From positions 14,570,001 to 14,634,000 of the forward strand of contig OX442314.1 of the NCBI GenBank assembly GCA_949358305.1: 64,000 nucleotides of DNA. Direction: 5' to 3'. A program made the translations under genes and the position numbers. The notes below the pieces were generated by a model. It made no database searches, was not told the DNA's origin, and saw nothing but the letters and a program-made list of their open reading frames with translations. Source of the DNA: Strigamia acuminata (taxonomy: Eukaryota). This document shows positions 1 to 64,000 of the stretch, one piece after another; position 1 is the stretch's first letter, and every line of letters begins with the position of its first letter.

Positions 1-3000
1 TTAGCGGCCGGATGGACTAAAGCCGTTTACAGTGGGCGCTATCACAAGCATTTGTTGGCCGTCAAAGTGGTCAACACCAACGGACATGATCTGCAGGCGT
101 GTTTGCGTGAAAAAGGAGACAGTTTTCAGGATTGTTATCGAAAATCGGCCGCGAAAATCCTCAAGGAGATCGTTCTGTTCAAACAACTCGTCCATGACAA
201 TATGCTCAAGGTTTGCATTTTTTTTATTCCCCGTTTTTAAAAACTAAAACAAAAGAAAAGAAAAGAATATTCTCTTTTTTTGTTCACTTTTTTATCTGTT
301 TTCTGTGTTTGTATTTATTAAAATTGGTTTAAGTGTTGACAGGAATAAATTTAAAAAGGGGGATAGAAATAACAGGTTTGCAGTTATGGTGGGGAAAAAA
401 AAAATATTTAATGAAAATCTACAATTTTTTTTTTTGTTTTGGTTTTTGAAAGACATAAATCAATTTTTTGGAATTTTTGAGGCTAAATTTGTTACATAGT
501 ATTAAAAAGGCAGTGAAAGAATGATTAAACATAATAAAAATAGAAATAAAAATTAGGAAAAAAAGAAGGGAAATTAAGTGTTTGGTGTAAGTAAAAGTGT
601 GTGCCTTGGAGACGTGGACGTCTAGTCCATCAATCTTTATCGTAACAGGCCATTTGAGGCTTATAATTTACGAGCTTACCTGGAGGCGGGTACTGGGGAA
701 ACTGCAATCACGTATACCTGGCCAACCTGGTCTATAAAGTACCGGTTAAAAAGAAAACTCCCTGCTGCGCGAGGAAAAAACGAAATAGAAATTCGCCAAT
801 GAATTTGCTGTGGTAATTTGACATTTTCTGAACATTTGGGTAGGGAAAAGGTGACTAAGCGTCCCGTATGGTATGAGAATATTGTCTCATTGTCTCGAAA
901 AATGACTGCAGGATACAATTGTCTCATGTTGAAAACTAGATTGGAATTTTGAGAGGTCATTTGTTTGGATAAGTATATTCAATTAATTTACGATGAAATT
1001 GTTATTCTAGAAATTTTTTGAATTATTTTCATTAAAAATTGAATTGATTTAGTTAAAATTAAATTATGTAAGGAAAAATTTTTTTTAAGGTATAGATTGA
1101 GTTTTAAAACAAATATCAAGTTTTCAAGTAAAAATGTGATATTTCTAGTAAAGTTTAGACATTTTGAATAAAATTGGAATTTTTCTGGTAAAACTGGAAT
1201 TATTCTGGTAAAACTGGAATTTTTCTCGTAAAACTGGAATTATTCTGGTAAAACTGGAATTTTTTGGTAAAACTAGAATTTTTTTGGTAAAACTGGAATT
1301 TTTCTGGTAAAACTGGAATTTTTCTGGTTAAACTGGAATTTTTCTGGGTAAATTGGAATTTTTCTGGGTAAATTGGAATTTTTCTGGGTAAATTGGAATT
1401 TTTCTGGTTAAATTGGAATTTTTCTGGGTAAATTGGAATTTTTCTGGGTAAATTGGAATTTTTCTTGGTAAATTGGAATTTTTCTGGGTAAATTGGAATT
1501 TTTCTGGGTAAATTGGAATTTTTCTGGTGCAGTTGAAATTTTTCAAATAAAATATAAATTTATCAAAGAAAAAACGATTTTTAGAGCATAGTTGAAATTT
1601 TTTTCAAATAAAATATAAATTTTTCAAGCAAAAAATGATTTTTCAAGTAAAAGTTGAATTCGTAGTGGATTCAATAATTGATCTTTTTTTGTTATTTGAA
1701 GCCCACTTTTCCAGCTCCGTGAATTCTTCCATTTTCACAATCCCAGTATTACAAAACGCAAACCCTGGAAAGAAACTCCATCCCACATTCTTCCACTAAA
1801 ACTTTAAAAAAAAATAATAATCGTGAAGAAATGTCTATTCAACCAAACAAAACAACTCAAATTTTAATTGGCCTTTGTCTCACCAGAGGTTTCGGCTTAT
1901 GCTAATCCCTGTTGATGAATGCCCAACGGAAAACGAAAAAAACGCAAGGATTGTAATTTTCTAATTGACCTGATTAAATATTGACACTTAGGGTAGGCAT
2001 AGCCCTCGATTTTAGTGAGCTTTGTGTCGCGTGACGGACACGTGCTCTCGTTCACCCATCGCAACCCCACCGGCATAGAAAAGCAACCAGATGCTCGTTG
2101 TGCACGGACCTCGAACTCAAATCGATATTAATAATGCATTACAACAAAATACAAGAAAAAAATTGGCCCTACCGCCTTCTGGGCCCAAGATGGAGGTATA
2201 AAAATACATAAAAAGAAAAAGAAAAGGGGAAAAACGGCCCCTGATGGGATTTTAGGCGCCTGATTGAATCCGTGTGTTGTTTGTGTTGAGTCTGCGATAT
2301 AAATTTCGCCACCAGACCATGTTGTAGCGAAGAATTTGGCCTATGGGATCGGTCTGCATCTATAAACATCATCCGTTGCGAGCCATCGCGAACCCTCGAA
2401 AAACAACATCCTGTTTGGTTAACCTTAAATCGCGTAATTTATGTCGGACCATAAAAGTATTAATTATCGTTCCTGTTTGGGATTGTAAGCCTAAGTGTAT
2501 TTTCATATGTGTTTTTTGACGCGGAATTTATTTTTATTGCGGTGATTTTAAGGAGTTGATAATTTATATGGTGCGCGACATTTTTTTGAGTTAAGGTTTT
2601 GTTTTGCACGAATTTCGAAGGGAGAAAGTCGAAGGGAGTGCTAAAAGGGCGGGCGGGGGTGCTGCGACTGGAGATTTTCCCCATCGTTTGGGATAATGAG
2701 ATGCTTTGCATTCTGAGCTCGCTTGTCGGCTGATGCCCTCATCTGCCATTGTGATGGCGGTGGCGGGGCGGGGGCAGATCGGGCAAGATGTTGTTTTATA
2801 TGCGACAGACCGTCGAACGATAAAATAAATGGGACGATTTTTATGATTGCGAACGGGATGTGTGTCGAGTCGAAGCAAACGGCCAAGTTTCCACCCTTTT
2901 ATATATTTGATGTTTTAGACTTGTGCACCGTCGAGGGAGCCGAGGAACCACGTGAAATGGATTTAAGAGATTAGGTTTAATCTAGGCCTAATGCAGTTCG

Positions 3001-6000
3001 TTTTTTTCTTTTTGTCGAAGGTTTTTTTGTTTTCTAGGTCATCTAATTGACCATTTTTGCAAGGATTAATTATATTCGGATGATGAATTTAGATAATTGA
3101 ACGAGTTTTGCAACGGATGTTTAGTTGACAACAAAGGATTTTTATTTTTATTTTTTTTTTACGAAAAGATAAAAATAAAAATAAATTCACTTTAAGCCTA
3201 AAGTCCTCAAAGTGGAGTAGAAATAGAAAGACAAAATGGAGTTGTTTTTTTTAAAAAACGAAATTGGGAATTTTCTAAATTTAACACCCTGATAGGTCTG
3301 GATAATCTAGAAATTAAATTGGATCGATAAAACTCGTCGTTTTTGTTGCAAATTTACATTTGATTCTTTAATTCCAAAAATTCAATCAACCAACAAAATG
3401 CAGCGCACTCGGCTCCTTCTTTTCTCCCCGCGAAAAAAAATAAAAAATAAAAAATAAATTAAGTCACGTGAAAAGGGTTTCAATTTGATTGACGTGCAGT
3501 TTTTATTTCTGGTGTTAAGTTTGTCACTTGTCATTTTTCTTCGTGAATAATTTTCCATGTTGGGGGTTCTTAAAAAAAAATAAAATTAAATAAAAAAAAA
3601 AGAATTTTCTGCGCTTTAATGAGCGTTTCCTTCGAGTTTCAAGTTGCAGACCATCCCTTTTCTCTTCAATTGGAGTCAGAGTGAAGATTTATCAAGTAGA
3701 ACAAATGTGTGTTTGCGCATGATGAAGAATACAATTAGCGAGTCGAGCCTCGTTCTTGTTTTGCCTTTGAAAACGGGGGCCTGGAGCTTGGAAAATAGAA
3801 AAATAGTGAGGTCCCCTCGTCACTTGGTGCACTTTGATGCCCCAATGATGCGAGCATGTGTCAGGAGGGTCATAATTTCTGGAGGAAAACAGACGCGTCA
3901 ACCATAAATATGTCAGTTTCGACCACGAAACGAGCTGCACGTGGTCCTTTTCACGTTTCCCTTCCCTTCCCTCGCCCCCTCTTGTCTTTTCAATTCGACT
4001 CTGTGGACACTGGGTTCCCATCACAAGGCTTGACACGCTAAAAGACAAATGGACCGAAGCCCGAACAGTTTTGTTTGCTCGTTGACCTCTTTTTTTTCTT
4101 CTTTTTTCTTTCGGTTTTTGGCTTTTGGTTTCTTTTCTTTTTTTGCCGATTTTATTCACGGGTCGTTTGAGGGCGATGGCGGCGAAGCGTGGGCGGTAAA
4201 GGGAAGGGGGGCACGCCAGTAATTCCCGGGCTTGATTGGCCACTTGATATTGATTTACGACAACGCTGACGCCAGATCCAAATTAGCGCTCGAGGGACCC
4301 ACGAATCGATTCTTGCGTCTCAGTTTTCGGGGTCGAAATGGACCGATTGCTTTTGGGTCTCAGGTGTGTCGTCAATTTAAGGGGGTCGAAGGATGATGAA
4401 AAGAAACCAAACGTTGCTATTTCCATGTTTTTTATTTTTTATTTTTTTGAAATTTTAGATTTTTGAATATTTTCTAGAGAAAAATATTTAGCATAATTTT
4501 TGTTATTCAATTTTTTATTTTTTCTATTTTTTAATATGATAAATTTGAATAAATTCTGATTTCTCATGGTGAATTGCGAATTTTCCAAAGAATAATTTGA
4601 AGGAAGGGGAACGATGGATCGAAGTCTGATTCATGGCCACCAATCCGTGCTTGAGTCGTTGCCTAATAAAGTTGTCGCATGGGGAAAATAACTGAAAAAA
4701 ATACTGAAGGAAAAGGGTGATTTTAACTCCCCTCGTTTCGTTTCAAAGTTGTTTCGATTTTTTTCCACTGCAAGATATTTTAATGAATTTCTCGCCATCT
4801 CATTAATGCTTTTAATTTATAATTTGAATAGACGACGATGCATGATGCGTGCATTTTTGTTTTGCAATCTTGTTTATTCTCAAAATTGCCTTCATCTCAG
4901 TAATAGCTGCAAAATACTTGCGGTTCGAGCCGACTAAATGTGGAAAGGAAAGAAAGAAAAGTGTTTTCTAAAGTCGTGATTGATGGCCTTTGTTTTGGCT
5001 CCCAAGTGGCACCGGGACGGGGCGAAGGAGGAGAGGAGTGGAGCGGAGAGGAGGGGGCTTTTGCAGATTCCTGCAGTTAGATGGAGGTCACACAGAGGGG
5101 GTTTTGAACATTTGAATCGAAGCGTGTTTGAATGGGGACAGTGATGATTGGTGCATTTTTTATTGGACAGCTGTGGAAATTGCAGCGTTTCGAGTGGCGC
5201 GAGTAAACACGCAGCAGCCAACAAATGATGAGTTGAAAGCTTCCTCTTGACCGAAGATGCGTGGGCAAGGCGCGTTCCCAAGATAAGACGTCCAGGCACC
5301 AGATAACACTTGGGGGGTTCACTCGTCTGATTGACGTTTCGCGTGAGCACGTGATGCAATTTATAAAATACATTGACTGACGCTCAGTCATTTACTTTAC
5401 TTTATTTATCTTGGTTATATGCACGAAGGGTATTTAGTATTCAACAAGCGTCATATCAGGATTAACCCCCGGTATTTGTGGTTTTTGACACCAGGGAGGA
5501 CACATGCTGGGTTGAATGGGAAAAAGTTGACAGATTTTAATTAGTGGGATTTATTTTTTATTTTCATTTTGAATCTGACACTTGTGAGGAGTTCAAAGGG
5601 GGAGAAATTGTTGAGGAAAGTTTGAAACTTGTTAAAATGTATTATTGAGTGATGATTAAGATGAGATACTAGGTCGAATGAGTTGAGTTTTTTTTTATAT
5701 ATGTTTTTTTTATTTATTTTTTTCGTGCTGGCTCCATCCAAGCTTTGCTTTTAGATGCCGAAACGATAAGAGGCCCTTAAGATTGTGGGAGAAATAAATT
5801 CTTATTGATCATGACTTGCATTTTCACGCCTTCGAGCCAAAACGAGTTTGAAAATGCGTCGTGTACCCCATGCAGAGAAAAGTTTACGTTCCCAAAAAAA
5901 AATTTTATTTTATTTTTTTAAATGGAGAAATGTCGGAGATAACAAGGTATGAAGGAAAATGTTGTATTCGCGCTTTATGTCACTGCCGACAAGTCGTAAT

Positions 6001-8308
6001 TTAATTTTAATGACAAGTATGTGGTGGATAAAATGTAAATAATTCGTTCGCACATGATTCAATTGGGATGAATGGAGGAGGAGAAATTCTCCTTTGATCT
6101 GGTGCCGCCATTGTGGGTAACAAGTGGGACCAACACCTGGGATGTTGAATTGAATGGAACAAAAGAAAGCAGAAGTCGATCGACCATTATGGAATAATAA
6201 TTAATTAATTTTTGCGTTTTCTCCTTGTTATTTTAGGTGTTTGGTTACTGCATACCGAATGGAGATTTCAAAGGAAAAGATGGAGGTGTGGTTGCCATGG
6301 TTACCGAGCTGGGAGAACCTTTGGACATCATCAAACTATTGCAGATGTCATGGGAGGACCGACTCAGGGTAAGTCAATGGGGAGTCCATTGGGAATGAAG
6401 AGGAAATAAGCAAATAAATCAATTTCAGTCGAGCGTACAAATGTGCACAATGTGTGTCCATTTTGCAATTTTCCACTATTTTTTCCTCAGGTATATTTTT
6501 TGTGTGGAATTTTTGCATTATTTATAAGGAATGGACGTTTTTTTTTTGTTCTTGACACAATGGAGGCGGGGACCTGAATTTTATTTAAAAATTTATTCCA
6601 ATCCACACCTGGTTCTTGTTTTTAGATGAAGAGCAAACACCTGAACTGAACTTTTTTTTTAACGACTAAAAAATGTTTTGAGGTAGTTTAGATGCGAGGC
6701 AAGACAAGCTCATTTTTCTGTTGGTTTTTAAAGTGTGAAGGAACAAAGTTGAAATTGGAGTCATTTCTATGCGCCAGCCCACTTCATTTGTGCTTGATTT
6801 ATGGTTGTCAGCTGTTGGCCCTTGTCTGGGCACCCCTGGGTCTGTCTGACGAAAGATGAACCCCAAGGGTTCGATTTTGAAGGTCCAACAAAAGTACCCT
6901 TGGAATTTTTGTCAAGGAAAATGTGTTAAATAAAAGTTTGGCTGTGCGATGAAAATTATAATGAGTCGTTAGTTATCGCTGCTGCAAATCGCTTGTGGCC
7001 CCTTTTGTGCGAGGTTAATTTTTTTTCTCGCAGCTTCTGAGCAGGTGAAAAGAAATGATACGTCTGACTGACTCTTCAGCTTTATTATTTATAGTAACAT
7101 TTATCAGAAGTGAATTACACAATAAGCCTTTGTCCATCGGGTTTGATTTAGATGACTCGGAGTGACATTTTTACTAGTTGCTGGAGCGTGACATTTAACA
7201 TGGTAAAATAATATCTTGGCTCAAAGTGCTCAGGAAACGATGATATTACTTATTTTTACAATCTGACAACACTTCACGACTCGATGAAATAAAACGGTCG
7301 TTTTGGGAGGGGCATTTAATTGGTCATAATTAATTGTTTTGTCATATTTGCCCCACCCGAAATTCTCTAGATTTTTTTATTTTTTATTATTTTGTTTGTT
7401 TTGGCATTGATTTTTAATTTTTTTTAATTTTTTTTAATTAGATATGTCTGGGAGTTGCACGTTTGCTTTATTATTTGGCGAATTCACCACTAGGATCTCT
7501 CGCCATGAACGATTTTCGCCGGCAACAATTCGTTTTGGTGAAAGGTGAATTGAAATTATCCGATGTCGACGATGTGAGTGTCAACGAACCGTCTTGTCCG
7601 TCTGGGAAAGAAGCATGTGACATATCACTATTAAATGGAAATTTAACACTGTCGGTGAAGTGCGTTCAAGGTGTTTGTCGAGGACACAACGAAAAACTCA
7701 ACATAGTCAAAGCTGGACGTCATTTTACGACATTTCTGTTACCGCACGGAGCGCCCACTCAACTCCGACCACTTGTGGATGAGATTGTTCGCGCTTACAA
7801 CACTGTTTCTTGGGATTCCAAGAAAATTCTTGCGACGACCGAAGATCTGGTGCAAATGTATGTTAGTGGGAAATATTTGAAGAAGGACCGACAATTAAAT
7901 TACAAAAACGAAAGTATGAACTTTGTTTGAAATAGATTTTTGAAGAAAAAAGTTTAATATTTTGCTATTTTATTTCAGAATATCGTCAATTTAATTTCAG
8001 TGATTTACCCGGTCATTTTGATTATCGGTGTCAATTATCACTGTCTGGAAATGGGTGTACTTTGTCTGTGTTCGACATCCAAGAAGCTAAAGATATTTGC
8101 TCTCGAGATGCTGATTGCAAGGCGTTTGTTGTTACCAATCAAACAACTTGGACAGGTAAGAAAATAAATGAAGTTTGGTGTTGTAAATCTTTTAATCTAA
8201 TATGGTGATTGCTTTCTAGGAAGAAAATTAGTTCACTTTAAAAGTGATTTTTCGCATACTCCTGTCTGGAATTCCGAGACAACGTTATTTTTGAAAGACA
8301 CTGTATAA
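1..8308 (+). CDS. PKDCC: Extracellular tyrosine-protein kinase PKDCC/VLK homolog, 5' end upstream of window. Exons 1-210, 6237-6368, 7442-7913, 7979-8155, 8220-8308
   Basis: Spliced translation: [105 protein letters not shown]..; C-terminal [32 protein letters not shown] matches PKDCC. GT-AG junctions in frame, TAA at 8306-8308, AATAAA near 8394. Confidence 0.9.
1171..1528. repeat. ~20-bp minisatellite in the long PKDCC intron (units GGTAAAACTGGAATTTTTCT and GGGTAAATTGGAATTTTTCT), about 18 copies
   Basis: Directly visible tandem array; more degenerate units flank it (about 1120-1170 and 1530-1660). Confidence 0.95.
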
Positions 8309-9210
8309 AACAAACCAAAAGGAAATTTTTGTGGACTTGAATGTAATTTAATTTATGAATTGTACATACTGTGTATGTGTTAATAATGGCAGCAATAAAA
8401 AAGTATTGAAAATTGAATTAATTATGATTTCACGCAGAAAATTAGCTAAATTTTGTTTACAAAACTACCACGAGAATGTCCCCGTTCTTGCGATGTCATC
8501 CAACTGAAGAAATAACTAATTACGTCATAGATTTTGACAGGATGAACCGGGTGAACCCCGGGAAATGGTCACCATTGATACAGCTGACAAGTGAGCAGCC
8601 CGTAATCGTTATCTCGTTGAAGTCCGTTTTCGAGACATCATTTTGGACCGAGTAAGGTGAGTGATAACTTTTATCAACTCGTAACATTTAGTAAGAATAT
8701 ATAGTTAACAAAATCATTAAAGATAAGTTTAATGTTTGACACAACGTCTAAAAATTGTTTTTGATTGGTTGCTAAGAAATAGAATACGTAAAACATAAAA
8801 AAAAAATTCACGTTATTTTTTATTTTGATTTTAAATTTATACGAAGAAAAAGAAAAACCAACACAACTAAAAAAAGCAAATTAATAGATAAAAGTTTTAA
8901 AGAGTCTTTCTTTTATATATAATACAATATTAGTTCGTAAAAGTGATATAATCGTGTTTTGGAAGAACAAATTTTGGTGACTAGTCATAAAATGTACACT
9001 TGGTCATGGAAGGCAGCTTTTAGTTGAGAACAACTGCAACAGGGCAACGTAAAATATCTCGAAATAACTAGTCACCCGTATATATATAAACTACTATCAA
9101 GCAAAAAATTAAATATCTGCATATTTCAAATATTTCATTGCATAGTTCAAAACGCAACAGCAACAATACAGACTAAATGATCTTTGATGATCTTACAACA
9201 TAACAGTCAA

Positions 9211-12200
9211 CTACTGCTGACGATCAATCGTTTGGAAGAACCATTCCGTAAATCGCCGTAACTGAGCAGCTGCAGTTTCCGATTCCTCTTGTAATCGGAA
9301 ATTCTTCTGTCGAAGAGAATTAACCTCGGATTCCAACGCTTCCTTAAAATGTCGTTCTCGTTTCAGTTCTTGTTCCAATAGCTGCACACGGGCTTCTAAT
9401 TCACGCATTTTGTGTGTATTTGACACAGCTGTAGCTCTAAAAAAAATTATCATCTTTCCAGTGAGTCGTCTTTAAAAAGAATGCATTACAACTCACTTCG
9501 TCCCCGGTGGCGTCTCCAATCCCAAGCGATCCGTAACTTCGGTTATCCACGTTCCAGGTTTGGAGGATTTGCTTTGTAATGGAACACCAACAACCTGCAT
9601 GGCTTTAGTGGCAGTATTCACTAGACTCGGCCAATCGATATCTTTGGATTCTGGAAGTGGAAGCATGTTTTCCGGTTTAGCGGCCGCAGATTTCAGTTTG
9701 GAACCAACTGCATTGTTGTGAACACGGGGTGATAACCTAGCACGTGAAAACAAAATGCGATTTTGAATACATTTTGTAATTAATTAATTATTGTCTAAAT
9801 AACCTCTCTTCTTTGGACAATTTGTTTTCACTTGGTGCTGGAGATGATGATGATGTTGTCGAAATGACGGTCGCTGGCCTCGCTATGGTGAAAATAACGT
9901 CGGCGTCATTGTTGTTCTCTGCCGTTACAAATGTCGCAGTACGAACGCTGTTTTGACTGCCACTACTGCTACTTAGATTTTCTCTGGACGACATTTTGGA
10001 TGGAGGAGGAGCCGGGGGTGGTGATAAACGAGTACGATTGCAATTTTCATCCCTCGACTGAATTTGAAAAAGAAAAAAAATTATATTTTATTAGAAAAAT
10101 TAACATTTGACAAAAAATAACGCTTACTTTGTTGTCGTCGTGCGTATTAATTAAATCAGGATTGATCAATTTGAGCAAATCTTCTTGGAATGTACTGCTA
10201 GTTTGACCGCTATTTCTATTTATTTGATGATGTTGTTGATGTTGGTGATGATGCCGACTATTTGCAACCGACCGTAACTTGATATCGCTCATGTCATTCC
10301 TTGAAAGAACGAAAACCAATTTGATTGTTAATCATTTACTTACATATACGACGAGTAAATAAGGGCATCTAACCTTACTCCAGTCCGTGGACTGTGTGTT
10401 CGACTACTGCTTGAGCTGCCACTGCCTCCCCAACCGCCATCGACGGGCCATCGCCGTCGACTGCGCGGAGAAAGACTATTACTACTTCCAGACTGCTCGT
10501 CTTCGCTCCTCGCCCCGTGAAACCGATCGCTCGAACTGTCCGAATGTCCATCGCTAATCACAATTGCGGGAGATGCCAGCACACCCGATTTTTTATCCGA
10601 ATTCAGTTGCTGATTCGAGCCTCGAAGGGAGTTAAGCCTATCGTGTTGCACGTAATCACAAGTTTGGTATCCTATGCTCGCGTAATCGTGGTAATTCGAC
10701 GATAACTGTTCGGATTCTCGGTTTTGTATGTGTTGATGTTGCGCCGAATAATTAGCGGGGTAGTCTTGAGGTAGTCGCTTGGTTTTTACGTGCGAAAAGG
10801 CGCTGTGCGAAGTGGGGACGAGTCGGGCGGGAAGAGGCGGTGGGACCGGTTCTTGATGAATATCTGGTTGAACGTCGTTTCTCGTTTCTGCATCAACAAT
10901 TTCACTAACATCATACCACTTCTCCTCACTCGACTGGCTCGAGCTGCTATTTATCTCACGTGCACTTCCAAACCGTTGTTCGACAACTGTCGACCGAGTG
11001 CTGCTTCCGCTGTAACCGGAGCTTGTTGTAGAATATGCACTTGATTCTGTATATCTACGTCGAAAATAAAAAATTTATATTTCTCGTTTTCGACGTATTA
11101 TCAAATTCTATCTTACTTTGGAACTTTTATTTGACTCTGGGCTATTTGCTGCCGATTTTTTACTCGAGAAACGAGTTCGGTGCCCGGCTCAAAGTTTCTG
11201 TTGACGTTTTCGTAGTCGGAAATCGTACTGCTGCTCATGAGGTACGAACATGAGTGCAAACAGCATCCCCTTGAAATATTAAAAGTACAATTAAGTACAA
11301 TTGAAGAAAATGTGTTTCAACTTGAATTTACCTTCTCGGAGTGCCATCCGGAAATGGAGGTATGACAGTAATTGTAACCGTTAAGGAAGTCTTAAGTAAA
11401 TCCACCATTTGATCGTGCGTCATAGCAGATACGACGACTTTACAGATCTAAGAGATAAGATAGGTGAGTGTTAACGCTTGAAAACAATGAATTTATGTAT
11501 TATGTATTTACTTCGACCAGTCGACTGCCTTGTCTAACGCCAGCTTGCCATGCAAATCCATAATTTTCTACTTCGGTTATCGTCCCATCTTGCTGCACAT
11601 GAAAACCCAGCTGCCCTATATTATTCCTCTTCAATGCGAATTCTTGCGTCTAAAATAATAATAATAAATTTAAATTTAAATCAAATCGGTAACAAAATCC
11701 GTTTGCTTACCTCACAACCTTGCGAAATACAACATAATCGACTAACAATCTCCTGAATTTCATCGACATCAGGGTCCCGGCTGCGTATAACGATACATTC
11801 TCCTTGATGGTAATAGATTTTCAGACTGCAATGAAATTAAACGTTTTATTCGTTTAATTAACTCAGAAAATTAAATCCCATTTAATCGCAATGCTCGCCT
11901 GTTAGTGTGAGACGACCATCCCAATATGCTGGTCACTGGACACACAAATACCGGCTCGCGACTGTTTTCTTCTATCAAAATAAGCGTGTCGCCAGAAATC
12001 CCCAGAAAACAATTTATGACGCGTGCTTGACCATAATCTTCGACCTTTAAATAAGAAAAAAACGAAATTTAAGTTGAAAAATGGTAAATTATTCAACGAA
12101 ACAATAATGTTTTTACGTGAATATTCCACACAATTGCTCCTTTAATGTAACAATCCGGTATAAACCTCGCTCTTGGTTTTTCTTTTTTGCGCACACCGAA

Positions 12201-15200
12201 CGACAAAGCTAAACGAAATTAATTATTGAATTAAAAAACACAACAAAACATTATTTTACACAATTAAATAATTTACAAAATTTTGATCCAACTTCTAAAG
12301 TTGTATTCGTGATATGATTTGTCGCCAAATCCTTGAGATATTCCTGCCTCGTTCTGGTCGCCATAGTTGCAAACTTTTCCGACTTGTGAGCTGCGTTTTC
12401 TGCATTGATAACTTGAAATAAAAAATAAACAACAAATTTTAAAGCTTATCATACACGCTGATAATGAAGTAAATGTTTACTTTTAGCTAATAAGAAGTCG
12501 GCAAAAGCCTTTGATTTTGGAAAGATTGCATCTTCTGGAATTGGCGGTCCAAAGGCTTGAACATCCCTCGATCTGCTCACGTTCACTCTGAAATACAAAA
12601 TCGTTACGTAACAAATGACAATTGACAATTTCGTCACGTTAATTTACTTATAATGAGTTTTGTCCGTACACGGTTGAATGGCTCGGATGACTATGAACAC
12701 ATGCTGAAACTGAGACCGAATATTCTTCGGTGTAAAGGGACGTGCATCTGGTTCTTGGAACACAATGGTTACTATATCGTTGCCGATGTGACGTTTCCTG
12801 AGTAACTATTTATCAAAGAAAAAAAAATAACGTACAACCCCTTAAAAAATTGCTAATAACTTTCAACTAACTTGTTGTCGATTATTCGCACTATAAGGCA
12901 ATAAAGAAGACACGTGGAACATAATTTCACAGTCTTGGAATGCGGCATAAACTGAATATAAACCTGTAGAATCAGCTGAAAATCCAAAAAAAATAAAATT
13001 GTAAAGCAAATAATAATAATAATAATAATAATACGGTAATTTAATTTACTTTTATTATCCAATTGTGCTCTGTACTTATCAAAACCTTTCAAGCGAACCC
13101 GTTGACCTAACATGTCGAGAAATTCATCAAAAGCAGGTCCGGAGTGTTCTAGTTCAAAGAAAAAAGAAAAGAAAAAATTGTCATTTGTTTACAAACAATG
13201 TGCACTGATAGCGATAACAATTTACCATTGTTATACATTTCTTCCTCGGTAGCTTGACCTGCTTTACAATACATGATTCCAACTTTGTACGTGTTAGTGA
13301 CCTTATAAATAAAAATATCCAATTAAATTACTGCTAATCTATAGTAATTCTTTATTTTTACTCCTTGTTGATCTAATTTAATAAGTTGTTCTTCGGTTCG
13401 TGGCACCAGCATTCCCAAACGAAGGCACGGAAGTTGAAGTTCCGGTGCCACATAATCCAGCATTTCTTTAATCGGAATTCCTCTGCTGCTGTTGGGCTTC
13501 AAACTCGGAATCGCATCCTCGAGAACACTTCCACGAAGTGTCATCAACTGGAAACAAACATCAAATTTAACGAAACCAAATTGTAAACAAGGATTTCCAT
13601 TTCCACAGTTATTCATTTAATATAAACATAGAAATGAGGTCAGCCATCCTCTTCGACAGGAAAAAAAAGTGAAATTGCATAATCCCATCATTACCTCACT
13701 CGTTCTGATGATAAGACGATAACGGTATTGTGAGAAACACTCCTTTCCCGTTGTTGAATTACTACTATCTTCAATCTTTTCACGCATAATACTGACGGCC
13801 ACAGGTCCCAGATTTTCATCGATGCCGAACCAATTTTGATGTTCTACATTATAAAAAATCAATTAATTTCAACATAAAAATATGCGTAAAATCAACGTAC
13901 CTTTTCCCGAAAAATATTTCCTGTAATAAGTAACACCTCGATCGACATTTTCAATCTGTAGCGAATGAGTTTCGTACGGACAATTCCACTTTTTCCAATA
14001 ATAATCCGCCGCTCCCTCCAGAACCGATATCCCACAAACGATGGCGGGTTTGTAAAAATGATTGGAAAAAGACTTCAAACCGTCTTCAGCTTGTACCCTC
14101 GGACTTTTACTCGTGGCTCTAGTCAAACTAATCACTCTTTCCTCTTCTCCACCCAACTCGTTTCGAAAAAATGGACAGCTGAGCACCAAATCGTTGTTGC
14201 GTCCATCCCCTGCGTCGCTTTCTTCGGTGCGGACATCTTCGGCACTGCCGTGAGGAGTCGTACGGTTCGACATGGACGCGGCCGAGGCTCCAGTGGTGGT
14301 GTTCCGCCTCTTGTTCAAAATGGCCCTCAGTCTGCCCGCGTAGGCTAAATTGGCGGTTACGCTTTGCAGGTCGTAGTGCGCGAACGCCTTTCGCCTCAAT
14401 TTCTCCTCCAATTTCGTATCGGCGTCGAGCGAATTATCGGATCCTTTGCTGACAGTCTCGGCCGTCGCGTCCGATTTCGTGCCCCGTAATTTACGAAACA
14501 GCGACGGTTCGTTGTTGGTGGAAGATTTAATCTTGCTAGGTTTGGCTTTTTCTTTCGTTTCCCACAATTTCGGAAATTTCGATTTGGTTTTGGGACTCGA
14601 AGCGCCTTCCAGCGCGTCGGATCCGTTAACTAAGGCATTGGAAGCGTTTTGAGTGGACGGAGTGCAGTCGATCCGACCGCGGAGGTAGTCGGCTATTTTG
14701 GCCGGCCCGGGACTTCGTTGGTCCGGGTTATCGGTACGGAAATCACGCAACATGGCGAAGAAACTCTCCCCGCTCGTGCTGATCATGTCGATGGACGACG
14801 CGCTGCCGTACTCCCGTCGCAAACCGGCGGCGGTTTTGTCGTCCAGAGTTTCGTCCAAGTCCAAGCTGCTGTTGCTGCGATAAAGTCCGCCGGACGTTCT
14901 TGGCGGTGTTGCGTGAACGTGGCTGCCGTCGTCCCACACCCATCTGTTGCTGCGCTCGCTCTGGGAGCGTTGAGGACTCATTTTGTTTTGATTATGCACA
15001 TTCCTCTGCGGCTGATTTCTGGAAACCGAATGATGTTCGTTGTAGGAAGACCGAAAATCGGAAGATATTCCCAGTTTGTAAGGTCCGCGAGGTGGGGTAT
15101 TAAGCACGGTGCCATTCATTTTGATCTTATGAATGTTGTTGTTGATGTTTTCATTGATCACGCCCGGATTATGATGAGAATTGGTTTGGTTGGGGCATAC

Positions 15201-15239
15201 AACTTCCTCCATACCAAAACCCACAACATGAATCACCAT
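9211..15239 (-). CDS. SIPA1L: Signal-induced proliferation-associated 1-like protein (Rap GAP, PDZ, C-terminal coiled coil), multi-exon; start codon uncertain
   Basis: [116 protein letters not shown] ([25 protein letters not shown]) and the C-terminus [21 protein letters not shown] are typical of the SIPA1L family. Confidence 0.93.
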
Positions 15240-18200
15240 GAGGGAGCAGAAATCTCTTCAAGTGACAATCCACATTATACATTTCTTAATTTCTTCAATC
15301 TGAAATAAATAAAAATAAATATAAATAAATAAATATAAAAATATTTTTAAAAAAAATAAAAAATGTAAACAAATATTTGTAAAAAAAGTAAAAAATTGAA
15401 AAATGAATGCTATGTGGAATGTTGTCACCCAATAAAGAATGTTGTCTCCCCTCGAGGATCTTTTTACACCCTCCTCGTGCAAGATGCAGTCTCCTGGCAC
15501 AGTTTAGTGAGTGGGATGCGCATCTGCAGGCGATGACATAATCGCACCGCAGACAAAGAAGAATCTTAATCTTACCCTGAACAAATTGAGTAGATTACGC
15601 TTTTCAGGAAAGAAAGAGCTCGAAGAAGGGGAAAAAAAGTCTAACCTTAGGTCATAACTCGGTAAAGTTCAACATCCCACTCAATGGATGCTCTAATTAC
15701 CACGCGAAATAATTAATACGTTTCAGTCACTCTTTTGCACACAGGAGAATGCATCCAAGTTCACTTCCTTGTGCTTTTTATGCGCAAAAACATGCCATAA
15801 TTCACGTTTTAAATTCTCTCTTCGTACGACTTGCAAATACAATCGTAGGAAGCAATTTGTCTCATTTTATCAAGACAAGTTTAGTGGTGCATCAAGATCA
15901 GGATGTCACGTATTGAAAAAAATGCATAAAAATAAATTGAAAAATGTAATCAAACTTCCTTTTCCACTGCCCTTCTTATTCATCAATCAACATCAAGATT
16001 ATCTTGTTTTTTTGTGTTGTTGTTGAAATAGCAACAACACTACTGTTGTTTTATTTGTATTTTTTTTTTTTTTTTAAATAAAAAAAATTGACTTGTGGTT
16101 TGTGACCTGGCCAAGTTCGCACAGACTAATCATGATAATCTCGACGCATAAAAAGGATTTTTTTTTCCTTTTTATTTTTCGAATTTAAAATGACAATAAC
16201 TGGTAAAGTTGCTCTCAGCTATCATCCTCTCTATATAAAGAGGTTTATTTGAATGGAAGCAAGTTGAACGAACCATAAAAATGAACTGATAAATGAAATA
16301 ATTTTGAATCTTCTTTTGACAAAATGCCAGAATATTTAACCACGTGATTTGTAAAACGTTTGAAATGAAAACAAAAACAAAAAAAAGAAACGTATTTTCT
16401 AAATTTAAAACCTAATTTAAAAAAAAAAACAACGAAAATGGAGCGCAATTTTAAAATTTAAAAACAAAAAGCAAAACATCTGCCGATTTAAAACTTCACG
16501 AACCCACCTTAAGTTCAAGGACAGCAGATTAGTAAGTTAGAAAACTTCTCACGGAAATATCTATCGCGCCACACCTCAAATTTAAAAATTTTCAACCAAA
16601 AAATTATCCGGTCACGTATTCCACATTATTCTAGAAGAAAAAAAAAGAAACAAAAATAAAAGTGAGCGAATCCTATAAAAATTAAACGTTAAACGAGCAA
16701 AACATTACACGTTCTTGACTGTAACACGACTACTTACGTTTTATTTGACCATCGAGTCAACATCCAGACTCGTACACTTGTGTATCACAACAATAAAGAA
16801 ATAATAAAAAGCTCGGTTTCCTCCTTCGAGTAGCAGTTGACTACATTTGAATGCGAGAAAAGAGGCTCGTGTTGGAGGCAGAAGCAGCACATGTTCAACA
16901 GACTGGGACAAAAAATCTAATCTCCAAACGGGTCTCAGGGAAATAAATGGGGCACTAGAAATAAGTGAGAGTATTAAGTGATGAGAAAGTCACTAATTAG
17001 ATGAAGCAGTTGCCAAAATAGAATGGGGAAGGGACCTCTCAACATCTGTTTTCAAAATAACTTTTAACACGTTTCATCTTTTTCTTTCTTTTTCTCTCTA
17101 TGCTCTATTTCATAAAGATTGTGTTGTCAATCACAATCCACAATTGACAATTATAATTAAGGGCAGCATTCACATTGGATAATATGTTGATTTCAGTGAG
17201 TCATTCGAGCGACAGGTAAAGTAATCATCGAGGAAGGAGTGTAGCACAGATGTTTGCCAATTTGAAAATCAAATGATTCACAACGGAATAAATTTTTATT
17301 TTTAATTTTTCGAAACGGATGGAAAAATTAAAAATAAATTTTTTAAAAAAACAAAAAAAAAACACATCATCACCACACCCAATGAATATTGTAGCGAAAT
17401 GAAGCACGCCTAATGTTTCCAGAGTGATGAGCAAAATGAAATCATGTTTACAGTTCACAGTATGGTGCTGGGGTGTGCACCCCTAAAGTGCCACTCCCAT
17501 AATACTGTGCAGTGCCAGTGTCCAAGCAGCCAAGCCTATTCAACTGATTCCACCCAAGCATAATTCCCTTATAGCGCCATCATCACAGTCCGCAGAACAC
17601 GAACACAACACCCAACTCTTGAATTCACCTTGCAAAATACGAAATAAATTCGACTAAATTAATTCAAAGTTTTATTTCTCGTCGACAGGTTGTGGGACAA
17701 TAATAATAATAATAATATACGACAAAAATGCTTATATGGTCACTCAACTGCTGCTGATTTCCATTCAGACAGGTCACGACTGTCTAATTTTAAACTAATT
17801 TCAATCAGTCACATGTTCAACTTGTTACCTTTTCCCTTAGAATTTTTTTTTATTATTTGTAATAAAAATCGAAAATTTTTAACGTCTCGAAAGAAAAGTA
17901 AAAAAAAAATTAAATTAATATTTTTTATTTATTTATATATATTTTTTTATATAGATGTATTGTTTGTAGAAGTTCTAGGTTATCATAAAAAGAAGTGTGT
18001 TTTTGATTGCATGGTCAGTCAAGGGTAAACGAAGTGTCATTATTTGGTAAGTGCAAAATGTGGGATCAAAATGTAAAGTTGTGGCTCGAGCTTCACCATT
18101 TGTGGATGCTGGATGTTGTTGTTGTTAGTTGGGTGTGTTCCCAACTAACACATGGTTAGTTTTAGTATTTGTGTAGCGAGTCTTTTTTCTTGGGTTGTAT

Positions 18201-18594
18201 TTGGAAAAAAATCGGTGATTTACTATGTGTTTTGAGATTTGGAAAAAAAGTTTTAATAACTTGTTTCGAGTTGAGTGTCGATGGTAGAAAAAAGTTGTTT
18301 TCCCAAGCAGAAAGTAAAGAAGGAACTTGAACTTACCAAAATAAATAATTATTTCTTCTCTTAATCTCTCTGTATCATTGTTATATATCGAGGAAAGGCA
18401 ATCGAGGGGGCGTATGTATTCTATTCACGCAAATCTGGCAGCATTCAGCAACACGGCACACAATAAAGTAAAAACATTAGGCACAGACCGTCAGCGCAAT
18501 TTTAGTTTCACAAATTCGTCACTTGGCGGCATTTTAGTTCGTTTATCAGATACATGCTCCCTCACGCGAGCCGGTTTGAAATCATCTTAAAGCG

Positions 18595-21500
18595 ATGTTT
18601 TTAAACGTTGGAAAGCAAAGTTTTCGGTTTTATTCTCGTGGTAGATGTTTTTCGGGGAACGTTGGTTCGCCGCAGAAGGAAAAATACGCTTTAAATGTCC
18701 CAACGACGAGTTTTGAATTAAGAATTGCTTCTAGCAAACGAACCGACTTAGAAACCGGTGTTCAAGAGGCAAATGAATAAAATGTTCTTCTGCATATATA
18801 ATAATTGCATTTAAATGATATGTTGCAGGCATGTGATTTCGATTCACTTTATTCATGGCAGCGTGAAGCGTTGAGAGCCAAACCATCATTTGTTGTGCAT
18901 GATGCACCGCCTCGTGCTAATGGTGCGCCGCACATGGGACATTTTGTTGACAAAGTTTGTATTTCTTCGATTGAAAAAAAGTGCCCACTTTACTTATCTC
19001 ATTCTATTTCCTCCGTAGGTGTTGAAAGATATTATAATTCGATATAAATTATTGACTGGTCATCGGATTCATTATGTACCTGGATTTGATTGTCATTTGG
19101 AATCAGTTGGATCGACGGTAATAAAAGAGGCAAATTACAAAAAATTTGATCCTTTAGAAGTAAGGAAGTTAGGTAAAAAGGTCAAATAAGTAATTGCGCT
19201 ATTTTTTTTAAATGATGTTTTTCAATATTTTAGTTCGTGATTTTGCTCTGTCTTCTATTAAAACTCAAAAGGCAGCTTTTAAACGCTGGGGAGTGCTGGC
19301 AGATTGGGAGAACAGTTACAACACATTAGATAAAGACTATGAAATTACACAATTTAAGGCGTTTTTTGAGTTGTACAAGAAAGTAATAATCTGCCATAAG
19401 AATAAGTTCAACAGATATTATTAACGATTTTTTAAATAAACTTAGGGACTAGTGTATAGAGATCTTAAGCCCGTTTATTTGTCACCGTCCACCAGGTACA
19501 CACAGAAAACGATTTATTCATTTGATACAAGGATAGATATTTTTTTTTTGTTATTTAGGTCAACTTTAACCGAAGCTGAAGTGGAATACAAACCCCGTCA
19601 AGTAACATGCGCTTATGTAAAATTTCCACTTAAAACTCTTCCTGCTATTTTGCAATCATATGCAGGTGTGGAAATGTACAACTGTAATATTAATACTACA
19701 AAACTTAAATTAATTTTCTTTTAAATATTATTTAGGAAATCATCCTATATTCGCTCTGATATGGACGACGCAGCCGTGGACGTTACCCATGAATGAATGC
19801 ATTTTGTACAACGAAGATATTGAGTTAATTAAACGAAATTAAAATTTTTGGTTAATATTTTAAATTTAAAAAAAAAAAAACTTTAGGTATTCTCTAGTGG
19901 AAAATATTGAATCAGGAATTATGTATGTTATTGCGAGTGATTTGGTTTCAACTTTAGAACAAATTCTGTCTCTTCGACTGAAGACATTAATTTCTTTCTC
20001 AGGTTTAAATTTTGATGAAAAAATCAAATTTGTTTTAAATAATTTTTTTGCAGGCGAAATTTTGAAAAATGCCACGTATATTGGTATACAAAGACAAGAA
20101 GAAATAAGAATGCTTCCAGCTGCGATTGTTACAGCCAGTAAGGGAACTGGATTAGTTCATTCTGGTCCATCACATGGATTTGTTGATTTTGATATATGCA
20201 TGAAATATAATTTACCCATGGTACGTGCAATATTGAACACTTTTTTATTAGGTACTTAAAAGTACTAAACAGAAACGATTTTATTTTATTTTTGCGTAAT
20301 TTTCAGAAAGATTATTTGGATGACAATGGTTGTTTCACAAATAAATGCAACGAGGAACGTTTAGTAGGAAAATCAGTTTTAGAAGATGCTGACCAAACGG
20401 CTCTTGATTTGTACAGTAAAAGCGTCGTCAAAGTTGAGAAATCGCTCCACTCTTATCCACACGACAGTAGAAACAAACCGGTGATTATAAAACCGAGCTA
20501 TCAATGGTTTCTCGACACTGGCAAACTTAAAGACAGCGCTTTGGTAAAACGATCGCATCTTTAGTTCAACATGGAATTAATAATTTTTCTTCTGAACACA
20601 CGAAGGCTTCTCTTAAACAAATTGAAGTTTTTCCGTCAAATATGCAAACTGGAATGGTTGACCAACTAAAAAATGTTTCCTCCTCGTATCCTATTTCACA
20701 ACGGAAAGCATGGGGTTTGCCTATTCCAGCATTTTATGAACAAGAATCAAACAAAGTTATTTTAAATAGGTAAGTTTGTTGGCCATGGCTCTTTTTACTT
20801 CACATGAAGTGGAATTAGTCATTCTAAAATTTGTTTGCTATTTATTGATATATTTTTTATTTTGTTAATATTTTTTTTTATGTTAGTGATTTAATTCAAC
20901 ATTGGTGCAAATTGGTTGACGAACACGGATCCGACATGTGGTGGCTCTTGTCCGATGCATCTCTCTTACCGAAAGAAATTTTAAAACAGGTGATATAATT
21001 AAGGGAAATTATATAATTTTTCTGAATGGATCTAAATATTGTTTAATTAATTTAGAATAAACTTTCGTTAGAAGCTGTTTACGAGAAAGGACAAGACATT
21101 TTAAATATTCGATTTGATAGCGGGATTTGGAAACATCTATTAACAGGTAACTTGCTTTTGACTAATTAAAGTTTAACTATTGCAAAAAAAAACAATATTT
21201 TGCAGGCACGAATTACGAGGCAGATGTTTGTTTGGAAGAAGTAAACCAATCTAATTGGTTTGAGCCATTCTTGTTAACCAGTGCTGCTTTTCAAGACAAA
21301 CCATCTTTCAAGTTAGATTGAAAAAGCGTACGATTTTAATATTCATCTCACAATTAATTTTTTTAATGCCCAGAAAACTGATTTACCACGGATTTGTCGT
21401 GGATAAACACAACAGAAAAAAATTGACAAAAGCTGTGGAAAGTGTTGATCCACAAATAGTTGTGAATGGACAAAATGTATTTCTCTTGTGTGCATCGGAA

Positions 21501-22825
21501 TGATTTTACGTAGAATTTACTTTAGTTTAAATTTAGGTTATGTCAAAGGTGCGCGGAGCGGATACGTTGCGATGGTGGGTGGCATGTCATGTTGTTGATC
21601 GTTCTAATGGTCCTTTTGTACCCAAAATTATCGAAGAGTGCACAAACACTGTACAAAAGGTAAATACTCCAATATAAAGTTTTCATTTTATCGGTAATTA
21701 CAATTTATTTTGTAGTTACGAGGGGCACTACGTTTTATGCTTCGAAATGTAGGAGATTTTGATTCGAGCAAAGATTTTGTCTCGCTGGATGACATGGAAT
21801 TAATAGACCAATATATTTTACATTTGTTGTATAAATATCAAGAAAAAGTACGTTTCTTTTATATTTTTTAATGGGTAATTATATTTTCAATAAATCTTTA
21901 GGTCGTAAACTCGTACGAATCCTTCAGATTTGATGATGTGTGCACCGAGACAAAAAAATTTATTTTTGACGATATATCTGAATTTTATTTGGAATTATGC
22001 AGAGACAGGTATTAAATCGTTATCTAGTCGTAAAGTAGATTATTTTTCATTTCCTCGTTCCTTTTTAGATTATACTGTGGTGAACCGAAAGGAAGAAAAC
22101 GTAAATCGTGTCAAACGGCTTTGCATCATCTTTTTGTGCATGCTACGTATTGTATCGCACCCATCCTTCCTCACTTGGCGGAAGAAGCTTTTTTCCATCA
22201 TCATGAATATGGAAATAAGAAAAAACTTATTTTCCGCAACGTTTGGCCAGATTGTTTGGAGAGCTGGAAAAATCCAAAGATTGAATCAATAGTCGCACCG
22301 GCAATTCAATTAGATGCACTTTTAAAAAAGGAAATTCCGGCTTTCGATTTACATGTAACTGAAGTTGATGTGACAATTCAAGGAAATCAATCAGTTGTGG
22401 ATGCATTAAAAGTATTTTGTTTGTTTATTTTTGTTTGGCAAGATTTACAACCTTTTTTTAATTCAAAATTTTTCAGATTTTACATCCGCAACCGAAAAGC
22501 AGTAATTCAAGTTTATGTGAACTTTTGAAAGTGGCATCTGTGACATTATCAACTCAAATATCTGAAACGAAAAACAAGAATCCAGTGATTTCTGCTATCG
22601 ATACTTCACTGAAGTTAAATGATGGTATGTCGGTCGTTGAGGCAAATATGTAATACGTAGCTTAATTTTACATATTTTACATGTTTATTAGATCAAGTAC
22701 AAAACTGCCTTCTAAATATAAGAAAATCAGACATGCCTAAATGTCATCGTTGCAAACGATATGTAGTGACAGATCCATCATCAGAATTGTGTTCCACTTG
22801 TTTACAGATTGTTGAAAACCTTTAA
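18595..22825 (+). CDS. Mitochondrial isoleucyl-tRNA synthetase-like paralog (copy A) with degenerate aminoacylation motifs; 21 exons, intact ORF
   Basis: All 21 exons join in frame without stops from ATG 18595 to TAA 22823-22825 and are colinear with copy B at the same intron positions. Retains [45 protein letters not shown] and C-terminal CHRC..CSTC. KMSKS is KLTKA, DIWFDSG is NIRFDSG, and so on. Confidence 0.9.
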
Positions 22826-23058
22826 AAAAAAGTTACTTAATTTTAGCGGTTAATTAGTTTGAAAGAGCATTATAACACTTTTGTAAAAACAAGTTATCGA
22901 TTTAATTTGTTTTTTCCTTTATTAAATTGAATAAAACTTCTAAAATTTGTGAGAAGGAAAGCACAGATGTGTATTTTATAGGTTCGGGAAGTTGCCACGG
23001 GGTCGCACTGCTTGACTCCCATCTTTTTCCATGTGCTTAGAAAGCAGAAGATCTCACG

Positions 23059-26000
23059 ATGCAAGTTAACATTTGTATGGGTAGGAAGTATCTACACATT
23101 TCTCTAAGAGCAATAAAAGTACGGTGTTTGTCATCAAAGAAAAAGGTTTTGTCACCTCAGAAAAAAAAGTATGCTGAAACACTGCTGCTTCCAAAAACAA
23201 GTTTCCCATTAAGAATTCCTTCTTCGAAAAGGACTGAATTGGAAGTAGGAATTCAAGAGGTATGGAACTTAAAATTAATACGATTTTAATTGATTATATT
23301 GATTCAACTTATATAATTTCTGCTTTACAGGCTTGCAATTTCAGTTCGCTTTATGCTTGGCAGCGAGAAGCATTAAAAGAAAAACCTCAGTTTGTTTTGC
23401 ATGATGGACCGCCTTATGCAAATGGAGTTCCTCACATGGGTCACCTCGTTAATAAAGTCTGGTTATACACACAGTAGTTAAATTTATTTTATTAATGCAC
23501 TATTTTTCTGTAGGTATTGAAGGATATTCTAATTCGCTACAAATTGTTGACAGGGTTCCGAGTTCATTATGTACCTGGCTGGGATTGTCACGGATTACCA
23601 ATAGAATTAAAAGTAATTAAATTAGATAATAAAAAAAATTACAGTCCTTTAGAAATTAGGAAGCAAGGTAAAAAGAAATTTGAATTTACATAAATTTAAA
23701 CGTTATAATTATTTTAAAATATTTATCAGCTCGTGCGTTTGCTCTAACTGCCATTGAAACGCAAAAATCGGCATTCAAACGATGGGGAGTGATGGCGGAT
23801 TGGGAAAATTGTTATTTGACTCTATCCAAAGGCTACGAAGTTACACAACTGAGGGCTTTTTTTGAGTTGTATGAGAAAGTATGGGGAATAAATTAAAAAT
23901 GTGATTGCACGTATGAATATTAGTAATCAATTGATTTTAGGGTCTCATCTTCAGAGATTTTAAACCTGTGTACTGGTCACCATCTACCAGGTACTAAAGA
24001 AAGCAGTCGAATTGTATTTATTTATAATTTTTATTTTTTTTTAGATCGGCTCTAGCTGAAGCAGAATTAGAGTACAATTCTACATACGAAAGCACGTGTG
24101 CATACGTACAATTTCCTCTTAAAAATATGCCTGCAATTTTCCAACCATATGCAGGTATATACCGGTAACTAAAAAATTAAGCTGAAATATATTTAATTTG
24201 TTAATAAACCAATAAATTCAGAAAAGCATTCAATTTTTGGTCTGATTTGGACAACTACTCCATGGACATTGCCCACCAATGAATGCATTGCATACAACGA
24301 AAATATTGAGTAGATTAAAATACAAATTTGTATTTTTAGTTTGTCCTCCTTATTTTATTTATTTTTTTTCCTTATTTGTAGGTATTCTCTAGTGAAAAAT
24401 AACGACTCGGGAGCTATGTACATTATTGGATCTGAATTGTGTTCCAAAATAGAAGAAACTTTATCCCTACAGTTTGAAAAATTAATTAGTTTTACAGGTG
24501 TGTTTAGTTAATTTCATTTTCTGTATAAAATGTAATTCTTATGTAACTTTTATTAGGCAAGGCTTTAGAGAATGTTACCTACGTGCATCCAGTGAGGCAT
24601 GAAGAACTTCGTTTTTTGCCAGCTGCGCACGTGAAAGCTCAGATGGGAACAGGCTTAGTTCACAGTAGTCCAAGTCATGGATTTGACGATTACAATTTAG
24701 GTGTCAAATTTAATTTACCTATGGTGAGTTACCTGAATGATTCTATAACATGTACGATTAGAATAATTTATTTGGTACTTTCCAGAAAAATTACTTGGAT
24801 GATAACGGCTGTTTTACAAATGAATGCAACGAGGAACGTCTGAGAGGAAAATCGGTTTTAGATGATGCCAATCAACTAGTACTTGGTTTATTTGGCGATC
24901 ATATTCTGAAAACAGACAAATTCATTCACAGTTATCCTCACGACTGGCGAAGTAAACAACCAGTGATTATTAAACCTAGTTTACAATGGTTTATTGATAC
25001 TGATAAAATAAAAGACAGCGCTTTGGTAATACGAGTCTCATTCATAATGGTTAGTACTTATTCTTGCTTATTTCAGGCTTTTCTTAAAGAAATTGACGTT
25101 TTCCCATCAAATATGATGTCTGGAATGAATGATCAATTAATCAACAGACCGTCGTGGTGCATTTCACGGCAAAGAAGTTGGGGGTTACCCATTCCAGCCT
25201 TCTATGAACAAAAATCAAAGAGAGTTATTCTGAACAAGTATGTTTATTCATTGATATTTAATGTATTTGATTGGTTAATATAATTTTTTGATTATCTTTT
25301 TAGTGATTTACTTGTTCATTGGTGCAAATTATTGGAGCAACATGGTTCTGACATGTGGTGGACTCTCCCAGACTCTTCACTCCTGCCAAAACAAATATTG
25401 CAAGATGTAATTTTTAGTATTGAGATTGTACTTTTCAAAATGGCTTAAAAATTGTTTTTTTTTTTTATATAGAATGGGCTGTCATCCGAAGCTGTTTATG
25501 AAAAAGGGCAGGATATTCTAGATATTTGGTTTGATAGTGGAATCAGTTGGAAACATCTGCTGTCAGGTTTGAAACATTAAGCTAAAATTATCACAAATGT
25601 TAATGTAATTATTCTACAGATGCAAATTACCAAGCGGACGTTTGTTTAGAGGGTGTGGATCAATCTCGTGGCTGGTTTCAGTCACTTTTGTTGACTAGTG
25701 TTGCTCTTCAACAGAAGCCTCCTTTTAAGTTTGTTGACGAATGTTTACAGTGTTGAAATAAATACACATTTGATTATTTTAATAAATAGAAAACTATTCT
25801 ATCATGGATTCGTATTGGATGAACAGGGACGAAAAATGTCAAAATCGATAGGAAATGTTGTCGATCCACAACTACTTGTGGATGGTGACAAAGTAATTAC
25901 TTTTATGCTTATACGTTTCGTTTGGTAATTTTTATTCATTCGACATTAAAATTAACTAGAATAAATCCAAAGCACTTGGTGCTGATACTTTGCGTTGGTG

Positions 26001-27236
26001 GGTGGCCACTCATGTTGTCGAACGTTCCAGTGTTTGCATTAAACAAGAAATACTCGACGAATGCTCGCAAGTGGTCCAAAAGGTATAATAAATAATTTAA
26101 TCACTTTAAGTAGTTGTGTTTTACACGTATTTGTTACAGATTCGTGCTGTATTACGGTATCTTCTTAGCAATTTGTCTGATTTTGATTCAAATAAGGATG
26201 CAATTTCATTGGACAAAATGGAATTAGTCGATCGATATGTTTTACATTTGTTGTACGAATACCGGCAAAGGGTAATTTAATCACTAGTTGAAAGAATTTT
26301 TTTTTATTTGCGTTTATTTGTAGGTCAGTAACTCGTACGAATCCTTCAAATTTGATGAAGCAGGTATTACAACTATGAACTTTGTAGCTAGAGATATATC
26401 TGCGTTGTACTTAAGTACAATTAGAGAACGGTATTGTTATACAATTTGCTAGTTATACGAGAAAAGGTTGATATATTTTTTGTTCTATTTAGGTTATATT
26501 GCAGTGAACCGATGGGACTAAAACGAAGATCATGTCAAACCGCTTTGCATCATCTTTATGTGCAGTTGGTATTTTCTATTGCACCCATTCTTCCCCATCT
26601 TGCGGAAGAAGCATTTCTACATCACCACCAATACGGTGACAAGAAAAAATTCGTTTTTCACAATATTTGGCCAGATTGTTTAGAAGATTGGAGAAATCCA
26701 GAGATTACATCGACAGTAGAAGCAGCAATCCAAATAGGTGCCATTTTAAATAAGGAAATTACGGCCCTTTCCTTAGATATAAATGGAATTGATGTGACAA
26801 TAGAAGGAAATCAATCATTTGTGGATGCATTGAAAGTAATTTTATTTAAAAAAAATTCCTTTTATCTATTTTTGAAATGTCTTTGTCATCCTTGTCAATA
26901 ATTCCAGCCTCTACATCCAGATGAGCAAAGCTGTCATTCACAACTCTGTGAACTTTTAAGAGTCGCATCAGTAACATTGACAATCCAATCAAATAACGAT
27001 AAAGCGCCAATTTCTACTATTGATGCATCACTTAAATTAGAAAACGGTAATTTTTAAAATTTATGGGAAATCTTGAATTAATTTATCGTTTGGTAGGTGA
27101 ATCGCGAGATTTTCGTCTACACCTTCAAAAAGCAAACAGACTTCAATGCGGGCGTTGTCGGCGTTATGTTGTTTTAGATCCAGCGACAGATATTTGTTCC
27201 TTTTGTTTACGAGTAATCGGGGATCAATGGAGTTAG
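23059..27236 (+). CDS. IARS2: Isoleucine--tRNA ligase, mitochondrial (copy B, canonical); 21 exons
   Basis: [25 protein letters not shown] (HIGH), [89 protein letters not shown] (25833-25847), C-terminal zinc finger CGRC..CSFC, Arg/Lys-rich presequence; TAG at 27234-27236. Confidence 0.95.
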
Positions 27237-27333
27237 TTAGTTGGTTAGAATTTATTATTTCACAAATAAAACAATATATATTATAGTACAATTTTCTTTT
27301 TTAAAATACCGTTTCATAACAATTGCCTTAACA

Positions 27334-30300
27334 TTAATTCTTATTTCTAAGTGCTATTTCATCTGAAAAATCAAGAAGGGCGTTCACTGCATCAATCAAT
27401 GCGAACGCCATTTGATACTGTGAATCCCCATCAGGCAGATGATTAATTATATTTGAAATTAAAGCCGCAGTCATTGTGAGTGGAGGGTTGAGACAGCGCA
27501 ACGTAGTTTGATCCAAAGACTTGATCCACGATGTTAGATCAGGGCTTAGCCGAGCCAATACTTCAACAGTCGTGTATTTCTCCTTCAGAGCGCTGCTTAG
27601 GCGTTGGCCAGCTAAGAGAATGAGTTGAGAACCCAGTACAATTCGATCACTAACAGATGGGAGCATCTAAAACAAAATGGTCGTAAATTATTAATTCATT
27701 TTGTTTACAAAAATATAAAACCTCTTCTGCAAGTGAATCTAAACCGCTATTGTACAGTTCACAAACGTGATGTCGTCGTAGAAAGTCGAGATCCATTTCC
27801 CACATTTTGGCCAATTCTATAACACGACCAACCCAAAAACTCATTCCGGAATGATCCACGGTCATGGCTGGAATCGATGAATTCTCAGATTGGTGTGGGT
27901 CAGGAATTGGCTCTGGTATAGATTGCACTGCCGCCGAAATAACTTTACATAAAAACTAAAAAATAAAATAATAAAAAAGACATTTTAATGATTATATTGC
28001 AGAACTCATTGAATCTTCGTAGGTACCTGTCTTCGAGCATTAACAATCGAGTCATCGAGACCACGGCCAGAAGAAATTTGTGGGTAAGTGTCCAATTCCC
28101 GAAAAAATGCACTTTTACCCTGAATAAGATAAGAATTTAAAATGAAATCTTTGAGAAATTAATTATGTCGAGTTGCCTGTGTACTTTAGTGTCGTATAGG
28201 CTGATAAGCCGCACGGATTTAATTCCAAATGTTACCATCATTCGCATTGATAGTGCAAGTTGGTAGTGATGACATAATAGGTTGTAATTTGCTGGTTTTT
28301 GAATGATAGCTAATTCTACTAATGGGTTTGGCCCTTGGGTTGATTGCCATAAGTCTTCGTAGTCAAATACAGGTGCGCTCTGACTTTCAGCTATGATGCT
28401 CGCCTGTAAACAGTGTGGTGGGTCAGTAAATTGAAATAATTCACAATCAATCACTTACATCCATTAAAATATCCAGAAGATCAGCACAACATCCAATAAA
28501 TTTAACCAAGATCGTATCACTAATTCCAATATCCTAGAAACATTTTTGAAAATAAACACTTAAAAACATCAATGTGACAAATTCCGATTACCCTGCGACA
28601 TAATCTTTCCTTCGGGACTTTCCCAACCTAACAACAAAATTATTTTTAATTCTCCAATGTTTCAAACCGCACGTACATATTTACTTTTTCCATAAGCAAT
28701 GCTGTTGCGGTGAATATTTTGCTTAGATACATGTTCCAAATCAAACACGCCAACCCTGGAAAAACAAATATTTAATTATTGTTCCAATTTTATAAAATCA
28801 ATAACGAGCCTTGTTTCAAAATGGCTGATGATATCGGCTGAAGTGCTCCTAATGAACCTTGCAAATGGAATGTATTATCAGGATTTTTACTCCACTGCAG
28901 GACCCGTTCCCATGCACAATTTGCATGCAAAACATCATGGTGAAGGCTAAACGGAAAGCGTGTTTTCACCATTTGGAACAATTCTAACATTAAAAGAAAT
29001 ATATTAATCACCGTGTATGTTTACTTCAATACTACTAACCGATAATTTCCGTGGAACATTCGTTCTTATTTAAAACTCTCACTGCTTCTTTAGCTACCTC
29101 AGTTGCGCCACATTCCTCGGAATCAATTCTCAATAATTGTGTATCGAGATTTGTACAAATCAACCATTTGGCGATCAGTTCAGACACGATTCCTAAAAAA
29201 AAGGATTTGCTTCGTTTAATTGCATCTTAAATACAAATAATCGGCTTGGCTTACCTCGACCCTTTTCGAGCAAAGAATTACAAGAAACTTCAATTTGAAG
29301 GCATTCCTCCATGCCATTCACTTTAAATCCAAATAGGGCATGCAACACCATCAAGTCTTCTAGCTGTTTTACTAACACATTCCATTGGAGCGCATCCATT
29401 GATATACTTTCCCATTCAATATCGTCTTTATTCGTGTTAACCTAAACAGAAAAAATCTAAAATCAGCTCGAGACGTTATTAAATAATAAAATATAATAGT
29501 ATATACTAATATAACCTCAGTTTTCTCCACAGAATCCCCGGATGCTTGAGACTCGCTCTCAAGAGTGGGAGCAAACATTACGGAAACACCACGACAGACG
29601 AGAGCTGCAGCAAATGCCATGGGGACATTGGTTGTTTGTGCCAAAATACTTCGTACAGTTTGCCACCACGATGAGGTTTCATTAGACGTAACTTCCAGTA
29701 ACTGCGCGTCTGTAAAAGGTTTGTACGTTTACAACTATTTGTGATCAATTTTAGTTCACTTACCCGAAATATTCGTAATGAATTTCACTAGTGTTGAAAG
29801 ATTAATAAGGCAGGAAGTTGAAATTAACGTGGAAGACTCGTTCAACCAGAAATGCATTAGAATGGTCTGAAAGAAAAGAAAAATATAAAAATTTAATTTA
29901 ATTTAATCCGGTGGGTGCGTTACCATTAACCGCTCCGGTGATAAACCACAATTGACAATTACGGGTTTCAATTTTTCCAAACACGAATCGCTAATCAAAC
30001 TTTGGTGGAAAAGAAAGCGTCCTGAACGAGACAAATGGAATTTTTTAAATTCAAAATACAAAATTAGAACTAATTTATTCCTCTAACCTAACGACGCGAG
30101 GGCATCAGGTTCCAAACCGTCGATTAATTCAATCGAATTCGTACTCGCGCCTTTCTCGAGGCAAGAAACAAATACTGAAAAATAACTAATAAACTTTGCA
30201 ACTGTCAACACTTTGTTGTCAGCAAAGTTGACTGTTTTAGTTTTCATATCATGAGTATGTCGCTTCAAAATGCTAATCAAATGCTCTAGTTCTGCTTCGG

Positions 30301-33280
30301 ATTGGTGTAAAACTGCAGCAAGAAGTGCCTACAATTGTTTATTCATTTTTAAATTTTGGAAATTGATTTGAAAAAATTGATTTGAAAAATTACTTGTAAT
30401 GATGTGTCGTCTGGAGCTGGATCAGCAGTTTCATCACAGCTGTTTGACTCGATTTCATGAGTTCCACAATATAACTGTATCAGTATCTTCAATCTGTGGC
30501 AACTTTCTAACACTAATTTGCTTTCAAAGTCCAGTGAATCCATACCTGAATTAAAATAAAATATATTTTTACATCGCAATTTTTTTTTATTAATCAAGAG
30601 ATTTTACCCTGCGATTGAAGATGCTCCAAAAGAAGATCCATGACTTTTTTCAAGAAATCTGCCTGCATTTTGTCACTTTTAACCACCGTTTCTAAGGCTT
30701 GTTTTCGAATATTTGGAGTTTTCATTGTCAGAAGAATTTTAATAATTTCATTCTTCTCCGAATCTTTTTTTTTTTTAAATTATTATTATTTTTTCTAAAT
30801 TTTAACACAATTAACTTTTAATTACCGCCACGAACATCCGTTTCTTTTAGCGTTATCTTAAGTTTCTTGAGTAAATGCAAACTTTGAGCACACTTACTGT
30901 TTTTATCGCTAAATTCGAATTGAAAAATAATAAACAATCAACATCATTTGCAAACAAATTAGCTAAACTCACCTTAAAGCATAATGAAAAGGTGTGCAAA
31001 TAGTTTTTAACGACCCATCCACATCAAGTAAAAAACATTGTGCCAATTTGTGTCCTTGACTCGAAGCAACAACTGCATTTACTCCCATCATACTGTAAGC
31101 TGGACAGAGCAGTCTGATGCAGTAAAAACATTTTAATTATTTATAAACGAGTGTGCTGCATTTGAGGGCAATTACCTAGCAGTTTTGCTGACATTGAAAG
31201 CAGCTATCCTAGGTCCCTGTTGAGCCGTCCAAATCTAATAAACAGCAAAACAATTGGAGACTAAATCGTTTCAATAAATATTAAATACACACCTCTAATA
31301 AACCTCTTCTAGGTGCGTAAATTACGAGAAATAAAGCAATTCTTGGTATCGGGGTGACTTTTTCCTTGTCTTGTTGATGAGTGTCTTCTGTAACTTCCAT
31401 CCAGCCACATTGTGCATCTCTGTAACCTTTCCACATGCGAACAATTATCCCTTGATGAGTATCCACTAAAACTATCCTTCCGAACGTGTCTGTTATTACA
31501 GCCACCCTTTTATTTGGGGACACGATGATTGAATCCCCTAAACGACGGGCGTCGGGTAGACCAAATCTGATATGAAATCAAAAGGAATTTTAAAGGAATT
31601 TTAAAATTAAAGAAAAGTATTTTGAAACCTGCATGCCAGCGGAGTCGCAGGTTCTATTTTCGGTTTTAAAATCCTTTCTTCTGAGGATGATTTCGAAAAA
31701 TTACCAAAAAAGCCACTAAAATTGAACAAAAAAATTAATTAATTAAATTTTTCACCCGAAAAAATTTCTAAGTTCTGTTTTATTTACGAAGCGGCTGAAA
31801 ACAACACGGATTTCAGTTTGGATGCAACTGCCGTAACAACTTCAGACATGAAGGGTTGTGCGCTGCCCTAAAAAATGTTTAAAATCAAATATTTTAAAAA
31901 ATTAACGCAATTGCGCGACGCTTTACCTCGATGGCGTAATAAAATGCAAGGTAGGGAAATTGTCCTGATCCCAAAAACAATGTTGCCACTGGAATTGCAT
32001 TGCGAGGTTTTGAATTGAATCCACCGAGCAAAGACGCTGTTTGTAAATGATCGAACGAGTTTGGAGGGATTAGACCTAAAATAATAATTTATATTTCAAA
32101 TATTTGATTGCGAAACTAACTGCAATTACGCGAATAATTCTTACCTACATTTTCACAATCCACGACCTTTTCTTGGTCGTGAAATCCCCATTTTTTGTAC
32201 GCTAATGGTGGAGGCGCATTCATATCCACTCCGATTGCTGTAGCTGAATTTACTGAATTTAGTAGATGCACATGACAAATCACAATTTCTTACCGCGTGC
32301 AACTTGGTTTCTACAAGCACGGAGTGTTTGAATTAAGCTAAAACCGTCTATCGTAACTATAGCGCGTGGATAAATTATAAACAACTCTTCCGGATGTTCA
32401 GGATCCTTGGTATGACGAGGTGGTTCGTAGGTTTGGCATTTGATTTTTGTCACCGTACCCTCATGAAACAACTGCGAAAATAACTGAACACCGGTCTGAT
32501 ATGCAAAAAAAAATTAAAACATTAATTGCATTTTTTGAAAATAAAATCAAATTAATTTTGTACCTCCGTATACATTCTAACGTTTCCAGATGAAAATCCT
32601 ACTATAATACAAGTCCAATCAGGACTACCGTGCGATGTGCTACATATAATAACACGAAAATAATGATGATAGATATAATTTTCACTTATAATTACCGTTT
32701 TTGCGAAGCTAATGGTAAACATAACACACTCGATATATCATCTCTATCCAACAGAGATAAAGAAATAAAAATTAAAAACGTAAAAACATTACGTATGAAT
32801 AATTAAATCATACTTAAGTTCTTCAATTAAATTCGACTCAAACTGGATAACGAATTTGGCTTTAATATCTCCTGGTTCGTGCATATCCCATTTCACTAAA
32901 GGAAATTCATTTTTTTTTCATATTAATTTGGTGTTTTGGTTTATTTTGATTGCCGAAACGTACATGTCATACACACTAATCTTTCTGTAGTTGCAATAAC
33001 CAAACAATCCCCAGCTGGTGAGAACGAAATGAAGCAATCTTGTAACCAAGATTCTTCGGTTCGTTTCTCAAACGCGACAACGTCAGCATCACTTTCATCC
33101 CATTTCCAACTGACATCATCCCAGCCGCCATCTGAAAAAAATTACAATTCGTCAATACTACGGTTCTACCATTTATTTAATCAAATATTTACCACTTTCT
33201 GGGCCTTCGGATGGCCTCAGAAATCTTTTAACAGCGTTAAAATCGCTGAAAGCAGCTAAAGGCTTTATACAGCATGACAT
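27334..33280 (-). CDS. RAB3GAP2: Rab3 GTPase-activating protein non-catalytic subunit, multi-exon
   Basis: [14 protein letters not shown] start; [98 protein letters not shown] match RAB3GAP2. Confidence 0.92.
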
Positions 33281-33523
33281 CACGCAACAATTTATGAAAT
33301 GTTCGTGAGTAAATACGTTAATATACACATTTGAAAGGAATTAGATCGATTTTTAACTCTCCAAAGACAATGTTTACATGTGTTTACATATTAACTATAA
33401 CTGATGATTCTCATCACGAATGACTCGATGCATTAATGAGAAGTTAGCAGTCTATGGCAAGACCTACACTTCGAGGCTATACTACTCTAGTGGTAGTATT
33501 GGGTACTATTACCGGCACCTGAA

Positions 33524-34771
33524 ATGGACGATTGCATTCGGTTGGCGTGTGAACGATTAAATAATAGTGTATTAAATGGTACTAAGCAATCCAGTAAATT
33601 GGTTACACCCGGTGATTTGATAACAAATGACACTGGATTTTTTAGGTTGGTATGAGTTGTTTTATGTAATATTTTTTTTAATTTATATTTAAATTATTTC
33701 AGAGGTCATGGCACTTACGACAACGATCAATGTCTTCTTGCATCGGTTGCAGGAGTTGTAAAACAAGTTGGTCGGCTGATCTCGGTGGTGCCTTTGAAAA
33801 CACGTTACAATGGAGAAATTGGAGATAGAATTGTTGGTAGGATAACGGAAGTACAACAAAAACGGTGGAAAGTTGATACAAATTCTAGAATGGATTCCAT
33901 ATTACACTTGTCATTCAACACTTTACCCGGAGGAGAATCGGTTGGAAACAAACTCTGAAATTATTAATTTGTGATTTCTTAATAACATTTTTTGTTATTC
34001 AACAATTTAGAGACGTCGTGGCATGGAAGATGAATTGATGATGCGACAGTACTTGAAAGAAGGGGACCTCATTAGTGTATAATTTTACACTTTGGATAAA
34101 CAGTTATTAGGAAAATAATTTGGATTTATTTATTTATGTCTAGGCTGAAGTTCACAAAGTTTACAATGATGGCTCTCTATCGCTAATTGTCAAAGATTTG
34201 AAATCTGGAAAAGTAATTGATTGATTTATTTTATTTTATTTGTTTTTACAATTTTTTGTTATTTAAAAATTCAGTTGTCGCAAGGAAGCCTTGTTAGAGT
34301 ATCGCCGTCAGTGATTAAACGATCCAAATTGCACGTTCACGACCTTCCGTTTGGCGTTAATGTAATTTTAGGAAATAATGGATTAATTTGGATTTCTTGT
34401 AAAACGAGAGAAGATATGACGGATGGTGTTGATTTAGAGGTTAGGACTAAAATATAAAATTATTGACTGGAGTAAAATATTAATCAATATTCTAAAATCT
34501 TTTAGCCAAGTATTGAAGCGAGTGATCGTGAAATTGCTGCTCGGATAAGGAATTGCATTTTAGCATTAGCAAATTGTCGTGTTATGCTATACGATACGTC
34601 AATTATTTATGCTTACGAAGAGTCACTTAAATATTCAGAGGTGACGTATTTGTTATAGTATTTTTTAAGTTTTAATTTTTTGTTACTTAGGCAAAGCATT
34701 TATTGAAACCTGAAGTAATTGCGGATGTTGCAGAATGCACAAGACGAAGATTAAATGAAATGGAAACATGA
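33524..34771 (+). CDS. EXOSC2: Exosome complex component RRP4, 7 exons
   Basis: LVTPGDLITNDTGFFR|GHGTY..ASVAG..PLKTRYNGEIGDRIVGRITEVQQKRWKVDTNSR..LPGGE|RRRGMEDELMMRQYLKEGDLIS|AEV..VILGNNGLIWI; TGA at 34769-34771. Confidence 0.93.
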
Positions 34772-35133
34772 TAAATAATCAAATTACATGTGTGTTTTAT
34801 AAATAAAACAAATAAAATTTAAATTTTGTCACATCACACTTATTAATACAAGGCAAAAAATTGGGCGAGTTTCGACACCACTTTCACTATTGATCTCTCT
34901 GTGGCCTAGATCAACTTTAGTTGAGTGTTCTTGCCACCAGGTTTCAGTTTATATAACAGGACCGAAGAAAACATTTGCTCTAAAATGATTTTTAGATGTT
35001 TTAACTTCACATAAAATAATTAGTATAAATTTTTTTCAGTCTCGTGTTCTATTAAACACCTTTTTTAATTAAAAATCATACATTTTTGCGAATTATTTAA
35101 TTCGTTCATAGAGGGCGATTAGGCGGTTGAGTT

Positions 35134-35148
35134 GATCTAGAAGGTTCT
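35134..35148 (+). promoter_or_regulatory. Putative heat-shock element upstream of STIP1
   Basis: gATCtaGAAggTTCt gives alternating nTTCn/nGAAn units (one mismatch) about 50 bp before the ATG of an established HSF target gene. Confidence 0.55.
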
Positions 35149-35198
35149 TTTTCTTGCGATAGAATTAGACTGCGTTTTCCTACCACGTTGTTTGAAGA

Positions 35199-37679
35199 AT
35201 GGGAGATCAAAAGATTGAGGTAACAAATTGAAATTTAATATGTAAAACAAGTAATAAGTCAAAGAAGTTTGGTCTAACGAACAGCAAAACGTGAAGATTT
35301 TACAATTGATGTCGGCTAATGATTTTTGAATTTTTTAGGCGAATAAATTGAAGGACTTGGGCAACGGTGCTTTATCCGTTGGGAATATCGACCAAGCCAT
35401 AGAGTATTACTCAAAAGCCATTAACTTAGATGCCCAAAACCACGTTCTATTTAGCAACCGATCTGCTGCGTACGTTAAAGCAAACCGTTTCTCAGAAGCT
35501 TTGAAAGACGCTGAGAAAACAATAGCGCTTCAACCAGCATGGGGCAAGGTGAGTTGCCAATTATCAGAAATTTTGGGGACATTCAAACTGATTTTTTGTT
35601 AAAAATAGGGTTATTCAAGAAAAGGTGCAGCTTTAGAGTATATGGGAAAATACCAAGAAGCTTTAACTGCGTACGAAGAAGGTTTAAAGAATGATTCGGC
35701 TAATCAACAACTGGTGGATTCAGCGGCAGAAGTCAAGAAAAAGTTATTTTGTGCGTATTAGATGAAATTTTTGTGGTGATTGAGACATTTATTTTTATTT
35801 TATTTTATCAAAAGCTAATGAATTTCCACTAGACAATCCATTCGGAGGATCAGATTTGATGGCTAAATTAGCCATGAATCCCAAAACTAGAGGTTACTTA
35901 AGCGATCCTGGTTATATTGCGATGATTAACGAACTTCAAAGAAATCCTAATTCAATGAGGTTCGATTATTTGTTTTCTATCAGTTGAGGTTACTGATTTT
36001 TTATTTTATTTTTTGTAGCAATTTCCTTAAAGATAAACGAGTTTTGGATACTTTAGGGGTTTTAATGGGATTGAACTTGGATCAAACGGGAGATGAAGCG
36101 ATGGATACTTCCGAGCAGGAAGAAGTTCCCAAAGAAGAACCAAAACCAGCACCTAAAAGTAATTCAAGGAAAAGTGATCCTCCAGCTGAACCCATAAGCG
36201 ATGAGAAACAGAGGGTAATTTGTTTGCTTATAGAAAAAAAAGAATGATAAATATATATACATTTAAATGTTCTGCAGGCGGCGACAGAAAAGGAACATGG
36301 TAATGATGCGTATCGAAAACATAATTTCGAACAAGCGCTAGAACATTACGAGAAAGCCTTTAAGTTTGATTCTACAGATATGACATTCCTTAACAATATT
36401 GCGGGTAGATTATACGAAACCCTAGTACCAAAATTGGAGATTTAATTTATTTTTTTTGCATTTTTTTACAGCTGTTTATTTCGAGCAAGGCAAATATGAG
36501 GAATGCATTAAACAGTGTGAAAAGGCTGTCGAAATTGGACGCGAAAATAGAAATGATTACAAACTAATTGCCAAGCAAGTGCTCCTTAATATTTCATTAA
36601 ATATAAAAATTATATTTTTTTTTACGTTTTAGGGCGTTAGCTCGAATTGCAAATTCATATTGCAAGCTTAAAGATTTTGGAAAGGCAAAAGAGTACTACG
36701 AGAAATCATTAAGCGAACATCGAACTCCGGAAACAAGAGCTAAACTATCAGATGTATTTTATTTTACGGGAAATTTTAAATACAATTTTTTTTAAACTAT
36801 CGATAATATTGTAGATTGAAAAGATATTTAAACAAGAACAAAAAAAGGCTTATATCAATCCAGAGATAGCTCTAGAAGAAAAGAATTTGGGCAACGATTG
36901 TTTTGCTAATGGTAGTCGATGTTTTTAAGTATACAAACGATAATTTAATGATTTGTTTTTTAAATTGTTTTAAGGCGACTATCCACAAGCTGTTAAGCAC
37001 TACAGCGAAGCAGTTAAACGCAATCCTGACGATGCCAAGCTCTACAGCAACAGAGCCGCTTGTTACACCAAACTGGCGGAATTCCAACTTGGTCTTCGAG
37101 ATTGTGATGAATGCATACGTTTAGAGCCCGACTTTAGTAAGAGTTATAAAAAAAAACATTTGTCGACAGTTTTAAAAATATATATTTTTATTTTTATTAA
37201 ATTAGTCAAAGGTTACATTAGAAAAGGTACGATATTGATGGCGTTGAAAGATGAATCGAAAGCGGCGCAAGCTTTCAGAAAGGCAGTTGAACTTGATCCA
37301 AACAACCAGGTATATTTGTTTGTGAGGGAATTGGATTTGATAAGAGTTACATATTATTTTTTTTTGCTTTTGTATTTATTTAGGAAGCTATCGATGGTTT
37401 TAGGCGATGCTCGATGGCTTTAAACAACGATCCTGAGGAAGTTAGGCGCCATGCAATGTCCGATCCGGATGTCCAAAGGATTTTGAAAGATCCAGCCATG
37501 AGATTGATTTTGGAACAGATGCAGGACGACCCGAAGGCTTTACAAGAGTACGCTGACATTTTATTAATACGTAGTGGATTGAATTTAATTTAATTTTTAT
37601 TTACAGGCATCTTAGAAATCCTGAAATTGCCGCAAAAATTCAAAAGCTTATAGAATCTGGACTGATTGCCATACGTTGA
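35199..37679 (+). CDS. STIP1: Stress-induced phosphoprotein 1 (Hop/Sti1), TPR co-chaperone, multi-exon
   Basis: [147 protein letters not shown]. Confidence 0.96.
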
Positions 37680-38175
37680 AAATTGAGTGAAGATGTTTGT
37701 GCATTGCCAATGTTAAAGCCTTGTTTTGGATTGCGGTTATGTTTTAAGATGCTTTGTACAATACGACCAGTAATATGCAGTTGTTTTATTGGTCTGGCAC
37801 TGAACCACCATATTTTTTTTTTTTTTACGATTGTTTATTATCTTACATTGATACACTTATGTAATATTAGGTGGACATTCCTTAGTAATACTTTGTTCAC
37901 TTGTATAATTAGAATTGAATAAAGAGTTAAATACGTTTGATTAATGTATATTAATGTGCTTTGTTTGTTAAAATAAATAGTCGTCAAATGCATGACTCGA
38001 CGGTTTTGTTTTTATTTTTATCGCTGGCGATTGGCAATAGAGGGCGCAACGCAAGCAGTAATGGCAGCCATGGCGGTTTTGGATTTGCATTGATATCCAG
38101 ATATCGCCGTTAGTTCTCGTTTCTCGTCATTACGTTAATTTGAAGCCGTAAATTTTAATTTCTAAGACTTAAACA

Positions 38176-40100
<1,925 letters not shown>

Positions 40101-40212
40101 TTTGTTATTACAGATACATTTTTTTTTTCAATGTTAACATTCGCTTAGAAATAAATGTTTTGCTACTATAATGATGTGCAATGAATTCAAAAGGCCTAAT
40201 ACGGATATGCGA

Positions 40213-43061
40213 TCACAAGTGCGTTTCTGTTAAATTACGAGCTTCTATTGATGTCTTTGATGATTCTTCATAATTGATCGATTCTTCATAATTGATCGAT
40301 TCTTCATAATGGATCCATTTTTCATTCGGTTGAAATGCTTTCTGCCAATTCTATTTTTTTTAATTTAAATTTAAATTTTATCAATAGGCAAAACAAAAAA
40401 ATGAAAACTTACACCGTTTTTCCAATGCTTAAAAACGACTAACACAGCCCAAAAAATTGGTTGAACAATAATAAACAAAGCGATAAACCATCCAACGACA
40501 TGCGCGGCAATAGGATAATGATAACAACCGTATTTCGGAGGTGTAGACGTACTCCACGATACTGCAGTTAAGGCCTGGAAAAAAGATGTTCAATATTATT
40601 ATTAACGCCGTTTACAAACGAATCAACAAAATTCCATCGGTTGAATTTGTCTCGTGATGGACAAACGAATGTAGCCATGGACGTTTGTTGTTTATTTTGT
40701 GATTTTACGTGTTGTTATTAGCTTACAAGTATAACGACAGGACATATATATTTCCAACAAATTTGTAGAAATTTATTTGGTTTGAAACCGAGCATTTCGT
40801 TGATATCTTCGCAAAATTTATCTGTCCCTAGAAGAAATACAGTAATTACATTAAATAATTGATAAATACCGTATTGAATGTAATAAACCATAAATCCACA
40901 TGACCGCAATAACTTCCCAAGCTATCAGCAATGTCCTGCCCATCACGCTGTAGCTATCCACTAAATTTAAGACGTATTGTCCACCCTAGAACAAAACAAT
41001 AAAAATGTAATATAAGGAGTTGTTTAACCAAGTCATCACTGACAGCAGTACAGTAAACTAGTCCAAGCAGAAAAAATACGGAACATGAAATGAAGTAAAG
41101 TAATGTCTGATGCTTTTCTAAGTTTGGTCTGTCGTCAAACACCGCAGTCCACAACGCTTCTATCGAGGCAAACTGAAAAAGAAAATTCCAGAATTTATAA
41201 ACTTAAGTAATTTTTGCATGTTCATAGGCGCAGTGTTCGGGCCAAAACTGACACTAAAAAGTGATTAGAATGCAGCTGTTGTTTGCATAAGTGATTTTTC
41301 TTAACTGTTGAATCAATTCCAAGTGTAAATAACATCAGAAAAAACATAAAACACCATAGTTGGGGAACAGGTAGACGTGTAACGACTTCTGGAAATACAA
41401 TGAATGCTAGTCCTTGTCCTGTCATGTAAATTTTAAGAGAGAAAAAAATTAGGAAGCACACACAAAACAGGTTTGCGCTGGTACTTACCACCAGCAAAAA
41501 TTTTATCTATATTCGTGTTTAAATCTTTAGCTAGGGAACCGATTACTGCAAATACAACGGTACTAGCCATCACACTCGTCACATAATCCAGGATAACGAC
41601 TTGCAAGACATCTCTGAAATGAATTAATTAGGGGTTATACGGCCATCTTTAACTCATTTAAGATTTTACCTGTGTAATTTGTTATGGAAACGGTTATAGC
41701 TGGCTAGTGTTATTATACCTCCGTTAGCTAAGCTTAAAGAATACACCAATTGCTGCGCTGCATTAAACCATACCTAATAATTTATTTTCAAATTTTTTTA
41801 ATGCAAAATCTGATTAGGCAACAACAACACACGTCTTCACTTTAATTTCCAGAAGTTTACTCCATTTGGGATTGAAAAAATGGGCAAGTCCGTCAATTGC
41901 TCCATCTAATAATAAACCTTGAATCATCAGTGCTAACAGAATTACGTATGGGAGTGTAGCAGTCACATAAACTGCCTGCAAATTCAAAATAAACGTAATC
42001 AATAATTTTTGTTTTGTATTTTCATCTGTTTTTGTTGTTACCTTTCCTGATGTTTTTATACCTTTAAAAACACAAATGAATATTAGAATCCAAGTGCCAG
42101 CCAATGCTAGAACAAGTCGCCATTGAAGAAAATTTATGTGCTCAATTCCATCCGAAGCACGAATATTCAGTACATAAATGCTGATGAAGGAAATTGTACG
42201 TACATATGAGTAATCTGTAGTAGGTGAATTAATATTTACTTATTACTCCCAAAATTGCTGCGTCGATGATTGTGGAATGGACGAATTGCTATCGCAATCA
42301 ACTTCGGATTTGATGATTGCCTCATCCACTACTTTAGTCTGTTTTTATTTGAATTTTTAAGAGTCACACTATTTTATATTTAAAATGTCTAAATGTTAAA
42401 TAATAGTAAAAATTAGTAACCTCTGCACGAACGTAGCAGTTATCATCAGCTCCCCACCAAGAGCTACAATTTGTCCACGGTAATTTCTTAGCAAACGACA
42501 ACACCATATATAACATCGTGTACGACATAATTACATTATAATACGTTATACCGATAACAACTGTAACTATCATTCCCCAGCCAATTCCTACCGAGAAATA
42601 AAGCATTAAAAAAAATTATAAATGGAATAATCTGATGTGCTGTGCTGAGTAATGACAAATAGGGTAAATTTCAACGAATTTGTGAATGTTTACCTTTTGC
42701 TGCTGGGCAAGAGTGCCATACAGCTAGAGCTCCGCTTTGCGAATATTGGCCTCGCGCAATCTCCATGTAGTATAAAGGGTAGCCGACAAATACAGAGAGG
42801 AGGATATATGGTATTTGAAATGTTCCTTTAGTTAAGAAATGTTTATTATTAATTTGAAATCTTGTTGAAATATACCGGTATATTTTTTCAATTCTTACCG
42901 CCACCATTTTCAAACGCGACGTACGGATAACGCCAGACATTACCAATGCCAACGGATAAACCAATGCATGATAAAATAAATTCTACTTTATTAGACCAGT
43001 GTTCACGTTTACGACGTATTTGAGCTGGTTGTGCTGTAACTGCTGTTACACTAGTTGACAT
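40213..43061 (-). CDS. SLC6 (NSS) sodium-dependent amino-acid transporter, multi-exon
   Basis: [81 protein letters not shown]. Gly rather than Asp in TM1 points to an amino-acid, not monoamine, subtype. Ends ..TETHL*. Confidence 0.9.
40262..40315. repeat. 18-bp x3 coding tandem repeat (YEESIN) in the SLC6 C-terminal tail
   Basis: GATTCTTCATAATTGATC three times; minus-strand translation [18 protein letters not shown]. Confidence 0.9.
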
Positions 43062-43651
43062 TCTTGTATTTTCTCGAATGAGAGAAATGATTGTTAGTTT
43101 CGAGACAATTTTTACTTAATTGTTAAATTACACAGCAAAACTTAAGTTTAAGTTTAAGTGTATTGTGAGCGTCTTATTTCTTGTCTGAAACCTTTGCACT
43201 TGTGCAAAAAAATTGTTTATACATACCGGTATATCTATCTGGCGTAGCAACTGACGGGTTTTCACTCGGCGTCAGTTTCAATAAAGGCATTTAAACGACG
43301 TCATGTTTCCTTTCAAATCTATTCATTCAGTTTATGTCACTTACTTTCCTTGATCTAATAAGATAAAGAGATAGTCGGAACTGGTGGGGTCAAGACACAA
43401 TATTTTTAAAAATATATTCGACAACTTGGCTTTCCCTCATGCACCGCTATTAATAGAATGGATGGCGATTAAAAAGAATATTAACTTCATGTTCTCACAT
43501 TTTTCGCGGGGCTGATGAATATTCAAAACTGTTTATGTGCATGTATGAATAAAAAAGCTCAATCACCATAAACGTTGAAATTTTTAACAAATGTAGGTTA
43601 AACCTGTAACTGGATGTGTGCTATTGTTCATTCAGGTATTGGATAGAGGAT

Positions 43652-56213: not shown

Positions 56214-56656
56214 AGCCTTTTAGCTTCGGGCTCACGTTGATTGCTTAAAACGGGAAAGGGAAGCTCTTGTTTCTTTGCAAGGGCTAAGGGTTTTTTACCC
56301 ATTTCGCGAACTTGTGTACTTTAAACTTTATTTATCCAGAATGATCTTTATGTGATAAGCCTGTTCGTTAGTACACTCAGACTCTGATACAGTGTTGACT
56401 TTTTATTTCGGTTTAGCCATTTGTGTTAGAAAGTTTAGATTTTTCTAAATTAAATTATCAAATTGTTGAATAAATTTAATCTTTTATTTTCACATTGTTT
56501 CCAACGTTTCTGTTTCGTTCTATTTATAAAGAAGGAATTACAATTTTCGACCAATCGGAATCGTTGCTGAGCTATGTGCGCCGTAGAAAGATGGCGAACT
56601 CCATGTTGCGAGCTTTGAGATTATCTTAAAGAGGAATGTTTTAATCGCTGTTGAGT

Positions 56657-58078
56657 ATGGGGAAGAAAAGCCGACGCAATGTGCCTCAAACTAAAAACTC
56701 GAACCTATGTGCTCCTAAATTGTCGTCTAAAATGAAACGAAGGTTAAATGACATTGTGGAGGAACTATTAAGATGTAAGTCACGACAGATGTAAGTTAAG
56801 ACCTATTTTTAGGTCGCTACAAAAATTAACAAAATGTCATTATACGTAAAATTCAATTATTTTTTCCTTCTTTTTTTATGTTGGGGTTATTGAGTTCAAT
56901 TTTTATTTTTATTTTCAGTGTGCACCACCATTACTTTTGAATGGGACAATTACGTGGAAATATACGGAAAACTTAAGGAAATAATTGAAATAGAAAAAGG
57001 TAGTTTCCAACATCTGATGAAATTTATTATTCGAGGTTTTACGTAATAAACAAATGCTATTATCAGATAAGTTGTGTACTTAATGATAAGGTTTATATAT
57101 TGTCTAATGAAAATGCATGTATATTGATAAATCGTTTGTTTACTTGGGAACTTCCTCCACTTGAAATTATCAACTGGGGAAAATTTTCTAAATGACTTGT
57201 TTTTTTTTCTCGTTAAAATTATTTTTTAATTGTAAAATAATTATAAAACTAATTTATTTTTATCGAGAAATTTCAACATCGTATTCCGAGGATTTCTATT
57301 TTTAATAATAATTATTTTTTTTTGTTTAATTTAGCCTGTCAACTTCCACAGCTGAATCGAGAAAATAATTTTCCGGAATTTCTGAAATGGTTGTCGCTTC
57401 ACGGCGCGACGCACTCCAATGTCGAAATAGCATTTTTCGAACAAACAGGGTACGGAATAAAAGCAAACCAACCTATAAAAGTACGCAATTAAATTTTTTT
57501 ATCTGAATTGGAATCTTTTATATGGATTTATTTCATCTTTTTTTATAGGAAAATGATTTATGGTTGACTATTCCAAGGAAACTTATGCTCACATTAGAAA
57601 CCGCCCAAGGAACGATTCTAGGAAAACTAATTGAAGATGACCGACTTTTAAAAAACATGCCAAATGTAGCTTTATCATTACTTTTACTTAATGAAAGATG
57701 CACCGAGAATTCATTCTGGGCGCCATATATTAGTAAATCTCATTTGGAAATTAAAAAATAATAATAATAATAAAAATACTCATGTAATATTGCTCAATTT
57801 TAGGCACTTTACCAGATGTTTACGACACGCCAATGTACTTCACCCTAGACGAATTGCAACATTTGAAGGGAACTTCCGTTTTGGGTACTAACAAAATAAT
57901 ACAATAAATTCAAAACGTGAGTTAAAAAATAAAATTTTATTCATTTTCTTTTAGAAACGGCTATAAAGCAATGCATAAGTATCGCTCGTCAGTACGCTTA
58001 TCTGCATAAACTCTTACGGGCGCAATCGAAATCTCAAACGCAACCCTTATCTAGTTATTTTACGTATGACAGTTACAG
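56657..58078 (+). CDS. SETD3: Actin-histidine N-methyltransferase SETD3, N-terminal six exons only; remainder presumably beyond window
   Basis: MGKKSRR start; RENNFPEFLKWLSLHGA; GYGIKANQPIK|ENDLWLTIPRKLML; LIEDDRLLKNMPNVALSLLLLNER..SFWAPYI; TLPDVYDTPMYF; IARQYAYL..FTYDSYR|gtaagt. The expected next exon (WAVS..MTRQN) was not found before 64000. Confidence 0.9.
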
Positions 58079-58184
58079 GTAAGTTTACATCATGAGAAGA
58101 CAATTTTTTTAAAAATCATTTAGTACATTTTTGTACTCGTTTTAATCAAAAGTAAATCAGTAACGAGATAATAACAACAAACAT

Positions 58185-59591
58185 TCATCCATTTTCGTAC
58201 GTTTGTCCAAAATGCCAATTATGATTTGGTTTTCCTAAACTCAATTTTGGTATTGGTCTCTTTCGCCTCCTCCTGACTTTCCTTTGTTTCCACATATAAA
58301 ACACCATCATGAGAGCAAAAAATAAAATGGCACAGCCTCCAATAATACTACTAATCACTATAGTATTGGTCGTGCTCGCAGACATGGCCGGCGAAGGCGA
58401 TTGCTTTCTCTCTTTGTCGTCGTAGAACGTTTCAATGTCAGGCGCCATGTCTAGCGGGTAATCAGCTGGCATATCTTTGAGTAATGTCATTACCGCGCTA
58501 GGTTCGCTCTGACTTGGTGTTGGCATCGGTGTCGATGTGCTCGACGATGAACTCTCGGTGAATGACGCTAATTGAATCGTCGATGATTCTTCAGCACGCG
58601 ATTGCGTAGTTGCAAACGTTGTAAGAATTTTCGCCGTTTTCTGACGGAAATGCGCGATCATCTTAGGACGTGCCAGTCTGCTCCGAATGGTCGCCCGACG
58701 GTCTTGTTTGGCAGTGGTGGATGGAGTATCCATTACGGTTGTAGTAGTTGGTTGTTGTGTGGTAGTGGTGGATGGAGTATCCATTACGGTTGTAGTAGTT
58801 GGTTGTTGTGTGGTAGTGGTGGATGGAGTATCCATTACGGTTGTAGTAGTTGGTTGTTGTGTGCTTTTTAATGTAGTGGAACTTGTATGTACAGTCAGTT
58901 TGGTTATTTTTATTGGTGTTGTTGGATTTACGGTGGTCGGGCTCGTCGGATTTGTGGTTTTAGCATCGATTGTACCGCCAGTTTGATTACTACGAGTAAT
59001 TATGACTAGTGGTACGGGTTTTCTCAGTTTAACGGTCGATGAAATGATTTTAGTAGTGGTTTTTGAAGTTGGGGTTGTTGTTATAGGCGGCGCTGATGTG
59101 GAAGGAGAATCATTTTCCTTATCAGTAGCGTCGTAAATTTGTTGCTGCTTCTTTTTTGTGTACCTTTCATCTTCAGCTGATATTGAGAAGCGAACGTTTG
59201 TACCTAAGAGAGCTAGGGCTAATGGTTTTTCTGTATCTTCTTCGCTGTACTCGTCGCTGTCAGTTTGTTCGCTTGATGGCGTCGTTGTCGGCGCAGATGC
59301 GTGCAGATTTCCATCTTGTTTATTCACTTTTAACGCGGCTTCGGTGTTGCCATCTGATGTGTCTCGACCAACAATTCCCTTACTGATGTAGTTTACTTCA
59401 CCCGCATGGGGAAAATTCGTCTCTGTTTCTGTTTCCATTTCGTGTGGATCTTGCAATTGGACAAAATGAGTTTTTACCACCGATGAAGAAATTCCATCCA
59501 ATTCCTTCCAGTCCGATGCACCTGTGGTAATTTGCGCAATCCACGTGAATACCACCAGGAGGTGAATGTTTGCTCTATCCATCTTAAACAT
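58185..59591 (-). CDS. Uncharacterised mucin-like type I membrane glycoprotein, single coding exon, nested antisense in a SETD3 intron
   Basis: 468-aa ORF in AT-rich DNA: signal-peptide-like N-terminus (IHLLVVFTWIAQITTGA), Thr/Ser/Pro-rich ectodomain, hydrophobic TM (IVISSIIGGCAILFFALMMVFYMW), basic stop-transfer segment, short tail ending QTYENG. Confidence 0.8.
   Translation of the reverse strand: MFKMDRANIHLLVVFTWIAQITTGASDWKELDGISSSVVKTHFVQLQDPHEMETETETNFPHAGEVNYISKGIVGRDTSDGNTEAALKVNKQDGNLHASAPTTTPSSEQTDSDEYSEEDTEKPLALALLGTNVRFSISAEDERYTKKKQQQIYDATDKENDSPSTSAPPITTTPTSKTTTKIISSTVKLRKPVPLVIITRSNQTGGTIDAKTTNPTSPTTVNPTTPIKITKLTVHTSSTTLKSTQQPTTTTVMDTPSTTTTQQPTTTTVMDTPSTTTTQQPTTTTVMDTPSTTAKQDRRATIRSRLARPKMIAHFRQKTAKILTTFATTQSRAEESSTIQLASFTESSSSSTSTPMPTPSQSEPSAVMTLLKDMPADYPLDMAPDIETFYDDKERKQSPSPAMSASTTNTIVISSIIGGCAILFFALMMVFYMWKQRKVRRRRKRPIPKLSLGKPNHNWHFGQTYENG
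58713..58863. repeat. 51-bp x3 coding tandem repeat (QQPTTTTVMDTPSTTTT)
   Basis: ATGGAGTATCC recurs at 58721, 58772 and 58823, exactly 51 bp apart, with near-identical units. Confidence 0.95.
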
Positions 59592-62500
59592 CCCTACGTA
59601 GGGAATCGACAGTTTGGATTTTCGAAGGAACCTTGAATTGACATTGGGAATTCCTGAGAAATAAGAATAAAACGAATGGAATTAAATTGCAACATTGTAT
59701 TTTTAAATAAATAAATAAATAAATAAATAAAATGAAATAATGTGCATGTGTAAACACCATTTTGTGTGCAAATGGCGTGCCGATTCTCATGAAATCGCAC
59801 TCTTTCACACCATAAATTTAGCTAGGTTTTCATTAGAGAAGGACACACCGCACCTTTTTACTCCACTCGTGGCTCTTACAAACCGCCTTTTTCCTCTTCA
59901 CTTTTTTCATTTGTTTACGTTAATTATAATTCTTTTTATTCTCAGTCATTTGTTCGGTAATTACCGCAGAGAAGGCTAATTGTGTACACTAAAGTTGTGA
60001 CCTCAAAAGTAGGTCCTCAATATTTATCTTTTGTGCTTTGTCCTTGAGTTACTTGTGGTTAAAAATTAGGGTGTAATTTTTAATTTTTAATTTTCCGCTC
60101 GTCAATTAAGTGAGGGAATTGTTGTTTAAAGAATCTCATTAATATGTACGAGTTGCAAATGAACGTGCGTTGAACTCGAGATATTTGATCTAAGTTTTCT
60201 CAATTTCATTTCCTGCTAATAAGTTATCCCCAGATCTGCATGCGATGCCATCAACCTGAGTCTTTATTAGTGATTAGGAAGGTACAGGAGTCAGTTTCCT
60301 CGGAATGTATTGAGTAAACGTAAACGTCAAGAAAGTGTAATGAACTTGGATGAAGGGGGGAAGGAAATATTTAATAATGAAGAGTTTCTATGCTGGAATA
60401 AATAACACTTTGGCCTGAAAAAAAAAAATGAAAAATAGAGACATCCAGCGTAGGAAATTGCGTTTTGGTTAGTGATTTTAGAAAAACATTAAATTTGGAC
60501 ATTTTTTTTATACGATGTAATTATTTTTTTTTATTATTTGTGATTTTTATTTAAATCTGTGCCACTGTTTTTATTGCGTGTTTGCATGCTTGATTTGAGT
60601 TTATGGATATGCATGTGGGAGATATTTTACGTTGCTGACATTTTTAGAATTTTATTTTTTAAATTCAAAAAAAAAAAAAATGTTTGTTGAAATATTTTCT
60701 TGTTTTTCAAATTTTTGTTGAAATGAAATTAGAAAAAGTAAACAAGATGACGTAATATAGCTTAAAACATGCAGCGAGCAGTATAAAAACCATGAAACTT
60801 TAAAATAACCTTGCACTTTAGTTATCTAATCACTTGAAACTGATGCCATTACTTAAATGTAAGAAGGATGATTGAGATTACAAGTATGAATATGTGGCAT
60901 TTAAAAAAGTGAAATAATTTTATACGAAATTAAGCTTCAATTTAAAAAAAATAAATGAATATTTTATCCGGGGAAAAGATAATAGAATTTCTAATTAATC
61001 TCTTTTTCAAAAAAGCAGTCGCGTAAAGTCCCTTAATTGTGATTAAAATTGATTTATTTTTAATTTTTATTTCTCAAGAAATTTAATTAAATAGGAAGAA
61101 AAATAAAACAGTAAAGCACTTCCTTCTTTCATCAAAGTTGTTTTTCCCCCCTTTGTAATTTATACATACTGAAGTATAATTGATACTATTTTTATATTAT
61201 AATTTACGTAAAGGGGATTTTCAAATTCTACCGAAATGAGTAATGACGGACGAATATAACGAGTGAAAAATACAAATGCAAATTCTTACCTGGTTGTTCG
61301 ACAACTACCTCTTTATAAAAAAGAGGCTTTCATTTCATCTTGTCTGTAAATCCAAATTACACATAAATTTGAAGTTGAAATTTCACGTGAATCCAACAAA
61401 ACGTAATGAAACTTAGCAGCGCTCATATGATGCACGGACCTGGGTTTATACCTGTCTTGGCCCCGAGGGAAGGCCATGCGTGCTCACCTCAGTTTTATGA
61501 CTTAAATGTGCATATAAGCTTGACTGCAACTCCTTATGGCCAATCTTTTGACGATTTGCACACCGCTAAAACAGTCTACAAGAGTATAGGAGGATTCTTT
61601 TTTTAGTTCTTTGATGGAAAAAAGTTTTATTGTAACACTAGAGTGTGAAAGAGACAATTGCAAGTGGTCGATTGAAAGGGTTTATTATTATTATGATTAT
61701 TTTTTGAAGCGAGATAAAGATCGAGCCATCACTTTTCTAGTCATAATTTTCTATTTTCTGTTTCAATCTGGGTGGGGTTGAGGAAGGAAAGTTGAGAAGT
61801 GGGAAATGGTTTGTACCAATTTCGTGTAATGTGAATTGTGAATTGGATGTTAATTGTTGGAGAGAATAAGAGCAACTTCGACGTGTGGTTATGTGACTGG
61901 GTTACAAGTGTTGGTGGAATTAAGTCCGGTGTTTTTTTTGTGTGTTAATTACTTCCATGGTTGGTTTTTGTCAAGATGGCGAACGTTCTTAGATTTTGAC
62001 ACTTCCCCGTTATGTGTTTCTGGACCAGTTAATTTTTTTTTTCTTTTTTCGAAGTCTTTTTCATAAGTCAAGTGAACTTTGGAGTTCTATTTGATTTGTG
62101 AGGCAGAACGAAAACGGTTTATTTTTGCTTGACCAAGTTAGTGATTTTTATGTTACCACTGACCAATAAAGAAATGAAAAATCGTTTTTTTTAAATACTT
62201 TATTGTACGTGATTTTTTGAATTTTGAATATAATTTAGGTCAATTAAAACCCGGTAGTGATGCAAATGGATACAAATTGTATTTTCTTTTTTCTCGACTT
62301 TTTTGTTGTTGCTGAAATATAAAACCGAGAAAAAATTATCCCAAGGAAGTGATTATTGCTCATATTAATGTTGGTTATGAGTGATCGTTGGGGAAAATAC
62401 GTTAATTTATTATCCGTTATCGCCATTTTGTGCAAATTTGGAAAGAAAATGAGAAATTGGTAAGATTAATTGGAGAAATTAAAAAGCAGCTGGAAAGGTT

Positions 62501-64000
62501 ATCATAATTCCAGGTTTTAGTGGAATTCCTTAACCTTAGATAAATTAAATAAAATTGTCTAAAAGTTACATTTTTTATTTATTAATATTAATTTTTCTCT
62601 GAAGACAGACAAACCGAAATTGATCCGACCTTGTAAACAAACCAGTGATTTCCACTTGTATGTTTTCTCCCCTTTACAACGGTTTTGGTTTCTATTTTGT
62701 GAATTGCCTGATACTGTTTCTGGCACATCAAAATTTTTTTCTTTTTATTATCTTTATATGATTTTCTTTTTTCTTTTTTTCTTTTTTCTTTCTTTTTTCT
62801 TTTGTTTATCTCCTGCACCTCAACTCGATAAATTGATGAGTGATTGGACTTTGTTTTGTTTTATTTACATCTATTCATACACGTTGTTTCTTTCATATTT
62901 TTTTCTTCTTCCTGCGTGCCATTTTTTGTTTAGGAACACATTTTCCTTCTTCCTTCATGCAGAACAATCTCTAACAGATTTTTCAATTTTGTTGTCAGTT
63001 TAGGGCTAAATTGTTTGTCTCCAGTAATCTGATAATAACACTTTTAAAAAAAAATAGTGGTTTTGTTTACCAAACTTTTATCTTAACACAAAACGGATTA
63101 AGTTCCCTAAAAAATTTGTTTCATGTGTTCGGAAAAATCGAAACAAAAGACACTTTATAAATTTCCTTCCAAGGTCAAATTACTAAAAATGAACACCCAA
63201 CACTTGAAAATAGAAAGTAGTGATTTACAAATTTATTAGACACGTTTTATCCATTCCAAATATAGATGTACAAATTGAAAAGATTTGGGTGGGTGTGAGA
63301 AAAAGGGGATTTGTGGCGAGACGGCGCGAGATTGGGATTGTAGGTGTGTGAAATCTTGGTCCAAGGCAATATGTTCCACTAAAGTCGTGGGCATCTTAAT
63401 CATATTGCCGTATTTGATCGCATTTCTGTTTTAGCACCATGTTAAGTGTTTGGTTGCACCTTGCATTTAATTTAATACAAATAAACAATTTAATCGGATT
63501 AATCACAACGAGTGTTTAGGCCTAAATTGATTTTGGCTGTAAACTGTATTTTTCGGTTTATTTCCTTCGTGATAGATGTTTTGCTCGGGCACCATGTAAT
63601 TTATTTAATCAGTAGTTAGTTTTTTGGCAGCTGCACGAAAAAGTGCATGTTCCCAACTCGCATTTCGTTTTTGAAGAAGCAATTCCTTGCGTTATTTATT
63701 TTGTTTTAAAATCACGCAGCCCAATACTGTGGGAAATGACTAAGAAATGTTTTTTTTTTCCTTGTTATTTATTAAATGTCATAGTTTATTTCAATGTAAA
63801 TTTTTAACCAGATGCAGCAAGCTTCTGATATCCGTATCATTTCCTCCAATTTTTATTCGCCGAATTTATTTTAATGTTGCAATAACTTGTTATTATTTTT
63901 AATTTTATTAATGTTGTTATTAGGAAATCAACAATTATAATTATTATTATTTTAAAGTATAAGAATTTTTGAAATTGACTATTATTATTAATTTTTGTTT

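What the first reader, a model, noticed from the sequence alone, without database searches (positions are those of the whole stretch)
18595..22825. Intact tandem paralog of mitochondrial IleRS with a selectively dismantled aminoacylation site: candidate IleRS-like pseudoenzyme (SLIMP analogue)
Seen: 21 exons splice into one uninterrupted ORF; indels versus copy B are all whole codons; scaffold segments are close to copy B ([40 protein letters not shown]). Changes concentrate in normally invariant catalytic motifs: HDGPPYANG>[11 protein letters not shown]>DK after [15 protein letters not shown]>[15 protein letters not shown]>YLSP, DWRSK>[15 protein letters not shown]>[18 protein letters not shown]>[19 protein letters not shown]>[20 protein letters not shown]>KLTKAVESV. 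Known: these motifs form the Ile and ATP pockets of class Ia IleRS, and SLIMP is a catalytically dead mitochondrial SerRS paralog with an essential new role. Inference: a decaying pseudogene this diverged (introns not obviously alignable by eye) should carry stops or frameshifts, so this looks like a selected protein with a new or partial function. The presequence-like N-terminus ([20 protein letters not shown]) suggests it still goes to mitochondria. I do not know of a described metazoan IARS2-like pseudoenzyme.
Basis: partly seen in the sequence, partly recalled or inferred. Interest (0 to 1): 0.92.

Follow-up and report, generated by a model that had tools for sequence, protein, structure and literature searches.

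The report
Centipede non-charging mitochondrial IleRS paralog
A centipede carries, beside its normal mitochondrial isoleucine-charging enzyme gene, a spliced and conserved second copy that has lost the residues predicted to hold the tRNA's 3' end for charging but kept those predicted to grip and proofread tRNA, so it likely works as a non-charging tRNA helper, a young parallel to the known SLIMP protein.

Summary
Observation confirmed. Copy A (18595-22825) has 21 exons and an intact 973-aa ORF, 62% identical to canonical copy B. The host is a Strigamia-like centipede (B is 81% identical to S. maritima IARS2). A is no assembly artefact or pseudogene: the motif changes recur in another run, 4 of 20 introns appear spliced in one RNA-type run, and against a related organism dN/dS is 0.17 over 143 codons (p=4e-6). 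Charging is very likely lost. Best reading: a non-charging mt-tRNA-Ile binder (chaperone or quality control), plausible in a lineage whose mt-tRNA-Ile gene is predicted to lack a proper acceptor stem. Rivals: trans-deacylase, adenylate-only enzyme. No A-like protein or paper was found. No biochemistry or fold of A was possible, and only two species show it.

The parts
18595..22825 (+). Copy A: IARS2 paralog, 21 exons (18595-18768, 18829-18954, 19019-19172, 19234-19382, 19446-19495, 19559-19665, 19736-19823, 19887-20002, 20054-20220, 20307-20543, 20606-20769, 20887-20989, 21056-21146, 21206-21311, 21374-21476, 21537-21659, 21716-21847, 21902-22008, 22069-22411, 22477-22624, 22692-22825), 973 aa
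   Evidence: introns 1, 11, 17, 18 seen spliced in run X5
18595..18660 (+). Presequence-like N-terminus (basic, one acidic residue in the first 35; RCFS where B has RCLS); mitochondrial import inferred only
18898..18954 (+). HIGH region: HxGH kept; G84A, Y87R, N99D
19082..19111 (+). [10 protein letters not shown] region: Asp124 kept; W123F and five consecutive invariant residues (127-131) replaced
19762..19782 (+). CP1 editing threonine-rich motif, kept (WTTQPWT; Q occurs in 100 of 119 reference IARS2)
20143..20187 (+). CP1 editing GTG..H...HG..D motif with the catalytic Asp366, kept
   Evidence: role of the Asp from PMC4861432 passages
20463..20477 (+). CP-core loop DSRNK: W431S, Arg432 kept, one-codon deletion after it
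20678..20707 (+). Linker mapped to the tRNA 3'-CCA pocket: R481S, W484Y, C485P, R488Q (K in runs X1, X2), Q489R, R490K, one-codon insertion before it
   Evidence: residue roles from PMC7955072 passages
21104..21124 (+). NIRFDSG: D562N and W564R (Ile-pocket and CCA-pocket wall), followed by deletion of an invariant Ser
21235..21267 (+). EGxDQ..GWF region: E586, Q590, W593 kept; G587E, D589N, Q595E, one-codon deletion between Q590 and W593
   Evidence: contacts from PMC7191050 passages
21417..21446 (+). KMSKS loop as [13 protein letters not shown] favours one codon inserted before and one deleted after (8 vs 18 base differences), which keeps both lysines
21537..22276 (+). SC-fold and anticodon-binding helical domain: 31 of 31 invariants kept; dN/dS 0.17 against organism B over exons 18-19
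   Evidence: PF08264
22742..22801 (+). C-terminal four-cysteine zinc motif, kept
22930..22935 (+). AATAAA after copy A's stop, inside the 233-nt gap before copy B's ATG
23059..27236 (+). Copy B: canonical IARS2, 21 exons, 984 aa, all motifs intact, 81% identical to S. maritima T1IPW0
   Evidence: three introns seen spliced in X5

Best explanation
Copy A is a spliced tandem duplicate of mitochondrial IleRS under purifying selection that likely can no longer charge tRNA and likely acts as a non-charging binder (chaperone or quality-control holder) of mitochondrial tRNA-Ile. Shown: intact gene, splicing, purifying selection, and the pattern of lost and kept residues. Inferred steps: (1) the protein is imported into mitochondria; (2) it docks tRNA-Ile through the intact anticodon domain and zinc motif; (3) because the synthetic-site pocket for the 3'-CCA hairpin and the Trp wall of the Ile pocket are gone, the acceptor end cannot be placed for transfer, so it stays free or rests in the CP1 site; (4) this would stabilise the structurally degenerate mt-tRNA-Ile or hold it during 3'-end maturation, while copy B does the charging.
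For: Purifying selection on A itself: 17 synonymous and 13 nonsynonymous differences in 143 codons against organism B (run X4), dS 0.23, dN 0.039, ratio 0.17, p=4e-6, no coding indel listed. Splicing of introns 1, 11, 17, 18 in X5. Residues mapped to the CCA-end pocket: 10 of 11 changed, pN 0.55 against a gene-wide pS of 0.65, more than even the least conserved columns (112 of 222 differ; binomial p=0.006). Anticodon-domain invariants 31 of 31 and C-terminal 9 of 9 kept, pN 0.02. A's branch is 7-9 times B's (0.49-0.54 vs 0.058-0.067). Context from passages read: S. maritima trnI has a severely truncated or missing predicted acceptor stem (PMC4368715); overexpressed human mt-IleRS improves cells with mutant mt-tRNA-Ile, and mt-LeuRS rescue needs no catalysis (PMC3927953).
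Against: No binding, import or charging data. Adenylate contacts (12-13 of 17 kept, pN 0.13) and editing residues (13 of 15 kept, pN 0.13) are also constrained, which a pure holder does not need, unless for fold reasons. Pocket assignment is by motif from two yeast cytosolic IleRS structures, not from a model of A. The isolated C-terminal domain of IleRS did not rescue tRNA mutants in yeast. 3' rebuilding of 21 of 22 mt-tRNAs is reported in Lithobius, so general machinery exists that a tRNA-Ile-specific young paralog cannot explain. The between-species dN/dS covers only 143 of 973 codons, none in the catalytic core. The mt-tRNA-Ile of this organism was not seen.
Confidence: 0.45

Rival explanations
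1. Free-standing trans-editing factor: A recognises mt-tRNA-Ile by the anticodon and hydrolyses mischarged Val-tRNA-Ile in its CP1 site, which needs neither ATP nor the synthetic pocket. It can coexist with the best explanation.
For: 13 of 15 editing-site residues match B, including the catalytic Asp366; the T-to-Q change is the state in 100 of 119 reference IARS2; pN 0.13; no indel between residues 232 and 433. The Asp is the main determinant of deacylation.
Against: B keeps its own editing site (29 of 33 CP1 invariants, A 25 of 33), so a second editor is not obviously needed; A lost H342, P343 and H356 equivalents in CP1; no paper on editing by metazoan mt-IleRS turned up (listings only).
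Confidence: 0.22
2. Adenylate-forming or ligand-binding enzyme uncoupled from tRNA transfer (like Sulfolobus LeuRS-I), possibly with a new substrate: two arginines (R87, R564) now stand where aromatic residues lined the amino-acid pocket.
For: HxGH, P85, N89, D124, R432, E586, Q590, W593 and (shifted register) both KMSKS lysines are kept; 12 of 17 adenylate contacts kept vs 1 of 11 CCA-pocket residues, Fisher p=0.002.
Against: G587E and D589N hit the ribose contacts, a deletion separates Q590 and W593, the loop after Asp124 is replaced, and the KMSKS loop has compensating indels.
Confidence: 0.15
3. SLIMP-like partner or regulator of copy B or of another mitochondrial complex, acting by protein contact rather than tRNA binding.
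For: Precedent of SLIMP; whole fold is under constraint; tandem arrangement.
Against: Class I synthetases are mostly monomeric; B shows no reciprocal domain loss (40 of 45 invariants kept downstream of residue 641, A 41 of 45).
Confidence: 0.08
4. A still charges tRNA-Ile through a rewired active site adapted to an unusual acceptor end.
For: Key histidines and lysines are kept and an Arg is gained in the HIGH loop; an earlier scan note (e1-3924557, unchecked here, partly fallen) argued for such rewiring in a bacterial IleRS.
Against: A fails all 7 motif patterns whereas none of 120 database IARS2 fails more than one; the CCA pocket evolves at a neutral-like rate; five indels fall in core motifs.
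Confidence: 0.06
5. Decaying pseudogene or assembly artefact.
For: A's branch is long; no A-like protein in databases.
Against: dN/dS 0.17 between species; spliced transcripts; 0 of 300 neutral simulations kept the ORF open even at 0.05 substitutions per site; run X1 contigs carry the same motif changes.
Confidence: 0.04

Closest known systems
Metazoan mitochondrial IleRS (IARS2, bacterial IleRS1 type)
   Same: Same domain order, same 20 intron positions as copy B, anticodon domain, CP1 editing motifs, C-terminal Cys4 motif; A groups with B and S. maritima IARS2 at 100/100 support.
   Different: All 7 tested signature patterns broken; CCA/Ile pocket residues replaced; branch 7-9 times longer than B's.
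SLIMP (mitochondrial SerRS paralog; PMC10570016, PMC9437257)
   Same: Duplicate of a mitochondrial synthetase, faster evolving, catalytic pocket degenerate, tRNA-binding part kept.
   Different: SLIMP is class II, arose at the root of bilaterians, forms an obligate heterodimer whose partner lost its coiled coil, and cannot bind ATP. A is class Ia, young, tandem, keeps most adenylate contacts and an editing site, and B lost nothing.
LeuRS-I of Sulfolobaceae and LeuRS2 of Halobacteria (as described in PMC9437257)
   Same: Class Ia duplicates that keep tRNA binding with no or little aminoacylation; LeuRS-I keeps adenylation but cannot transfer.
   Different: Archaeal; LeuRS-I has a disrupted CP1 editing domain, whereas A keeps the CP1 motifs and loses the CCA pocket.
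Free-standing editing factors (AlaX, YbaK/ProX, archaeal ThrRS-ed; recalled, no call)
   Same: Would deacylate mischarged tRNA in trans, if the first rival holds.
   Different: Those are isolated class II editing domains; A is a full-length class Ia scaffold with its anticodon domain.

Membership tests
IARS2 gene family (by descent) | Homology and grouping with mitochondrial IleRS | tested here: met
   62% to B, 57% to S. maritima IARS2; clade 100/100; PF00133 and PF08264 hits on exons 2 and 19
Active IleRS | HIGH motif (HxGH) | tested here: met
   HMGH kept, flanking G84A, Y87R, N99D
Active IleRS | KMSKS loop | tested here: inconclusive
   KLTKA; lysines kept in the DNA-supported register, second lysine lost in the ungapped one
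Active IleRS | Invariant residues of the tRNA 3'-CCA and Ile pocket | tested here: not met
   10 of 11 changed
Active IleRS | CP1 editing motifs with catalytic Asp | tested here: met
   13 of 15 match B
Active IleRS | C-terminal Cys4 zinc motif | tested here: met
   C947, C950, C963, C966
Active IleRS | Forms Ile-tRNA-Ile | not testable with these tools
   needs biochemistry
SLIMP | Descends from mitochondrial SerRS (class II) | tested here: not met
   IleRS-derived, class Ia; an analogue at most
SLIMP-like pseudoenzyme (works-like) | Catalytic pocket degenerate while gene is kept under selection | tested here: met
SLIMP-like pseudoenzyme (works-like) | Partner shows reciprocal domain loss | tested here: not met
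   B keeps 40 of 45 invariants downstream of residue 641 and all motifs
SLIMP-like pseudoenzyme (works-like) | Mitochondrial location, tRNA binding, heterodimer with the active copy | not testable with these tools
   only a presequence-like N-terminus
LeuRS-I-like paralog | Disrupted CP1 editing domain | tested here: not met
   CP1 motifs kept
LeuRS-I-like paralog | Adenylation without transfer | not testable with these tools
   12-13 of 17 adenylate contacts kept is compatible

The most novel reading that the evidence does not exclude
Copy A is a newly born factor for centipede mitochondrial tRNA 3'-end biology: an IleRS locked out of charging that grips tRNA-Ile by the anticodon, leaves the unfinished acceptor end free for the unidentified enzyme that rebuilds centipede mt-tRNA acceptor stems, and proofreads the result in its CP1 site.
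Probability: 0.12. Interest if true: 0.92.

Novelty: new variant of a known kind. Interest (0 to 1): 0.72.

Why it matters
Among animal synthetase paralogs that lost catalysis, the review read here lists only SLIMP, which is ancient. This is a young class Ia case with its intact twin next door and a near-natural dissection: anticodon grip and editing site kept, 3'-end pocket released. It makes the proposed non-catalytic tRNA-chaperone role of mitochondrial class Ia synthetases directly testable, and it occurs in a lineage with degenerate, probably 3'-rebuilt mitochondrial tRNAs whose repair enzyme is only hypothesised. The narrow known distribution (two species) limits its generality.

Tried and rejected
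No whole genome is held, so other copies and other synthetase paralogs in this genome could not be sought. Searches for A-like proteins found none: exon 19 against longer proteins, 1 hit among 123 candidates, the B-like S. maritima protein; that protein as query, best 120 of 7991 listed, all others 40-45% identical; exon 19 against 1.84 billion representatives, 88 hits, none but P0001 above 56%; exon 8-9 stretch, 1 weak spider hit among 276 candidates. These are weak evidence of absence; whether S. maritima has copy A is open. P0127, which lacked several motifs, is a lamprey UniRef entry that looks mis-spliced in the alignment, not a parallel case. Run X6 laid 0 contigs, no proof of absence. 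X4 does not cover the catalytic exons, so whether organism B shares the motif changes is unknown. No run was on record as RNA; X5 is taken as RNA from its spliced joints only, and contig depth cannot rank A against B. Order of duplication and the split from S. maritima is unresolved (B+S. maritima 78/68; A+B not rejected, p-AU 0.32; the richer-model search did not finish and gave the quick tree). No structure of spliced A was predicted, so pocket geometry is untested. Earlier scan notes: nothing for this genome or sequence. Literature searches (listings only; one search showed 25 of 570, 20 of 39) showed no metazoan IleRS pseudoenzyme; subscription journals are not covered.
Full report
Observation. 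Copy A runs 18595-22825 in 21 exons and gives 973 residues with no internal stop; 19 introns are GT-AG and intron 1 is GC-AG. Copy B (23059-27236, 984 aa) has introns at the same places. The two proteins are identical at 601 of 969 aligned positions, all indels are whole codons, and dN/dS between them is 0.26/1.5 = 0.17.

Host. No genome is held. The nearest database protein is Strigamia maritima IARS2 (T1IPW0), 81% identical to B and 57% to A; the other 119 listed IARS2 proteins are 40-45% identical to it. The window is therefore most likely from a geophilomorph centipede near Strigamia (inference). Flanks: RAB3GAP2 downstream on the minus strand (Pfam hit); the upstream minus-strand ORFs look SIPA1L-like by recalled sequence, with no Pfam hit on the one piece scanned.

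Not an artefact, not a pseudogene. Runs X1 and X2 hold both copies as DNA. For X1 contigs 1, 4 and 5 all differences were listed (6, 5 and 7) and none restores a motif; one changes Q488 to K. Run X5 has contigs that skip exactly introns 1, 11, 17 and 18 of A and introns 8, 18 and 20 of B (15 of 18 joints listed). That is one run, not on record as RNA, and its depth ranks nothing. Run X4 (organism B) has a 1118-nt contig over A's 3' part. Over 143 codons of exons 18-19 it differs by 17 synonymous and 13 nonsynonymous changes: dS 0.23, dN 0.039, ratio 0.17, p=4e-6, with the only indel on that contig in the intron. Thirty-five of that contig's 43 differences were listed; if the other 8 were all nonsynonymous and in range the ratio would be about 0.28 (my arithmetic). 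Of the 13 coding variants of A among the 40 rows shown, 7 are synonymous and 6 not (134 rows were not shown). In neutral simulations 0 of 300 copies kept an open frame at 0.05 substitutions per site.

Evolution. A, B and S. maritima IARS2 form a clade (100/100) with branch lengths 0.49, 0.067 and 0.091 (0.54, 0.058, 0.093 in the quick tree). Their order is unresolved (p-AU 0.32 for A+B), so the duplication is about as old as the split from S. maritima. Nearly all the divergence is on A's side: 70 changes unique to A against 4 unique to B at outgroup-polarised sites.

What was lost and what was kept. In an alignment with 119 IARS2 proteins (vertebrate-heavy), A changes 34 of 112 invariant, B-kept residues in catalytic segments and 7 of 99 elsewhere (p=1.8e-5), with 0 of 31 in the anticodon domain, 0 of 9 in the C-terminal part including four zinc cysteines, and 4 of 29 in CP1. 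I then mapped residue sets named in papers, by motif and offset, onto B. From Candida IleRS with Ile-AMP (PMC7191050, passages): 12 of 17 contacts are kept in the ungapped alignment and 13 in the register favoured by DNA (8 against 18 base differences), including both HIGH histidines, D124, E586, Q590, W593, R432 and the KMSKS lysines; Y87R, G587E, D589N and M628L are changed. From yeast IleRS, the pocket that overlaps the tRNA 3'-CCA end (PMC7955072, passages): 10 of 11 are changed, among them the three arginine equivalents and W564R, which also stacks on the isoleucyl group (one residue belongs to both sets, and the F191 mapping rests on a recalled motif). Editing residues, chosen from recalled CP1 motifs plus the catalytic Asp (PMC4861432, passages): 13 of 15 match B. 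Nonsynonymous divergence per site is 0.55 in the CCA pocket, close to the synonymous 0.65, against 0.13, 0.13 and 0.02 for adenylate, editing and anticodon/C-terminal invariants and 0.27 for the least conserved columns. Indels after the N-terminus fall at residues 231, 434, 480, 569, 591, the KMSKS loop and 908. Release and positive selection cannot be told apart with these data.

Mechanism. The part that places the tRNA end for transfer is released, so charging is very likely gone (my estimate about 0.9). The part that recognises the tRNA body is the most constrained. I commit to a non-charging mt-tRNA-Ile binder (0.45). The biological fit is indirect: S. maritima trnI is among the tRNAs whose predicted acceptor stem is truncated or lacking (PMC4368715, passages); Lithobius rebuilds the 3' side of 21 of 22 mt-tRNAs by an activity that is only inferred (PMC4284800, passages); human mt-IleRS overexpression helps cells with mutant tRNA-Ile, and for mt-LeuRS this needs no catalysis (PMC3927953, passages). 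Against it: the same paper reports that the IleRS C-terminal domain alone does not rescue in yeast; constraint on adenylate and editing residues is unexplained; nothing was measured.

Comparison with known systems. By descent A is an IARS2, but it fails a defining feature of active IleRS. It resembles SLIMP in being a fast-evolving, pocket-degenerate mitochondrial synthetase paralog (PMC10570016, passages), but is class Ia, young, and B lost no domain. It resembles archaeal LeuRS-I in keeping tRNA-binding parts and possibly adenylation, but LeuRS-I has a disrupted CP1 (PMC9437257, parts 1-2 of 6 read); that review lists only IleRS2 and SbzA as IleRS duplicates. PMC10485003 (passages) names Asn70 of a bacterial IleRS1 as a mupirocin contact; it aligns with A's N99D. 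No supplements were read; those of the structure papers may refine the contact lists. Searches (listings) showed no metazoan IleRS pseudoenzyme, and four protein searches found no A-like sequence; both are limited evidence.

Verdict. A real, expressed, selected IARS2 paralog with a specifically released tRNA-end pocket: a new variant of a known kind (synthetase-like paralogs). Interest 0.72: surprising and directly testable, but known from two species, function unmeasured, no fold of A.

Noticed in passing
window 23962-25871 vs 18300-22256: Run X1 differs from the window at 0 bases over about 1.9 kb of copy B but at 26 over the five contigs on copy A: uneven polymorphism between the tandem copies, cause unknown.
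   Followed up: no
window 22826-23058: Only 233 nt separate A's stop from B's ATG, with A's AATAAA at 22930; B's promoter must be very short or overlap A's 3' end, so read-through or interference is possible.
   Followed up: partly
window 18769-18828: Intron 1 of copy A is GC-AG where copy B has GT-AG; seen spliced in X5.
   Followed up: yes
window 19771-19773: A has Gln at the third threonine of the CP1 motif, as most (vertebrate-heavy) reference IARS2 do, while B and the arthropods shown have Thr; three base changes, apparent convergence.
   Followed up: partly
window 44315-44576: Two tRNA-Ser(TGA) genes in divergent, inverted arrangement.
   Followed up: no
window 1118-1658: Tandem repeat array of about 60-nt units.
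   Followed up: no
window 58185-59681 (-): 498-aa single-exon ORF, Thr-rich mucin-like with short repeats and a C-terminal hydrophobic segment.
   Followed up: no
P0001: The S. maritima IARS2 database model appears to skip exons (around the CP1 WTT motif and part of the anticodon domain) and has an aberrant C-terminus.
   Followed up: partly
window 36974-37423, 41814-42239, 49575-49916: Ordinary neighbours: a TPR protein, a sodium:neurotransmitter symporter and Numb.
   Followed up: no
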